A DNA stretch of 64,000 nt from an uncultured virus (IMG/VR IMGVR_UViG_3300029319_000008) (lineage: Duplodnaviria; Heunggongvirae; Uroviricota; Caudoviricetes), in the IMG/VR virus record IMGVR_UViG_3300029319_000008; one strand, given 5' to 3'. Within the stretch, counting starts at the first letter, position 1; each line of letters opens with the position of its first letter. Below the pieces are notes generated by a model that saw nothing but the letters and a program-made list of their open reading frames with translations, was not told the origin of the DNA and ran no database searches. The translations under genes and the position numbers were made by a program. Positions 1 to 64,000 of the stretch are shown piece after piece.

Positions 1-4
1 AATT

Positions 5-12
5 TATTTATG
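5..12 (-). promoter_or_regulatory. T4-type late promoter (CATAAATA) for the gene beyond the left edge, expected to be tail sheath gp18
   Basis: TAAATA core on the minus strand downstream of the gp17 block; gp18 follows here in T4-like gene order. Confidence 0.5.
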
Positions 13-51
13 AAATGCTACGTCTCTAAATGGGGAAACATGACGTGAACA

Positions 52-276
52 CTACCAATCGGGGTAAATATCTACCTTTTCCCTTTTTCTTCTTCTCTGA
101 GAAACTCTCTTAATCGAACATCTTTTACACTCATATGCATATGCAGATGGCACATTACCTCTATCTTTTCTAGTTTTATAAAAATCATTTATCAACTCCT
201 TTGTTTCACCACATACCTTACATTTTCTCTGTTCAAAGAGTAAATGTTCTAATCCAAACTGATCTTCAAGTTCCAT
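52..276 (-). CDS. Small zinc-finger-like protein (CxxC...CxxC), 74 aa
   Basis: CKVC...CKRC motifs and a basic C-terminus; start overlaps the upstream stop (TAATG). Confidence 0.75.
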   Translation of the reverse strand: MELEDQFGLEHLLFEQRKCKVCGETKELINDFYKTRKDRGNVPSAYAYECKRCSIKRVSQRRRKREKVDIYPDW

Positions 277-527
277 TATTTTTCAGCAGCATACAAAGCA
301 AATGTGGATGTGGTTATAACAGTCATCATATTAGCAATATGTTGTTTAGTTTCTGAATCACATGTTCTTCCAGGCATTAAACACCCATGTATAGTTGCTG
401 CTACTATTAATAACTGTGTGACAACTACCACTTGAATCAAATTAATAATTCTACCTTTTAAACAAGGAGTGCCATCTTTATTTAAAGGAGGATCCCATCT
501 ACCTTTTTTCTTTTTATTATCCATCAT
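276..527 (-). CDS. Small hypothetical membrane protein, ~83 aa
   Basis: Two hydrophobic segments. The ATG at 527 overlaps the gp17 stop (ATGA), so it is preferred over 539. Confidence 0.65.
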   Translation of the reverse strand: MMDNKKKKGRWDPPLNKDGTPCLKGRIINLIQVVVVTQLLIVAATIHGCLMPGRTCDSETKQHIANMMTVITTSTFALYAAEK

Positions 528-2218
528 CTGTACTCCCACATATAAGAAAGTTCTCCGTACTCACTACCATTATCAACAAACTTGCCCCCTCCATCTTCTG
601 CAATATACCAAACATTTCCCTCAGTATCTACAGATTCATAGTCAGTTAAACCATCATCAATAAAACCAAATGGTGCCATATCTTGATCAATTTGATTTTT
701 TTGTTCTTCATATAATCTTTTACGAACATCATTATCTGTCATCTCTTTAAAATAATCTTGTGCAACTAACCAAGCAAAAATAACTAGACACATTGCAAGG
801 TCATCATTACATCCTTCTTCTGCCTCAAATGATTGTTTCTTTTGAATAAACGTAGTTAGTTCTGAAATAATTTCATAATCATTAACAAGTAACTTGTCTG
901 CTTCAATCAATTGTTTTAAATTAGAGCAACCAATTTTCTTAACTGTAGTACTTGTCTTAACTCCAAGTTGTGTTTTAGATCCAGAAAATCCCTGACCAAC
1001 CAATTGACCAGCACGACCTCTCATAGCACACATAAGAAGGTTTTCATTTTCAAGATCGTATTGTAAAATAGATGCTACTTGATCTCCAATATCATTTACC
1101 TCTACAAGAATGAATGCATTATTATAATTTTTAGCAACTTGGTTAATTATGTTTGGAAACAACATTGGTTTTATTTCGTTGTTTCTATACACACCTACAA
1201 CTTTATAAGGTACAGTGGTAATATCATATAGAATAAATGCAGAGTAATCATTATTAGTTCCACGTGATACGTCAACTGTCATGAGATATTCATGACCTTC
1301 TATTTTATTTTCATATATCTTTAATCCTTTACTGCTTGACAAAGGTTCATCATATGACATAGATCTCAACTTTGCAGCAGATATTAATGTGTCAACAGAT
1401 CCAAGAAATTCACACTCAAACTCTTGTGTGAACTGTCGTAAGGAAGTGTTAGCAATTGTTTGTTCTTTCCATTTCTCATCCCTTCCAGGAACCTGAGACC
1501 AATGTACTTCTGTTGTTACGTATTCATTTCTACCAAGTTCAGCATCATGCCACAACTTGTAGAACATATTCATTCCGTTCGGCGTTGAGATGATGATGAC
1601 TTTTGTGCTTTTACCAGAAGAAATAGTAGGATAAACAGAGGAAAAGAATTGCTCTGCAATATGGTTCGGAATGAACGCAAATTCATCGAGGAAGATGATG
1701 TTAAACGACATACCTCTGACAGCACTTGCAGATGTAGAAGATGCCAAAATTTTACTGCCATTTTCAAGCTCCATTGATCCTTTATTCCATGCTATTATAC
1801 CTTGTTGTAACCAAGTTGGCAAGTTTTCGTATGCAAGTTGTAACCTTCCAAGAAGTTCTCTTGCAGTAGGTGCTTTGTTTGCTAGAATACCAATGTTTAC
1901 ATTATCATTAAATAAAGCATAATGCATAAGATATGCCACAACAGTCGTGGATTTACCCGTCTGTCGTGGCAGTTTTGCTATATTAAATCTATTACTATGG
2001 AAGCGACGAACCATGTCTTCCTGAAAATCATATAAGTCAAAAGGAACTAAACCTTCATCAAGAGAAACAATTTTACAATATGTTTTAGCAAAGTAGACAG
2101 GATCTGCTTTGCATTTCAAATACTCCTTAATCTGTTTTTGTGTAAAGTTGATGGGTACACCAACTTTTTTTAGATTAGGATTACCAAGATAAATTTCATT
2201 TTGTTTTAACTTAGTCAT
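524..2218 (-). CDS. gp17: Terminase large subunit
   Basis: YLGNPNLKK N-terminus, Walker A PRQTGKST, Walker B IIFLDEFAF, ISTPNG coupling motif, nuclease motifs DVSRG...DYS and NDDL. The ATG at 2218 is coupled to the upstream TAA. Confidence 0.97.
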   Translation of the reverse strand: MTKLKQNEIYLGNPNLKKVGVPINFTQKQIKEYLKCKADPVYFAKTYCKIVSLDEGLVPFDLYDFQEDMVRRFHSNRFNIAKLPRQTGKSTTVVAYLMHYALFNDNVNIGILANKAPTARELLGRLQLAYENLPTWLQQGIIAWNKGSMELENGSKILASSTSASAVRGMSFNIIFLDEFAFIPNHIAEQFFSSVYPTISSGKSTKVIIISTPNGMNMFYKLWHDAELGRNEYVTTEVHWSQVPGRDEKWKEQTIANTSLRQFTQEFECEFLGSVDTLISAAKLRSMSYDEPLSSSKGLKIYENKIEGHEYLMTVDVSRGTNNDYSAFILYDITTVPYKVVGVYRNNEIKPMLFPNIINQVAKNYNNAFILVEVNDIGDQVASILQYDLENENLLMCAMRGRAGQLVGQGFSGSKTQLGVKTSTTVKKIGCSNLKQLIEADKLLVNDYEIISELTTFIQKKQSFEAEEGCNDDLAMCLVIFAWLVAQDYFKEMTDNDVRKRLYEEQKNQIDQDMAPFGFIDDGLTDYESVDTEGNVWYIAEDGGGKFVDNGSEYGELSYMWEYR

Positions 2219-2364
2219 TACCACTTAGGAGGATTATCAGGGCATCTCATTTGAGGAAGAAGAGTTTTCAATGGCATAAAGCAACCACATAATTTACATT
2301 GTTTTGTCCTTGGTTTAAAAAATTCACATTCAGTGCAAATTTTATATTTTTCATCAGATCTCAT
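2218..2364 (-). CDS. 48-aa Cys-rich protein, not in the ORF track (MRSDEKYKICTECEFFKPRTKQCKLCGCFMPLKTLLPQMRCPDNPPKW)
   Basis: Translated by hand; CxxC...CxxCGC...CP..KW pattern; fills the gap exactly, with a TAATG overlap into gp17. Confidence 0.8.
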   Translation of the reverse strand: MRSDEKYKICTECEFFKPRTKQCKLCGCFMPLKTLLPQMRCPDNPPKW

Positions 2365-2367
2365 AAA

Positions 2368-2652
2368 TTAACAATCCCATGCTCTTAATGATTTATTTAT
2401 CCTTGAATTTGGATCACTTGCAGTTTTCTTACTTGTAAGTTTTTTCTTCATCCCACGCATCCGAGCACAAAAAGATTTTCTTCTCTTGTTGCCTTTCTTC
2501 TTGGTTGGTGCTTTCAGATCGCTCCCAGGGTTCTCCCTCTCGTAAGATTTTCTGCCCTTCTCGTTGAGTCCACCTTCTTTGTTCTTGCCTGATTTCTTTG
2601 TCCATGCTGCTCCCTCATCAAGTTCTATACAATATTGTTTAAAAGTTTTCAT
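2368..2652 (-). CDS. Basic conserved phage protein (DUF6321-like), possible internal head protein
   Basis: GKNKEGGLNEKGRKSY...RRKSFCARM...SRINKSLRAWDC motif; N-terminus MKTFKQY...LDE. Confidence 0.75.
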   Translation of the reverse strand: MKTFKQYCIELDEGAAWTKKSGKNKEGGLNEKGRKSYERENPGSDLKAPTKKKGNKRRKSFCARMRGMKKKLTSKKTASDPNSRINKSLRAWDC

Positions 2653-2933
2653 CCTTCTATACCCACAGATGTTGCAAAAACAGTAGTAATTCCACTGCCA
2701 ACCTCAAGAGTAAATAATCTGTCTTTCTTAATTATTAACTCATGTCCCTGTAAGAGTAAAACACTTCCTTGAACTGCTGCACTACCAGATTGATAAGTGT
2801 CATCACTTTTAATAATAACTTCTGCTGCAGCACCAGTATTTTGAAGAAGCACTCTATTGGCATTACTTACTGTGCTTGGAGTATCTGACAATGCTGTGTG
2901 GATTGATTTAATTAACAATGTTGAACTTATCAT
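2649..2933 (-). CDS. Hypothetical (probable virion) protein, 94 aa
   Basis: Clean ORF in the late cluster with an ATGA overlap; beta-rich composition; preceded by a TAAATA box. Confidence 0.7.
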   Translation of the reverse strand: MISSTLLIKSIHTALSDTPSTVSNANRVLLQNTGAAAEVIIKSDDTYQSGSAAVQGSVLLLQGHELIIKKDRLFTLEVGSGITTVFATSVGIEG

Positions 2934-2951
2934 GACTGTAATGTTTTTTAA

Positions 2952-3380
2952 TTATTTATTATCTAGAAGACCTTGCTTAATAAGTTTAGATAACTCTGCA
3001 GTTGATCCAACAAACAAAGCATTGTTATTAGTAACTTTTTGTTTGGACTTTGGACCTTCTTCAATATCTTGCATTTTCTTTTGAAGATCAATAAGTTTTT
3101 CAGCAGCGTCAGAAACGCTCTTAACTAATTGTCCAGTAACTTCATATGCTCTAGGGTGGTCTGTATTATTCGCTACGTCTAAGGCACCTGAGAGTGCCTC
3201 CTGACCCTTCTCAATGACATTATATAGTTCACCCCTAACAAAGTCATAATCTTTTTGAACGTCCTTATCAATATCGATAACACGCTCTGTTCTTTTCTTT
3301 GGTTTTGGTGACTCTTTCATAGGAACAATATCTGCTTCTATGTTGAGTGCATCTTCTATTCCGTCGTAGTTTTCCTTCAT
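2952..3380 (-). CDS. gp16: Terminase small subunit
   Basis: DYDFVRGELY...HPRAYEV...NNALFVGSTAEL, typical of T4-like gp16; lies between gp15 and gp17. Confidence 0.93.
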   Translation of the reverse strand: MKENYDGIEDALNIEADIVPMKESPKPKKRTERVIDIDKDVQKDYDFVRGELYNVIEKGQEALSGALDVANNTDHPRAYEVTGQLVKSVSDAAEKLIDLQKKMQDIEEGPKSKQKVTNNNALFVGSTAELSKLIKQGLLDNK

Positions 3381-4183
3381 ACGTCCTCAAAGAATCCAGA
3401 TGTTTCATTAAATCCAAAGTCATCACCAGATACAAGAAGTGCATCATCTAGTGCATCAACAATAGTGTCATTGTTTTTATCTTCTTTTGCTTTGGGAGTA
3501 ACTGTGTATTTTCTGTGTCTACTAGCAATATTAAGATCTGTTGTAGAATATTCTTTAGTAATTGCTTTTTTAATAAGACCAGTATCTGAAGTAGGACCGT
3601 AAATATATGTTTTTAATGTAAATCTTAATGTGTACACAAGAGATCTTCTAGTTGCAAAATCTCCTTCGTAATCATCATCAAATGTAATACTGTTAAGAAT
3701 GATTGGAACATCTCTTCTTATATTTGCTTCATCAACCAACTTCATACTAAGATTAAAAGAAGGTTGGAAGTATGGTACAATTTGTTCTACAATTTGAAGA
3801 CAGTCGTCTTGAGTTTTACTAAGAACGTTTAATTCAAACTCAAGGTTATATGGAACTGGAACGTATGTTTTCTTTAAACCTTCATTATTCTCCTCAGTCA
3901 AACAATATTGTACTGGACTTTGTTTACGTGAAGGATCATATACCATCCCTGTCATCTCAAATGCTAAACGAGGAAGGGTAATAGCATTTGGTCTTGTAAG
4001 TTGAGGTTGCTCTGTTAAACGAGCAAGAAACTTTTGACGTGGACCATATGCCAAGGGAACTTTCATCCTTTGATATACTGATCCGTCATCATGATATTTA
4101 CGAATTTCAATATCATTAAATAAGGTGCCGAATCCTACGACACTCTTTCTCATAATTTGATTATATTGGTATGTACCTAGCAT
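3377..4183 (-). CDS. gp15: Tail sheath stabilizer / tail completion protein
   Basis: FGTLFNDI...KVPLAYGP.QKFLAR...LPRLAFE...PVPYN motifs; synteny. Confidence 0.93.
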   Translation of the reverse strand: MLGTYQYNQIMRKSVVGFGTLFNDIEIRKYHDDGSVYQRMKVPLAYGPRQKFLARLTEQPQLTRPNAITLPRLAFEMTGMVYDPSRKQSPVQYCLTEENNEGLKKTYVPVPYNLEFELNVLSKTQDDCLQIVEQIVPYFQPSFNLSMKLVDEANIRRDVPIILNSITFDDDYEGDFATRRSLVYTLRFTLKTYIYGPTSDTGLIKKAITKEYSTTDLNIASRHRKYTVTPKAKEDKNNDTIVDALDDALLVSGDDFGFNETSGFFEDV

Positions 4184-4185
4184 AA

Positions 4186-5070
4186 TTAACTCCTATTGCC
4201 AAATTCTCCAAATGGGTTTCTTTCGGTAAAATCTAAAATGTCATCACCTGTATTTTCAAATTCAATATTAGATGCAAATGCGTCTTCCATATCAAGTTCA
4301 TTAAAACTAGATATATTTATAGAGAAACCAGATTTAACACCAGTTAACGTTTCTCCTACTTGATAGGTATTATAATTACTATTTGCGTTAAATGCTCTCA
4401 ATTCAATCCATGCCTCATCAGGATTCCAATCGTTTATCATAGAGGTAATACCAGTTATAGAACCAGTAACCATTTCTCCAAGAGAAGGTTCTCCAGATAA
4501 AGTAGAATGCTCATAATAGTATTTAACAACAAATCCTTCATCCTCTTGACTCTCAAATATATCTCCACCTGCAGTTTCGTTTGAGTACTCGAAGAGTTCA
4601 CATTTTAATTCATAGGTATATAACTTACCAAATTGATAAAATGGTTTTTCATGTTCTACAAATTTAATTTCAAATAAGTTAGATGTTAGTGGAAAGAAAA
4701 TTAAATCTCCTTCACTAGGTCTATTTCCAACAACAATTTCATCAACACCCGTCATTTGAATTGCAAGAAAATCTTCATAGAGTTGTCTTGATATTGTTAA
4801 AGTAATTTCATCTGTAGATCTAATTCCAAACTTAGTTAAAATATCTCCAGCACCTTGAAATCCCTCAGTATTCTCTAAGTAAGCATATGTTAAAAATGCA
4901 TCATCAAATTGAGAGATAACTTCTTCATTAAGTATAGTATCTCTAGAAATAAGTTTTCTTGGAATGTAAAGAATATCAAGACCAAACATTTTAACAAACT
5001 CGTCTACCAGCGACTGCTGGAGCATTTGTTCATTTCTTGTGCCGTGTCTGAAAAAAGTATTTTTTGCCAT
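4186..5070 (-). CDS. gp14: Neck protein
   Basis: YIPR...KFG...RPSEGDLIFFP...FEIKFVEHEKPFYQFG...YELKCELFEYS...NPFG; synteny. Confidence 0.92.
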   Translation of the reverse strand: MAKNTFFRHGTRNEQMLQQSLVDEFVKMFGLDILYIPRKLISRDTILNEEVISQFDDAFLTYAYLENTEGFQGAGDILTKFGIRSTDEITLTISRQLYEDFLAIQMTGVDEIVVGNRPSEGDLIFFPLTSNLFEIKFVEHEKPFYQFGKLYTYELKCELFEYSNETAGGDIFESQEDEGFVVKYYYEHSTLSGEPSLGEMVTGSITGITSMINDWNPDEAWIELRAFNANSNYNTYQVGETLTGVKSGFSINISSFNELDMEDAFASNIEFENTGDDILDFTERNPFGEFGNRS

Positions 5071-5071
5071 T

Positions 5072-6145
5072 TTATCCGATCATATCCATTGGAGGAATTT
5101 CATATCTAGATGACATTTCTGCTTCAATCTCTGCAATCTCTGCAATTGCATCATCATATAATTGTCTACCATTCATGGTAATACCACCTGGTAATTGAGC
5201 ACCTTGAAACTTAATTAGATTTTGTCCCCATTGTTTTTTAATTAATGCAGTGACATATCTTTTTAAGAAAGGATCATTAAATACTTGACTGTTTTCTGAA
5301 GGATCTAAAAGACGATAACAATCAATAATTACAAATGCACCTTCATCTACAAAGTCACGATCAGTATCAATATAGAGACGATCTTGACGTTGATTAAATC
5401 TAAATGGAATAAAGTTACCATTATTTAATACCATATCTAATGTTTCAAGATATGATTTAACCATGTAATAACTTAAGATATCAACAGATCCAAATTGATA
5501 TAAGTCATTTAGGAATAATTGATACTCCAATCCAAATAAATTACTTCTTATATTACTTCCTTTAATACCAAAAACTTTATTAATACCTAATACAGAAGGA
5601 GGTACACGTAAGAAATTATCTCTTCTTTCCCATACTGTTTTATCATCTACACTTGTAACTTCAACTTGAGCATCTAAACTACTACCAGATTGATTAATTG
5701 TAAGAATATCGCCTACTGTATAATTAAAACCAGTACCACCTGTTACACCATCGTTTAACTCTACTGCTGTTACTTTACCGTCTTTTGCAGTAATACTAAA
5801 ACGTGCCCCTTGATCTCCTGTTCCCCCTGTGGTAGGCACATTACTCTCAGTAGTGTATCCACTAGTACCTTCTTCTATTAATTTTACAGTTAATACTGAA
5901 CCAAAATACGCATGTACTGATTCTTTCCTATCCAATCCTTTAAAATTAGCGACATCATTTTCTGTGAATTTATGTTTTAAAAACATTCTTTCACTACCAT
6001 TGTAATGACGCTCATTAAACATTTGAAGAGCGTCATCGATTAAATCATCAATTTGATCATCATCTACGTTAATTTCCAGAACTGGTTTGCCTAATCTACG
6101 TAAAGCATATTCTTTCAGATCTGATCTACTTGCTGGTTGCGACAT
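5072..6145 (-). CDS. gp13: Neck protein carrying an inserted Gly-rich module
   Basis: LRRLGKPVLEINVDDDQ...KKQWGQNLIKF...LPGGITMNG...PPMDMIG; synteny. Confidence 0.93.
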   Translation of the reverse strand: MSQPASRSDLKEYALRRLGKPVLEINVDDDQIDDLIDDALQMFNERHYNGSERMFLKHKFTENDVANFKGLDRKESVHAYFGSVLTVKLIEEGTSGYTTESNVPTTGGTGDQGARFSITAKDGKVTAVELNDGVTGGTGFNYTVGDILTINQSGSSLDAQVEVTSVDDKTVWERRDNFLRVPPSVLGINKVFGIKGSNIRSNLFGLEYQLFLNDLYQFGSVDILSYYMVKSYLETLDMVLNNGNFIPFRFNQRQDRLYIDTDRDFVDEGAFVIIDCYRLLDPSENSQVFNDPFLKRYVTALIKKQWGQNLIKFQGAQLPGGITMNGRQLYDDAIAEIAEIEAEMSSRYEIPPMDMIG

Positions 6146-6156
6146 CGGGTACGCAT

Positions 6157-6190
6157 AAAAAAAAGTCCTCTACCTATTTAGCAGAGGACT
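6157..6190 (-). terminator. Intrinsic terminator whose loop carries a late promoter core (TAAATA) for gp13
   Basis: Minus strand reads AGTCCTCTGC-TAAATAG-GTAGAGGACT followed by a T run. Confidence 0.8.
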
Positions 6191-6196
6191 GATTTG

Positions 6197-6418
6197 TTAA
6201 CCTTCAACGTGTTGTGAAATAAGTTCTTGTTTACCTGAATCTAGGTCAACCTCCCCTCCATCTTCTTGTTGTTTTGCCATTTTAAGACCTTCGATGGCAC
6301 CTTGTAAACGAAAGAATTCTTCTTTCTTTGCTGTGAGAGTTGTATCAAGTTCTCGAATTTCTTCAACGAGTTCTTTCATGTTTTTTTCAAAACGTGTAAT
6401 CATCTCAGTTACTGTCAT
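6197..6418 (-). CDS. Hypothetical coiled-coil protein, 73 aa
   Basis: AGGAGG Shine-Dalgarno, heptad pattern, RLQGAIE motif. Confidence 0.8.
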   Translation of the reverse strand: MTVTEMITRFEKNMKELVEEIRELDTTLTAKKEEFFRLQGAIEGLKMAKQQEDGGEVDLDSGKQELISQHVEG

Positions 6419-6458
6419 TATGTCCTCCTATAGAATGGTATAATTGTCATGACACTTT

Positions 6459-6466
6459 TATTTATA
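6459..6466 (-). promoter_or_regulatory. T4-type late promoter TATAAATA
   Basis: Exact gp55-type consensus in the intergenic gap. Confidence 0.75.
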
Positions 6467-6470
6467 AAGG

Positions 6471-9400
6471 TTATTCTAACATCTCATCATCAGGATCTGG
6501 GGTTTCTTGACCGTCAAAGTGATCTGATTTATTCTCAGGTTCTTCAGCAAGGAATGCTTCATAATTTGGATAATCATCTCCAGGACGTTCTGACTTATCT
6601 GGTTCAAGAATAGTTTTACCATCATCATCAGTCCAATTTGCTTCTTTAATTTTAGCGTCTTGACGTTCTGCAACAACCATCCAATCAATAGTATCAGTGC
6701 AAGATGAATCTTGTGCTTCAATAGAAATAACACCTGCTTCAGTAACTGTAGCACGAACTTGTGTCCATCCTTGATTATTAGTAACAAATACTTGAGGATC
6801 TCTACAAAGTAATTCCCATGTACCTGGTGTTAAACCAACTGCCTCATCCATATTAACTGTTGCAGTTCCATTAACAAGTGCAACTTTGTTTCTATAAATT
6901 AGATCAGGACGTGGACCCTCAACGAATGAGTGAACCAGATCTTTAGTTTCAGTAAGTGCTGGAAGTGGATGAGGAATACGGAATGTACCAGATCCTTTGG
7001 TTAGTGTGCCTTCATGATATGCATCACCGTTTGATCTAAAGTAATGATACTTATTACCTGACCACTCACCACAACTATATCCAGAACAAGAATAACCATA
7101 GATAGCAAATTCTTCATTTGAATCATCATTAAGATGTAATTCTAATCTAGAAGTATTTGAGGATGGAGTTACAAATCTAAAACCATATGGGTCGGAGTTT
7201 GTACCATAACCTGTCTGACGGAATCTAATAGTGTTTGTAGTAATGGTTGGACAACGCATCTCACCCGTAACATCAAGTTGGATGCCAGATGCTGCGTTTG
7301 TGCCGATACCTACACGACCTGAGAAGTAATTTCTTGTCTCATTAGAAACATAAAGTCCGTAAATATTCTCTGCATTAATGTTAGAAGGAATATTACCTGC
7401 ACTGTCTCTATCACTTGTTCTCCAGTTTATACCACGAATATTAGAACCAATTGATATACCACGTATGGTAGAAGTTGTACCACCATCCATTCTTGTATAG
7501 ATTTGGAGACCATAAGCATTGTTTACTATAGTACCATAAACTCTATCTTCTATAGAAGTACCTATTCTATGATAGAAATAACCTCCGTATTTAATATTTG
7601 TTCTAGAACCTCGGCGAGTGTCCTGGTAAGTATAGATCCCTCTTGCGTTTGCCACATATCCAGGAGAACCTCCTGTTCCACCACTGATTCCATTATACAT
7701 ATCTCCTTCAAAATCATATGCATTATCCACTCTACCATTACGATAGTTTCTACAGAATCCTCTTACTGCTCTTTGGTTTACATAACGTCCACCATATACG
7801 TTGTACATAAGACCACGAACACCCTCACCATATCCAATATATGCAGTAGCATAGTTTCTCTTATCTGTATATCCTGCTCTAGAGTATGCATAGTTAAGAG
7901 ATGGGTAAATACTGTCTAAGAAAGCATCTTGCTGGTTACCATTAGCAACATACATTTCACCAGGACGACCTTGGAAACTCATACTAAAGTCAGAATAGGT
8001 GGTTCCGTATCCAGTTTGAGTGGTGATATTATAAGAACTGCTTCTAGTATTATTAACATATACTGCTTTACCACGTTCCCCTGAACCTGCACCATTAGCA
8101 GGAACAGTTGTAGAATAAGGAAGTGCTGTTCCCTGTGGTGGAAGATAATACATCGTAAATCTATCGTTCCAACCAACATCAAGAGCAGTATTTGCACCTG
8201 TTCCAGTATTAAACAATCCAACTCTATTCCAACGTCCTTTTACCCTTGCATTGTCTGGAGGTGTAAAGTTAACGGTAGAACCATTTGTGAATGAATATGT
8301 TCCTGCAGCAGTAATTGTATCAGTAAATAATTCATCCCAACCAGGATTATTTAATCTAACAAGAAATCTTTCTGGATATGGATCTGTATCTGATGTTCCT
8401 GGTCTATAGCAATTAATGTTTCTATTAAATGTACCAGAATTACTACCATTAGTATCATTAATATCTCCATTAGTTCCACCTGCTGCAGTACCAAGTCCAG
8501 TATTACTCATAGTCAGACCTTGGTTATAATGGAATTTATGTCCTTCTTCTCCCCCAGTCATAGAGTTGTCTGTGGTTTTTTCAACATAAACCCAAACGTT
8601 TCTAGCAACGTTATTTAAAGTAAAACCACCACTTCCATTAGCAGTAGCAGTTCTACTATAATTTCCTATCTCAATTTTTACAATTTTATATCCATCATCC
8701 TCATAGTTTGCTCCAATAGGACCATACTGTTTCATTACATCAGCAAAAACAATTTTAGAGTCACTTGTATTAACACCTTGATTAGTAGTAATAGATGCAA
8801 TTGGGTTTTCATACTTTGGTCTACCACCTTGAGTAGATCCAGTATTACTTTCAAAATATCTACTCCAGTTTCTATAATATGCTAAATTTCTAACAGTATA
8901 TTGTGTTCTCCAAGAATGCATCTGACGGTTATTATAATAACCTAAAAGATACATCATGGAATGACCAGAGTACCTATAATCAAATTGATCATAACCTCTA
9001 ATCATATGAGATGTAGAAGGACCCCATCTCCTAATACCTACATGATCACGTAAATATGTTTGACCATTAACATCTAATTTTGCTGCACCATTAAAACCAC
9101 CAGTAAGATTAATACCAACTCTATAACTATCAAGATATAGAATATCTCTTAACTGTTCTGTACTACTATCATAGTTTCTACCATATGCTCTAAATCTCCA
9201 TTGCTCAGGACCTCTTTGATCAGTTCTAGAACGCATCCATAATGCATCATTTGTAGAACCACCACTACCATTAGGAACTTTCCATCTAAAATACCAACGA
9301 TTGGAATCCGTATTAGTTGTAAATCTCCAACGATAATTACCATCAGCAGATCTAAATTCTGGACCTAAATCTCCTTGGTTTGCAAAAGTTGTACTAGGTA

Positions 9401-9968
9401 AAGTTACAATATCAAGAGGTGAGTTTGGTGAAATTGTATTAATACCAACTCTTTTGTCTGCACGAACAGACATTACAATATCACCAGAATCTAAATTTGT
9501 TTGATTATTTCCAGAATCTCCAGCGTAAATATCTAATCTTTGACCAACATTGCTAACATTTGTAGAGGCAAATCCAGTAGAATATCTTGGGTTTGTGTTA
9601 TCTGGAAATACTAATGTAGGTGTAGTTGTATTTCCTAATGATGTATCTTGATGAATATGTAATCTAGCAATTGCAGTTTCTCCACCCACTGCAGTTTTAG
9701 CACCGAATGGACCTAATTTTGCAATACTATTAAGACCAGCAGAAATTACTGGCACACCAGAAATATCGTTTGCTCTAAAAGAATCTCCAGTAGTTGTATT
9801 AGTGTTTAATGTAAGTATTTGACCTAAAGATGCATGAAATGATATAGCGTTATCATTAGACACTCTCAAAGTAATAGGGTTATTATCAAACCCTTTAAAT
9901 TCAATTTTCGGTTCGTCGGTTTCTCCCACATTGGGAGTTATTAGAATGTCCTTATCAGTATTTGCCAT
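6471..9968 (-). CDS. Tail fibre / receptor-binding-like protein, 1165 aa
   Basis: MANTDKDILITPN N-terminus, RVGINT/RVGIGT fibre repeats, C-terminal FRIPHP...LVHSFVEGP domain. Confidence 0.8.
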   Translation of the reverse strand: MANTDKDILITPNVGETDEPKIEFKGFDNNPITLRVSNDNAISFHASLGQILTLNTNTTTGDSFRANDISGVPVISAGLNSIAKLGPFGAKTAVGGETAIARLHIHQDTSLGNTTTPTLVFPDNTNPRYSTGFASTNVSNVGQRLDIYAGDSGNNQTNLDSGDIVMSVRADKRVGINTISPNSPLDIVTLPSTTFANQGDLGPEFRSADGNYRWRFTTNTDSNRWYFRWKVPNGSGGSTNDALWMRSRTDQRGPEQWRFRAYGRNYDSSTEQLRDILYLDSYRVGINLTGGFNGAAKLDVNGQTYLRDHVGIRRWGPSTSHMIRGYDQFDYRYSGHSMMYLLGYYNNRQMHSWRTQYTVRNLAYYRNWSRYFESNTGSTQGGRPKYENPIASITTNQGVNTSDSKIVFADVMKQYGPIGANYEDDGYKIVKIEIGNYSRTATANGSGGFTLNNVARNVWVYVEKTTDNSMTGGEEGHKFHYNQGLTMSNTGLGTAAGGTNGDINDTNGSNSGTFNRNINCYRPGTSDTDPYPERFLVRLNNPGWDELFTDTITAAGTYSFTNGSTVNFTPPDNARVKGRWNRVGLFNTGTGANTALDVGWNDRFTMYYLPPQGTALPYSTTVPANGAGSGERGKAVYVNNTRSSSYNITTQTGYGTTYSDFSMSFQGRPGEMYVANGNQQDAFLDSIYPSLNYAYSRAGYTDKRNYATAYIGYGEGVRGLMYNVYGGRYVNQRAVRGFCRNYRNGRVDNAYDFEGDMYNGISGGTGGSPGYVANARGIYTYQDTRRGSRTNIKYGGYFYHRIGTSIEDRVYGTIVNNAYGLQIYTRMDGGTTSTIRGISIGSNIRGINWRTSDRDSAGNIPSNINAENIYGLYVSNETRNYFSGRVGIGTNAASGIQLDVTGEMRCPTITTNTIRFRQTGYGTNSDPYGFRFVTPSSNTSRLELHLNDDSNEEFAIYGYSCSGYSCGEWSGNKYHYFRSNGDAYHEGTLTKGSGTFRIPHPLPALTETKDLVHSFVEGPRPDLIYRNKVALVNGTATVNMDEAVGLTPGTWELLCRDPQVFVTNNQGWTQVRATVTEAGVISIEAQDSSCTDTIDWMVVAERQDAKIKEANWTDDDGKTILEPDKSERPGDDYPNYEAFLAEEPENKSDHFDGQETPDPDDEMLE

Positions 9969-9991
9969 TGATCAGATCTTTCCTATGTGAT

Positions 9992-9999
9992 TATTTATA
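9992..9999 (-). promoter_or_regulatory. T4-type late promoter TATAAATA
   Basis: Exact consensus 23 nt upstream of the 1165-aa gene start. Confidence 0.75.
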
Positions 10000-10078
10000 A
10001 ATTAACCCTACGACGTAGTGCTTCAAAATTTTGAGCAACTTCTTCAGTAGAAAGGTTAGCTCCATGAATTGCTGACAT
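9995..10078 (-). pseudogene. 27-aa remnant of an internally deleted LamG-like paralog (MSAIHGANLSTEEVAQNFEALRRRVNL)
   Basis: The N-terminus matches the neighbour's MSAIFGTNL and the C-terminus matches its LSVNEIVNNYDAFVSRY; the ~200 aa between are missing. Confidence 0.75.
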
Positions 10079-10083
10079 ATTTT

Positions 10084-10776
10084 TTAAGTATATCTAGAAA
10101 CAAATGCATCATAATTATTCACAATTTCATTTACTGAAAGTGCCCTATTGTATATACCAAAAATACCTAATCTACCTTTTAAGTAGTCAGGATAATTAGT
10201 TGGATCTTGAATTCTTCCAACATATCTTAACTCAAGATTATCTCCTACTGAGAATGACTCAACTTCAACACCATCTAAGTATGTTTTTGCAGTGTTAGAA
10301 TTAAAATTCATACAAATATTCATCCATTTTCCAGAAGTCATTCCAGCAACAGAATGATTTGGTGTAGTGTCACTTGCAATATCTACTGGATTAGAGTTTA
10401 AATTTGTTTCAAATCCAAATCCACCATTATATAAAGCAAACACTCTATTATAACCAGATTCTCCTCTAACTAAAATTCTACTATTTACAGTTTTACCTGA
10501 AGTAAATGAACTAAAATCAGTTACATACACCCAAGCAAACCAAGCAGATCCACTACGTGCTAAAGTTATAGTTGGAAATTGAATGTAATCATTACTACCA
10601 TCAAAATTCATATAATTTGATGAGAAACTAGGACTACCATATAAAGTCCCAGTTCTAGAGTTACCAGATAAATCAAAAATACTATCACCAGATCCTGGAT
10701 AAGAACCAGGATTATTAGGATCAAATAATATTTCTAAACCATCAGTTGCTAAATTAGTTCCGAAAATTGCACTCAT
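10084..10776 (-). CDS. LamG/concanavalin-A-like lectin-fold virion protein, 230 aa
   Basis: TDGL...SYPGSG...DLSGN...FDGSNDY...W...YLDG...YNRALSVNEI..NY pattern; GGAGG Shine-Dalgarno. Confidence 0.85.
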   Translation of the reverse strand: MSAIFGTNLATDGLEILFDPNNPGSYPGSGDSIFDLSGNSRTGTLYGSPSFSSNYMNFDGSNDYIQFPTITLARSGSAWFAWVYVTDFSSFTSGKTVNSRILVRGESGYNRVFALYNGGFGFETNLNSNPVDIASDTTPNHSVAGMTSGKWMNICMNFNSNTAKTYLDGVEVESFSVGDNLELRYVGRIQDPTNYPDYLKGRLGIFGIYNRALSVNEIVNNYDAFVSRYT

Positions 10777-10810
10777 GATTCTACCTCCATATTAGTTACA
10801 TAGATTGTAC

Positions 10811-13800
10811 TCATTTTTCTACCTCCATTTCTACCTCCATCTTAGGTACATCCTTACGCTCTGCTTGTACAAAATAGAATGCATCACCACCACCAGTAAC
10901 AATTTTATTATCACTAATGTGGATAACACAACGTTCACCAGGACCAATTCCAGTTAATTGAACTGTAATTGTATCTTCATCAACAAGTTGTAACCAGTAA
11001 TCTGGTAGTGTAATTACACCATCCTTAACACGTCCACGAACATACACACCATGCTCAGGACCTTCAAGTGAACCATGCTGAAGTTTGTAGTTTTCCTTAG
11101 TTGGGTGATCGATAAGGAATGACTTACTCTTAGCAGAAAAAGTACCATTAACAGTTAACGTATGTGTTGGAACATTAAGTCCAGTAAACATACCAACTCT
11201 TGAGGTGGTAACATCATTAGCATCAGATCTCTGATACATGCTGAAGACATGATCACCATTACTATTAGTAATTCTCAGAATGTCATTTGGAGAGATATTA
11301 GCATCATTCCAAATGTTCCATCTTACTGTACCTTGACGTGCAAGACCAATACCAATATCTCTGTCAAACGCATTATCAAGAGTAAAGAGTGAAGGATAAC
11401 CAGCATCACTATCAAAGTTTTTAAAGAGAATACCAGCACCAGAAGCAGATTGAGCATATCCTGCTCCACCAGAAGCATTAACGGTTAACTTAGAACCAAT
11501 GTTTGCAGCAGTAACTCCGATGCCGACGTTACCATTGTATCTGATTCTGACTCTTTCATAGAAATCTGTATCACGAACACCAAATACAAGATCAGCACGA
11601 TAATCACCTGCTTTAACTGCAGTAACTCTTGCAGAAGAATATCTTTGACCATCACTTGCTCTACCTGCTTGTAAGTAAAGTGATGCAAATGTAGAAGCAT
11701 TTCCTGCTTCACTATTCAGAATTGCAAGTTCATGTGGGAATGGTGTATAAGTATTAGCAGTATTTAATTGTGGGTTCCATGCAGTGGTGTTTGTAACTTC
11801 TTGTTTGAGTTGACCTGTTAAGGTTCCACCTGATAAAGGTAAGTTTTCAGAAGCAAGACCAATTAAATCACCATAAGCATTTCTAAATCCAATATCACCA
11901 CTTGAATCTCTAATTACACCTTGACCATTTGCTGTTGCATCATATGCAGCATTAACACTATCAACACCATTTGCAAATGTAATGTTTCCTGCATGCCAGA
12001 TATTGTTACCATTAACTTGAGCAGCATTTGCTTGGAAGTTAATAGTACCAGTACCAACAGTAGAAGTACCACCAGAAGCAAGAATTCTTACGTCGTAACC
12101 ATCAGGATTTGGATCACCATTTGCTAAAGTAAATTCATTACCACTAGTAAAGAATCTAATTTGTCCACTTGTAGATTCTCTTTCATTTCCAAGAGAAATT
12201 ACAGGGTTACCTGTACCATCAGCAAATAACTTATGCTTATTAATTGAGTATGAAGTTGAAGATGTTAATCCAAAATCAGCAATACTATAATAAGTTGCAG
12301 GGTTTACTGCTGTACCAAATTTAGTAACAGTGTTATTAAGAACACCAGAAATAAGTTCTGCTTCAACTTTAGTATGTGAAAGTTGTGATGCTCTATCCCA
12401 TCTTACTCCACTTACAGTTCCATCATTTGGACCATGAATTGGAATAATATTAGGTCTTGAACTTACATAAGTAAATCCAACACTACCATCTGTTGCAGCA
12501 CCTGCAGTATGAGAAGGTCCATTACCAGATGCAGAAGTTGTACCTGCAGTAGTAACTGTATAAAGGTATTGATTTGCAATTACTAAAGTACCAACTCCAA
12601 GAACTAAATTATTAGCATAATTTGTTGGTGTTCTAATAAAATCTTCTGTAATGTAAATGTTATTATTGTATTGAACTTCTCTACTAGGTGGAATACCTTC
12701 AGAAACAAATCTAAATTCAGCAGTACCATTATACACAGCACCACTTGTATGATTTAATGAAGTAGTTCCAGATTTACCAGCAACAGTTACTTCATATAAG
12801 TAAACAGTTTCACCTAAAGTTCCTGCAATAATTACGTAAATTAATTGTCCTACTGTATAATCAGTTTCTGGATCAAAGTCAACTGCAGTAACATTTGAAT
12901 ATCCAAGTTCCCAAACATTATCTGCTTCATATTGTGGAGTAACATTTAATACGTTAATTGTACCTTGGTTAACGTTATTATCTGTGTAAAGATTTAATGT
13001 ATAGAAAGTATCTCCATTTTGGTTTGCACTAGATCCACCAGTGTCAAGAACTTGAAGATCATCATTGGTTAAAAGAATATTATCAAGAATAAACTCATAA
13101 ACAGAACCATTGTTAATTTGAACTTGTGGATCAAATCTAGTAACGCTTAATGAATCAATAATAGATTTAGGACTTAAACTTTGTGGTAATCTTCTATTTG
13201 AAAGATAACCGTTATTAATATTAACAGCAGATCTATAGAATGTACCTGATTTAGTACCTAAGAATTCTGAATCCATTCCAGAACCAAGTCCTTGGTTCCC
13301 ACTTGTCCATACCTTATACCAAGAACTCCATAAGTTATCATTAATTTCTGCAAGGTTAGCAGTCAATTCTGCACCAAGAGAACCTATAAAATCAAATACT
13401 GCAGTTCCAGATGTTGCTTGAGCAGCACCACTAGTATGAGTAGGATCAGTAGTTCCAGATGTACCTGATACAGTTACGTTGTATAATCTACCAAATCCAA
13501 TAGTTTCTGGTACATATACTTTAGTGTTGATGCCATAAGTTTGTCCAGATGTCCATCTTACATAACCAGAATCATATTGACGACCATTTTTTAGTCCAAA
13601 TACATTTTCAGGTAAAACACAAGTAAAGATTGCTGGAGCATTACCAGTTTCATTATATCCATAACCAGTGTCTACAATAGCAACATTAGAAATTTGACCA
13701 GAAGCATTAACTGTAATATCTGCTTTAAGTCCATATCCTTCACCACCACCTAGTTTGACTGACTTATATACTCCAGGAGTATATCCATTACCTGCTTTTG

Positions 13801-16800
13801 TGATTGCAATAGAACCAACAAAGTTACCACCGTGACCACGAATCCATTGGTTATTATTATCAGTAAGTGCAATTTCAGTTATTGCATATCCATCAAACGT
13901 TGTACCATCAGCAGTACCTCTTCTTGATCCATAAACAGTATGATCGCTACCACCATCAAATAAAGAGTTATCAGCATTCTTTTTCCATTGACCTCTAGTT
14001 CCAAGAGGTGCGTTAGAAGGTGCTTGAGTTGTTTGTCTAAGATCAGAAAGGTTAAGGTTTAATGATTGAGTTGCAACACCAGTAATATCAATTGTATATA
14101 CACCTGATAATCTGTTTTCATTTAATCTACCAGTATTAATATTGTCTGCATCTCTATAGTAACTACCTTCTTCTCCATCAAGTTTATCAGCATCTAATCC
14201 AGATCCACCACCAGTTTTAAGAGTAAGAGCACCATCGATTCCAAAATCCCATTGAGATTTATAGAATCTCCAAACACCTACGTTACTAAAGTCGTCACCA
14301 GCAATAGTTAAGTTATCACCACGTTTAACATCAAGAGTAATATCATTAAAGAACTTAGAAACAGTTGCTTGTTTTGCCTCAATATCTGCACCAGATCCAG
14401 ATCCATTTACAGATCCTGGTAATGTAGTAATATCAAAATCAGCATTATATCCAATACCACCTTCAACTACAGCAACTCTTGAAATAACACCATCATCTAT
14501 AGTTGCAGTTGCAGCAGCACTGTTACCAACTCCTTGGAATTCAATTAAAGGTGCAGTAGAAAATCCACTACCACCATCAATAATTCTAACTTCAGTAACA
14601 ACACCTTGACTAGTAATTGCTTTACCAACAACGTTAACTATTACATTACCATTACTATCTTTAAAAATAACTCTAGGAGGTTCTTCAGCAAATTGTACAG
14701 GAGTAACGTTTTCGTCAATAACTAAACGATATCCAGTACCTCCATTAGTAACTGAGATACTTTTTACAGCACCATCAGATACTGTAAAATTAGCAATCAA
14801 TCCACTACCTTGACCACCTGTTACTGTTTGTCCGTTATATGTACCAGTTGTATATCCAGATCCACCATTTGTAATTTCAATAGCATCAATGTAACTTAAT
14901 CTTGAATTAGAAGAACCAAAAAGTAATGGAGTTTCTGTTGAAAGTGGTTTAAGTGAAGAAACTGCAGGAGCAAATGTAGAATCACCTCTAAGGAATGAGT
15001 TAGCATTCGCAGGGAAGTTTGCTGAAATATTTGCTAATCGTGATGGATTAATAACACCCGTTGTAATAGATGCAGCATCAATGTTAGTTGATGTCAACTG
15101 AACCCAGTTTGCTTCTAATGAACCAGATGTATTAACAACATTATTTACATTAACTGTTCGTGGAATATTAGTAGCAACAGGAGTATTTGCTGTTCCTCCC
15201 ATTCCAGAATGACCTGAACAATAGTAATAAAGAGTAGGAGTGCTTGCACCAACAACAATTGTTGTTTTTCCATCTACGCCAGGTGTTCCTGTTATTGTAA
15301 CTCCTGTTGTGTATTCGGTTCCTCCTCCCCATGTACCGTTTGCTGTTGTACTAAATCTGAGAGGGTGTGTAAGGTTACTGTTGTTAGATTGATCAAATTC
15401 GTATGTATTACCTTCTATTAATTCTAAAACAGGTGCTTCAACAGCATCTATATAAAACTTATTATTACCACTAAGATTATTTTGTACTGTTACATTCTTA
15501 GTAATTGTTTCTGGAGGTGGTGGAATACTTGATTCATCATCAATTGCATCTCCAGCAGCAAATTTAATGTTACCAATTAGAGTAACTGCTAATCTACTTC
15601 TAATATTAACACTAGCACTTGCACTAGTTCCATTAGTACCAGTGTTATCAAATGTAACAGATGGAACTGATTCATAACCAGAACCTCTGGTGGTAATAGT
15701 AATTTCAGAAATACGGTTATTATCAATTGATACAGTACCTGCTGCAGCAACACCAACATATTCAAATGTTACTGTTCCATCGTTTGCTGATCCTGAAGTA
15801 TGATTAGGACCACTTCCACCAGATGCAGTGGTACCAGATGTAGTTACATTATAAAGATTTCCATTTGCTGCAACTTGAGCACCAGAACTATAACCAGTGC
15901 TATTTGCATATTGAACACCAATAGTAATAGTAGGAGCAGAAGTATATCCAGAACCACCACTTACAATAGTGACGATTGGAGAAACCTCACCCTGAATATA
16001 TGATGTTAGAGTACCTTGTGCAGTAGATGGAGTACCGCTTATAACAGTATTTGTAGTAAATTGGAAGTCAGGATTTGGAGTAAACTCAATAATTTGAGAG
16101 TATGAATCATTATTAAGAATATATGAGATATTATTTGGTGCTAATTGAATTACAATATCACCAGCAAGTGGACCTTCTAATGCAAGACGACCTGCCAAAT
16201 CTGGAACAGTAAAGACGTTAAATGGTCTTAATGCAGGAATTTGATCAATATTAATACGTCCAGTAGAATCTAATTGTACAAGGTTACCAGGTGAAGGTGT
16301 TGTACCATATGGTTGGTTTTTATAGTCACCATAGTTATTAGTAATATAACCTCTAATAGATGCTTGAGTTGCTAAGATTCTTTCACTTTGTTGTTCAGTA
16401 GATCCAAGAGAAATATCACCTAATTTATCATCTCCAGAGAATCCAACAATTTCAATGTCACCACCCTTAATTTTTAGGAATGCAACTTCTTCAATTTCAA
16501 CAGTACCACCAAAGGTGATATTACCAGTTCTGTTTTCAATGTTAGCAAAATAACCAACTTTAAAGTTACCAAGTTCATCAGTACCTGATGCATAAACACG
16601 ACCATTGACTTGTGATACCTGTTCAAAATCTTCAGTGTTTTCAGAACCTCTCTTACCACCATTTTGTGGAAGAGCATTATAGTCAATACCTGAACCAGAA
16701 AATTCCCAAGTATGAGAAGAAGAGTTACAAATAGATGGTCTATGAAGATTAATTACGTGATCAAGAAGTTTGTAACGAGTAGAGTTGTCAAGTAAGAATT

Positions 16801-19800
16801 GACCATCATTTCTAACAGCACCAGAAGGTAAAGTATCTGTTGAAGTTGGATTGTCAATAATTTCATCAATTAGTGTATTAAGAGTGTTAATTGCTGTTTG
16901 AACGTTAGCACAATCTGAATTACTATAAAGATCACTTGCAGTTCCTGTTTGACCAGCAGGACTGGATACATCATGAGTAACAGTTGTATCTACGTATGGA
17001 ACTACAGTTGTGTATTGTGCAACATAATATCCTGCACTAGTTTCTGCAGTTGTTAACGTAGTACCAATTTTTTTAAGTTGATTATTAATTGCTTTTTTGC
17101 AAAGAATAGTCGCTTCATCAAATACTGCCTTAGTTGCTGCAGTATATCCACTAATATGAGCAATAGCATTACTTTCTACATAGAGTTTACCTGCATCCCA
17201 AGTAAATGCGTTACCATCATCTCTAATATCATCAGCAATCGCTTGAACAATTAATTCAGTGTCTCTGATACACTTAGTGTAGTTTGGTGAGAATGAATGT
17301 GTATTGGAATATAGTTCTGTATAAAATGCCTCTTCTGCAATGTATTTTTTATTTCTTTCAATAAGAACAGCAGCATCAGTATATCTGTTTGCATTACCAA
17401 TCAGATACATATTAGCATCTGCTTGAACAGTTGCAGTGGTTTGACCTACTTGAAGAACAGAATCAATAAAGTATTCTGGGTTATTATTACCAGTTCTTAA
17501 AACTGATTTAATACCATCAATTTTAATAATATAATGTTCTCTAGGTTCTTGATTAATATCTGCAATTTCAAAAGATGGAGTACCAATTAAGTCAAAAGTA
17601 ATATTATCAACTTTACCTACGTCAAAACTGTAAGGATCTTCACGGAAACCACTTGCTCTAAGTGCAAATAAACCAAAGTTAGATGCTGAGTTAGTTAGTG
17701 ATGCATAACCACCAGATTCAACTAAAGCACCATCTCTTGTAAAGATACAGAAAACAGAAACTAACTGAGTGTATCCATCATTAAGAACTCGGTAACCAGT
17801 ACCACCAAAAGAAATAATCGTAAACGCAGCAGCAACCATTGACTTACCTTGTTCAGGTAATCCAGGTCTAATAATATTAGGTGTAGCAACCTTAGCACCA
17901 TCAATTTCGCAACCAGATCCTCCAAGGAATGAAATTACTGAAGAGTTAAAGATGTAAGGTGAAACTTCAATAACAGGAAGATCTAAGAAGTTTCTAGCAA
18001 ACGTAATAAATTTTGATCCATTATCTACAAATGTTTTTTCTGGTAAAGTTACAGCAGGAGCAGTTCCACCAGAAATTACTGTGTCAATAATTTCAAAATA
18101 AGTGTAAATTGCTGATTGAACATTTGAACATACATAATCTCTATTTGCTTCATATGTGTTAGAAATTGTAGTGTCTCTAAAAGTAGTTTCAGATGATGTT
18201 CCTGCAGGTACTAAATTGTCAGATCTATAAAACTTAGATGTTGCAGTTGCAAATGCAACAACTTCATCATAACTTGTTGCAATAGTAGTAAAATTAATAC
18301 CAGGAGTATTTGCAATTACATTCCAAGCACGTCCGTCATAAGAACTTACTAATCCATCATCAGTTGTACACCAGAATTGATAACCATCATGATATAGTTT
18401 ATTATTATTTTTACCAGATGGTGTCCTTGTAACACCACTTAATGTTCCAGCAGCAAAAGCTACACCAACATTAAGAGTAATTGTTGTAGCGGTTACAGAA
18501 TCTATGTTTATTGCAGTATCATAATATGGATCACTAGGACGTGGATATGCTTTTTGACTAGTATTACCATCTAAGTCACATGTAAATATTAATGAACCAT
18601 TTTTAATTTTAACACTTGTATTTGCACTTAATGAATGAGATCCAATAGTTAATTCTAATAAACCTGTTGTTGGGTTATAAGTTGCATCACTAACATCATG
18701 ATTTACAATAGGTGATGCTCCAACATTAATTGTAAAAGTATTGGTATCTGCTGCTGTAATAGCAATAGTTTGTCCAGATACAGGATCAGTAGATCTTGGA
18801 TATGTTTTAGTTGCTGTATTACCATCCATATCACAAGTGAAGGATAGTGCATTATCAGCAATAGAAATTGTATTTGATGTTGTTAATCCATGGTTAGAAG
18901 AGGTAATAACCATATTACCATCATTAGGAGTGTATACAATATCAGTAATTGGGTTAGGTAAAGCACCAGCATTACTTGTAACTGTTCCTGATACAAATGT
19001 ATGAGTGTATCCACCACCTGATTGGACTGCATTACTTACTGTACCACCTACCCATGTATGATCTCCACCACCAGCACCAATTGCATTTGTAAGAATATCA
19101 AACAATATAGTGATAGCAGATTTTACATTTGTACACTTAAATGTTTCATCACCAGCAGGACCTACATTAACTGTAAATGTATTTGTAGTTACTGAAGATA
19201 CCGCTAATATTCCATTATTTAATTCTGCTGTTGATTGAGATGCAGGATCAGTAGGTCTTGGATAACTATGATTAGTGGCATTATTATCCATACCACAAGT
19301 AAATGTCAATCCATTATTTTCAATATAAATTGTAGATTCTGCTTTTTCAATACCATTTGTTACTGCTGATACAAATGTATGTGGATCTACATTAGTAGAG
19401 GGAGCACTTGCAAGAACTTGAACTGTAAAAGTATCTTGTGTTACGTTACTAACTGCTAACCAACGTCCACTTGCATAATCTCCTGGACGAGGATATGATT
19501 CTTCTGCTGCAGCACCTGTAGCACCGTTATATCCACAACTGAATGTTATAGATCCATCTGCAAATTTAACTTGATCACCGTTTGCAAATCCATGGTTGGC
19601 AACAGTTACCACCATAAAACCTGTATTAGGATTGTATGTTGCTGTAGATGCTGTATGTTGTGAAGGTGCTGTTAAACCATGTCCATTAATTTCAATAACC
19701 ATTTCACCTGAAGTAGGTGTATAAGTTACATCTGTAACTTGGTTTGAGAAAGTAGTTCCATCCGATTCTCTTACACCATCAGTTACTGCTGATACAAAGG

Positions 19801-22800
19801 TATGTGGAGTGTTACCACCTAAAGGATTAGGATCAGTTGTAATAGTATTATCAAATGATTGAAGAAGACCAGAAGCATAGTTTTGAACATCAGTTTCATT
19901 AAATGCTTCATTTCTCATTGCTTGAATAACGAGAACCTCTGCATAATTAAATACTTCCACTGATTCATTTTCTTCACCAGCAACGTGTGCTCCTGTTACA
20001 TAAAGATTTGCAGCGTCGTATGTTTGATCATTACCACCATATTGTAGGTCGATAACCATCGCTTCTATGAAATCAATAACATCGTCTTTACATGCTTGAT
20101 TTCCTGTTGGAATACTAAATGTAGGATTGTTTGCCAACATTTTGTTGACAGCAATCTCTGCAATCATTACTTTATTAGCAAGAATTAAATCTGCAGCGTC
20201 AGCATAACGATCTCCCACTAAAGAGTTTGCAATTCCTATTTCCCAATTAATTCCATCAGTTGATTTATAAATTACGTTTCCTGCTGCTGCAATCAATACA
20301 TCTTCATTACCAGTGATAGCACTAAATGAGGATGCTGTAGTTGTTCTTTCAGTCCAAGTAGTGCCATCTGGAGAAGTATATGCACTTCCTCCACTAGAAA
20401 CAGCAACAAACTGAGTGTTTTTATAATCCCAAATTACATCAATAACAGAGTGTGTTCCAGATCCATTAATAGGTACAAAAGAACCTCTTGCAGTCCAATC
20501 TTGACCATCATCAGAGGTAAACCATTGGGTTCCTCCAAATCCTACCCACTGTTCATTATCGTCCCAAGCAATTGTCTCAATAACTGCAGAACCAAGAGAG
20601 TTTTCAGCAATTGCCCAGTTAATACCATTTGTAGATGTAATTACTACGCCATTACCACTATTTCCACCAACTACAACAGTTGTGGTTCCATTCCAAATAA
20701 TATCTTTATAATCTGCTCCAGCAATAGGATTAGTTCTAGATGTCCAAGATGAACCATCTGTAGAAGTTAAAATATTACCAGAATCACCAACAGCAATAAA
20801 TTGAGTATTTACCCATTTAGCACTGTTTATTGATCCAACAGCAGCAGAGTTAGGAGAAATAGAAGCACCGTCAAGATATCTGATTCTATTTCTAATTGCT
20901 AAAACTGATAGTTCTCTTGCTTGTTCAAATGCAAATCTTGTCTCAGTTAATTGACTAGTGATATGTGTTAAAGCACCACCAACAATATAATTATTTGCTG
21001 CTTCTAATGATGCAGCATTACCACCATGTGCTAAGTCATATTGAACTGCATTAAGTATATGTTTAATATCAGTTTTACATTGTGATTCGTCAGGAATAAT
21101 AAGAGATGGATATTTTGCTTTAGTTCTAATTAATGCTTCATCTGCAATAAATTCTTTATTTCTTCTAATAAGGTCAGCACCGTCAAGAAATCTATGACCT
21201 TGTTTTGCTGATTCTTCAAACTTAAATGGAGAGTTTAATAAACTAAATCTAACATAGTTATCAGAAGAAGTTGCATTGGCAGCAAAAGTAGTTAATGTAA
21301 ATGGGTTTGCTGGTGTACCCACTCCTGTTGCTGGAGTGTCTTTAAATACAACAAATTTTTTACTAAAACCGTCAACTTGTTCAATTCTATGAGTAACATA
21401 TTGACGACCATTAAATCTGTTAAGATCTGCACCAGTACCTGTTGATGGAAGTTGATCAAAATCTACCCATTGACCAACCTCAAAATTATGATAATTGTTT
21501 GTAACAAATACCATACCATCTGGATAAGAATCATCAAAATAACATTCTTCTAAAAGATATGCTGGATGGTTTGTTACATGTTCAACTGACTCACCCTCTG
21601 CTCTAAGTGAGAAAACTTTAGTAGCAACAAATTCATATTGTGGGATAGATGTAGTAAATGTAAATGATGCACTTCCGTTAGTTGCAACACCACTAACATG
21701 AGATGGTGCAACAGTTCCTGATGTACCAGCAGTTGTTACTTCATATTGTACTGTATCTGTAAATACTACTTGTCCTAATGTATATGCAGTTTCTTGTTTC
21801 CATCTTACAGCACCAGCAACAGGGACAGGAGTATACTTATATGTGTCACCTTGTTCTAATGCACCTCTTACTTCATTAACAACAATAAAACCTAAATCTT
21901 GAGAAGTTCTTTCTGCTACAATATCACTTTCTGGAAGACCAAAACTTTTCTCAGTAATAATTGCTCTAGAACCAGTTGCAACACCAGCAATCTCATCACC
22001 TACTTCAAATTCAGGATCGTTTATATTACCACGGTTAAATTGAATTCTAAAAATACCTTCACCAAAAATTTGGTAACCAATCGGTAAATCTCTACCAAAT
22101 TGTCCACCAAGTGTTTTATCGTAATAAATTCTTTGCTTATCATCAAAAACGTAAGCGTACGCCCATGTTCCAACTGGTTCTTCAAATCCTTCAGAGTTCG
22201 TTTGAATCTTGTCACGGAATGTGACACCAATCATATAGTTCTCATTCTGATTCTTGAACATGTGCTTATTCGGATTTCTCGGACGAATAATACACAAACG
22301 AATGTTATCACCAACAACTGAACATTTGTCAGGAATAGAAATTGGGTTGTCTTCTAAGTAATCACCACCAGCAACAATTAAGGTCTCCTTGTCAGGAGTA
22401 GTACCAGCAATCTGTGCTGCTTTTTTAATAGATCTTACAGGTTTCGTTGCAGAACGACCATCAAAGTCGTCGTTACCAATCTGCTCAGAAACGTAAATAC
22501 GACCACCAACGTCATTGGTAGCAATATTGTAAACAAAGTTTGTAGTTGCAACTTTGTCAGTATCATCATCAAATGCAGGAGTTTCAGAAGTTGGGAAGAA
22601 CGTAACACCAGTTTCTGGGTCAACGAAGGATTGAAGGTTAGGTGCTTTTAAATTTAATCTAGGGTTAACAATTGTATCAATATCAAGGTTATTAATACGT
22701 GCAGTGTCAGAAATAATAGAAGTAGTAGTTCTAATCTGACCCTCAACATCAAGTTCATACTGAGGCGACAGCGTGTTAATGCCGACACGAACAAGTTTAT

Positions 22801-22942
22801 CAACATCATCAGATAAGTTGGAGAAAAGTGCTGACTTCTCATCAGCACCACCACCCAATCTCAAATTCAAACTTGTATTGTTTTTGATTTTTAGAGAATT
22901 CGATTTAAGAATCTCTTTATCAGCATTAAATTCTAACGCCAT
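10811..22942 (-). CDS. Giant modular tail-fibre/structural protein, 4043 aa
   Basis: N-terminal YVS..G.D..DG...SIKKA...G.Y.E.NP beta-helix-like head, BNR-like S.DG..W repeats, Gly-rich G.GY modules, a cupredoxin-like domain, and a C-terminal SFLIDHP...GSLEGPE domain. Confidence 0.85.
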   Translation of the reverse strand: MALEFNADKEILKSNSLKIKNNTSLNLRLGGGADEKSALFSNLSDDVDKLVRVGINTLSPQYELDVEGQIRTTTSIISDTARINNLDIDTIVNPRLNLKAPNLQSFVDPETGVTFFPTSETPAFDDDTDKVATTNFVYNIATNDVGGRIYVSEQIGNDDFDGRSATKPVRSIKKAAQIAGTTPDKETLIVAGGDYLEDNPISIPDKCSVVGDNIRLCIIRPRNPNKHMFKNQNENYMIGVTFRDKIQTNSEGFEEPVGTWAYAYVFDDKQRIYYDKTLGGQFGRDLPIGYQIFGEGIFRIQFNRGNINDPEFEVGDEIAGVATGSRAIITEKSFGLPESDIVAERTSQDLGFIVVNEVRGALEQGDTYKYTPVPVAGAVRWKQETAYTLGQVVFTDTVQYEVTTAGTSGTVAPSHVSGVATNGSASFTFTTSIPQYEFVATKVFSLRAEGESVEHVTNHPAYLLEECYFDDSYPDGMVFVTNNYHNFEVGQWVDFDQLPSTGTGADLNRFNGRQYVTHRIEQVDGFSKKFVVFKDTPATGVGTPANPFTLTTFAANATSSDNYVRFSLLNSPFKFEESAKQGHRFLDGADLIRRNKEFIADEALIRTKAKYPSLIIPDESQCKTDIKHILNAVQYDLAHGGNAASLEAANNYIVGGALTHITSQLTETRFAFEQARELSVLAIRNRIRYLDGASISPNSAAVGSINSAKWVNTQFIAVGDSGNILTSTDGSSWTSRTNPIAGADYKDIIWNGTTTVVVGGNSGNGVVITSTNGINWAIAENSLGSAVIETIAWDDNEQWVGFGGTQWFTSDDGQDWTARGSFVPINGSGTHSVIDVIWDYKNTQFVAVSSGGSAYTSPDGTTWTERTTTASSFSAITGNEDVLIAAAGNVIYKSTDGINWEIGIANSLVGDRYADAADLILANKVMIAEIAVNKMLANNPTFSIPTGNQACKDDVIDFIEAMVIDLQYGGNDQTYDAANLYVTGAHVAGEENESVEVFNYAEVLVIQAMRNEAFNETDVQNYASGLLQSFDNTITTDPNPLGGNTPHTFVSAVTDGVRESDGTTFSNQVTDVTYTPTSGEMVIEINGHGLTAPSQHTASTATYNPNTGFMVVTVANHGFANGDQVKFADGSITFSCGYNGATGAAAEESYPRPGDYASGRWLAVSNVTQDTFTVQVLASAPSTNVDPHTFVSAVTNGIEKAESTIYIENNGLTFTCGMDNNATNHSYPRPTDPASQSTAELNNGILAVSSVTTNTFTVNVGPAGDETFKCTNVKSAITILFDILTNAIGAGGGDHTWVGGTVSNAVQSGGGYTHTFVSGTVTSNAGALPNPITDIVYTPNDGNMVITSSNHGLTTSNTISIADNALSFTCDMDGNTATKTYPRSTDPVSGQTIAITAADTNTFTINVGASPIVNHDVSDATYNPTTGLLELTIGSHSLSANTSVKIKNGSLIFTCDLDGNTSQKAYPRPSDPYYDTAINIDSVTATTITLNVGVAFAAGTLSGVTRTPSGKNNNKLYHDGYQFWCTTDDGLVSSYDGRAWNVIANTPGINFTTIATSYDEVVAFATATSKFYRSDNLVPAGTSSETTFRDTTISNTYEANRDYVCSNVQSAIYTYFEIIDTVISGGTAPAVTLPEKTFVDNGSKFITFARNFLDLPVIEVSPYIFNSSVISFLGGSGCEIDGAKVATPNIIRPGLPEQGKSMVAAAFTIISFGGTGYRVLNDGYTQLVSVFCIFTRDGALVESGGYASLTNSASNFGLFALRASGFREDPYSFDVGKVDNITFDLIGTPSFEIADINQEPREHYIIKIDGIKSVLRTGNNNPEYFIDSVLQVGQTTATVQADANMYLIGNANRYTDAAVLIERNKKYIAEEAFYTELYSNTHSFSPNYTKCIRDTELIVQAIADDIRDDGNAFTWDAGKLYVESNAIAHISGYTAATKAVFDEATILCKKAINNQLKKIGTTLTTAETSAGYYVAQYTTVVPYVDTTVTHDVSSPAGQTGTASDLYSNSDCANVQTAINTLNTLIDEIIDNPTSTDTLPSGAVRNDGQFLLDNSTRYKLLDHVINLHRPSICNSSSHTWEFSGSGIDYNALPQNGGKRGSENTEDFEQVSQVNGRVYASGTDELGNFKVGYFANIENRTGNITFGGTVEIEEVAFLKIKGGDIEIVGFSGDDKLGDISLGSTEQQSERILATQASIRGYITNNYGDYKNQPYGTTPSPGNLVQLDSTGRINIDQIPALRPFNVFTVPDLAGRLALEGPLAGDIVIQLAPNNISYILNNDSYSQIIEFTPNPDFQFTTNTVISGTPSTAQGTLTSYIQGEVSPIVTIVSGGSGYTSAPTITIGVQYANSTGYSSGAQVAANGNLYNVTTSGTTASGGSGPNHTSGSANDGTVTFEYVGVAAAGTVSIDNNRISEITITTRGSGYESVPSVTFDNTGTNGTSASASVNIRSRLAVTLIGNIKFAAGDAIDDESSIPPPPETITKNVTVQNNLSGNNKFYIDAVEAPVLELIEGNTYEFDQSNNSNLTHPLRFSTTANGTWGGGTEYTTGVTITGTPGVDGKTTIVVGASTPTLYYYCSGHSGMGGTANTPVATNIPRTVNVNNVVNTSGSLEANWVQLTSTNIDAASITTGVINPSRLANISANFPANANSFLRGDSTFAPAVSSLKPLSTETPLLFGSSNSRLSYIDAIEITNGGSGYTTGTYNGQTVTGGQGSGLIANFTVSDGAVKSISVTNGGTGYRLVIDENVTPVQFAEEPPRVIFKDSNGNVIVNVVGKAITSQGVVTEVRIIDGGSGFSTAPLIEFQGVGNSAAATATIDDGVISRVAVVEGGIGYNADFDITTLPGSVNGSGSGADIEAKQATVSKFFNDITLDVKRGDNLTIAGDDFSNVGVWRFYKSQWDFGIDGALTLKTGGGSGLDADKLDGEEGSYYRDADNINTGRLNENRLSGVYTIDITGVATQSLNLNLSDLRQTTQAPSNAPLGTRGQWKKNADNSLFDGGSDHTVYGSRRGTADGTTFDGYAITEIALTDNNNQWIRGHGGNFVGSIAITKAGNGYTPGVYKSVKLGGGEGYGLKADITVNASGQISNVAIVDTGYGYNETGNAPAIFTCVLPENVFGLKNGRQYDSGYVRWTSGQTYGINTKVYVPETIGFGRLYNVTVSGTSGTTDPTHTSGAAQATSGTAVFDFIGSLGAELTANLAEINDNLWSSWYKVWTSGNQGLGSGMDSEFLGTKSGTFYRSAVNINNGYLSNRRLPQSLSPKSIIDSLSVTRFDPQVQINNGSVYEFILDNILLTNDDLQVLDTGGSSANQNGDTFYTLNLYTDNNVNQGTINVLNVTPQYEADNVWELGYSNVTAVDFDPETDYTVGQLIYVIIAGTLGETVYLYEVTVAGKSGTTSLNHTSGAVYNGTAEFRFVSEGIPPSREVQYNNNIYITEDFIRTPTNYANNLVLGVGTLVIANQYLYTVTTAGTTSASGNGPSHTAGAATDGSVGFTYVSSRPNIIPIHGPNDGTVSGVRWDRASQLSHTKVEAELISGVLNNTVTKFGTAVNPATYYSIADFGLTSSTSYSINKHKLFADGTGNPVISLGNERESTSGQIRFFTSGNEFTLANGDPNPDGYDVRILASGGTSTVGTGTINFQANAAQVNGNNIWHAGNITFANGVDSVNAAYDATANGQGVIRDSSGDIGFRNAYGDLIGLASENLPLSGGTLTGQLKQEVTNTTAWNPQLNTANTYTPFPHELAILNSEAGNASTFASLYLQAGRASDGQRYSSARVTAVKAGDYRADLVFGVRDTDFYERVRIRYNGNVGIGVTAANIGSKLTVNASGGAGYAQSASGAGILFKNFDSDAGYPSLFTLDNAFDRDIGIGLARQGTVRWNIWNDANISPNDILRITNSNGDHVFSMYQRSDANDVTTSRVGMFTGLNVPTHTLTVNGTFSAKSKSFLIDHPTKENYKLQHGSLEGPEHGVYVRGRVKDGVITLPDYWLQLVDEDTITVQLTGIGPGERCVIHISDNKIVTGGGDAFYFVQAERKDVPKMEVEMEVEK

Positions 22943-22965
22943 GTTCTTCTAAATTCCTTCTTTGT

Positions 22966-22972
22966 TATTTAG
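22966..22972 (-). promoter_or_regulatory. Late promoter core CTAAATA
   Basis: TAAATA core ~24 nt upstream of the 4043-aa gene start. Confidence 0.6.
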
Positions 22973-22980
22973 TACGTTTA

Positions 22981-23355
22981 TTATGGGAGGGTACGATCCA
23001 CAAACTGTGTTAGATCTATAGCATTTTTATAATATTCATCATTATCTGCATCATCAAATGCAGTTCTAGAATCATGTAATTGCTCAAATCTTTTTTTACA
23101 TTCAGGATGATTTTGTTCCATATAATCATAATGATCACTAACTTCTATTGGAGCAACATCATCTAACATTATGATAAATTCTAATCTTCTTTTTGTAGCA
23201 TCATAATATTTGTCTGTAATATAATAATGTTCTGGAAACTCATTAAGGAGTGCTTGAGCATTTTCTTTACTAATATTTTTTACCACATATTCTGCCTCCA
23301 TGTCATGTAACATGTGGTTACTTGTAATTTTTGCTCCGTCTACTGGGTCAACCAT
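22981..23355 (-). CDS. Hypothetical protein, 124 aa
   Basis: Clean ORF with its own GATAAATA box at 23378-23385; no recognisable family. Confidence 0.75.
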   Translation of the reverse strand: MVDPVDGAKITSNHMLHDMEAEYVVKNISKENAQALLNEFPEHYYITDKYYDATKRRLEFIIMLDDVAPIEVSDHYDYMEQNHPECKKRFEQLHDSRTAFDDADNDEYYKNAIDLTQFVDRTLP

Positions 23356-23383
23356 AGTAAAATTGTTTAGTATAATTTATTTA

Positions 23384-24154
23384 TCAATCTCTTTCAGTAA
23401 CTACTGCAGTTACATTTCCTACCCAACGTATACCAGTTCCTAAACTTTCTAAAGTACCATTGGAAGAAACAGATGCTTGGAATGAAAATTCTTTTGTTGT
23501 TTGGTTTACACTAGGAGTAAGCGTCCAAGTATGACCAGGAGGAACATTATCTCTAACTATTGTAGCAGAAACTGCTGCGATTGAAAGAGTTTGATCTGCT
23601 ACATCATCAGTTAAAATTGCAGTTTCAATTTTGATTGCCGTTTCCCATTTCCTACCATAATTAGTAAACTCTACAGTTCCTGTTGTTGGATCAGAAGAAT
23701 TAATTGGTGTTGTGATGTCAAATGTAAAATTATCAGAGTCAACTACAACAACTTGATAAGTTCCATTAGCAGAAGATCCCGAAGAATCAAAAGATGCAAC
23801 AATAGAATCTCCAGTTGTTAATCCATGATCAGACAAAGAAATTGACACAATTGATTCATTAGCGTTGATAACATATAATCCAATTGGATACCCGTCCCAG
23901 GTAGCAATTGCAAATACATTAGAAAATGCTACTTTATTCCTAGCAATTACATGTGCTGGTTCTAAACTAGCAGAAGAAGTAGTATCATTTAAAGTGGCAA
24001 AACTAACAAACTCTTTTTTAAAAGCAGTGGTATTTAAAACATTAGTTACTTTAACTGAGTTAGCATCGATAATATCTCGATTGGGGTCAATAATAGTAGA
24101 TTCTCTTACTGAAAATCCACCCTCAGATTGTAATGATTTTAGAACTCTTGGCAT
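23384..24154 (-). CDS. Virion structural protein, 256 aa
   Basis: SEGGFSV N-terminal motif, HGLTTGD...NGTYQV...F module, position in the fibre cluster. Confidence 0.8.
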   Translation of the reverse strand: MPRVLKSLQSEGGFSVRESTIIDPNRDIIDANSVKVTNVLNTTAFKKEFVSFATLNDTTSSASLEPAHVIARNKVAFSNVFAIATWDGYPIGLYVINANESIVSISLSDHGLTTGDSIVASFDSSGSSANGTYQVVVVDSDNFTFDITTPINSSDPTTGTVEFTNYGRKWETAIKIETAILTDDVADQTLSIAAVSATIVRDNVPPGHTWTLTPSVNQTTKEFSFQASVSSNGTLESLGTGIRWVGNVTAVVTERD

Positions 24155-24156
24155 TG

Positions 24157-27100
24157 TTATCTCTTAACAGTATGGGAAACTAGTTTAATATTGTATGTAG
24201 TNNNNNNNNNNCATGTTCTGAATAGCAGACGCAAAACTTACAGTTGTATCTGCATCTGATGTGATGTTACTTGTTGTTGATGCAGATGATACAAATATAT
24301 CATGTAAATCACCATTACCATCTGCCCTTGTTCCTACAAAAATTACATCTAAATCACCTGTATTCGCAAGAGTTCCATCATCATTAACAGGTTCATCTAA
24401 TGCTGCATAAGTTCTAGATCTAGCAGTGTAACTTAAATTATCACCATCAGCAATAATTACACCTTGAATATTTTGCTCGTTATCATTTGTATTAGAATAA
24501 TCTAATGCTGCATTAAAGAAGAATTGTCCATCAGCAGAATTACTTGCTACACTGAAAATTTGACTATCAATTCCTGTTGCAACTATAGATCCAACTGCAG
24601 ATAAATCACTAAGATTATAATATCTTGCTTGAATTTCAGAAGTTCCAGAATTATAATACATTTTCATAACTTTTGTTGTTCCAACTACAGACCATTGCAC
24701 ATTAGTACCACTTGCAATTGCTGCTGCTGATCCTGAAGTTGCAAAAGTACCACCAGTTCCTAGTGTATACTTTTGAACAGATGTGCCATTAGAAACATAT
24801 ACATGTGTGCCGTCACTAAACGCATCTTGTAAATCTTGTCCACTTTCTAATTGAACTGGAGTAGACCAAGATATGGTATTAGTCGCTCCACCTGTAACCT
24901 GTCCATGAACTTCAGAAATACCTGATGATGTTTCATATACAACAACTGCATATCCATTTGCAGATAATACTCTACACACTCTTCCATCTCTTGTGGATGT
25001 AGGATCATAAGAAGAAATAGTGTCGCTTGTAAAGAAAGCAAGAGAACCAAATGTAATAGTTCCATTAGTTTGTACATCACCAACAATATACTCACCACTT
25101 TCTCCTGCCCAAACAATTCTATTTGTTGCTGAGTCAAATGCCATAGAAGCACAATCAGAATCGCTAGATGCAGTTAAAGGAATTTGACCACCAAAAACAA
25201 TACTGTCATGTGATACATTACCAACTCTAAATCCACCAAGTTTTCTATCTGCTGTATTGTTAGCATATATTACAACTCTATCAGCATCAGGATCCATAAC
25301 TGATTGAATATTTTGTGTAAAGAATGAAGAAGAAACAAGACCACCAGATCTTTCTTTAGCAACAGGAATAAAGGTATTAGTTGCACTTCCAAGTTCAGTA
25401 ACTCTTACGGATACATCTGAACCAGTAAGATCTGCTTCAATATCAGCAAGAACAACATCAGTGTAAAGTTTACTATTTTCTGTGTAAATAATATCCTCTC
25501 CATTACCTCTAACTAGATAAGATATTTCAGAATATTGTTTTCTTGGATATAACTCTGTGATTGGGAATTGCTCTTCAACTTCAACCATAATTTTTCCAGA
25601 CCATGCTTCTGCCCATGGATATAAAACTGCAGTAACAATGTTACCACCAGAAGCATCTAGAGTGGCAGTTTGAGTAGAAATTTTAGTATTTGCAAGTTCA
25701 AGTTTTTGAAGGTTTGCATCAAGAATAGTGAGATAATTATCTGCTGTGGAAGAGAACCCTCTGTTAATTTGTAAAGACCCAGTATTTGTCAACTTAAGAA
25801 GTTGATAAGAATCAGAAGATGCAGGTTCAAATCCAAATGATAGATTATCTTTATCAGTTTTAATTATTTCATCTGTTGCAGTAGAAGAAATTTCTAAAGC
25901 GTTTGTGCTAAGAGTAAATTTACCATTAACATTTACATTGATATCATCAACATTAACAGTTAAATCATCATATCTATATGAAACCCATGTAAGAGTTACA
26001 TTACCATTTGAAGCACTACCTGAGGTATGAGTAGGGAAAGTTGTAGTGTAAGTTCCATCATTATCAATAGTGTATACATTGTCTCCATAATATACGTATT
26101 GTTGTACATTATTTCCTTCATCATCTACTACAAATTGTGTCACTGCTGCTTCAGATGTCCACTCAGATGCAGTTCCATATGTATTAGAATTAATTGTATT
26201 AAGAGTGTCAAGATTTAATTCAGTTTGACTTACTCTTAAAGTTTGAGTGCCATCATTAAAGAACCAAATATTATTATCATCACTACCAGGGAATTCTTCA
26301 CCAATAACAAAAGTATTACCATCAACATCTCTTACACCACCAAGAGATACAAAGTATTCTCCATTATATCCTTCAAATTGACTTCTATCAGTGTTATACC
26401 TTACAGATCCTTGTGCTGGTCCTCCAGGACGATTAGCATCATTACCAACAGGTAATCCTAAAGCACCAGTTCCACCAATAAGAACTTGAGAGTTTGCTTC
26501 AGCAGTTAATGTTAGATTTCCAGATGTAGTTGTAATAGCATTGTTATTTAATTGCATAGTAGTTGCAATTTCTATTCCCTCTGGATCTGCTACTAATTTC
26601 TTAGCAGTTACAACACCATTTACAGCATCAAATTGAATATTATTAAATTCAGCAAGAGAATCAACAGTTAGAGAGAATCCTGATGGGAAGTATCCATCAT
26701 GAGAAATAGTTGCAGTACCATTAACAACAGAACTTGCAATACTTTGAACTGTAAATGCAGCACCTGAACCATTAGTAAGAGAATCTACTGAAATAATAAC
26801 AGTTACTGGATCATCTGTTGCTCCTCCTTCTCCTTCTCCTCCTTCATCATCTCCGCTACCACCAGATCCAAATAATCCACCATCAAATTCAACTTGTTCA
26901 CCTACTTGATATCCAGTACCATTTTGAAGAATAGTTGCTGAACTAATATTTCCACCCGAATCACTTACAAATCTTACCTCTAATCCTCCTCCTGTTCCTG
27001 ATGTACCTGACTGAGTTAAATCATAAGTTTGAGTATCTCCATATGCACCATTATCACCACCACCTGCAATAGAAATTGTTGCAGCACCAGTATTAATAAA

Positions 27101-30100
27101 GTCATTATCTAATGTAAATTGATCTCCAACTAAGAATAAATCACCAGAAAGGTTACCACTTGGTGAGATACTAGTAACTGCACCAGCACCATTTGTAGTA
27201 ATATCAACAAAAAGACCTGTACCATTACCAGTTGTTACAGTACATGGCACATCTTCAACAGTTGAGGATGCAGGATAACCACTACCACCGTTATTAGTAG
27301 TAATTCCAGATACACCATCTTTACCAAAAGTTGGAAGACGTGTTCCTGTAGTTCCTGCTTGAGTTACCTCATATTTGTAAAATGTTGAATAGTACTGCTG
27401 CCCAACTGTTACTGCCTGTGATAATGGGAAGATAGCAACTCCTAATGTAGCAGGATCATAAGTATCTGCTGGTAAATCAAGAACATCATCTACTGAATAA
27501 CCTGCACCTAAATTAGTAATATCAACAAAAGATACAGAATTTAATCTTTCTACTGTATATTCAAACGCTGTGGTTGGTGCTGGAGGAGTAACAACATTAC
27601 CTTGATCATCAGTATAAGTTAAATCAGTAGAACTTACAGTAAGAAGATCTCCAACTAAATATCCACTACCTGGAGTTGTAATGTTAAATTCAGTAATAAC
27701 ACCTCCAGATGCTACAACTCTTGCTTGTGCATTTGATCCTGTTCCAGTAGCACCAAGAGTTGCAATACCAACAGCAAATCCAGATCCAGTAGATACAGTT
27801 GCTGCTGCAAGTTGACCACCACTTCCTAATGTAACTGCATTAAGATTAATCTGACCAGTCATATTAGAATGATTAGCACAAACGTAATAATATATTCCTG
27901 AAGAAAGAGATGAAGTATCTAAACTAATTGTACCACTTTCAGTACCATTATTTGTTACTGCAACATTATATGCAGCATCATAACCATTAGTTTCTGGATC
28001 TAATTGTGTTACTATCCAGAATGGATGACCAGTAGCAGAAACATTAAATACTAAAGTATCTCCAACATCTGCATTAATAGTTGCATTATTACCAGAAACA
28101 CTTCCATTTCTATCAGTTCCTGAGAATGTAAAAGCACTAGAACCAGAATGTCCAACTGATAATGTAAATGATGAACTTTGATAAAGATCAGAATCTGCAA
28201 CTGTGAAAGTATCTGAAGTAGTATATCCTCCACCACCTGCATTTACAGTTGCTGCTGAAATAGCACCGCTAGAAACGGTAATGTTTGCAGTTGCATTAGT
28301 ACCACTGCCTGAAGAATTTACTAAAGCAACGTTATTATATGTTCCGTCTTGATAACCAGAACCTGCTTGAGAAATTGTTAAAGAACCTGATAAAATAGAT
28401 CCACCAACATCAGAAGTACTTACTCCAAGAGAATCAGATAAAGCATATCCAGAACCTCTAGCACTAATTACAACTTGAGTTACAGATCCACCTGAAATTG
28501 TAAAATCTGCAGTAGCATTGGATCCAGTACCACTTGTAAGTGGTACACTAGTATAAGATCCATCTACATAACCACTACCTCCAGTTAATGTACCAAGTAC
28601 AGTGATAGCACCAGAAGCAACGTTTACATACTGAACAGGAATATCTAGATAAGTTGTATCATAATATCCAGCACCTGGTTGTGTAATAGTACCAGTAAAT
28701 GCAACTGTTACATTTGCAGTAAAATCAGCACCTGTTCCTCCTCTAAATTGAACATTTTGTGTTGTTCCTACTGTATAACCTCTACCTGGAATAATTGTGG
28801 TTCCATCAATTGCTTTGTTAATTAAATTAACAGGTTTGAAGAAACTAATCTGCTGAGTAGTTTGCTTCATGATAGGACCATTATATCCTACCGTCGTAAT
28901 TGAATTTGTAGTATCTTTAAAGAATCCAAGTTCTTCATCCGAATCAAAAGTAATTGACGGAGCAATTTCAGTACCGTCATTAACTAAAATTCTACCAGCA
29001 AATCTACTATCACCTGCAACTGTAAATTTCTCTGTAAGTGTAGTTGCAATATCAGCAGACCCAGGATCATTACCAATACTTACAACAGATCCAGTGTCAG
29101 TTGCTAAGAAAGTATGATTATAAATTTTAGCAGTGCTGTTAACTTCTAATGTATAATCTTCAATAGTATTGGGATCAGTTGGTCCAAATATACTAATTTT
29201 ATTATTAGTAGAATCAATTTGAAGAAGATCAGTATCAAAAGCAACGCTACCATTGATTGTGGTAGCATCATTAGAACCTGCAACTGTCAATCTACCAGCA
29301 GTTCCAAGATCACCTTGAATACTCAAGTTACCTGATGTTGAAATACCTCCAGTAGTACTTAATACACCACTAACAGTTAAGTTTTGTGCAGTAGTAGTTC
29401 CAAGATTTACTGTTCCTGTAGTTGCAGAAAGATTACCATTAACAGTTAAGAAATCTTCAAGAAGTAAACTTTCAGCAGTAATAGCACCTGTTTTAGCAAT
29501 ACTTACAAAATTTTGTAATGTTGCACTACCAATTGTTATAACACCATTTTGACCATAGGTAGTATCTGTAGAAACGATACTATTACCCATGCCAGTATGC
29601 TGAGAGCAATAATAATATAAAGAAGGAGTAGTAGCAGTTACAATAATATAAGCACCATTCCCACCATTTAAAGCACCTGCAAGAGTAGTATATTGAGTTC
29701 CACCTGCTTGAGTTCCATCTGATGTTTCTGAGAATTCAAATGGATGTTGTGCATATGTCTCAGTATAAGTTGCATCTGGAGCAAATACAAATTTGTAAAG
29801 GGTGTCTTTATTTAAATCTAACGCTGGTGCTTCAACATAACCATTTCCATCATTTAAATCAATCCAATAAGCATTTCCTCCACCACCAGATTTAGGTCTT
29901 ACTTGAACATTATATGTTACAGTAGTACCAATACCAGCAAGAGTATCATCACTACGAAGTTCAAATCCAGGAGAAAGTTGCTCACCAGCAACATATCCTT
30001 CACCTGTCACTGCTGTTTCTAAACCTTCATCAACAATATTTGCAGATGATAAGAATTGAATTGCACTAAATTCAAATTCAAATCCACTACCTCCTCCAGG

Positions 30101-33100
30101 AACGGTAGCAGTTACTGTATCACCAACATCATATCCAAGACCACTCCATGTAAGTGGTGGAGTGACATTAGTTACAGTATAAAGATCTGATGGAACTGTA
30201 TATGATGCTCCAGCACCACCACTTGTTAAACTATTTCCATCTTCATCAACATATGTAAGATCTGAATTATTGAATGTTAAAGCATCACCAGCTTGATATT
30301 GATTATTTCCATTATCTGTTATAGTAATTGAAGTAACAGAACCTCCTGTAACATCAATTGATGCCTCTGCACCACTACCATTACCACCATTAAGAGGAAC
30401 ATTACTGTAGGAATTATCTGTATATCCACCACCACCAGTAACTGTTCCACCTTCAATACCTTTGACTGTTACTGTACCTTGACCACCTGTACCTGTACCA
30501 GTTTGATTGTTTTGACCTTGAATATTAGTAAGAGAAAGATCTTGATATACTCCTGGAACGTATCCAGAACCTGCTTGAGTTACTGTTCCATTAAATGCTA
30601 AAACTGTAACATCAATTCTAAGACCAACTCCTGTTCCTCCTGAAACAGGTAAATCTACATAAGTACCAACTGTATATCCAGAACCCCCTTGTCCAACTGA
30701 AACTGTATCTGGAACTGATGATGAAATATTAATATCACTTAATGATCTAAATTCTCCAGGAGCAATTCTAACCACTGAAGCATTGTTAGAAACTAAATCA
30801 AAGAATCCATCTCCAAGATCAACTGCTTTTCTAATACCAGTGTCTTGATCTCCATCAAATGCTAAAGAAAGACGAGTGCTACCAGAAATAAATGTTTCTA
30901 AGTTAACTCTTTGATTTAAGTTAATTTCAGAACCAGTAAATGGTGTTAAATTAATATCACCTGATGTTGTTGAAATAGTGTTACCAAAGAAAGTAAATGC
31001 ACCTACCTCAATGGACGTTGGAAGGATCGTGGTGGTGTCTGCACCAGCAGATACTAGTAATTGGTCAAAACTAGTTCCAGCACCTGCTCCAGCACCTCCT
31101 GACCCTGCGAAAGAAAGAGTTCCTTTCTCTTGGTCAACTAAGAAAAGATCTCCAACACGGAAATCACCACTTTGGTCGGTAGATGTGAAAAATACACGAC
31201 CATTATTTTGCTCAATAACTTCATTTGATTGTACAACCAAACTTACGTCATTATTATCATCTTTACCTACACCAATGTATCCAAAATTATGACCGATAAG
31301 ACGTAAACTTACACCTTGACCATCAGCAGAAACTCCCTTCTCACCATAAACGTTGGCAGAAGAAAGAGAACGTAACTCAGCACCAAAATTAGTGTAATCT
31401 GCAAGAGTTATAAAAGTTGCAGTTCCACCAGCAGTAGTTCTAACATCTTGTGCAACAATACTGTCATCTTCAAATACACCAGCACCATTTGTACCCTCCA
31501 TATGAAGAAGGAGAGCAGTAAATTCATCTGCTAAAAATTGAACTGTAGTTGGGGTAAATGTTGTATTATATCTTGAGGTACCTTTTGATACTCTTACTTC
31601 ATCAATATATCCATTAAATCCAGAACTTCCATCAAATGCTGCACCAATAGTTAAACCTCTAGTTGGAAAGTCATTACCATCAGTATAACTAGAACCAACT
31701 TGAGAACCATCAACAAATAGTTTAGATACACCTGCAGTTCTTGATAAAGCAATATGATGCCAAGTAGTAGCACTAAGTGCGTTTGTTCCAGTAATTACTG
31801 CAGTTCCATTAACATAATATCTAATATCATCTCCATCAATATCAATAACAGGAGAAATTTCTGTAGGGGACTGTGATCTAAAATCAATAACTGTTTTAGA
31901 TCCAGATGTATTGTTAAGATATATAAACGCTTCTAAAGTATATTCTCCAGTACTGAAGTTAAAATCAGAATCAGATGGTACTGTTAAACGATCATCTGTA
32001 CCATCAAATAGTGCTGAAGAGGATCCAAGTTTTGATTGTGCAGTGCTTGTTACAGCATTATCGACTGCACTAACAGTTTTACCAGTAGTTTCATCTGTCG
32101 CAATAAAACGACCCTCACCTTGTCCATCCAAATAAATGTAAGTACCATCATTTTCGTCAATGGTTCCAAAACCACTAACCTTTTGAAAATTTACACTACC
32201 AGCACTTGCTGTTCCACTAAAAACACCATCAATATCAAAACCATTAGTACTAGCAGATGTAATCTTACGAAATTGTGTTAATCCTGTTTGACTACCAGAA
32301 GTGGTATTAATATAAACAAGATCTCCTGCTGATAATCCATGCTGAGAAGATGTCAACGACATTGACAGATTGTTATCAGCACCACTAGTTGTGTATGCAC
32401 CAGTAACTTGTGATGTGCCTGCTTCAATCAAACCGATTTGGTTTCCAGATCCAGCAGTAAAATTACCTGTATCTCCTAAAAGATTTAAACGTGCTCTTGC
32501 AGTTCCAGCAAGACCTGTTCCACCAGAAGGGTTTTCTCCAAAAATACCAATTTGTGCATAGTATGTAAATGAATTTAACCATTCACAACGAACACCATTC
32601 TTAAGATATAAAGCAATTGAATTTGGTACAACAAATGTACATTCGTTAAAAAGAAGAGATGCTGCTACTGTATTTGAATTTGCAACAGAACCATCAAGTA
32701 ATGCACCTCTACCTGCATCTCCTTGATCATATCCTCTAGGGTCAGAAGCACTAGTTACAGAACCCTTTGTAATTACACTTACTCTTTGTATATAAGGTCT
32801 TCTTTCAGTAATAGAAAAATTTGATTTAAATCTAAAACCATAACCAGTGTCATTACTACTATTATAATAAAAATTTCTAATAGTTAAATCTTCAATATTA
32901 ACATTTCCAGAAATTAAAAAACCATCTAAGTCGTTAGTAGCAGTAGTTGGTTGAATAAAAACAGATTTAAGTCCACGTCCTTTAATTGTAACATCACTTG
33001 GAACAGTTAATGGAAAAGTTTCAGTATATGTTCCTGCCTCAACTACAATAGTGTCACCTGCTTGAGCATAATTATCCAATGCATATCTTAGAGAAGCAAA

Positions 33101-33427
33101 TGCTGTAGTTGGTGTTTTACCCCAAGAATTTGATCCTGTTGATGCACCATGTCTTGGATTTACAGAACCAAGTGTCGCCTTATCTGTACCATTTACTGAA
33201 ACAAACCATGTGTTTCCAACACCATCGGTGATGGAACTTGATAACATAGACGGAACAATAGTTTCGTCATTTGGGTCTGCATTCAGAACTTCCCTGATAG
33301 TACCACTGTCATTAATAAACAGCGATCTATCATTAATATTAATAGCAACCTCTCTATCAGAGAGGTCACTAGTCAGTGGTACTGAATTCGGAGTTGTCGA
33401 ACTCTTGATTTTGATTCTGCTTGCCAT
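24157..33427 (-). CDS. Giant modular structural/fibre protein (~3090 aa); the true stop is probably at 24157, across the N gap
   Basis: MASRIKIKSS...EVAIN N-terminus, beta-helix-like head, LamG domain (~31480-32070), many G.GY modules, two cupredoxin-like domains, LPVG....RP....G.VRYN motif. After the gap, another frame reads TTYNIKLVSHTVKR-stop, ending 2 nt before the next ATG. Confidence 0.8.
24202..24211. other. Scaffold gap (10 N)
   Basis: Run of n characters; the true length is unknown. Confidence 0.99.
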
Positions 33428-33575
33428 TTATAGCATTCTCTTTTTCTATAATACTATTTAACCGATTGGATAAATCTTTAACTTTTGCTTCTAATACAAC
33501 ATTAGTAAGAGTCAAATCCGTAATCTTCTTTTGAAGAGTAGCGACTAATACATTAACATCAATTTCATTATTCAT
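33369..33575 (-). CDS. Small conserved coiled-coil protein, 68 aa
   Basis: IDVNVLV...QKKI..LT..NVVLEAK pattern; overlaps the start of the ~3090-aa gene. Confidence 0.75.
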   Translation of the reverse strand: MNNEIDVNVLVATLQKKITDLTLTNVVLEAKVKDLSNRLNSIIEKENAINGKQNQNQEFDNSEFSTTD

Positions 33576-33584
33576 TGATCAACC

Positions 33585-35804
33585 TTAAGTGAATGTACCC
33601 CCATCAATTGTATCAGTCCAGACGGGGACTCCTCCAGCAGTAACTGTCAGAATCTGGAATGATGTGGCAACGTCAGGACCAACTCCTGGGTTTGCCATGT
33701 TTGCAGCAGCAGTTTCTAATAAATTACCTGTGCCATTACCATATAAAATACCTTTTGAATTAAATTCAGACCTACCAGTACCACCATAAGGTGTAGCAAG
33801 GTCTTCATCTAATTCAAGTGTACCCATAACAACAGTTCCTCTAGATGAAGAAACTGAAAGAATACGAACTTCTAAATCGTCAGTAGGTGAATTACCTCCG
33901 ATATTAGCACCAGAAACAGTAAGTAAATCACCGTCTTGGTAATAAGTTCCACCATCAGCAACTGTTACTGAAGAAATTGCACCAGTACCATCTCTTACAA
34001 CTGTAAGAGTTGCACCAGATCCACTACCTCCAGTAGCACTTTGTGCTGTATAAGTTTGGTTTGCTTGTCCTCCTATGACAGTACCGCTATCTTCATCAAG
34101 ATCATTCTTTTCAATAGCAATAGTACCAACAGCACCAACTACATGAGTAAAGATGTTATTAGTGTTAGTTGCATCCTCAATAAATGTGAATGCCCCAGTG
34201 CCATTTGAAGAACCAGTTCTGTCGTAACCAAAGAAACCTATCTTTGTAGTTGCACCATCAAGATATGTATATGCGATACCACGGTCCATTCCATCGTCAG
34301 AACCTTGAGTAATTGTGACTGCATCACCCTCAGCAAGTGCTCCAATAGTTCCACCACCAGCAATACTAATTAATGTAGTAACAAATACTTGAGCAGCAGC
34401 AACACTTGGATCAATGTCCACAGTTTGTGGAGTTCCAGTATTGCCATCTGCTAATTGTAAATTTTCATAAAAAGAACTTTCTCTTAATGATTTACTACTT
34501 AATTGAACAGCAACTGTTGATCCAGTTTGTGAAATAAAAGTACCAATCTGTTCATACACTGAACCATCTTTAGTATAGATAGCAGCACCAACTGATGGAC
34601 TAGAAGAAAATCCAGAAGAAGTACTAAATGTTACTGAAATACCAGAAATTGTTCTTCCAGTACCAATATTTGTTCCACTAATTGCAGACCCAACAATAAT
34701 TCCTGAGGGGTTATCAATTGAAAGTGAAGTTGACCCAGTAACGGCACTTGACTTAATTACTTTTTCACTTACATCATCACCAAGATTAAATACAGGATCA
34801 TTAACTGTCATCTGGGTAGAGTTTACAGTTGTGGTTGTACCAGCAACTTGTAAATTACCACGAACAACTAAATCACCAGCAGCGTCACCATTTCTAGGAT
34901 CTGGATCTAAAATAAGTTGATTACCAGCATTTGTAGAAATTGTATTTCCATCTAGACGAATATTATCTAGATTAAATTGACCAGTTTGGTTAATAGTACC
35001 AGAAACAGTTTGAGTACCATTAAAAGTTACATTTGCTTGGAATGTAGTTTCTGAATTAACAGTTAATGTATCGGTATTAGCAGTACCTATAATTGCATTA
35101 TCATCAACTCTAAGTTCATCTAACCATGCAACACCACCAACTCCAAGACCTCCATCAATAACTACAGCACCAGTTGATACACTATTTGATACTGTTGTAT
35201 CTGCAATATAAATTTGAACTCCATTATCATATTGCCAATCAGCACCTTCAACTCTTACTTTATCAGTAGTTGTTTCATCATAACGTATACTTCCCTCTCC
35301 TAATGTACCAAACTGAATTTTAAGATCATCTTGAAGTCGTAATTCGGGTGTATTGACACCAACACGATCTAATCTTAAAACGTTATCTACTTCATCAAAT
35401 CTAAATTCTATATCTCCAGTCGTTCCGAACTCAAGTTCTTGACTGTCTTCTACAACAAGTTTACCAGTACCGTTTGCTCTAAAAATAAGATCAGTATCTG
35501 TTGTATCAGTTTCAATGACGTTTGCATCAATATTAACGTCATCTACCCTAAAACGATCTACCTTTGAATTATTATCTGTAATAACTGCAGAATCTGATGT
35601 CAATGTACCATGTACATGATCAAGCATATCGGTAAAATACTTACCACCAATTACTTGTACTGTGGTATTGTTATCACCAACAAAAATTCTATCTCCTCTG
35701 TTGACCTGTGTACCAGCACCAACAGTAATAGCGAGTTCACCAAATTCTAACGAAGAAGGTACTGTGGTACCTGTACTTCTTTTTACTAGGATGGTTGATG
35801 CCAT
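33585..35804 (-). CDS. Tail fibre-like protein, 739 aa
   Basis: MASTILVKRS...L.FGELA N-terminus, GNLQVAGTTTTVNST motif, C-terminal IDGGTF. Confidence 0.85.
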   Translation of the reverse strand: MASTILVKRSTGTTVPSSLEFGELAITVGAGTQVNRGDRIFVGDNNTTVQVIGGKYFTDMLDHVHGTLTSDSAVITDNNSKVDRFRVDDVNIDANVIETDTTDTDLIFRANGTGKLVVEDSQELEFGTTGDIEFRFDEVDNVLRLDRVGVNTPELRLQDDLKIQFGTLGEGSIRYDETTTDKVRVEGADWQYDNGVQIYIADTTVSNSVSTGAVVIDGGLGVGGVAWLDELRVDDNAIIGTANTDTLTVNSETTFQANVTFNGTQTVSGTINQTGQFNLDNIRLDGNTISTNAGNQLILDPDPRNGDAAGDLVVRGNLQVAGTTTTVNSTQMTVNDPVFNLGDDVSEKVIKSSAVTGSTSLSIDNPSGIIVGSAISGTNIGTGRTISGISVTFSTSSGFSSSPSVGAAIYTKDGSVYEQIGTFISQTGSTVAVQLSSKSLRESSFYENLQLADGNTGTPQTVDIDPSVAAAQVFVTTLISIAGGGTIGALAEGDAVTITQGSDDGMDRGIAYTYLDGATTKIGFFGYDRTGSSNGTGAFTFIEDATNTNNIFTHVVGAVGTIAIEKNDLDEDSGTVIGGQANQTYTAQSATGGSGSGATLTVVRDGTGAISSVTVADGGTYYQDGDLLTVSGANIGGNSPTDDLEVRILSVSSSRGTVVMGTLELDEDLATPYGGTGRSEFNSKGILYGNGTGNLLETAAANMANPGVGPDVATSFQILTVTAGGVPVWTDTIDGGTFT

Positions 35805-36013
35805 CAGAACGATCCTCCGTTAACTGTTACGTGATTTAACACGTTTGTTGTTTGAAATTTTTCTGTAGTTGCGTTGTAAACCATAACAAATCCTTCACCC
35901 AATCCTACAGTGTTGGTATCAACATCTGCAAGATTTTGTAAGGTGGCAGCACCACCCACAGCAACTCTAGAAACTGATGGGAAACTTTGGTCTCCAAATC
36001 TTACTCTTGCCAT
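35804..36013 (-). CDS. Small fibre-associated protein, 69 aa
   Basis: L.DVD...G.VMVYN...KF...NGGSF pattern; translationally coupled. Confidence 0.8.
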   Translation of the reverse strand: MARVRFGDQSFPSVSRVAVGGAATLQNLADVDTNTVGLGEGFVMVYNATTEKFQTTNVLNHVTVNGGSF

Positions 36014-36352
36014 TTAAATAGTTACTCCTTCTACTATAGTTAGAACACCTTCTAAAACACGAGATTTTATTCCTGTGTCAGAAGTTAATACTACATCATA
36101 AACATATTTACCAGGATGCATTCCTCCAGTAACTGCATTGGTAAGTGAAATTTTCACCGCCCCCATAGATGGAGGAGATGTGATATCAACTACCATTGTT
36201 GTTGACGTTGAACTATCATAGTGTTTCTTAATTAAAGATGCACCACTATATCCAGTTAAGTCAAAGTTTGATCCGTTGTCTTTTGTCACAAAAAATGTGG
36301 ACTCAAAATCAGCACCTTGATATACAATTAAATTGGTTACCGCAGATAACAT
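36014..36352 (-). CDS. Small virion protein, 112 aa (baseplate upper-protein N-terminal-like)
   Basis: NL...QGADF...DLTGY...GKYVYDV...RVLEG pattern. Confidence 0.8.
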   Translation of the reverse strand: MLSAVTNLIVYQGADFESTFFVTKDNGSNFDLTGYSGASLIKKHYDSSTSTTMVVDITSPPSMGAVKISLTNAVTGGMHPGKYVYDVVLTSDTGIKSRVLEGVLTIVEGVTI

Positions 36353-36368
36353 TTACTGTTTTACTACT

Positions 36369-36611
36369 TCATGTTGTATTTATACCACTCGTTAGTTTTA
36401 ACAACATGTCTTTAATTTCGCCAACATCTTTTTTTAATTCTTCAACTTGTTCAGCAGTTCTATTTAATTTTTCTTCGTCTGAACGTAATTTATTCCTAGT
36501 CGCTACATACTTTTCGTATTGACTTTGGTTTGTGTTAATTATTGCACCAGTTTTAGGGTCTCTAGCAAAACTACTATGCCCCTCAACAGGTATTAAGCGA
36601 GTGCTATGCAT
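36369..36611 (-). CDS. Conserved hypothetical protein, 80 aa
   Basis: PVEGH...RDPKTGAIIN followed by a C-terminal coiled coil. Confidence 0.8.
   Translation of the reverse strand: MHSTRLIPVEGHSSFARDPKTGAIINTNQSQYEKYVATRNKLRSDEEKLNRTAEQVEELKKDVGEIKDMLLKLTSGINTT
36377..36384 (-). promoter_or_regulatory. T4-type late promoter TATAAATA
   Basis: Exact consensus ~25 nt upstream of the 112-aa gene start. Confidence 0.7.
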
Positions 36612-39600
36612 CGTAAATCTTTAATAAGTGGAACATCACATGCATTATTAGATCTCAATCTAATCTTAATTGCATATTGTGTAAAAGTATCATCTCCTGT
36701 CAAATCTTCTTGGAATTCATAATCAGAAAAATCAACTTCAGATTTAGCATCAGTGTAACTAGATGGTTTAGTAATTTCATCCCACTGAATTTCATCAGGA
36801 TTTTCTTCATCACCTGCAAGTAATTTAACATAAACATCAAAGTCAGTATTTGAATTATTATAAGCAGAAAGAATAATCTTTAACGAAGTACACTCTTGAT
36901 TAAGAGTGACTGTTTTAGTGATATAATTTGCACCATTAAAATCTTCTAATGCCTCAACTCCAATATTAGTATAAGTACCTGATAAGTCATCTACAAAGAA
37001 TGCTTTATTTGTAAGACCATTAAAATTAGTAATTCTATTATTTGTTGCTACTAAACTAATTCTATCTGTATCAATAACAGGACTTAGATTATCAACAGTG
37101 CTTGATAATTTAACTCTAAAATCAAATGAATTTGCATTAGACATTTGCCTTTGCTCATTAATTAATGAAGCAAGAACTTTTGGTCTGCTAAGATAATTAT
37201 TACTGTTAATAAGAACATTTTTATATGAAGAATCTTTTTTATATGATTCTCTGTACCAATTTTGTACAACAGGTGTTGGTAGTGAATACTCACCATCTCC
37301 AATAGAAGTTCCTGATGTTCCTTTAAACGAACTTTCGACAGTTGTTCCTGGAAGTTCTTTAAATGCCAGCGTAGGCATAAAGGATGTGTATTGTAAATTA
37401 CTACTTGCAGTAACTTCATCACCACCAAAAGTTACATTAGAATTATCAAGATTTCTTCTATATGAATTAAAATCAATTTGATAACTATCAAGAGTAATAA
37501 ATTTTAAATTTTGATGTACTTTATTAATTAATGTAAGAGGAATACCATTTTTAACATATAGTTCTGCTTCCCATTCATCAGCAGATTTAAATCCACCTGA
37601 GGGTGGGTTTTCACCAGAAATATTAGCAATTAATTCAATACTAAATTCGTTATTTGTTACAGTTCCAACTGCAGTAGGATCATAACTATAAACAATTCCA
37701 TTAACAATAATATATCCTGGATTTACAGAACTTGGAGTTGCACCAAGAATACCGTTTCTAGTAGGACTAGATCCAGAATTAAAAATCATTTCAGCAGATC
37801 CTGAAGAACCACTTGCATAGAATTGATTTCTAACTGCATCAGTTCCAGAAGTATCTTGTAATTTAATTGGATTTCCTGATCCTGTTAATCCAGTCCAATC
37901 TGCAGAAAGTTTTGCTGAGATACCACTAGAAACACCTTTAATTTCTACAAAAGAAGAATCATCATGAAGACCATGATTTTTATGATTAACTTTTAAATAT
38001 CCACGTGCAGTTCCACTTTCATTAACAGTTAGTTCAATAGGATCTTGTCTTAATTCTTTGAAGAAAAGATTTCCAGTATTATCGTTAACAAAATCAATAG
38101 TTGGTGTTTCATTTGTTTTGAATTTACATCTGTATATTTTAAATTTCATATCTTGATATTCAGCAGTAGTCCAAGTAGATGCGTTTTGAGATTTAAATAG
38201 AACCCCTGCATAAGGTTGTTTAGAAATTCTTTCTCCATTTAAATCATCTTTACCCATTTCTGATAACCAAACATTATACTCAACAGAAGATGTTAGAAGC
38301 ACAAAACAGTATTCTTTTCTTTCTGCCAAATAAACAGGTGTTTCAAAAGTAAATGTTGTAGTTACAGTAGCATCATCAGAAACTAAAACATCAGAAGGAT
38401 CTTTATTTTCAGTAGCAAGAACAACGGATGATGGATAACCATTTACCATTTCACGAATTTGCATTGTCACTGGGAGAGTATTATCTTTAGTTCTAAAGTA
38501 AACATCTATCTTAGAAATAAAACATCCACCCTGTGGTTCAACTAAGAATGATTGTGCTAATGGGTCATACCAACCACCTGTTCTAGTGGTGGTTCTACTT
38601 GAAGTAATAATTCTATTATCACCTACTACGGTAGTGTCTCTGTTAATATCAGCGTTTCTAACAAGAAGGGTATCTTGTTGTTTAGTAAGAATAGTTCCTC
38701 TTGCACTATAAGTATTCTCTGCAGAACTATCTACAACACCAGGTATTAGAGAATTAGTTGGACTATCTGTTAATCTTACAACAGAATCACCAGTTTTCCA
38801 TCTAGGATTACCATCTACTGAAGGATCTGGAATAAAAATACTAACACGAATGTTACCTTTTTCATCAGCAATAAGATGTTTTTTAGTAACTTTTGCTGTT
38901 GCACCTGAAGTAAGACCAATAATAATATCACCCTCAACAAGGTATCCTCCAAATGTACTACCTGCTAATTTGTTTGTAGTACTAAGATTAAGGTTTAAAA
39001 ATGTAGAAGAATTATTATATGCAGTAATGTTAATGGGATTTCCTGTATATGGATCTATTTCATATGGTTTGTTTAATCTAGCAATACCTCCTCTAGGATT
39101 CCCTAATTTACATTTAAATTTTCTACCTTGTCTAGCACCAGAAAGTGTGATATTTTCTCCTGCTTGGAATGGAGTATTACCACGCATTTCAATTTCAATA
39201 ATTTTAGGAGTTGCATAAGTGCTAACATTTCTACCTTCTAAGAATGGATAAACCCTTACGTTTGGTTTTAATCTATAACCAGTAAGTAAGAAATTTCTAG
39301 ATCTTTTCCATCTTGCATACTTAGTTTCTACAACTCTATCACCAAGAACTTTTCTATCAACTCTTGGAGTAATTTGTGGTCTAATTCCAGTTCTAGTTTG
39401 TGAACTTGTAGTAGTTATAGTAGTTCTTGTAACTTTCCTAACGTGTGGCCACTTATCTCTACGTTGTTTAGATGTAGTACTAGAAGAACTACTACTAGAC
39501 CATTGTGTTTCCCATGCATTCCACTCTGTTGGTGCAAACCCAGTGTTTGGATCAGCACCCATTTCTGCTATTGTTGCTGTATAATCACCTTCTACAGGAG

Positions 39601-42600
39601 TAAGTGTTTCTGGTAATCTTTTTTCATCAATCCAATCATCAGATGCTGGGAAGATATTCATTAATCCAACCCAAGATACTACAGCAAATGGGTTTACATT
39701 TTCAGAAACTGCAGCATAAGGTTGTTCAACCAATAATTGATCGGTATAATCAAGCATTAAGAGGTCACCCTTAATATAATTTGTAGGTTCTTCTTTATAA
39801 ACTAAAGATACATTAGTTGTATAGTGTTGTGGTCTAAGTTCTCCAAAAGAAAAATCAATTGAACATTTATAGTTTGGATGGAATGGTTGACCAATAGCAT
39901 GAGAGGTAAAATTATCTACAAGGAATCCATTCTTTAAACGATTATTACCACTTCCATCAGGAATAAACAAATTAGCAGTATCAGTTTCAAGTAAACTTAA
40001 TTGTGTATAATATTCTACATTTTCAATTCTATTTTCTAACTGACCAATATCTTTCATAGTATATCGTCTATTAGTAGACCTTTCAAAAGTAACATCTTCA
40101 AGATCTCTAACATATGCTGGCATCTTAAGTTGCCCAACCTTCATAGCATTTGCTAATGATTCTTCAGGTTCTTGTGGTGTTAGTGCTGGATTTCCTTTTT
40201 TGTTAATAAAAACACCATTCTTATCTAAATAAAGGTCATCAATTCTAGGTAAGTAATACTCAATATCACCATCAGTAGTTCCTGTTGGAATAATTTCTGC
40301 ACCAAAACTATAGTTTCTATTTTCAAAATCTGCTAAAGTTGTAGATGAAGCAATTTGTGTTAAATTAATAGTGTATGGTGTGGTATAATCACCATCTCCA
40401 GAAAGAATATTACCTTGATTAGTTCTCCAATCAATTAAATTGCTAAGATAAATTTTTTCTCCTTTGTAATTAAAATAAGGAATTTCTTTGTAATCTGCAT
40501 CATAATATGAATTAACGGTATAAAATTTACCAGCAACTTCATCTTTAAACCAATCTAATACAATCCAAAGTTTTCCAGATACAGCACTAGCAGAAGATCT
40601 TTTCCTTAAAGAAGACCAATCAAATGATTGAGGTCTTTGACCATCATTTAATTTGTATCTTTTTTTAATATCAATGACACCATTATTGTCTACAACACTA
40701 ACTGTTCTAGTAATTCCTGTTTCTTTTGATTTAATATCTTCATTAACTACAAATCTAATTTTACCAATGTATGTGTAATAAACTGTAGTTCCAGCTTGAC
40801 TAATAATACGTGCTTTTGCACCACTACTTAAACCCTCAATAACCTCTCCAACTGAAAATGTACCACTACCACCTTCTAAAGTAAGTTTAGGAATTGCTTC
40901 TTCTTTAGTATCACTATTATAAATTGCATGAATTTTACACGCACGTGTTAAACCTAAACGAAGAATCTCATCATTAATATCATACTTATTATTAACAGTA
41001 TCAGTTTCTAATTGAAGAATTCTCATCTTCTGTAAAGAAGATAGTGTGATGTTAGGATTACTAATTTTTTGTGGACCAAATAAAGTAAATGCTGCATTAC
41101 TTGAACTATTTCTACCAGTAATAGTAGCAGTTAAAGTACCACCAGTAACACTAATACTAGTTAATGCTAAATTTTGTGCATCTTCATTATTAACTCTAAT
41201 TGTATAATCACCAGGAGTTGTTGAATAATATTCTCCAACAATACTAATACCATTACCAGAAGTAGTTCCTGTATGATGAGTTAGTACATTTTGTGCTTTT
41301 AAATCAGTAATTGTTTTAATATCATTTAAACCATACACTTCAAAAAAGAATGGTTTAAATGATCCTGTAAACTTATTAGAACTAGTGACTAATGTATAAT
41401 CTACAGCATTAAAAGTTAAACGATCAATATCTCTTACTTTTTTAGTAGGATCTGTAATTACAATATTTGATAATCTAACAAAATTTTGTGTAGCACTTTG
41501 TGTATAATCAACTAAACTTGCAAATCCAATTGTAGTACCTACGCCTTCTTTTAACCCTACTAATCTATTACCATCAGCAAGTACACTTGCAAGATTACTT
41601 TGAGGTATTTTTTGATCTGCTGCAAGATTAAATCTTAAACCTCTACCATCTGTTGAAATAGTTCTATTATTTTGATCTTCAGTAGTTCTTGGTTTTTCAA
41701 TATCTACATATGTATTTGAAATAGTTTCAATTTCATAACCACGTACGTATGACTTACCTGGAGAAACTACAATTTCAAATAAATCATCAGATGGAGTAGC
41801 ACCTGCAGATGTTTCTTTTCCAAATTCAAATACTCCGTTATTATTACCATCGTCCAAACACTCTTGGGTAGAAAATTCATATGGAGTTACCTCATAATCT
41901 CCTGATTCATCAAAAGTTCTTCTAGCAAGAGTATCTTCTAATGTAGCAGCAATCTGTGCTTTAGAAGTGCTTACAATTTCTTGACACTTACCTTCTTCAA
42001 GTTTAAGTAACTCAATAAAATCAATAATAGTAGTGTCATCTAATGCTTTTTTGACTAATACTGCTCTAAATTTTAATCTATGTGCTCCAGGAGCAGAATA
42101 GTTAGAATAACCCTGTGAGGGATCATTTAAAGTAGAATCATCTTCTGGAGTAACGATTTCTTCTAAAACTTGTAAACCAACTCTATAAGATGGAACTACG
42201 CCAAACTGATCAAGAACGATTTCTTGTTCTGGTACAGTTACAAAATTACCTTTAATAAAATAAATTCCAGCAGTTATTTTTGCAGAAGATCCAGTTGCAG
42301 TTGCCTGAGAAGTGATGCACTTTGCAAAATCAGTATTTTCCTGAATAACAGTTGTTCCTAATGAAAATGATTCTTCACTTAAAACAATTTCATCATCTTC
42401 AAAAGTAACGTATTGAGTGTTTGTTACCTCATCATTACCACCTGCATTAATATATTTGATGTAGAGAGTTGTTTTACCTTTTTCAGATTGATCAGAAGTA
42501 AGTGCATTAACAACCTTCGCCTTTACACCAGAAGTATTACCTCTAATAATTTTACCAACAATAACAGGAGTTCCATCTGTATTTGTGTTAGTAACTAAAG

Positions 42601-42868
42601 CATCAGATTGAATACCAAAATATTCATCTTCAATTAATATAGCATCATATTTCAAGTCATACCCAACCTGACCAGGGATGACCATTGCACCATCCGTGTA
42701 AACACTAGAACCAAATTTCTCAATTTGATCTTGAAGAATAGATTGTAACGACGTTAATTCTCTCGCCTGAAGAGGAAACCCAGGTCGGAATAGTACTTTA
42801 TGGAAATTATCGTCAGGACTGAAATCCTCAAAATATGGAGGAGTATTCAGATTAGTGGACTGGGGCAT
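36593..42868 (-). CDS. VrlC-like / DUF4815 structural protein, 2091 aa
   Basis: NLN..PYFEDF...KVLFRPG.PLQARELT.LQSILQ, APGAHRLK, RLKNGFLVDNF, DPLAQSF, LFKSQNASTW, DLRCIALA. Confidence 0.9.
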   Translation of the reverse strand: MPQSTNLNTPPYFEDFSPDDNFHKVLFRPGFPLQARELTSLQSILQDQIEKFGSSVYTDGAMVIPGQVGYDLKYDAILIEDEYFGIQSDALVTNTNTDGTPVIVGKIIRGNTSGVKAKVVNALTSDQSEKGKTTLYIKYINAGGNDEVTNTQYVTFEDDEIVLSEESFSLGTTVIQENTDFAKCITSQATATGSSAKITAGIYFIKGNFVTVPEQEIVLDQFGVVPSYRVGLQVLEEIVTPEDDSTLNDPSQGYSNYSAPGAHRLKFRAVLVKKALDDTTIIDFIELLKLEEGKCQEIVSTSKAQIAATLEDTLARRTFDESGDYEVTPYEFSTQECLDDGNNNGVFEFGKETSAGATPSDDLFEIVVSPGKSYVRGYEIETISNTYVDIEKPRTTEDQNNRTISTDGRGLRFNLAADQKIPQSNLASVLADGNRLVGLKEGVGTTIGFASLVDYTQSATQNFVRLSNIVITDPTKKVRDIDRLTFNAVDYTLVTSSNKFTGSFKPFFFEVYGLNDIKTITDLKAQNVLTHHTGTTSGNGISIVGEYYSTTPGDYTIRVNNEDAQNLALTSISVTGGTLTATITGRNSSSNAAFTLFGPQKISNPNITLSSLQKMRILQLETDTVNNKYDINDEILRLGLTRACKIHAIYNSDTKEEAIPKLTLEGGSGTFSVGEVIEGLSSGAKARIISQAGTTVYYTYIGKIRFVVNEDIKSKETGITRTVSVVDNNGVIDIKKRYKLNDGQRPQSFDWSSLRKRSSASAVSGKLWIVLDWFKDEVAGKFYTVNSYYDADYKEIPYFNYKGEKIYLSNLIDWRTNQGNILSGDGDYTTPYTINLTQIASSTTLADFENRNYSFGAEIIPTGTTDGDIEYYLPRIDDLYLDKNGVFINKKGNPALTPQEPEESLANAMKVGQLKMPAYVRDLEDVTFERSTNRRYTMKDIGQLENRIENVEYYTQLSLLETDTANLFIPDGSGNNRLKNGFLVDNFTSHAIGQPFHPNYKCSIDFSFGELRPQHYTTNVSLVYKEEPTNYIKGDLLMLDYTDQLLVEQPYAAVSENVNPFAVVSWVGLMNIFPASDDWIDEKRLPETLTPVEGDYTATIAEMGADPNTGFAPTEWNAWETQWSSSSSSSTTSKQRRDKWPHVRKVTRTTITTTSSQTRTGIRPQITPRVDRKVLGDRVVETKYARWKRSRNFLLTGYRLKPNVRVYPFLEGRNVSTYATPKIIEIEMRGNTPFQAGENITLSGARQGRKFKCKLGNPRGGIARLNKPYEIDPYTGNPINITAYNNSSTFLNLNLSTTNKLAGSTFGGYLVEGDIIIGLTSGATAKVTKKHLIADEKGNIRVSIFIPDPSVDGNPRWKTGDSVVRLTDSPTNSLIPGVVDSSAENTYSARGTILTKQQDTLLVRNADINRDTTVVGDNRIITSSRTTTRTGGWYDPLAQSFLVEPQGGCFISKIDVYFRTKDNTLPVTMQIREMVNGYPSSVVLATENKDPSDVLVSDDATVTTTFTFETPVYLAERKEYCFVLLTSSVEYNVWLSEMGKDDLNGERISKQPYAGVLFKSQNASTWTTAEYQDMKFKIYRCKFKTNETPTIDFVNDNTGNLFFKELRQDPIELTVNESGTARGYLKVNHKNHGLHDDSSFVEIKGVSSGISAKLSADWTGLTGSGNPIKLQDTSGTDAVRNQFYASGSSGSAEMIFNSGSSPTRNGILGATPSSVNPGYIIVNGIVYSYDPTAVGTVTNNEFSIELIANISGENPPSGGFKSADEWEAELYVKNGIPLTLINKVHQNLKFITLDSYQIDFNSYRRNLDNSNVTFGGDEVTASSNLQYTSFMPTLAFKELPGTTVESSFKGTSGTSIGDGEYSLPTPVVQNWYRESYKKDSSYKNVLINSNNYLSRPKVLASLINEQRQMSNANSFDFRVKLSSTVDNLSPVIDTDRISLVATNNRITNFNGLTNKAFFVDDLSGTYTNIGVEALEDFNGANYITKTVTLNQECTSLKIILSAYNNSNTDFDVYVKLLAGDEENPDEIQWDEITKPSSYTDAKSEVDFSDYEFQEDLTGDDTFTQYAIKIRLRSNNACDVPLIKDLRCIALA

Positions 42869-42869
42869 T

Positions 42870-44339
42870 TTAGAACTCTAAAATAATTTTGAAATCTTCG
42901 GTTTGATCTTGTGCTCTGGAAATTTTATTCCTATTATCTATGTAGATGATATCACCAGATCCTCTCAGTAATTGGGGAGAGGACACTGCATCAGCAGTAT
43001 CTTGAATTGATCCACTTGTAATTGAACCAACTGTAATATTATCATTTCTTTCAAACGGGGTTCTTACTCCTCTATCATTCAATCCATAATTTAAAATATT
43101 TTCTTGATGAAAATAAATTTTCCTTACAAGACCATCATCTTCATAGTGAACAACGGTTCCAGTTGCATATGGAGCATCTCCACTAGTAACTCTAAGTTGT
43201 TCGTCTTCTAAAAGTGTAGGATCATTTACACCTGCAAGGGCAGAATCCAATGTTAAAACATGGGTTCCGATTGCTGTACTACCAGGACTTCCAGTAAAAG
43301 TTGGATTTAAAACTAAACCAACAACAGTAAAATCATTTTTAAGTACAAAATCATCAGGTTCTAATCTAGCATGAACTACAACTTTATTTGCACCAAGTTC
43401 TTTTGCAAAATCTACTGCAATACCTTCTTTAGGTGAAATAATAGGAGTTAAAGATGCAGATGAACCATTTCCAGCAACTTCAGTTCCTTGAGCATTTACA
43501 ATTTGAGAAGTATCAATTTGTCCATAAGTATATCCAGTTCCTGGATTAATAACTCTCAATCCAGTAATTCCACCACCAGAGTTTACTGTGGTAACTCTTA
43601 CTTGAGCATTTTCTCCATCACCAATAATTTTAAAGATATCTCCAGTGCTATATCCACTTCCTGCTGTTTTAACATCTACTTTGTAAATAGCACCACCATA
43701 GTTACTGCTGGCACTAATTCTATTAGAAACTTCAGAAATTTCTGGAACAGGAATATAATCATCACTCTTAAATTTCTCAAAATCACTTGCATTAACAGTA
43801 AACATATACTTCCATGTGTATCCATCACTAAGAAGAAATGGAGATTGTGAAGTTGATGATGGTTCTACAGTTGATGCAGAGTTATTAGAATTATCTAGAC
43901 ACTTATAAACTTTATACTCAGATGTTACTACATAATGGTCAGTTTCATAAAGTTTTGCCTCATTAGAATTACCTAATTGGTAGATAATAGTATTTCCATT
44001 ATTTTGAGTATTATCAATTACAGAACCATAGTCATGTCTGTAATAATCATATACTAATCCACTAGTCCATTTATTATTTCTAATTACTTGTCTTACTTCA
44101 GAAGGAGGAACTTTCTTTAAACCAATGATATAATCATAGATTTCAAAAGAAATCTCTTGGTTGTCTACAGGATTTGTTGGAACATTAACTACATTACCTT
44201 GATAATCTTTCCATTCTCTAGGTCTTGCAAAAAATAACCATAGACCACTCTTAGAATTATCATTTTCATCCAGGGTGATACGTTCCTTAAACCTTTCGGC
44301 AAGTATAACTCTAAATTTGTCAGTAAGTATCGCTGCCAT
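42870..44339 (-). CDS. gp8: Baseplate wedge subunit
   Basis: MAAILTDKFR, VYKCLDN, DGYTWKYMF, GDIIYIDNR..ISR..DQTEDFKIILEF. Confidence 0.93.
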   Translation of the reverse strand: MAAILTDKFRVILAERFKERITLDENDNSKSGLWLFFARPREWKDYQGNVVNVPTNPVDNQEISFEIYDYIIGLKKVPPSEVRQVIRNNKWTSGLVYDYYRHDYGSVIDNTQNNGNTIIYQLGNSNEAKLYETDHYVVTSEYKVYKCLDNSNNSASTVEPSSTSQSPFLLSDGYTWKYMFTVNASDFEKFKSDDYIPVPEISEVSNRISASSNYGGAIYKVDVKTAGSGYSTGDIFKIIGDGENAQVRVTTVNSGGGITGLRVINPGTGYTYGQIDTSQIVNAQGTEVAGNGSSASLTPIISPKEGIAVDFAKELGANKVVVHARLEPDDFVLKNDFTVVGLVLNPTFTGSPGSTAIGTHVLTLDSALAGVNDPTLLEDEQLRVTSGDAPYATGTVVHYEDDGLVRKIYFHQENILNYGLNDRGVRTPFERNDNITVGSITSGSIQDTADAVSSPQLLRGSGDIIYIDNRNKISRAQDQTEDFKIILEF

Positions 44340-44358
44340 CTCTTGAACGCTTTCTTTT

Positions 44359-44366
44359 TATTTATA
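44359..44366 (-). promoter_or_regulatory. T4-type late promoter TATAAATA
   Basis: Exact consensus 20 nt upstream of the gp8 start. Confidence 0.75.
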
Positions 44367-44370
44367 GGGG

Positions 44371-47300
44371 TTAGAAATCATATATGAAATCATCATTATA
44401 TGACAATGATTGATAATCAATCATTAAGTCATCATCCTCTACTTGATGAGTAATGCTCTTCACATTAGTTATAGCACCTGTAGCATTATTTGCTGCATAT
44501 GTAGTAATTGGATTAGATGGATCGTCAAGTTTTACATATAAGTATCTAGACGTACTAGATGACCCATCAACAGTTTCACCAGGAGTATAACCAATAATAG
44601 TTGCTTTTTTAGTACCACCATCATAATAAATTGTTGAATCAATAGAACTAATCTTTAATTGTACTCCAACAAAACCATCAACAAGTACAATTTGACCATC
44701 AAGATAATTAGATCCTCTATTTGCAATTTCTACTGAAGTCACAACACCAGCAGACACTGTAATATTAGCAGTAGCATTTTCCCCAATACCATCAACATTA
44801 GTTCCTAATGTATATGTAAAACCATTACCATTGGGAATACTAGCAGTTAAAACATCACCATTAGTGTAATTATTAGATCCAGTAGAAATAATATTTACAT
44901 CAGTAACAGAATTGTCAGTAACTGTAATATCTGCTTTAGCACCATTACCACTTCCACCAGTTAATTGAACATTAGTATATACACCATTGTCATAATTATT
45001 ACCACCTTCAATTACAACTCCACTTCTAAGATTTTGAATTGAAATGATATCTACACCTGATGTAGTTCCATTAGGAAAACCACTTCCTTGATCAAAAATA
45101 GTAAGAGAACCAATTTCACCAGTGTTAGAAGTAGTTAACGTTGAGAACGTTTCACTAGATGCTGTTGATGCCAATCTAACAATTTGATCAAATTTCAAAT
45201 CAAATCCAACAGTTAAATTAGTGATAGTATCAAGATCTTTACCTGTAAATAAGTGAGTACCAGAGGTTGTTCCTGTAATATCAACAAAATTTGATTCTGC
45301 CAGATTATATTTAGTCGTTGCCAGTTTAATTTTATGTCTATCAACTACATGAACATAATATGTAGTTCCATTAGTCAATCCAGGCATATCTGTGTTAGTT
45401 TGATTACTGTATTGAACAGTAGCACCTTGTGTTAAAGGATGAGTATCATAAACACCAGTAGTTGCCGTCAATTGTATTTCATTACTAGAAGTATTGACAT
45501 CTGCTGCTACAAATTCATAATTTGTACTTGAATTTTCACTTCTAGGTCCAAAATCAGAATAAACACAATTTAATTTACGAATTGGAAATTTGCTGTTTTC
45601 TGCAAGAGTTACTGATAAAAATGCATTAATATCAGTAGTTGTAGGTAAATCAGAAGAAATATTTGAAATATTTAATTCAGTGATTGGAGAAGTTAATAAT
45701 GTTGACTGTGTAATAGGGTATGGGGATGTAACAAATCTTTTAATTTGTGCCTTTATTGTTCTCCTAGCACGTAAAGTTTCCCTAACATCAGCACTTTGAA
45801 GTAAATCTGTAAACCAGTATCCTTGCTCTCCATCAATAAGTAAAGGTTGAGATGCATCAGGAATATTATTTAGTTGACCAAATGAAGATCCTACTGAAAG
45901 TTTATTAGCACTAACAACTAAATTTACCTCTCTAGGTCTTCTTTCATTTGATTGGACAATAATGTCTTCTCTTTCTACTGGAGGGTCCACATCAATTAAA
46001 TCAAAATCATCATTAGATCCAGTATAAATGTATCCTTCAAACGTAGCACCATTTTTAGGGGGAGAAGTAAATTCAACAACACTACCAAATAGTTTATATG
46101 AAACTAACGAAGATGGATATGCTGCTTCTCTACCTGCTTCTTCTGTAGATGGTATTTGTAAGGATCCATCAACAAACAAAATTAAATTTGCAGATATATT
46201 TGCTTCAGGTCTTGATTTAGCAATTAAAGAAAAAATTTCATCGTTGGTTGGATCAACTAAGTTGAACGCCCTGTCACTGGCGTTAAACAGCGGTGAAATG
46301 TCTTTTATTTTCTTTACTTCCCCTAAGTAGAAAACGTTGAATGGAGCACCTTCTGGGGGTGCCTCAGTGAACTCTAGCACAGAATACTGAGGTGATCCAA
46401 TAGAATTAATTACATAAGAATCATTAGTACCTTTTTGTTGTAAAATACCATTGACGACAACGAAGATATCTTTATCAGTTCCTATATCAATATTAACGCC
46501 ATTTTCTTGAAGTGGGAAAACTCTTTTATCACCATCAAACCCTCTAACAAAAGATCCAACTGTTATTGTATATGGAGTAATTTTTTCTACTATTACTCCA
46601 TCACCATGCAATACAGCATCTGTACTTAATTCAGCACGATCAACAGTCAAAGTGTTTGTTGAAATATTAGTAATTTTAACAATCTCAACTTCATTAATTA
46701 CTAAGTAATCATTTTGAGAAAAATTACTTGCATCATCTACTGTAATTTCGGTATCGGTTATAAGTGCTCCAAAAGGTTCGTTAGTTAATGTAGAAACACC
46801 AGTTCTTAATGAAGATACAATTCCAGATTGTAAAGTATCACCTGTAACAAATGCATTATCTCTATTAAATGGCGATGGTGGTGTATCAATATCAATAACT
46901 ATAAACTCACGATGAAGAAATCTAATAGTTCCAGCACTAGCAATATTTAAAGTTAAAGTAGAAGAACTAATATTTGTTAAAGTTACTACATTTGTTGCAG
47001 TATCAATAGCACTAATCTCTAACTCATCATTATCAGTGGATGTTAGACCAAGAGCAGCATTGAATAAAACTCTATCACCAACAAATATTCTAAGAGATGA
47101 AGATAAGGTAATATCAACAGTTCCTCCAGCAGCAACTGAAGTATTAGGTGATAATCCTGTAGAAACACTTTTAATAGTTGTTTTTTCTGTTTTATTTTTA
47201 ATAACTGCTGCTGATGTTGATGTATTAATGTAGTCACCCGTAATAAAATTATCAAATCCTTCTTTTACATGAATTCTACTGGTACTTACATCATCAAATT

Positions 47301-50300
47301 GATAATTAGGAGTAGTTGCATTACCTTGTGGATCTTCTCTTGTATATAATAATCCAATGAATTGTCTACCAATCTCACTTCTATCAGAAGCAGCATTTGG
47401 AATAATAAATCTGCTTGGTGGTTCAAAGAAACGAATCTTTCTAATACCACTACTTCTAGTATCATAAACAACATGTGGAGTTTGTACAATACCTGCAATA
47501 TCAACAACGTACTGTTCTGGTAAAATCACAAATCCTGTTGGAATTTCTAATTGACCATCTTCAATTTTATACACATAGTTTGTAGCAGAAATACCATGAG
47601 TAGATTCATTTAATGAAACACCATTTGAGTCAATTAAAACTATTAATGTATCATAGTTAAAGGAATAGTCAAATACAAGATCTTTACTTCCATCAAGTTC
47701 ATAATCTTCAGGAGAAATCAAAATACCATCTACAAATACAAAATAATCATGTTTTGATGCAGGAGTTGTTGGTTTATTAGAAAGTACAACTGCAGATCCT
47801 GCAGTAACACTACCTGGAGTAAATGAACCACCACTTCCAGTGTATAATTCATTTTTAAGAAATGCATCACATCTTCTTACAGAAATTTGTGTACCTACTG
47901 GTAAGTTAACTGGTGTATTACTTACATCATCATCAGTAAATGTGATTGTAGGAGATCCACCTCCAGCAGAAATAGCAAAGTTATCATTTCTTTGAATTAC
48001 ACCATCAACAACCACAAAATATTCATCTTTATCGATTGAAGTAAATGTATTTGCTGGCCAAGGAGTACCATCTGTTTGATTAAGATCAAATGTACTAGTT
48101 GCAGCAACTGCAGTTTGATTCATAGTCAAAATTCCATTTGCTTCATTAAATTGACGGTAAGACAGTGTTTCTCCATCTGGCATAGGATCACCAGAGTTTC
48201 TTTGTGGCGTAAATGCTATAACTTTGTCTGCATCAATGACTTCCCATGATGTTCCGTATGTTTGAATAATATTATCTAAAAGAACGACCATTTGGTCAAC
48301 TTCGTACTCAGTAATATAGTTAGGAGCACCATTTAAAGTAGGTGTTATAGGATCAATAACTTTTAATTCAAATAAAGTTTGCACTCCATCAAATTGATCA
48401 GAAATATCTTCAAATACACCAACAATAGAAGTTTTAATATTTAAAACGTCAGTAAGAAGTTTATTTTCAATAATAACTTGATCAAATGTACCTGGTTGAT
48501 TTTTAGCAACTAAGAAATTGTATTTTCTTCTTAATTGTGCTAATTCTGCAGATGTAGTTCCTATATTAGCAACAGAATTACCTTCCTTAATTAAATCTGT
48601 CTCATCATAATTAGTATTTGGATCATCAAAAGGTCTAAAGTTTTCATGAAGAATACTATTTTCTGGAGAACTTATAATATCTGTTTTAGAAAATACTTTA
48701 TATCCTGCAGGATGTAGAGCATTTTCATAGTTTTCTTTCCAATTTACAAAAGGAGTTTGAACCCCAATTTGATATGCAAATTTTTGATAACGATTACTAT
48801 CTTGAATCTTTAATGCATTAGATCCGATAAAAGAACCATCGTCTAAAAATTGTTCTGGAGTTTGAACAAGAGCATCTAATTCTGCAGAAGTTTCTACAGA
48901 AAAAATTTGATCAACAATACCTAATGCTAAAGTATTCAATCCAATAATTTCATCATTTACTTGTAACTTAGTAGTAATATTATTAATTCTTAAAATAGAG
49001 TTATTTTCTTGCCATCCATTAATATTTGAAATTTGCCCAGTACCGACAGTAACTAAATTACCTCCACTAACTCTACTGATATTAACCTTCTCACCCCCTG
49101 AAAAAGGAGATTTTTGGATAATAGCAGTAAATTGTGCATTTCTAGCAAAGTTTATTGCTTCATAATATAATCCAGACGCTGCATTAGTAATAATATTAGT
49201 AATATCATCAGACCAGTTTGATTGATCTAATGGTTCTAAATTAACATTGCTGCTTGCAGTTGCTCTTGCTTTTAAAGATACATTACCAAGATAAGCATAG
49301 ACAGTAGCACTCTCAATATAACTGTAAACATTATTTACTTCATCTGTAGCGTTAGCAAAGTAATATGCTCTAATTTTAAAAGGATCTCCTTGTTGGAAAT
49401 ATTGTTTAAAGTTAATATTAAAATTAATATCAGTTCCAGAAATAAAACTAATATAGTAATATTTTTCTGCTGTTATTGTAGGTGCAGAACTGTATTTACT
49501 TCCTGGAGAAATTACTTCAACATCTGTAATAATTCTAGAATTAACAATCGCATTGAACTGTGCATGATTTAAACTACCATCAGTAAGACCACCACCTGTA
49601 ACATTTATTCTAGGTTGGAATAGATAACCCTCTCCAGTATCATTTACATTAACAGATTGTACAGTAAAATTATTTTTTAATTTTGCAATTACTGGAAAAA
49701 TTAGTGTTGGTTTTTGTGTTGGGTCTGGACTATACCCATATCCAGAATTAATTGCTTTTACAGAAGAAATTGTACCAACTTTTGTTGATACTGCTTCTAA
49801 AATAGCACCTTCTCCTCCTGTAGTAATAATTGAAGATATTTCTGGAACTTGTTGATAATTTACTCCATTATTAGTTAATGTGACTCTAGAAATAGGTCCA
49901 TCTGCACTTTTTGATGTAGTTGTATATGAAATTTTATTTTGATTATATTGTGTAAAAAGATCTCCATCAGGATCGGGGTCATTTTCATTATAAATTTCAA
50001 AAGACCCACTTAATGAGTTAATTACATCATATGTACCATTAATTGGTTCTGCAATAATTGTTAACGGGATAATTGTTACTGCATCATTAGAAATATTTCT
50101 AATTTGCATATTTAATTTAGTTAAATCAGAATCATCTGGTTTTAAAGTAAACTTAACTAATTCACCAGTATTAGCAAATGATTTTTCAATATTAATATCA
50201 AAATATTCTTTTCCACTAACTGTTCCTGGTGTAAAGAATTTTACTTCAATGTTTTGAGAATTAGCAAAAGTGTATGAAACATCAAATTCATATATTGAAC

Positions 50301-53300
50301 CTTCATATAAAGTAAGACCATTAGGATATAAAGAATTAAATAAAGTATTATCTATTAGAGAGAATGCACTGTTTGTTGGTTGATATACTTCAAAAGTTTC
50401 TAGTTGTCCAGTAGATGCACTAATAGACACAGAATCACCAATAACTAACCCGTTATTTGATGCACTAAGGTTAGAAACAATTCTGTCTTCTTCATATTTG
50501 GTTACTTCTGCAGTACTAAAAAACAATCTTTGAACATCAGTTCTAGATACATTATTTTCAAGAGTAGTTCCCAGAACTGCTCTTTCAACAATTAAAGTAT
50601 GATTGTAAGTAGTTGCGGTTAACGTTACATTATCTACAATATTTGGTGGGAAGTCGGCACCTGCAGGTGCTGAACTGCTAGTAGATAGGTATACAGTTGG
50701 ATTTGCAATATATTCTGTTCCAGTTGGTGTAAACTCAATATCTGTTATTTTACCATTGACATCAAGTGTAACTACGTCTGCTGTATTAGTATTACTTTGA
50801 ATTTCTCCATCAAAATAAAGATAATATTGAGTTCCTCCTGTTGTTCCTGTAGAATCATCAATTCTTACAGCAACTACTTCATTACTAGCATTTTTTTCAA
50901 TAAGCACATCAACAATTTTCATTTTTTCAGTACCAATACTGATGTAATCACCAATTGAGTATTTTGAACTATCAAACACTGGAACAGAGGTTAAAATAGT
51001 TACTTGTACATTATCAACATGAGGTCTAGCAACTGTATTAACTCCTCTAGATACAATTAATCTATTATTTCCTTGAGTAGAAACTACTCTCATAATTTCA
51101 GATTCAATTTTAATATAAACTGGATTTCCTGAGGATGGAGTAAAAGTGGCAATAGTTGAATTAGTAAATCCATCAATTAAAAAAGTAGTGGTTACTGTAC
51201 TAATTCCATTTGGTGCATTTAATTGAGCAAATGATTCTGAAGAAGTGATTGCATTCGTACTAATATTTGCACCTACCAATTCTGACACAGATTGTGTATC
51301 AAGTGTTAATTCAGTATTATAAACTATATCTCTAGAATTAGGATCAGGATTATCTCCAATAATTTCAGTTTCAGTATCGGCATTAGTCAAATACATTCTT
51401 TCATGAATAGTATCAATTGAATGAATTTTTGCTAAAAATCCTTCAGAAGTAGCAATATTATCACCTGCACTGAAAGAACCAAAATCATTAGTATATTCTA
51501 AGTAATCAAATGTTGTTTTTGATACTGAGGTGACAGGTTGACCTTTAAGAACACTTACAAAACCTGCAGCATCAGTACCACCTGTTCCTTCATTATCAAA
51601 AACAATAACATCACCAAATTTATATCCAGATCCTGGAGTAACAACATCAATAAAATCTAATGATGCATCTGTTGATTTTGGAATAGATTGTACTTGGAAA
51701 AATCCAGTATCAATTGGTTTTGGTGCAATAGTAGCATCAAAATCTAGATATCTTCTTAAATTTGGAATAGATTCAATATTAACAAATTGTCTATTGTTAA
51801 AATCTTCAAAAGTTTTACCAGCAAATTTAGTTCCAATAAAATATGGAAAACCTAATTTATAATCGGATGTATCTGCTGTTAAAAAGTATGCATATACACC
51901 TTGAGGAAATTCTGGTGTTACCGTAAATCTACCATTATTTTCATCTAAATCTGCATTTAAAGAAGACCATTTATAATCCTGTTCAAATTCTCCTCTATTA
52001 TAATCAGTTCTTAATCCTCCATTACTTCTAGTAAGATTTCTTCCAGTGTCCAAATTTGCCCATGATAACTTTTTATATCCTGATCTCATTTTTTGAATAA
52101 CAGATTCAGAATCTGAAGGATTAGAAAATCCATAAGGACCATAAATTGGAGCACCATCTAATGCCCACCCAATTAAAGGAGAATGAACTGTATTATTAGT
52201 AAGGTTTACAGTTTCTCTTTCTTTAGAAATTGGATTTCTAATATCTAATTTTAAAGGAGCACCAAGAATTGAGTATTCCCTTAAAAATATTTCATTTCCC
52301 TGTTCATCAGTTAAAATACCACCTGAATCAGTATAAAATGCTCCAGTATCTAATCTAATGAGAGAAAATAAATTTGGATTAGTGTTATTTACTTTAGTAT
52401 AGAATTTAGCGTTTGCATTTATAATTAAATCTTCCCCTGGTTCAAAAATTTCAAGAACTGTAGTAGTTTCATTATATCCAAGACCACCATTTAAAATATT
52501 AATCCCTTCTACTTGCTTACTACTAGGATTCCAATCTGCTAGAAGAACAGCACCAAATCCTGGTGTATCAGCACTATCTACCGCCCTTACAATTGGACGT
52601 GAATTGTACTCAGATCCTCCTGTAATAATAGAAGCAGTCGTAATTGTACCTTGATCAATAGTAAGGATTCCAGAGGCACCAGATCCTTTAATAATTTCAA
52701 TAGAAGGATTAGATCTGTAAAGATTACCATTATTAGTAATATTAATATTAGTTACTGGACCTCCAACTTGAAGTTCAATATTTGCTGCATCATTACCTCC
52801 TAAAAGAGGAGTAATTCTAACAATTGGTGGTTTTGTATAACCAGTTCCTTCATCAATAATTCTTACTTTTGTAATTTTTCCATCAACAACAACTGGTCTT
52901 AAAATAGCATCTCTAAAATTGTCTCCAGTAAATACAGTATCACTTGGATCTTTTTCTACACTGATAGCAGTTGCTTTTGATGGGTACCCTGTACCGCTAT
53001 CTTTAATATAAACTTCTTTAACTTTTCCATCAACCACCATCTCTGCTTCTGCTTGAGTTCCAGACCATACAGCAGTTACTTCTAAAGTAATATCATCGTC
53101 TTCTGATACGCCACCAACATCAGCACCATCAATAGTAATAGTTACACCTACAGCATATGAATTACCTGGAAGATTTTCATCAATTTTTATTGAATTTTGA
53201 TTAATAGATCCAGAGGAATTTCTAGTAACCACAAATCTAGCACCAAAACCAGATTGTGAAAATCCATTTACAGTATAAGTTGTATCTGCTCCACTTGAAA

Positions 53301-55035
53301 CTGTAGTTGAAGAAATAAGATTTATCTCACCAATTGCTCCATTAAAAGGACTGTCAATTTTTAATGTTGGTGGATTATTAATTGCAAAATTATCTCCATT
53401 ATTAATGATATCAATAGTTGTTATACCACCGTTAATAATACGCTCTTCACTTTTCCAATTATGAATAAAAGTTCCATCTCTAAGAATACCTACAACACTA
53501 TTTGCTGGTGTTGATTCTTGTAAAGTATCTACTGCCTTTTCAAATACTTTAGGAATCTTTTTAAATAATTTAGCATCTCTAATTTCAATATTATTATCTT
53601 CTAAAAAAGTATCGTTAGGATTAATTTTATAATAAGGAATACTAGATGTATAAACATAAACTGAATCAATATCAGTGTATACCTGTGTAACACCTGAAAT
53701 TATATCTTCATTCAATACAAGTGGGGTTTGATCGTTAAATGTCCAAGAAGTAACTACTAAATTGTTTTCATCAATTAAATTAGTAACAAATCCTAAATCA
53801 CCTTCTTGATAATATGTGGTATTTTTTATAATTTCAAAATCACTAACACCAGCATAAATGATAAAATATGATCCTTCAATAATAGAACCACCTCTTTCTT
53901 TAATCCTTGATAAAGTTGCAACATCATAAACATAATCATCTGTTTTAACTTCAAAGGAAGGATTATCAGAAACCCTCAACATAAAATAATTAAATTGTTT
54001 ATCATAATAAGTATAAATTTTTTCTCCAATCCTTATAGACCCTTCATCAGTAAAATTATAAGTTGAATCTACGTAAATATATGCAATATCACCAACTACA
54101 CGAAATTGAGTAGTTACTTTTGTAAAATTAGTTGGAACTATGTTTCTACCATTAGCAATTTCAATCTCAAAAACTTGACTAGCAAATGAAAATACATTTT
54201 CAACAGTTTGTACTGGAAATTCATTTGTACCTTGTACTAAAATAGCACCTCTGTCTGCTAATGCCCCTAATGGATAATTATCTAATGTTTCAATTCTTAC
54301 AATTTCTTTACTTTGATAAGTAGCATCTGATGATCCCATTAAGAGATCTTTATAGTTTGTAATATCAGCACTTTCTTGATATAAGAATTGAAAGTAAAAA
54401 GAAATTGCTTTTGGTGTACCTTTAGAAATGTAAAAATCTCTAATTCTTTTAATTACTGTATCTACATTAACAGTGTCAAGATTATCTTCAAGAACTTGTT
54501 TAGGAAAATCAATAAGATACTGTTCTCTGATCTTTTCTAAGAGATAAAGAATGTATGTAAATGATTGATTGTATACTTTTACGTTTGGACTGTGACTAGA
54601 TGCTACTGTAGGAACATTTGGAGATAATTCACCCTCTACACTAAGATCATTGTAAGAATGTCCTCTAGTAAGTTTACTAAAAACTGTAAATTTTAATCCT
54701 AAGTTTTCTGTTACCTTTTTGCTTTTATATAAAATAACTTCGTCATCAATTTTAAGTAATCCATCAGTTGGAGGAAAATTTACATCTCCATTAACAGTAA
54801 TTTCGTCAGCATCTTCTGTTAATGGTCCTACTAACGTTGAAAAAGCATCTACTTCTGTAAAAGTATCAATATTAATTAAATCACTGATATTTCCTAGAAT
54901 ATCCAAAGGATTACTATTCGTTTCTAAGAACGCATAGTAATCTTTAAGAAAAGATACAAATGTTGGATATTCCTGAGCAAAGTAATTTGATACTTGACCT
55001 TGAATGGAACTCGATACTTTTTGGTCGTTAAACAT
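44371..55035 (-). CDS. gp7: Baseplate wedge initiator, greatly expanded, 3554 aa
   Basis: Lies between gp6 and gp8; YPTFVSFLKDYY...DFYISKGT, IQDS..YQKFAY...LHPAGYK motifs; also a YHYH-family-like segment and many VDG..Q modules. Confidence 0.85.
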   Translation of the reverse strand: MFNDQKVSSSIQGQVSNYFAQEYPTFVSFLKDYYAFLETNSNPLDILGNISDLINIDTFTEVDAFSTLVGPLTEDADEITVNGDVNFPPTDGLLKIDDEVILYKSKKVTENLGLKFTVFSKLTRGHSYNDLSVEGELSPNVPTVASSHSPNVKVYNQSFTYILYLLEKIREQYLIDFPKQVLEDNLDTVNVDTVIKRIRDFYISKGTPKAISFYFQFLYQESADITNYKDLLMGSSDATYQSKEIVRIETLDNYPLGALADRGAILVQGTNEFPVQTVENVFSFASQVFEIEIANGRNIVPTNFTKVTTQFRVVGDIAYIYVDSTYNFTDEGSIRIGEKIYTYYDKQFNYFMLRVSDNPSFEVKTDDYVYDVATLSRIKERGGSIIEGSYFIIYAGVSDFEIIKNTTYYQEGDLGFVTNLIDENNLVVTSWTFNDQTPLVLNEDIISGVTQVYTDIDSVYVYTSSIPYYKINPNDTFLEDNNIEIRDAKLFKKIPKVFEKAVDTLQESTPANSVVGILRDGTFIHNWKSEERIINGGITTIDIINNGDNFAINNPPTLKIDSPFNGAIGEINLISSTTVSSGADTTYTVNGFSQSGFGARFVVTRNSSGSINQNSIKIDENLPGNSYAVGVTITIDGADVGGVSEDDDITLEVTAVWSGTQAEAEMVVDGKVKEVYIKDSGTGYPSKATAISVEKDPSDTVFTGDNFRDAILRPVVVDGKITKVRIIDEGTGYTKPPIVRITPLLGGNDAANIELQVGGPVTNINITNNGNLYRSNPSIEIIKGSGASGILTIDQGTITTASIITGGSEYNSRPIVRAVDSADTPGFGAVLLADWNPSSKQVEGINILNGGLGYNETTTVLEIFEPGEDLIINANAKFYTKVNNTNPNLFSLIRLDTGAFYTDSGGILTDEQGNEIFLREYSILGAPLKLDIRNPISKERETVNLTNNTVHSPLIGWALDGAPIYGPYGFSNPSDSESVIQKMRSGYKKLSWANLDTGRNLTRSNGGLRTDYNRGEFEQDYKWSSLNADLDENNGRFTVTPEFPQGVYAYFLTADTSDYKLGFPYFIGTKFAGKTFEDFNNRQFVNIESIPNLRRYLDFDATIAPKPIDTGFFQVQSIPKSTDASLDFIDVVTPGSGYKFGDVIVFDNEGTGGTDAAGFVSVLKGQPVTSVSKTTFDYLEYTNDFGSFSAGDNIATSEGFLAKIHSIDTIHERMYLTNADTETEIIGDNPDPNSRDIVYNTELTLDTQSVSELVGANISTNAITSSESFAQLNAPNGISTVTTTFLIDGFTNSTIATFTPSSGNPVYIKIESEIMRVVSTQGNNRLIVSRGVNTVARPHVDNVQVTILTSVPVFDSSKYSIGDYISIGTEKMKIVDVLIEKNASNEVVAVRIDDSTGTTGGTQYYLYFDGEIQSNTNTADVVTLDVNGKITDIEFTPTGTEYIANPTVYLSTSSSAPAGADFPPNIVDNVTLTATTYNHTLIVERAVLGTTLENNVSRTDVQRLFFSTAEVTKYEEDRIVSNLSASNNGLVIGDSVSISASTGQLETFEVYQPTNSAFSLIDNTLFNSLYPNGLTLYEGSIYEFDVSYTFANSQNIEVKFFTPGTVSGKEYFDINIEKSFANTGELVKFTLKPDDSDLTKLNMQIRNISNDAVTIIPLTIIAEPINGTYDVINSLSGSFEIYNENDPDPDGDLFTQYNQNKISYTTTSKSADGPISRVTLTNNGVNYQQVPEISSIITTGGEGAILEAVSTKVGTISSVKAINSGYGYSPDPTQKPTLIFPVIAKLKNNFTVQSVNVNDTGEGYLFQPRINVTGGGLTDGSLNHAQFNAIVNSRIITDVEVISPGSKYSSAPTITAEKYYYISFISGTDINFNINFKQYFQQGDPFKIRAYYFANATDEVNNVYSYIESATVYAYLGNVSLKARATASSNVNLEPLDQSNWSDDITNIITNAASGLYYEAINFARNAQFTAIIQKSPFSGGEKVNISRVSGGNLVTVGTGQISNINGWQENNSILRINNITTKLQVNDEIIGLNTLALGIVDQIFSVETSAELDALVQTPEQFLDDGSFIGSNALKIQDSNRYQKFAYQIGVQTPFVNWKENYENALHPAGYKVFSKTDIISSPENSILHENFRPFDDPNTNYDETDLIKEGNSVANIGTTSAELAQLRRKYNFLVAKNQPGTFDQVIIENKLLTDVLNIKTSIVGVFEDISDQFDGVQTLFELKVIDPITPTLNGAPNYITEYEVDQMVVLLDNIIQTYGTSWEVIDADKVIAFTPQRNSGDPMPDGETLSYRQFNEANGILTMNQTAVAATSTFDLNQTDGTPWPANTFTSIDKDEYFVVVDGVIQRNDNFAISAGGGSPTITFTDDDVSNTPVNLPVGTQISVRRCDAFLKNELYTGSGGSFTPGSVTAGSAVVLSNKPTTPASKHDYFVFVDGILISPEDYELDGSKDLVFDYSFNYDTLIVLIDSNGVSLNESTHGISATNYVYKIEDGQLEIPTGFVILPEQYVVDIAGIVQTPHVVYDTRSSGIRKIRFFEPPSRFIIPNAASDRSEIGRQFIGLLYTREDPQGNATTPNYQFDDVSTSRIHVKEGFDNFITGDYINTSTSAAVIKNKTEKTTIKSVSTGLSPNTSVAAGGTVDITLSSSLRIFVGDRVLFNAALGLTSTDNDELEISAIDTATNVVTLTNISSSTLTLNIASAGTIRFLHREFIVIDIDTPPSPFNRDNAFVTGDTLQSGIVSSLRTGVSTLTNEPFGALITDTEITVDDASNFSQNDYLVINEVEIVKITNISTNTLTVDRAELSTDAVLHGDGVIVEKITPYTITVGSFVRGFDGDKRVFPLQENGVNIDIGTDKDIFVVVNGILQQKGTNDSYVINSIGSPQYSVLEFTEAPPEGAPFNVFYLGEVKKIKDISPLFNASDRAFNLVDPTNDEIFSLIAKSRPEANISANLILFVDGSLQIPSTEEAGREAAYPSSLVSYKLFGSVVEFTSPPKNGATFEGYIYTGSNDDFDLIDVDPPVEREDIIVQSNERRPREVNLVVSANKLSVGSSFGQLNNIPDASQPLLIDGEQGYWFTDLLQSADVRETLRARRTIKAQIKRFVTSPYPITQSTLLTSPITELNISNISSDLPTTTDINAFLSVTLAENSKFPIRKLNCVYSDFGPRSENSSTNYEFVAADVNTSSNEIQLTATTGVYDTHPLTQGATVQYSNQTNTDMPGLTNGTTYYVHVVDRHKIKLATTKYNLAESNFVDITGTTSGTHLFTGKDLDTITNLTVGFDLKFDQIVRLASTASSETFSTLTTSNTGEIGSLTIFDQGSGFPNGTTSGVDIISIQNLRSGVVIEGGNNYDNGVYTNVQLTGGSGNGAKADITVTDNSVTDVNIISTGSNNYTNGDVLTASIPNGNGFTYTLGTNVDGIGENATANITVSAGVVTSVEIANRGSNYLDGQIVLVDGFVGVQLKISSIDSTIYYDGGTKKATIIGYTPGETVDGSSSTSRYLYVKLDDPSNPITTYAANNATGAITNVKSITHQVEDDDLMIDYQSLSYNDDFIYDF

Positions 55036-55037
55036 AG

Positions 55038-56882
55038 TTAACTAGATACTGGAATTTGTCCTACGCCTGATGTTCTGTTAGCAGATGCAATCGTATCAAG
55101 GATTGTATTTACTTGCACATCCTCTGGTTTAATAGAAATGTATAAATCACGTAATGCTACGATGTCATTTGATTTTGGTATAACTGAAAAAGAAATGGAA
55201 TCAAGATTACCTACAATAGAATTAATATTAATAGCATTAATATTTATTTCACCCTTTTCATAGTCAATTGTACCTGCATCTTTAGACCAATAGATTTTTT
55301 TACCACCACTAATTCTATAAATTGCTAATTTATTAGTTCCATACTTTTCAAAGTAGTAAATAAAGGTTGAATCTTCTCCTGTAATCTTAAATCCATCAGA
55401 TACTAGATCTGTTTCATCAGAAATTCGGTTTCCGTAGCAAATTTCATAAGAAGCAAACACATTTGCTAGAACTGGCATACTTTTCTTAATTCTAATTCTA
55501 GTAATGTTTGATGTAATGCCAGGATCAGTGTCATCAATCTCTGCTACAAGTTTACTGTACTTAAATTTACCATTAAAACGATCTAAATCATTATTTTCAC
55601 CAAAATTTTGAATTACTGCTCTAGTAACCTCTGCAATTTGTTGTGAAGTTCTTCTTGATGTATTATTATTGTAATATACGTAAGAATCAACTTCTAAAAA
55701 GATATATGAAGGATCAATAACTTCAGGAATTACTGAAAGTATGGTATACTCTCTAATTGCTTTATTTAAACTTAATTTTGCTGTTGTAGTTAACTTATCA
55801 GCACCATATGGTTTTGCTGCAATGAATACTTTTCCAAATTGAGGAGGACTTGCATCTTCTCCTCCATAAACTGATAATGCTTCTAGGTTAGGATACAGTT
55901 GAGTAACAAGTGTCTCATAATCTCTAACGGTAACTGCTCTCTGTTGTGCAGAATATGATCTAGGAGCAAGATATTTGATAGAAGTGATACTTTGTGGTAA
56001 AGAACCTCCTGAAGAAGGACTATTTACCGTAATTGTCGGTGTTACATTCTCAAAAGTATTACCACCAAACGTAAATACCCCTGTAAATTCAAAAGCAGAG
56101 CATTTATTTGCTTCATCTTGGTTATTTACGATATATTCAATGTCAACTTCGTCATTATTCTTTAATTTACGTCCAAATGTGTCATCACCAAACAAAAGTT
56201 CAAATTGTTCGTTCTTATTTTCTTGAATCCAGTAAATTTTGTCAGTAGGAGTTAGTCCTGTGATACTTTCTGCCTTTTTATATGTTAATGGAGCATTAAA
56301 ATTATCTTCGTTGACAATAACACGAAGTAAATCAACATCAGCATTAGCACTAGGGATAATAAAGTGCTGTTTTGTTGATGTATCAACGGGATAAATTACC
56401 CTAAGTAAATTTCCTTGGTAAATATCGATATCTGAGAAACGTACTTTTCTAATTCCGTCAGTATCAACAAATGCTTCTCTAGTAATATCATCTAGAGTAG
56501 AAAATACGTAAGATCCATTTTCATTAGAACCAACAAAGGACTCACCCTTCTTTAGAGTGAAAGATCCAATCTGTGGATTTACTGGTACATCCATAGAGAT
56601 CGTTGCCTTTGCAGATTTTGACGATCTTGGTGTATACCCAATTAAATTTGCAAGAGAAACTACATTTTCTCTAATAGAAGCACTATCAAAGAATACTTCA
56701 TTAGCAATCAGGTTAGCATTTAACGCTGAATAGTAAGTATTGTATGATAGTACATCAAGTAACTGTGAAATGACAGATCCTTCAAAGTTATAATCACTAA
56801 ATGTCTCGGAGGCACGTAAATACTCCTTCAAACTCTGTTTGATGTCCTCAAAATCTAAATTAGTGACTGTGTTAAACGCCAT
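55038..56882 (-). CDS. gp6: Baseplate wedge subunit
   Basis: LDFEDIK..L..YL...FSDYNFEGS...LLDVLSYNTYY, QQRAVT..DYE, GGED..PPQFGKVFI. Confidence 0.95.
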   Translation of the reverse strand: MAFNTVTNLDFEDIKQSLKEYLRASETFSDYNFEGSVISQLLDVLSYNTYYSALNANLIANEVFFDSASIRENVVSLANLIGYTPRSSKSAKATISMDVPVNPQIGSFTLKKGESFVGSNENGSYVFSTLDDITREAFVDTDGIRKVRFSDIDIYQGNLLRVIYPVDTSTKQHFIIPSANADVDLLRVIVNEDNFNAPLTYKKAESITGLTPTDKIYWIQENKNEQFELLFGDDTFGRKLKNNDEVDIEYIVNNQDEANKCSAFEFTGVFTFGGNTFENVTPTITVNSPSSGGSLPQSITSIKYLAPRSYSAQQRAVTVRDYETLVTQLYPNLEALSVYGGEDASPPQFGKVFIAAKPYGADKLTTTAKLSLNKAIREYTILSVIPEVIDPSYIFLEVDSYVYYNNNTSRRTSQQIAEVTRAVIQNFGENNDLDRFNGKFKYSKLVAEIDDTDPGITSNITRIRIKKSMPVLANVFASYEICYGNRISDETDLVSDGFKITGEDSTFIYYFEKYGTNKLAIYRISGGKKIYWSKDAGTIDYEKGEININAININSIVGNLDSISFSVIPKSNDIVALRDLYISIKPEDVQVNTILDTIASANRTSGVGQIPVSS

Positions 56883-57274
56883 TATACTCGTTCTAAGATA
56901 AGGTTAAGCGACTGTTGATTTAATGGTAATCCAACAATTCTATAATTAATAGTAACTTCTAAAGAATTATCATCAATATTGTCAATATAATCTACATTAA
57001 CAACTTTTACACGAGGTTCATACACTTTTAAGACATCTTCAATAGAAACTGTGATGTCATCTGCTAAAATAGGGTTAAAATTTTCAAAAATAGCACTTTG
57101 TACCTCTGTTCCAAAGAAAGGACGAAAGATTTTTTCACCTCTCATGGTCATTACAATGTTTTTTACAGATTGCTTAATCGCATCTTCATTTTTTAACAGC
57201 GTAATATCCCCAGTAATCGGATGTTTTTGAAAACTAGGGTTAATATCGACAAATTTTTTGGAAATATTTGCCAT
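56882..57274 (-). CDS. gp25: Baseplate wedge subunit / sheath initiator
   Basis: HP.TGD...KNEDAIKQSVKNIV.T..GE..F.P.FG...YEPRV motifs. Confidence 0.93.
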   Translation of the reverse strand: MANISKKFVDINPSFQKHPITGDITLLKNEDAIKQSVKNIVMTMRGEKIFRPFFGTEVQSAIFENFNPILADDITVSIEDVLKVYEPRVKVVNVDYIDNIDDNSLEVTINYRIVGLPLNQQSLNLILERV

Positions 57275-57318
57275 AAAGGACAAAAGATTTTTTTTAGCGT
57301 TCTACTATACTTTATATA

Positions 57319-57468
57319 TCAATGAAATTGAAACATTTCTAAATGATTGACCTGTTTTTCTTCTTTTTTCGTATTATTACGGTTGTTTAAGTAATAATCT
57401 GCTCTTGGATCTGTAATTAGAACCATTCCTGATCTACGAAATTCTTCACTTTGGTCTACTTTGATCAT
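57319..57468 (-). CDS. 49-aa hypothetical protein, not in the ORF track (MIKVDQSEEFRRSGMVLITDPRADYYL...)
   Basis: Translated by hand; AGGA Shine-Dalgarno; fills the gap upstream of gp25. Confidence 0.65.
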   Translation of the reverse strand: MIKVDQSEEFRRSGMVLITDPRADYYLNNRNNTKKEEKQVNHLEMFQFH

Positions 57469-57528
57469 TTTTATTCCTAATTTGGACATGGTAGAACTTT
57501 TTGGGAGGTTACCATCTCCAAATTATAT

Positions 57529-58182
57529 TTATTCACCTTTTTCTTCAGGTGTTTTCCAAAAATAATCATCAGTATCGCCCAATCTACCCCATCTAACTCC
57601 ATTCTCAACTTGATAATACTTAGTAGATACCTTAAAATCAGGTATTTTTGGTTCTTGAGGGGTAATTGACAGGTCAAATATCCTAATTCTGTTGTTTGGA
57701 TACAGTGCAAACTGCCCATTTTCCAATTCAATGCAGTTATGTGACTTATGTTCCTCTGGTGTTTCACTTACATTGGTGTTTGTGATGTCAACATCAGGGT
57801 GAAAATTGTCTAAAGTGAACAAATACTCACCACTGATTGCCCCATAGTTACGTGTTTGGCATACAAAGTCCATAGAACCTATGAATTGCTTCTCAATACA
57901 ACGAACTCCATAGTCCATACAATTCCAAAATTGAAGGTTAGGTAGGTCTAGATCTTCTTTGGGCAGTTCAGGGCGACTCAGAAAGGCACTGATGGGAAGT
58001 TTATCGAACATGGCAGCATACTCTGGAAGGTATGTCTCAAAATAAAAAGCACGTCCAGGTATCGATTTTGCCGATACCCAAACGCCCTCTACAAATTCAC
58101 CATGTCCGTCAACATGATCCCTAAGATATTCCTTACGGACCCACACTTTCTGTGATGGTAAGTTAACGACTAATTGACTCAT
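57529..58182 (-). CDS. Conserved hypothetical phage protein, ~217 aa
   Basis: Start MSQLVVNLP..KVWVRKEYL at 58182; KSIPGRAFYFE...KLPISAF...LQFWNC...HKSHN...YPNNR. The upstream extension in the ORF track overlaps another gene. Confidence 0.85.
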   Translation of the reverse strand: MSQLVVNLPSQKVWVRKEYLRDHVDGHGEFVEGVWVSAKSIPGRAFYFETYLPEYAAMFDKLPISAFLSRPELPKEDLDLPNLQFWNCMDYGVRCIEKQFIGSMDFVCQTRNYGAISGEYLFTLDNFHPDVDITNTNVSETPEEHKSHNCIELENGQFALYPNNRIRIFDLSITPQEPKIPDFKVSTKYYQVENGVRWGRLGDTDDYFWKTPEEKGE

Positions 58183-58183
58183 A

Positions 58184-58324
58184 TTACCGTCCTTGACCTC
58201 TGTAACGTTTTTTCTTACTATTACGTGCCGTTGCAGAGTATTTTGTATGTTTAGAACTTCCTTGACGGGTTTTCTTAGGTAATGGAGGTGCGATTTGTGC
58301 ACCTGAGAGGAACCTCATTGCCAT
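58184..58324 (-). CDS. 46-aa highly basic peptide, not in the ORF track (...KKTRQGSSKHTKYSATARNSKKKRYRGQGR)
   Basis: Translated by hand; lies directly behind a consensus sigma70 promoter; its stop is adjacent to the next ATG. Confidence 0.8.
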   Translation of the reverse strand: MAMRFLSGAQIAPPLPKKTRQGSSKHTKYSATARNSKKKRYRGQGR

Positions 58325-58351
58325 AATTTACGTTTCTGTGTTAATAATGCT

Positions 58352-58380
58352 ATTATAGGTGATTCTTTCTGCTTTGTCAA
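58352..58380 (-). promoter_or_regulatory. Consensus sigma70-type promoter TTGACA-N17-TATAAT
   Basis: -35 at 58375-58380, -10 at 58352-58357, 17-nt spacer. Confidence 0.9.
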
Positions 58381-58634
58381 GCATCTAGATTAATATCTTC
58401 CTTGAAGTTCAATGACCAGAAATCTTCGGCACCTTCGTAATCTCTGAAATAATATTTCACACCTTCGGGGGCATCTAAGATAAACTTGTCAATCTTAGGT
58501 TCATATTCAATTAGTGGTTTGTCTAAGTCGATGTCCTTATCCTTCTCTATGTTAGAAACATACTTTAGATAATCTTCGTAGTCAAGATCAGCACCATACT
58601 CTGATGCTTCAGAAAAATTATACTCGGTACTCAT
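58377..58634 (-). CDS. Acidic hypothetical protein, 85 aa
   Basis: ATG at 58634 (MSTEYNF...); the longer track ORF runs back through a terminator and non-coding DNA. Confidence 0.7.
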   Translation of the reverse strand: MSTEYNFSEASEYGADLDYEDYLKYVSNIEKDKDIDLDKPLIEYEPKIDKFILDAPEGVKYYFRDYEGAEDFWSLNFKEDINLDA

Positions 58635-58781
58635 TGTTTTATAATAACCTATTTTATATATCAACCCCTGGGGGAATTTTTTTCTGAGAAAATTTTTGTA
58701 TATACGAAATTGCGAGGTCGCTAGGATACTTTTGTAGGTTAGATGGTACCTTTGCATTTTAAACGCCACAACGCCCGCATT

Positions 58782-58803
58782 AAAAAAGGGGCAGAATCGC
58801 CCC
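58782..58803 (-). terminator. Intrinsic terminator closing the early region
   Basis: GGGGC-GATTCT-GCCCC followed by TTTTTT. Confidence 0.8.
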
Positions 58804-58953
58804 GTAGTGCTTTTTAGTGTGTATCGGTAGGGTGGGTATCCCTCAGCGTTTGGTAATGTGAGCAACCCTACCGAAAAATGTGTGGTCTTACGTGCATCGG
58901 AATGTGGAACAAAGTGAACTCAGGTATGCCGATGACCGCCACAGGCGGAGCAG
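58804..58953 (-). ncRNA. Candidate structured RNA (3' UTR or sRNA)
   Basis: Perfect 10-bp stem TCGGTAGGGT/ACCCTACCGA plus a bulged hairpin that recurs at 59408-59451; no credible ORF. Confidence 0.45.
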
Positions 58954-59133
58954 TTAGATACTGCTCTTGCCGTGACACCAGAAGGCGAGACGCATGGTGC
59001 TTGCCTTGTCTACCGCTTCAGCGGTTCTACCCATTGCTAATGCACCTTTCTTAAGGTCTCTGCGTGTGAAGTCACCGCGTCTTGTACCTGAGATGATGTT
59101 GCGAGCAGTTTGGAAAGATTCCTGTTTAGTCAT
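58954..59133 (-). CDS. 59-aa basic hypothetical protein, not in the ORF track (MTKQESFQTARNIISG...)
   Basis: Translated by hand; directly downstream of early promoter element 1. Confidence 0.7.
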   Translation of the reverse strand: MTKQESFQTARNIISGTRRGDFTRRDLKKGALAMGRTAEAVDKASTMRLAFWCHGKSSI

Positions 59134-59160
59134 GATGTAGTAGTTGTGTGAACTGATTTA

Positions 59161-59219
59161 ATTATAATGCACATGTGTAGGGAATGGGGGAAGCATGTGC
59201 CACTTCCCCAACTGTCTAC
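59161..59219 (-). promoter_or_regulatory. Early promoter element 1 (palindrome + TATAAT)
   Basis: TGTGCCACTT-N4-AACTGTC from 59196; -10 at 59161-59166; 29-nt spacing. Confidence 0.75.
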
Positions 59220-59383
59220 CAGTCGTAGTCCTCTGTATCCTCTGGACCATATACACACTCTAGAGAGTATGCTTCGAGTTCTTGGTCATCGTCTCCGAAG
59301 TACTCTTCGAGATCTTCGTCGATGTTGTTCTCCTCTATGAGGTTCTCTATCTGGAGTTGAGTGTAGTTTGAATCGTCGGGCAT
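59216..59383 (-). CDS. Very acidic hypothetical protein, 55 aa
   Basis: ATG at 59383; D/E-rich sequence. Confidence 0.65.
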   Translation of the reverse strand: MPDDSNYTQLQIENLIEENNIDEDLEEYFGDDDQELEAYSLECVYGPEDTEDYDW

Positions 59384-59458
59384 GATGATTAATGAATGAA
59401 TGTTTGAGTGTGGACTTACATCAATTGGCAATACGCGAGATGAACGCCACGAGAGAGA

Positions 59459-59617
59459 TCAGATTAACTGATCTTCAAATCTCTCTTTGGCAATGTATTC
59501 GCAATGCTCTTGTAATGCTTCGGGGGTTAATAGGTCTGCCATGCCTGAATTTTGCATTGCTTCCATCTCTTCTTCAAAGAGTGTTTCGAGGATTGATTCG
59601 TGATGTAGAACTGACAT
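59459..59617 (-). CDS. 52-aa hypothetical protein, not in the ORF track (MSVLHHESILETLFEE...KERFEDQLI)
   Basis: Translated by hand; downstream of element 2. Confidence 0.75.
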   Translation of the reverse strand: MSVLHHESILETLFEEEMEAMQNSGMADLLTPEALQEHCEYIAKERFEDQLI

Positions 59618-59639
59618 TTGCTTTGTTGTGTATGTACTT

Positions 59640-59699
59640 ATTATAGCAGTACCCTATGCACCCTGATAGGCAGATTGTGCCACTTCGTCATCTGTCACA
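59640..59699 (-). promoter_or_regulatory. Early promoter element 2
   Basis: TGTGCCACTT-N4-ATCTGTCACA at 59676-59699; TATAAT at 59640-59645; 30-nt spacing. Confidence 0.75.
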
Positions 59700-59887
59700 C
59701 GTACCCATTTGATTGGTTTGCCTGATGTCATTCTCCAAATCATTTGGTCTCCCTCTCTTGCTTTCTGATCTCTTGCCACTCTATATGCTGTATGAATGTC
59801 TAAACAATAGACCGCCCCGTCTGGATCAAAGTTGAACCATGCTGCTGGTTGTACTGCCCAGTTGATTTGATTCTTGTCGTTTGTCAT
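59654..59887 (-). CDS. Hypothetical protein, 77 aa
   Basis: ATG at 59887 (MTNDKNQINWAVQPAAW) behind element 3. Confidence 0.75.
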   Translation of the reverse strand: MTNDKNQINWAVQPAAWFNFDPDGAVYCLDIHTAYRVARDQKAREGDQMIWRMTSGKPIKWVRVTDDEVAQSAYQGA

Positions 59888-59909
59888 TTGTTTTTTTGTT
59901 GTTAATAAT

Positions 59910-59969
59910 ATACTAAGGCAATATAGGGAACATTGCTGCTCCCTATGTGACACTTATCTGACTGTCACA
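59910..59969 (-). promoter_or_regulatory. Early promoter element 3
   Basis: TGTGACACTT-N4-GACTGTCACA at 59946-59969; TAGTAT at 59910-59915; 30-nt spacing. Confidence 0.7.
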
Positions 59970-60053
59970 CAACTCAAAAGTGGTTGTCATGTTTTCATAG
60001 TCAATGGTAACTTTATAGTCACCATCTTCTATAATTTCAATGTTATCTTCCAT
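59943..60053 (-). CDS. 36-aa acidic peptide, not in the ORF track (MEDNIEIIEDGDYKVTIDYE...)
   Basis: TAATG coupling to the upstream gene; fills the gap. Confidence 0.5.
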   Translation of the reverse strand: MEDNIEIIEDGDYKVTIDYENMTTTFELCDSQISVT

Positions 60054-60253
60054 TAGTGTAATACTCCTTTCACGTCACTTGATAAGTAAGTTGATTTACC
60101 ATTGCACACGTTGTCAACAAGGTTGTCGTATGTTTGCATGTCCCACCCCTTCTCCTCTGGGATATTAAGTTCATATGCCATCATGATGAGGTCATAGGCA
60201 TAATCGTATTGAGTTGGGGTTAACTCAATACAGATTCCGTTTGGTTTGTTCAT
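60053..60253 (-). CDS. Hypothetical protein, 66 aa
   Basis: ATGA-coupled ORF in an early cassette. Confidence 0.7.
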   Translation of the reverse strand: MNKPNGICIELTPTQYDYAYDLIMMAYELNIPEEKGWDMQTYDNLVDNVCNGKSTYLSSDVKGVLH

Positions 60254-60519
60254 GATACTAATTCCTCCATCATGTCGGTCATTTCTTCGGCGTTGATCTT
60301 TTCGTCATTCCATGCTACGCCGTCCTCTGTTTTGCTTAGGATATTGTTGAGGATCGGGTCAGTCATTAATGATATGAAGTGCTGCCAAGGATTGTCCACC
60401 ATACCTAATCTGCTCTTGTTGACACATGCCTTAGCAATCTCATAGAGAAGTTGGTCGTTGTTGATCCATAGTGAGGCGTTCCATGTTTCGTAGTTTGCCC
60501 ACCCGTTGTATGTTGTCAT
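60250..60519 (-). CDS. Hypothetical protein, 89 aa (YNGWANYETWN motif)
   Basis: The ATG at 60519 lies downstream of the -10 box, whereas the track start at 60546 lies inside it. Confidence 0.8.
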   Translation of the reverse strand: MTTYNGWANYETWNASLWINNDQLLYEIAKACVNKSRLGMVDNPWQHFISLMTDPILNNILSKTEDGVAWNDEKINAEEMTDMMEELVS

Positions 60520-60544
60520 GTGGTGTTGTGTGTTGTATGTACTC

Positions 60545-60599
60545 ATTATAAACCCTATAGTGAATAATGGTCAAGGGGTTGTGACAGTTTAAAAATTGA
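60545..60599 (-). promoter_or_regulatory. Early promoter element 4 (distal half degenerate)
   Basis: TGTGACAGTT at 60580-60589; TATAAT at 60545-60550; 29-nt spacing; TTGACC at 60569-60574. Confidence 0.7.
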
Positions 60600-60933
60600 C
60601 CTCTAGTAGTTCTTTCTCTTCAGGTGTTAGACATTCTTCGTGTACTCTGTACGCTCCGTCGTGAAAGTCGGTATGTTGGGCGTAAACATCATACGCCGTA
60701 ATGTCCTCATCACAGTCAATCAACCCTCCACACCTGTCACACTCAAACCTATTACATAAAGCACACAACCACCCGTCCCTTTGTCCTAACCAGTTCCCGT
60801 CTTCATCCTCTACGTCTCTGTCTGCTGGTATTCTATTAACAAATAGACCCGTTCCAAATGATGTGTCTTTGAGACATTCTACACAATGGTTGCCGATGTT
60901 CCCACATACTAAGGGGTGTAATTTCTTAGTCAT
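60589..60933 (-). CDS. Cys-rich (multi-CxxC) hypothetical protein, 114 aa
   Basis: CVEC, CALC, CDRC and HEEC motifs; FVNRIPAD. Confidence 0.75.
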   Translation of the reverse strand: MTKKLHPLVCGNIGNHCVECLKDTSFGTGLFVNRIPADRDVEDEDGNWLGQRDGWLCALCNRFECDRCGGLIDCDEDITAYDVYAQHTDFHDGAYRVHEECLTPEEKELLEVNF

Positions 60934-61138
60934 AAATCCACTTGATAGGAGAATCAGATTCAAAGATAAAATCTATATGCACATAGCAGTCGTTGATGTC
61001 TTCATATTCCATGATGGTATTTTCTCTGACATCTGCTATTGCTTGGTCTTTCAATTCCTCTATAGATAGGTTGCCTTTATAGTAGAATACTTCTTCTTCT
61101 TTGTATTCTTCTCTGGCAACTACAACGTAGTATTTCAT
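60926..61138 (-). CDS. Hypothetical protein, 70 aa
   Basis: Coupled ORF in an early cassette. Confidence 0.7.
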   Translation of the reverse strand: MKYYVVVAREEYKEEEVFYYKGNLSIEELKDQAIADVRENTIMEYEDINDCYVHIDFIFESDSPIKWIYD

Positions 61139-61347
61139 TGTTCTGTGACCTCCTGTATGATATCAGGGAAATGATCTTGCCAATACTCCTCTGCTTCCCT
61201 CATAAATTCAGCATAGGTCAAGTCATCAAAGTATTTGAAATAATCGTCCATGACATAATCTGCTAATTCTTCAGTGGTCATGTTATCGACTATACGTTCA
61301 GTTAGCAACTCTTTCAAGTCAATTAACTGTTCACGAGTTAAAGTCAT
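61135..61347 (-). CDS. Hypothetical acidic helical protein, 70 aa
   Basis: ATG at 61347 (MTLTREQL...ERIVDNM) overlaps the upstream stop. Confidence 0.75.
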   Translation of the reverse strand: MTLTREQLIDLKELLTERIVDNMTTEELADYVMDDYFKYFDDLTYAEFMREAEEYWQDHFPDIIQEVTEQ

Positions 61348-61490
61348 AATACAACGACCTCTATTAACTCTTGTATGTCTTCTGTCTTGACTGTGCAAGA
61401 AAGTATAGAATCTTCTGCTCTATACTTACACTCATGTAGTAATCTACTAAGGTTAGACCACTGTTGAGCATTTAGTGTGATGTCGATCAT
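61344..61490 (-). CDS. 48-aa hypothetical protein, not in the ORF track (MIDITLNAQQWSNL...)
   Basis: First ATG behind element 5; ATGA coupling to the next gene. Confidence 0.65.
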   Translation of the reverse strand: MIDITLNAQQWSNLSRLLHECKYRAEDSILSCTVKTEDIQELIEVVVL

Positions 61491-61511
61491 AGTTGTGTGT
61501 TGTATGTAATC

Positions 61512-61570
61512 AGTTTAACCCATGATGAGGTGTAATAGGAAGACAGTGTACCAGTAATCTAACTGGCACA
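61512..61570 (-). promoter_or_regulatory. Early promoter element 5
   Basis: TGTACCAGTA-N4-AACTGGCACA at 61547-61570; TAAACT at 61512-61517; 29-nt spacing. Confidence 0.7.
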
Positions 61571-61804
61571 CACCCACTTGATTTTGCCTTCTTCGTTGAG
61601 AATATCGAAGCATATCTCACAAAGACAGTCAGCATCAGGTTCAGCACCTCGCCAGTCATAATCCTCCTCTAAGGGAGCGTCCCAGTAATAATAGAGGTCG
61701 GGTTGATAATCGGGTAATGCTGTCTTTGATGATTTTGGGAACATCTTTGTAGGTTCTTCAATATGCTCATCATTGAAGTTCCCACACTTGTCACACATTG
61801 CCAT
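61559..61804 (-). CDS. Zinc-finger-like hypothetical protein, 81 aa
   Basis: CDKC...CLCEIC; ATG at 61804 coupled by TAATG. Confidence 0.75.
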   Translation of the reverse strand: MAMCDKCGNFNDEHIEEPTKMFPKSSKTALPDYQPDLYYYWDAPLEEDYDWRGAEPDADCLCEICFDILNEEGKIKWVCAS

Positions 61805-62328
61805 TAGAGATACCCTGCTATCTCTGCTCCTGGCTCGTCGTAGAACCAACTTACAGATAGATCATCAAATTGCTCTCTGATAGCATAACAGATTGCTTCA
61901 GGTGGCGACCATGCTGTATTAAACGACACCTCAAACTCATTAGGCATGTAGTCATCATCAATCTCTACGTCATAGCAATCCCACTTAGTGTCCCAGTTAG
62001 CAATTCGCCAGTCATACCAGCGATCATCAACCTCATTAGTTGATGGGAATCTAAGACCAGCATAAAAAGGATTTTCATGCTTTACCATTACAGAACACTC
62101 ACCGACCTCACCTCTACTATTGCTGAATGAATAGCGTTTAACTTGTTCTTCACTCAATGGTGTTTTAGTCCAGTCAGGTTCGGGAATAAAGTGACCAAAT
62201 ACTGTCTCAGTCCTCTCTTTTAACTCGTCATTCTCATCTAGTGCTTTAGAGAATATCTTGTGCAATTTTAGAATTGCTGTTGTGTCCTGACTATAAAAGC
62301 GTACACGATTGTGACAATGGTTAGGCAT
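61804..62328 (-). CDS. DUF1281/YubB-like ferredoxin-fold protein, 174 aa
   Basis: MPNHC.N...WYDWR..NWDTKW...F.TAWSPP...YDEPG signature. Confidence 0.8.
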   Translation of the reverse strand: MPNHCHNRVRFYSQDTTAILKLHKIFSKALDENDELKERTETVFGHFIPEPDWTKTPLSEEQVKRYSFSNSRGEVGECSVMVKHENPFYAGLRFPSTNEVDDRWYDWRIANWDTKWDCYDVEIDDDYMPNEFEVSFNTAWSPPEAICYAIREQFDDLSVSWFYDEPGAEIAGYL

Positions 62329-62354
62329 AGAATTGCTTTGTTGTGTATGTAATC

Positions 62355-62449
62355 AGTTTAACTCATAACTTATCATAATGTACCAGTCAGTGTGACAGTT
62401 TATAAAGTGGCACATTACCTATTGCACTGTCCCATCACTCTGTTATAAT
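62355..62449. promoter_or_regulatory. Early promoter element 6, apparently bidirectional
   Basis: TGTGACAGTT-N4-AAGTGGCACA at 62391-62414; minus-strand TAAACT 30 nt away; plus-strand TGnTATAAT 29 nt away. Confidence 0.7.
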
Positions 62450-62531
62450 AAAGGTATAAGAGAGGAGGGATGTATCTCCGAAGACGAAAAAGATCGACAC
62501 TCACCCTGCCAACTTTTAAAAAAAGGTAAGC

Positions 62532-62556
62532 AAAAAAAAAGAGACCCTTAGGTCTC
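62532..62556 (-). terminator. Intrinsic terminator
   Basis: GAGACC-TAAG-GGTCTC followed by T9; overlaps the stop codon of the upstream gene. Confidence 0.8.
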
Positions 62557-62715
62557 AAATTGATTTTCCCAAATAGTGGTTTTAAATCTCTTAACTGCTT
62601 CGTCTAGCAGTTGAATGTCACCGTCACAAACGTCAGCAACATCTTCTTCTTCGAGGTGACAGAAGGCATTGTTAATGTCACCTATGAGAGTTAATAGGGC
62701 GTCGTAGTTGCTCAT
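62548..62715 (-). CDS. Hypothetical protein, 55 aa
   Basis: ATG at 62715, 2 nt after the upstream stop. Confidence 0.7.
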   Translation of the reverse strand: MSNYDALLTLIGDINNAFCHLEEEDVADVCDGDIQLLDEAVKRFKTTIWENQFET

Positions 62716-62717
62716 GA

Positions 62718-62885
62718 TTAATGTCTGTCTGATATGTACCATGTACCCTGATTAGGTGTAGGTAATGGTTGAAAGTTTCTGTTTGACATATCTCTCAACA
62801 CTGCTTGAATAACTGGATTATTCATTGCTGACTCATTGACTAGCACTCTGCCGTCGTATAATGGTTTTAGTTGATTGTCGAACAT
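62718..62885 (-). CDS. Hypothetical protein, 55 aa (MFDNQLKPLYDGRVLVN...)
   Basis: GAGGA Shine-Dalgarno and ATG at 62885 behind element 7. Confidence 0.75.
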   Translation of the reverse strand: MFDNQLKPLYDGRVLVNESAMNNPVIQAVLRDMSNRNFQPLPTPNQGTWYISDRH

Positions 62886-62906
62886 TGTTCCTCTGTTGTT
62901 ATTACT

Positions 62907-62965
62907 ATTATAACCCATAGTCAAGTGTATGGGAGGGCATGTGTGCCAGTTTGTGAACTGTCACA
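62907..62965 (-). promoter_or_regulatory. Early promoter element 7
   Basis: TGTGCCAGTT-N4-AACTGTCACA at 62942-62965; TATAAT at 62907-62912; 29-nt spacing. Confidence 0.8.
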
Positions 62966-63048
62966 ACTTGAATGCATCCCTGGTCCAGGCAATGATCCAA
63001 ATAAGGATCCAGTACATGCATTTAGTTACTACTGCCGTGAGTAGAATT

Positions 63049-63657
63049 TCATACAACGTCGTTAATCCTCCTATGTGTGACCCATGTAATCGCTTGAATC
63101 TGAGCAGCACTATATGAAGTGCCCTCGATTCGGTTTATCTCGACGGCAGCGGTCTTATAACAGTCGCTGACGGTCTTGTATAGTTTGTTGCTGATAGCGG
63201 GAACCTCATTAAGTGAAGTGTACATGCCACGCCATATATTGAAGGCGTGACCATCAACAGTAATTTCATCACACTTGCCGTCGGTTAAAATACCTCTGAA
63301 AAATGCTATAGTTTTGTTCCCTTTAAGTATAGCACATATGTTGTCGCTTGAGTCAATGTCACATTCAAGAATAGTAATTGCTTTATCCTTTTGACCATTG
63401 AAAGTGCACACATTAGGATAATCATACCCTAGGCAATAAGCACGGATTAATTGTTCAGCATCTAAAATGTTTCTGTCCCATTTATTGTTAGGAGATAGAG
63501 CAGATACAACTCCTACAACCTGACTTAATGGAATCATGTAGAAATCGCTGATCTCTTTACAGATATCATGAGCATTATTGTACCATACAGTTCCTTCTTG
63601 TCTGTCTACGGGTGTTGCCTGCATGTACATAGCAAGAATGTTTTTGATGTCGGGCAT
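63049..63657 (-). CDS. Conserved phage protein, 202 aa, possibly HhH-glycosylase-like fold
   Basis: G..WY...ALSP...W.RN...K..AF...TVDGH...Y......Y..AA...QIQAITW pattern. Confidence 0.75.
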   Translation of the reverse strand: MPDIKNILAMYMQATPVDRQEGTVWYNNAHDICKEISDFYMIPLSQVVGVVSALSPNNKWDRNILDAEQLIRAYCLGYDYPNVCTFNGQKDKAITILECDIDSSDNICAILKGNKTIAFFRGILTDGKCDEITVDGHAFNIWRGMYTSLNEVPAISNKLYKTVSDCYKTAAVEINRIEGTSYSAAQIQAITWVTHRRINDVV

Positions 63658-63679
63658 GACTTGTTGTGTTGTTATTCAT

Positions 63680-63739
63680 AATATAACAGCAAAAAAGGGG
63701 GGCGTAAACCCCCCTTGTGCCACTTTGTTGACTGTCACA
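63680..63739 (-). promoter_or_regulatory. Early promoter element 8 with an embedded terminator hairpin
   Basis: TGTGCCACTT-N4-GACTGTCACA at 63716-63739; TATATT at 63680-63685; the spacer reads GGGGGG-TTTACG-CCCCCC-TTTTTT on the minus strand. Confidence 0.75.
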
Positions 63740-64000
63740 TCACGACGTCACACAACTCAAAGCGTCGTGACGGTATATGTCAACTTCTTTAGTTGGTGTC
63801 TCACTCCAACCAATTTCCCAGCATCTCCAACCCTTACCGACTGTGAAAAGGTATGCCCACTCTTCGCCACAGTTGCCAGAAATAAAATCCTCTAGTGAGG
63901 TTAACTTCGGGGGGCAGTCCTCACCTCTCTCTGAATAATAGAGGGGTGATGGTTCACTCTTAACGGGTGAGTAAATATGGTCTCCCTCGGCGTCCTTGAT
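63740..64000 (-). CDS. 3' part of a hypothetical gene entering from the right edge
   Basis: Open frame of 86 codons: ...PLYYSERGEDCPP...EEWAYLF...WRCW...; stop at 63740. Confidence 0.75.
   Translation of the reverse strand: MKDAEGDHIYSPVKSEPSPLYYSERGEDCPPKLTSLEDFISGNCGEEWAYLFTVGKGWRCWEIGWSETPTKEVDIYRHDALSCVTS

Follow-up and report, generated by a model that had tools for sequence, protein, structure and literature searches.

The early genes of bacteriophage T7 carry RNase III signals (R0.3, R0.5, R1, R1.1, and R1.3) between their cistrons, and a cut in the interruption of such a hairpin gives the upstream message a 3' hairpin that protects it. The put RNAs of phage HK022 (putL and putR) are two defined hairpins situated just downstream of a promoter, and integron attC sites are folded single-stranded DNA acting with an integrase. 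T4-like cyanophages daily kill a large share of the Prochlorococcus and Synechococcus of the ocean and, to our knowledge, almost nothing is known about the processing of their early messages. From the T4-type phages RB49 and phi1, the promoter-early stem-loop (PeSL) is described, in those parts of the paper that define it, as a strong sigma-70-like promoter together with a terminating GGGG...CCCC stem-loop (PMC2839356).

We analysed a stretch of 64,000 nucleotides from an uncultured virus (IMG/VR record IMGVR_UViG_3300029319_000008; hereafter, the window), which is T4-like cyanomyovirus DNA. Two copies of a bulged hairpin, here named the UAAG-bulge hairpin, lie on the minus strand of its early gene cluster and were identified by sequence, fold, and covariance-model match. 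Copy A (58880..58942; 30.1 bits, E 1.7e-4) reads GTGG-CGGTCATCGG-(28 nt)-CCGATGCACG-TAAGA-CCACAC from 58942 to 58880, with GUGG at 58942-58939, the UAAGA bulge at 58890-58886, CCAC at 58885-58882, and a trailing AC at 58881-58880; its inner stem consists of CG, a 2x2 mismatch, and CAUCGG/CCGAUG, capped by an apical part of 28 nt. Copy B (59408..59450; 30.2 bits, E 1.6e-4) reads GTGG-CGTTCATC-(16 nt)-GATG-TAAGT-CCACAC from 59450 to 59408, with GUGG at 59450-59447, the UAAGU bulge at 59418-59414, CCAC at 59413-59410, and AC at 59409-59408; its inner stem is CAUC/GAUG, or CGUU/GAUG with wobbles, below an apical part of 16 nt. Copy A starts 11 nt past the TAA of ORF 58954-59133, within the 3' UTR of the last early ORF, and copy B starts 8 nt past the TGA of ORF 59459-59617, between two early ORFs, the next ATG being 24 nt downstream. 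The first-pass annotation had located both copies on this strand, 8-11 nt past a stop codon, and this holds, except that its 5' ends (58943 and 59451) were one base too far.

The 5' and 3' boxes have the same order and strand in both copies. When up to one mismatch was allowed, GTAAGWCCACAC was found twice in the window, both times exactly (0.42 expected; 5 of 100 shuffles reach two), and GTGGCGKTCATC also occurs there as two exact matches (0.09 expected; none of 100 shuffles reach two). The copy A hairpin is identical in three IMG/VR and seven metagenome contigs, and the region is without a match in the nearest record (G001). A tRNA/tmRNA scan of the window returned none.

Several other structures accompany the two copies on the minus strand. 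Minimum-free-energy folds give a perfect 7-bp hairpin ahead of each: GAGCAGU-AUCUA-ACUGCUC at 58948..58966, which holds the stop codon of the ORF preceding copy A in its loop and 3' arm (z -3.62 for the 36-nt upstream stretch), and AGAUCAG-UUAAU-CUGAUCU at 59456..59474, whose 3' arm contains the stop codon of the ORF preceding copy B (z -4.72). A separate conserved RNA motif, hairpin 2 (58825..58873), follows 8 nt downstream of copy A, with an outer stem CGGUAGGG/CCCUACCG and a conserved interior UUGCUCAC-N10-GCUGAGGGAUACC-CA. Compensatory changes are found at all six of its outer-stem pairs (11 sequences), and it has no Rfam match. Using the 133-aa ORF at 56882-57283 as an anchor, we retrieved 54 loci, among which hairpin 2 and copy A are syntenic in three near-identical relatives only. 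The early gene cluster is closed by an intrinsic terminator, GGGGCGAUUCUGCCCC followed by a U-run (58782..58803; hairpin 58803-58788), as had been annotated, and this is the sole terminator-like site that was found.

The GUGG/CCAC closing stem, seen in the sequence of both copies at first pass, is also part of the minimum-free-energy fold of each, with pair probabilities in context of 0.48-0.53 for copy A and 0.94-0.95 for copy B. Taken by itself, their thermodynamic stability does not stand out (z -2.10 for the copy A region of 176 nt and -0.89 for copy B). The proposed one-sided UAAG(A/U) bulge stands as UAAGA in copy A and as UAAGU in copy B; the latter is not strictly one-sided, because CGUU of the 5' side faces UAAGU. 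The case for a real structure lies with the relatives of these hairpins and not with the two copies of the window.

Comparative sequence evidence indicates that copies A and B are members of a wider family of RNA hairpins in marine cyanophage contigs, including the cultured Prochlorococcus phage P-HM1 (NC_015280), in which the element lies at about 41,155-41,256. At least one 'hypothetical protein' annotated in that phage, PHM1_076, is probably folded RNA and not a gene. Family members have a 4-bp GUGG/CCAC closing helix, a one-sided UAAG(A/U) bulge on the 3' side, and an inner helix that starts with C-G and then A-U, giving the platform 5'-GUGGCAU / AUGUAAGUCCAC-3'; the apical part ranges from 26 to about 95 nt and differs between lineages. 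To sample the family independently of the motif, loci were anchored on the 67-aa upstream protein (...TVPEDCPF*), which yielded 31 loci with 18 distinct downstream sequences. GTGGCA begins 2-5 nt past the stop codon in 17 of these 18 orthologous loci, and T[A/G]AG[A/T]CCAC ends the element in 16 of those 17 (UAAG in 15, UGAG in one), while the interiors differ and the whole element spans 56-106 nt.

The closing helix is paired in every one of 29 distinct elements, as GUGG/CCAC in 24 and UGGG/CCCA in five; in these five sequences, both partners differ at two of the pairs (G-C to U-A and U-A to G-C). The covariation score of the closing helix is 0.187 against 0.067 +/- 0.020 for shuffled alignments, and none of 500 shuffles reach it; the five sequences with UGGG/CCCA share one lineage and may therefore reflect few events, and they were extracted by an expression demanding both boxes. 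The 11 long forms, whose helices measure at most 4 + 3 + 7 bp, have 90.9% of cells paired and seven of 14 pairs changed on both sides (24 cells), and their score of 0.486 compares with 0.132 +/- 0.032 when shuffled (0/500 reach it) and with no more than 0.177 in slid controls. One G-U pair, which on the opposite strand would give a C-A mismatch, is present in all 11. The compensatory changes and this invariant pair point to selection on a folded sense-strand RNA. In the bulge, U, A, and G are invariant in 29/29 and the second letter is A in 28/29. Among the short forms, copies A and B included, the second inner pair is A-U in 18, G-U in two, G-C and U-G in one each, and unpaired in six, and the third is U-A in 14 and unpaired in 14. 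A conserved base below a variable apical part, as first suggested from two copies, is hence seen across many lineages and with covariation, and both the further homologues and the covariation that were sought have been found.

Searches with looser descriptors delimit what defines the family. The pattern GTGGC-N25-55-GTAAGWCCACAC gave at least 120 matches in IMG/VR, and 80 loci were retrieved. Among the matches listed, 60 are distinct (with the two copies of the window), of which 43 lie inside long ORFs and are chance-like; 11 of the 17 outside long ORFs, vs five of the 43 inside, start 0-12 nt past the stop codon that ends an ORF with 40 codons or more. Also among the matches listed, the interiors do not surpass shuffled sequence in folding energy (mean z -0.33 outside and +0.12 inside long ORFs), inner-stem lengths are near chance for the 59 distinct locus matches, and covariation on 14 pattern-selected rows is not significant (50-58 of 500 shuffles reach the observed values). 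A search for GTAAGWCCACAC in 49 records gave matches in six only, and its reversed-pattern controls gave none. A generic UAAG-bulge hairpin descriptor, run on the window and five large cyanophage contigs, showed no excess at any score cut: TAAG occupied 865 of 6131 sites (14.1%) vs 13.9-15.5% for 11 other orderings of the letters, and the family is therefore defined by its boxes and not by the bulge alone.

The element is rare, at 0-2 copies per genome. Over 904 kb including three near-complete cyanophage genomes, the covariance model found the two copies of the window and two in one other contig only; two copies each were seen in three loci (L004, L010, and L016), and one copy, in L162, stands ahead of a tRNA. 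Being this sporadic, the element cannot be a general early-gene signal. A further covariance-model match, in L110 (E 0.06), was taken as false as the stretch looks coding on the opposite strand.

The motif had been reported as unrecognised, and we ran the proposed Rfam search. With Rfam 15, there were no matches at the gathering score in the whole window and none at E up to 10 in 58700-59500, ribozyme families included, and 12 related loci searched at E up to 1 matched only an unrelated snoRNA model (E 0.85). Membership of an already described Rfam family, which would have removed the novelty, therefore does not apply. Against 50,697 phage records, blastn gave chance-level matches only for copy B and a single match for the copy A region, which is hairpin 2 in metaG-MbCM1. 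A description of the motif was not found in literature searches, and neither of the 3' boxes nor the hairpin 2 core is present in the searchable supplementary files of Fremin et al., 2023 (PMC10690425), among whose unnamed candidates, beyond those files, either motif may nonetheless figure.

Evidence for transcription comes from assembled RNA-library contigs of four runs, which cover and run through both copies (X1, 58803-59549; X2, 59002-59665; X4, 59207-59463). Those that pass through copy A, from three runs of two studies, end at or just before the terminator hairpin 58803-58788 (at 58803 in X1, 58817 in X2, and 58834 in X3), and 58651-58802 is not covered by RNA-library contigs in the four runs; these ends are a weak hint that termination still happens there. 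One contig is of a different kind. Record 18 of X4, a single record of 151 nt and depth 5.9, matches 58990-58888, a stretch ending inside the copy A bulge, and continues into 48 non-matching nucleotides, of which 30 nt of extension in the RNA sense comprise 21 A, 7 G, 1 U, and 1 C. This purine-rich extension is absent from the DNA contigs that have the preceding 22-mer, where GACCACAC comes next in 3/3 from IMG/VR and 7/7 from metagenomes. Cyanobacterial PNPase adds A/G-rich tails of such a kind to cleavage products, and the record hints, if faintly, that cleavage and then tailing took place; it could also be a rare recombinant.

On the best reading of these observations, the element acts at the 3' end of a cistron as a signal for processing or stability, a put/nut-like antiterminator being less likely. 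Among the options of the first-pass annotation, 'processing site' fits best because the hairpins lie behind stop codons, one copy precedes a tRNA, and the X4 contig match ends in the bulge. More specifically, we tentatively favour, at somewhat less than even chance, an uncatalogued family of cis-acting hairpins of T4-like cyanophages whose platform is read by a putative endoribonuclease cutting in or next to the bulge; here we infer the protein that reads the element, the cutting, and the stabilising effect alike. The element is transcribed as part of early messages, 2-11 nt behind a stop codon, and presents a near-invariant platform made of the GUGG/CCAC helix (UGGG/CCCA in one lineage), the unpaired 3' UAAG(A/U), and the C-G and A-U pairs, leaving the apical part free to vary and even to host other RNA modules. 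A protein, most likely an endoribonuclease, would read this platform and cut in or beside the bulge. With such a cut, the inner hairpin would form the end of the upstream cistron and shield it from 3' exonucleases, and the downstream RNA would start at CCACAC, this RNA being a CA-rich leader of the next gene for copy B, hairpin 2 with the terminator for copy A, and a tRNA in a relative.

This scheme resembles the T7 signals in that hairpins interrupted on one side lie between cistrons of a long early phage message. It differs in the letters (GUGG, UAAGW, and CCAC, unlike T7), in the marine cyanobacterial host, in the 0-2 copies per genome, and in that cleavage is here only proposed. The lower helix is also just 4-8 bp, less than a classical RNase III site requires, and the roughly two turns of coaxial helix around an internal loop typical of T7 are lacking, copy B having 4 + 4 bp in all. 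Presumably, the UAAG(A/U) bulge does not fit the preferences of cyanobacterial RNase E either. Cutting is further weakened by the fold of copy B and by interiors that fold no better than shuffled sequence, as given above, and by the fact that the tail-like contig is a lone one.

It is less likely, though still conceivable, that the same platform binds a phage or host protein which regulates translation or the fate of the RNA without any cutting, as an operator or a sponge. Unpaired letters and first inner pairs that are invariant below a varying apical part are typical of protein-binding hairpins, and the copies are single or tandem (the loci with two copies named above). Most copies, however, stand behind a cistron and not at a start codon, and only copy B is within 24 nt of the next ATG.

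A slightly more doubtful alternative is that the boxes are DNA-level homology patches for the swapping of gene cassettes or RNA modules in the manner of PeSL, the hairpin being a by-product. The 42 nt of copy B, with TAAGA replacing TAAGT, recur amid unrelated flanks in L002/L004 and in one RNA-library contig, orthologous sites hold quite different interiors, the apical part of some elements hosts a module that also stands alone elsewhere, and a sub-element of the hairpin neighbouring the L004 copies sits inside the L151 hairpin. Likewise, PeSL-mediated shuffling is documented for RB49 and phi1 in the parts of PMC2839356 that treat it, and going by the same parts, the two kinds of element share their nature as short conserved non-coding stem-loops between small orphan early genes, at mosaic junctions, which is where copies A and B also lie. 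Against this, copies A and B have neither such a promoter (a scan of the minus strand over 58600-60100 returned no sigma-70-type promoter, and neither copy has a TATAAT-like hexamer) nor, after copy B, the U-run of a terminating stem-loop, and RNA contigs read through both; the promoter cassettes of the window phage are an element separate from them. The compensatory changes and the invariant G-U pair, moreover, point to a folded sense strand, and shuffling at a conserved sequence may follow from its conservation instead of causing it. A comparison with integron attC ends similarly: imperfect inverted repeats, unpaired bases, a variable centre, and a position directly behind the stop of a cassette gene are shared, whereas the G-U pair and the transcript evidence here point to RNA, and we know of no integrase in T4-like cyanophages.

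The first-pass suggestion of a put/nut-like antiterminator, which would allow read-through of the terminator at 58803-58788, is improbable. Copy A is indeed about 75 nt upstream of that terminator, and in the relative L170, at the corresponding syntenic position, the hairpin and a terminator downstream of it are about 10 nt apart, so that, as with HK022 putL/putR, a cis-acting folded RNA precedes terminators of a phage early operon. Yet the put RNAs are a defined pair, whereas a single hairpin of variable size is found here behind stop codons; what comes next in most family members is not a terminator but further RNA modules, a gene, or a tRNA; and the contigs that end at the terminator suggest, weakly, that termination still occurs.

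Still less probable is that the element derives from the phage's early-promoter cassette (GTGACAG-N8-NTGGCAC, then 30-31 nt and TATAAT) as a variant or a relic. The GTGACAG..GTGGCAC..TATAAT cassettes of the window are what we take to be the early-gene regulatory element of Syn9, reportedly described as new in 2016 by Doron et al. in ISME J. The 5' box GTGGC(A/G) resembles the second promoter box GTGGCAC, and the 3' box resembles the transcribed start after TATAAT, ..AAGTACATACACAAC. Nevertheless, copies A and B have no first box GTGACAG in addition to having no TATAAT-like hexamer, the scan cited above is empty of sigma-70-type promoters, the gap between the boxes runs from 26 to over 90 nt in the family but is 30-31 nt in three of the four window promoters (in the fourth, at 59968, the first hexamer match is at 21 nt), and changes in one box are complementary to those in the other. 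The least credible alternative, also raised at first pass, is a small catalytic RNA, self-cleaving or otherwise. One RNA contig match does end inside the bulge, but Rfam ribozyme families gave no match with E relaxed to 10, the core conserved across the family measures just about 15 nt, there is hardly any tertiary potential in the short forms, and nothing suggests catalysis. Reading the bulge as a start-stop (AUG-UAA), as a backup stop, or in a selenocysteine-type manner was considered and dropped: the AUG is not conserved, UAA is in frame only in copy A, and TAA, TGA, and TAG all occur among the upstream stops.

Extending the processing reading, we consider it a speculative idea of rather low probability that T4-like cyanophages possess a toolkit of interchangeable structured-RNA modules, in which the UAAG-bulge hairpin would be the docking and cutting site of a dedicated ribonuclease or RNA-binding protein that frees small RNAs at the 3' ends of early messages, e.g., hairpin 2 with the terminator. 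The modules in view are the UAAG-bulge hairpin, the GGCAAGGGU...UUUAAGUCGAACCUCU module which is able to sit inside it, and hairpin 2. A further conserved block, located ahead of a phosphopantetheinyl-transferase gene, is counted among them.

The UAAG-bulge hairpin family is, on comparative grounds, an uncatalogued folded RNA signal of ocean cyanophages behind the stops of some early genes, whose putative role is probably to cut or to protect the message. Its presence in the cultured pair of P-HM1 and Prochlorococcus MED4 makes the function directly testable. The non-coding stretches of T4-like cyanophages appear to carry several uncatalogued RNA motifs that are exchanged in a cassette-like manner and, if the toolkit reading is true, some of the ocean's most abundant viruses would in effect have a phage RNA-processing system that uses a recognition code of its own.

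The first-pass annotation had described two minus-strand hairpins with a GUGG/CCAC closing helix and a UAAG(A/U) bulge in the 3' strand, and we found both as described, at 58942-58880 (copy A) and 59450-59408 (copy B), with the correction that each 5' end had been drawn one base too long. Their place about 8-11 nt after a stop codon was borne out as well (11 nt for copy A, 8 nt for copy B). Each of the two conserved boxes occurs exactly twice in the 64 kb, with zero mismatches both times; chance alone would give 0.42 occurrences of GTAAGWCCACAC in the window when one mismatch is allowed, and 0.09 of GTGGCGKTCATC. The GUGG/CCAC stem is present in the minimum-free-energy folds of both copies, with pair probabilities of ∼0.5 (A) and ∼0.95 (B), and the stability relative to shuffles is modest (z of -2.10 in the region of A, -0.89 in B). 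A pair of copies would not by itself establish a structure. Perfect 7-bp hairpins also surround the stop codons of the ORFs before A (58948-58966) and B (59456-59474) on the minus strand, so that the likeness of A and B reaches upstream into the last codons (..AGT ATC TAA vs ..TTA ATC TGA). The 36-nt stretches upstream of A and B fold with z of -3.6 and -4.7, and relatives at other loci show this feature weakly. The 75 nt from the TGA of the 52-aa ORF before copy B to the next ATG (59381-59461) are stop-free in that frame, so that read-through would fuse both ORFs across copy B, but the open frame is probably due to chance.

An exact scan of IMG/VR with the joint pattern returned five contigs, of which three are near-identical relatives of the window carrying both copies, and in two (L002 and L004) quite different flanks surround the 42 nt of copy B, which there has TAAGA replacing TAAGT. 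A looser scan (GTGGC, 25-55 nt, GTAAGWCCACAC) gave at least 120 matches, from which 80 loci were taken and 60 distinct hits compared, the two window copies included. Among the matches listed, 43 of the 60 lie inside long ORFs and look chance-like. Of the 17 hits outside long ORFs, 11 begin 0-12 nt behind a stop codon that closes an ORF of 40 codons or more, vs 5 of the 43 inside. Several low-G+C marine contigs among these matches share GUGGCAU(U) and (U)AUGUAAGWCCACAC outside long ORFs with entirely different interiors, and at one locus (L162) the element directly precedes a tRNA gene. Covariation in this pattern-selected set was not significant and the interiors of the hits folded hardly better than shuffles, which cautions that a family can be an artefact of the pattern used to find it. 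One contig fitting the pattern (L196 351-483, and L188) does not resemble cyanophages, since its Shine-Dalgarno sequences are strong and the phage collection gave no match to it; 72-nt units, GTGGCATT...CATGTAAGTCCACAC, stand there twice in tandem in an intergenic position, and they are either a chance fit to the search pattern or the family extending beyond cyanophages. L035, a relative with 79% identity in a 133-aa ORF, carries at ∼290-520, syntenic with copy A, seven tandem ∼24-nt units starting CACTAAGTAACAC, followed by the homologous terminator; the units may represent the UAAGU signal repeated in a linear form.

In five of the pattern-scan contigs the element follows, at 4-5 nt from the stop, a small gene whose product ends in ...EDCPF or ...EDFPF, and we therefore searched with this protein (67 aa, L082:1577-1780) as the anchor and without the motif in the query. 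The search gave 31 loci with 18 distinct downstream sequences. GTGGCA stands 2-5 nt after the stop in 17 of the 18, and the element is absent from the remaining one, which belongs to the most distant protein (63% identity). The end T[A/G]AG[A/T]CCAC is present in 16 of the 17 (UAAG in 15, UGAG in one), the 3' box being lost in L260. At these loci the full length of the element is 56-106 nt, and its interior is of at least six unrelated types. One of the loci is the cultured Prochlorococcus phage P-HM1, where the element starts 3 nt after PHM1_075 and is annotated within the CDS PHM1_076. The 71-codon ORF of PHM1_076 is not conserved in the 17 relatives, whose longest sense ORFs span 21-71 codons in differing frames; PHM1_076 is probably not a gene. 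The same CDS covers two further conserved RNA modules that lie between the ...EDCPF gene and a phosphopantetheinyl-transferase gene (L253-L276, L002/L004, L008, L020, L138, L160; P-HM1 NC_015280 41152-41409). The first, stem-GGCA(A/U)GGGU...CUUUAAGUCGAACCUCU-stem with covarying closing stems, occurs nested in the UAAG-bulge hairpin or alone, and the second is a block CCCUAACCCAGUUCGCG...GGAGUCCCA...CUAUAAAGU.

Directly downstream of copy A lies a second uncatalogued RNA motif, hairpin 2 (58825-58873, minus strand; also in L003 and L006-L026), for which Rfam gave no match. Its core, UUGCUCAC-N10-13-GCUGAGGGAUACC-C(U/A), sits inside an outer stem with compensatory changes in all six pairs (11 sequences). 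It occurs in three settings, namely between promoter and terminator (L007), in three near-complete genomes as the 5' leader to a 52-aa ORF (MTRVQITLLVEVD...), and in a 3' UTR with terminator (the window, L010-L019). The hairpin 2 loci, found without the UAAG motif, hold one or two copies of the UAAG-bulge element with both boxes changed together (UGGGCAU ... UAAGWCCCA).

We then assembled 29 distinct elements (two from the window, L134, 13 protein-anchored, eight from the pattern scan and five from hairpin 2 loci). Every hit within a long ORF was excluded, as were near-duplicates, L260 and the Firmicute-like L188/L196. All 29 elements keep the closing helix paired, and two of its pairs show double-sided changes in five sequences, which form one lineage and were extracted by an expression demanding both boxes; the covariation score is 0.187 vs 0.067 ± 0.020 for shuffled alignments (0/500 shuffles reach it). 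Independent and stronger support for a folded element comes from the 11 long forms, in which 90.9% of the cells are paired, double-sided changes affect 7 of the 14 pairs (24 cells), and the score is 0.486 vs 0.132 ± 0.032 (0/500), with slid controls at or below 0.177. One long-form pair is G-U in 11/11, as suits sense-strand RNA but not the complementary strand. Among the 29 elements the letters of the bulge hardly vary. The inner helix is partly supported in the short forms, to which A and B belong; it starts with C-G, G-C in A, C-G, G-U in B and C-G, A-U in most elements.

An Rfam search, which the first-pass annotation had proposed, found no match for the UAAG-bulge element. A covariance model from the 29 elements was run over 904 kb, made up of the window, other loci and five large cyanophage contigs, of which three are 94-100% complete. 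It recovered both window copies, two more in contig G005 and nothing else apart from a single weak hit regarded as false, and this rarity rules out a general punctuation mark. A generic hairpin with a UAAG bulge is not enriched in the window and the large cyanophage contigs.

The region from 57.5 to 62.5 kb is matched by 122 phage records at 60-90% identity, nearly all from Synechococcus or Prochlorococcus myoviruses. The minus strand carries every long ORF of the window (G+C 34.5%), including four of 2095-4046 codons (cf. the structural modules of T4-like cyanophages), and a chain of small ORFs extends from ∼58.9 to 64 kb. Several small ORFs are preceded by a rigid early cassette (GTGACAG, 8 nt, NTG[G/T]CAC, 30-31 nt, TATAAT, CA-rich leader), starting on the minus strand at 63738, 62964, 59968 and 59698, with a variant at 59215. 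These cassettes have no -35 hexamer, their CA-rich leader has no Shine-Dalgarno sequence, and the ∼30-31-nt spacer often holds a small hairpin and once a full terminator. Doron et al. 2016 reportedly described a new early-gene element in Syn9, and the early cassettes may, we assume, be that regulatory element. The second cassette box lies 30-31 nt from the -10 hexamer in three of four cassettes (at 59968 the first match is at 21 nt); the inter-box gap of the UAAG-bulge element varies from 26 nt to >90 nt and thus departs from the cassette geometry. In an RNA-library contig (X1 record 6), 16 different letters link 59956 to 60066, hence a variant replacing 109 nt (59957-60065) around the cassette at 59968, a further mosaic junction at a non-coding element.

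Four RNA libraries (X1-X4) hold the region as assembled contigs, from which ends and strand are not readable. Contigs cover A and/or B in X1 (58803-59549, depth 47), X2 (59002-59665) and X4 (59207-59463), and an X3 contig has the 42 nt of copy B in other flanks, like the ...EDCPF locus. Among the differences to the window listed, none falls in 58564-59024 or 59322-59488 and many fall in flanking ORFs. Contigs stop at 58803, 58817 and 58834 (three runs, two studies), at or just before the terminator (58803-58788 plus T-run), and no RNA-library contig covers 58651-58802, a weak hint that early transcripts end there. X4 record 18 (151 nt, depth 5.9) matches 58990-58888, diverges inside the UAAGA of copy A and continues for 48 nt; read as RNA, 30 of these comprise 21 A, 7 G, 1 U and 1 C. 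The preceding 22-mer is followed by GACCACAC in 3/3 IMG/VR and 7/7 metagenome DNA contigs, and the purine-rich continuation was absent next to it in 1.3 Mb of sequence searched. Cyanobacterial PNPase adds such A/G-rich tails to the 3' ends of cleaved RNA. The record hints at cutting, and a rare recombinant would account equally well for one lone contig.

We tentatively read this element, itself observed together with its conservation, place and transcription, as a signal for processing or stability that marks a cistron's 3' end. A protein would recognise the GUGG/CCAC helix together with the UAAGW bulge and the first pairs of the inner helix, C-G and A-U, and the RNA would be cut in or next to the bulge. 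The inner hairpin would then stay on the upstream cistron as a 3' cap, presumably stabilising it, and the cut would set free the downstream RNA. For B this RNA would be the CA-rich leader to the following gene, for A hairpin 2 with the terminator (∼95 nt), and in L162 the tRNA. The RNase III signals between T7 early genes, as commonly described, are closest in behaviour, but the UAAG-bulge element falls outside their helix length and its cleavage is putative. A binding site without cutting, for which the same conserved helix and bulge would serve, is unlikely. A recombination linker acting at the DNA level is rather more doubtful; PeSLs share the setting and the mosaic role, but the UAAG-bulge element has neither their promoter nor their terminator (PMC2839356). 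A put-like antiterminator, next to a terminator at which contigs stop, is improbable. A promoter relic is still harder to credit; the element is not a sigma-70-type promoter, and a scan of the minus strand over 58600-60100 gave none. A ribozyme has the slimmest chance.

Module swapping is real, whatever the function: the same B sequence stands in different flanks, interiors differ at orthologous sites, and the long forms harbour in their apical part an RNA module that elsewhere stands alone. No published description of the motif was found in the literature, including the compared part of the candidate lists of Fremin et al. (2023). In essence, the element is a phage intergenic RNA signal, and what is new is its sequence-defined platform.
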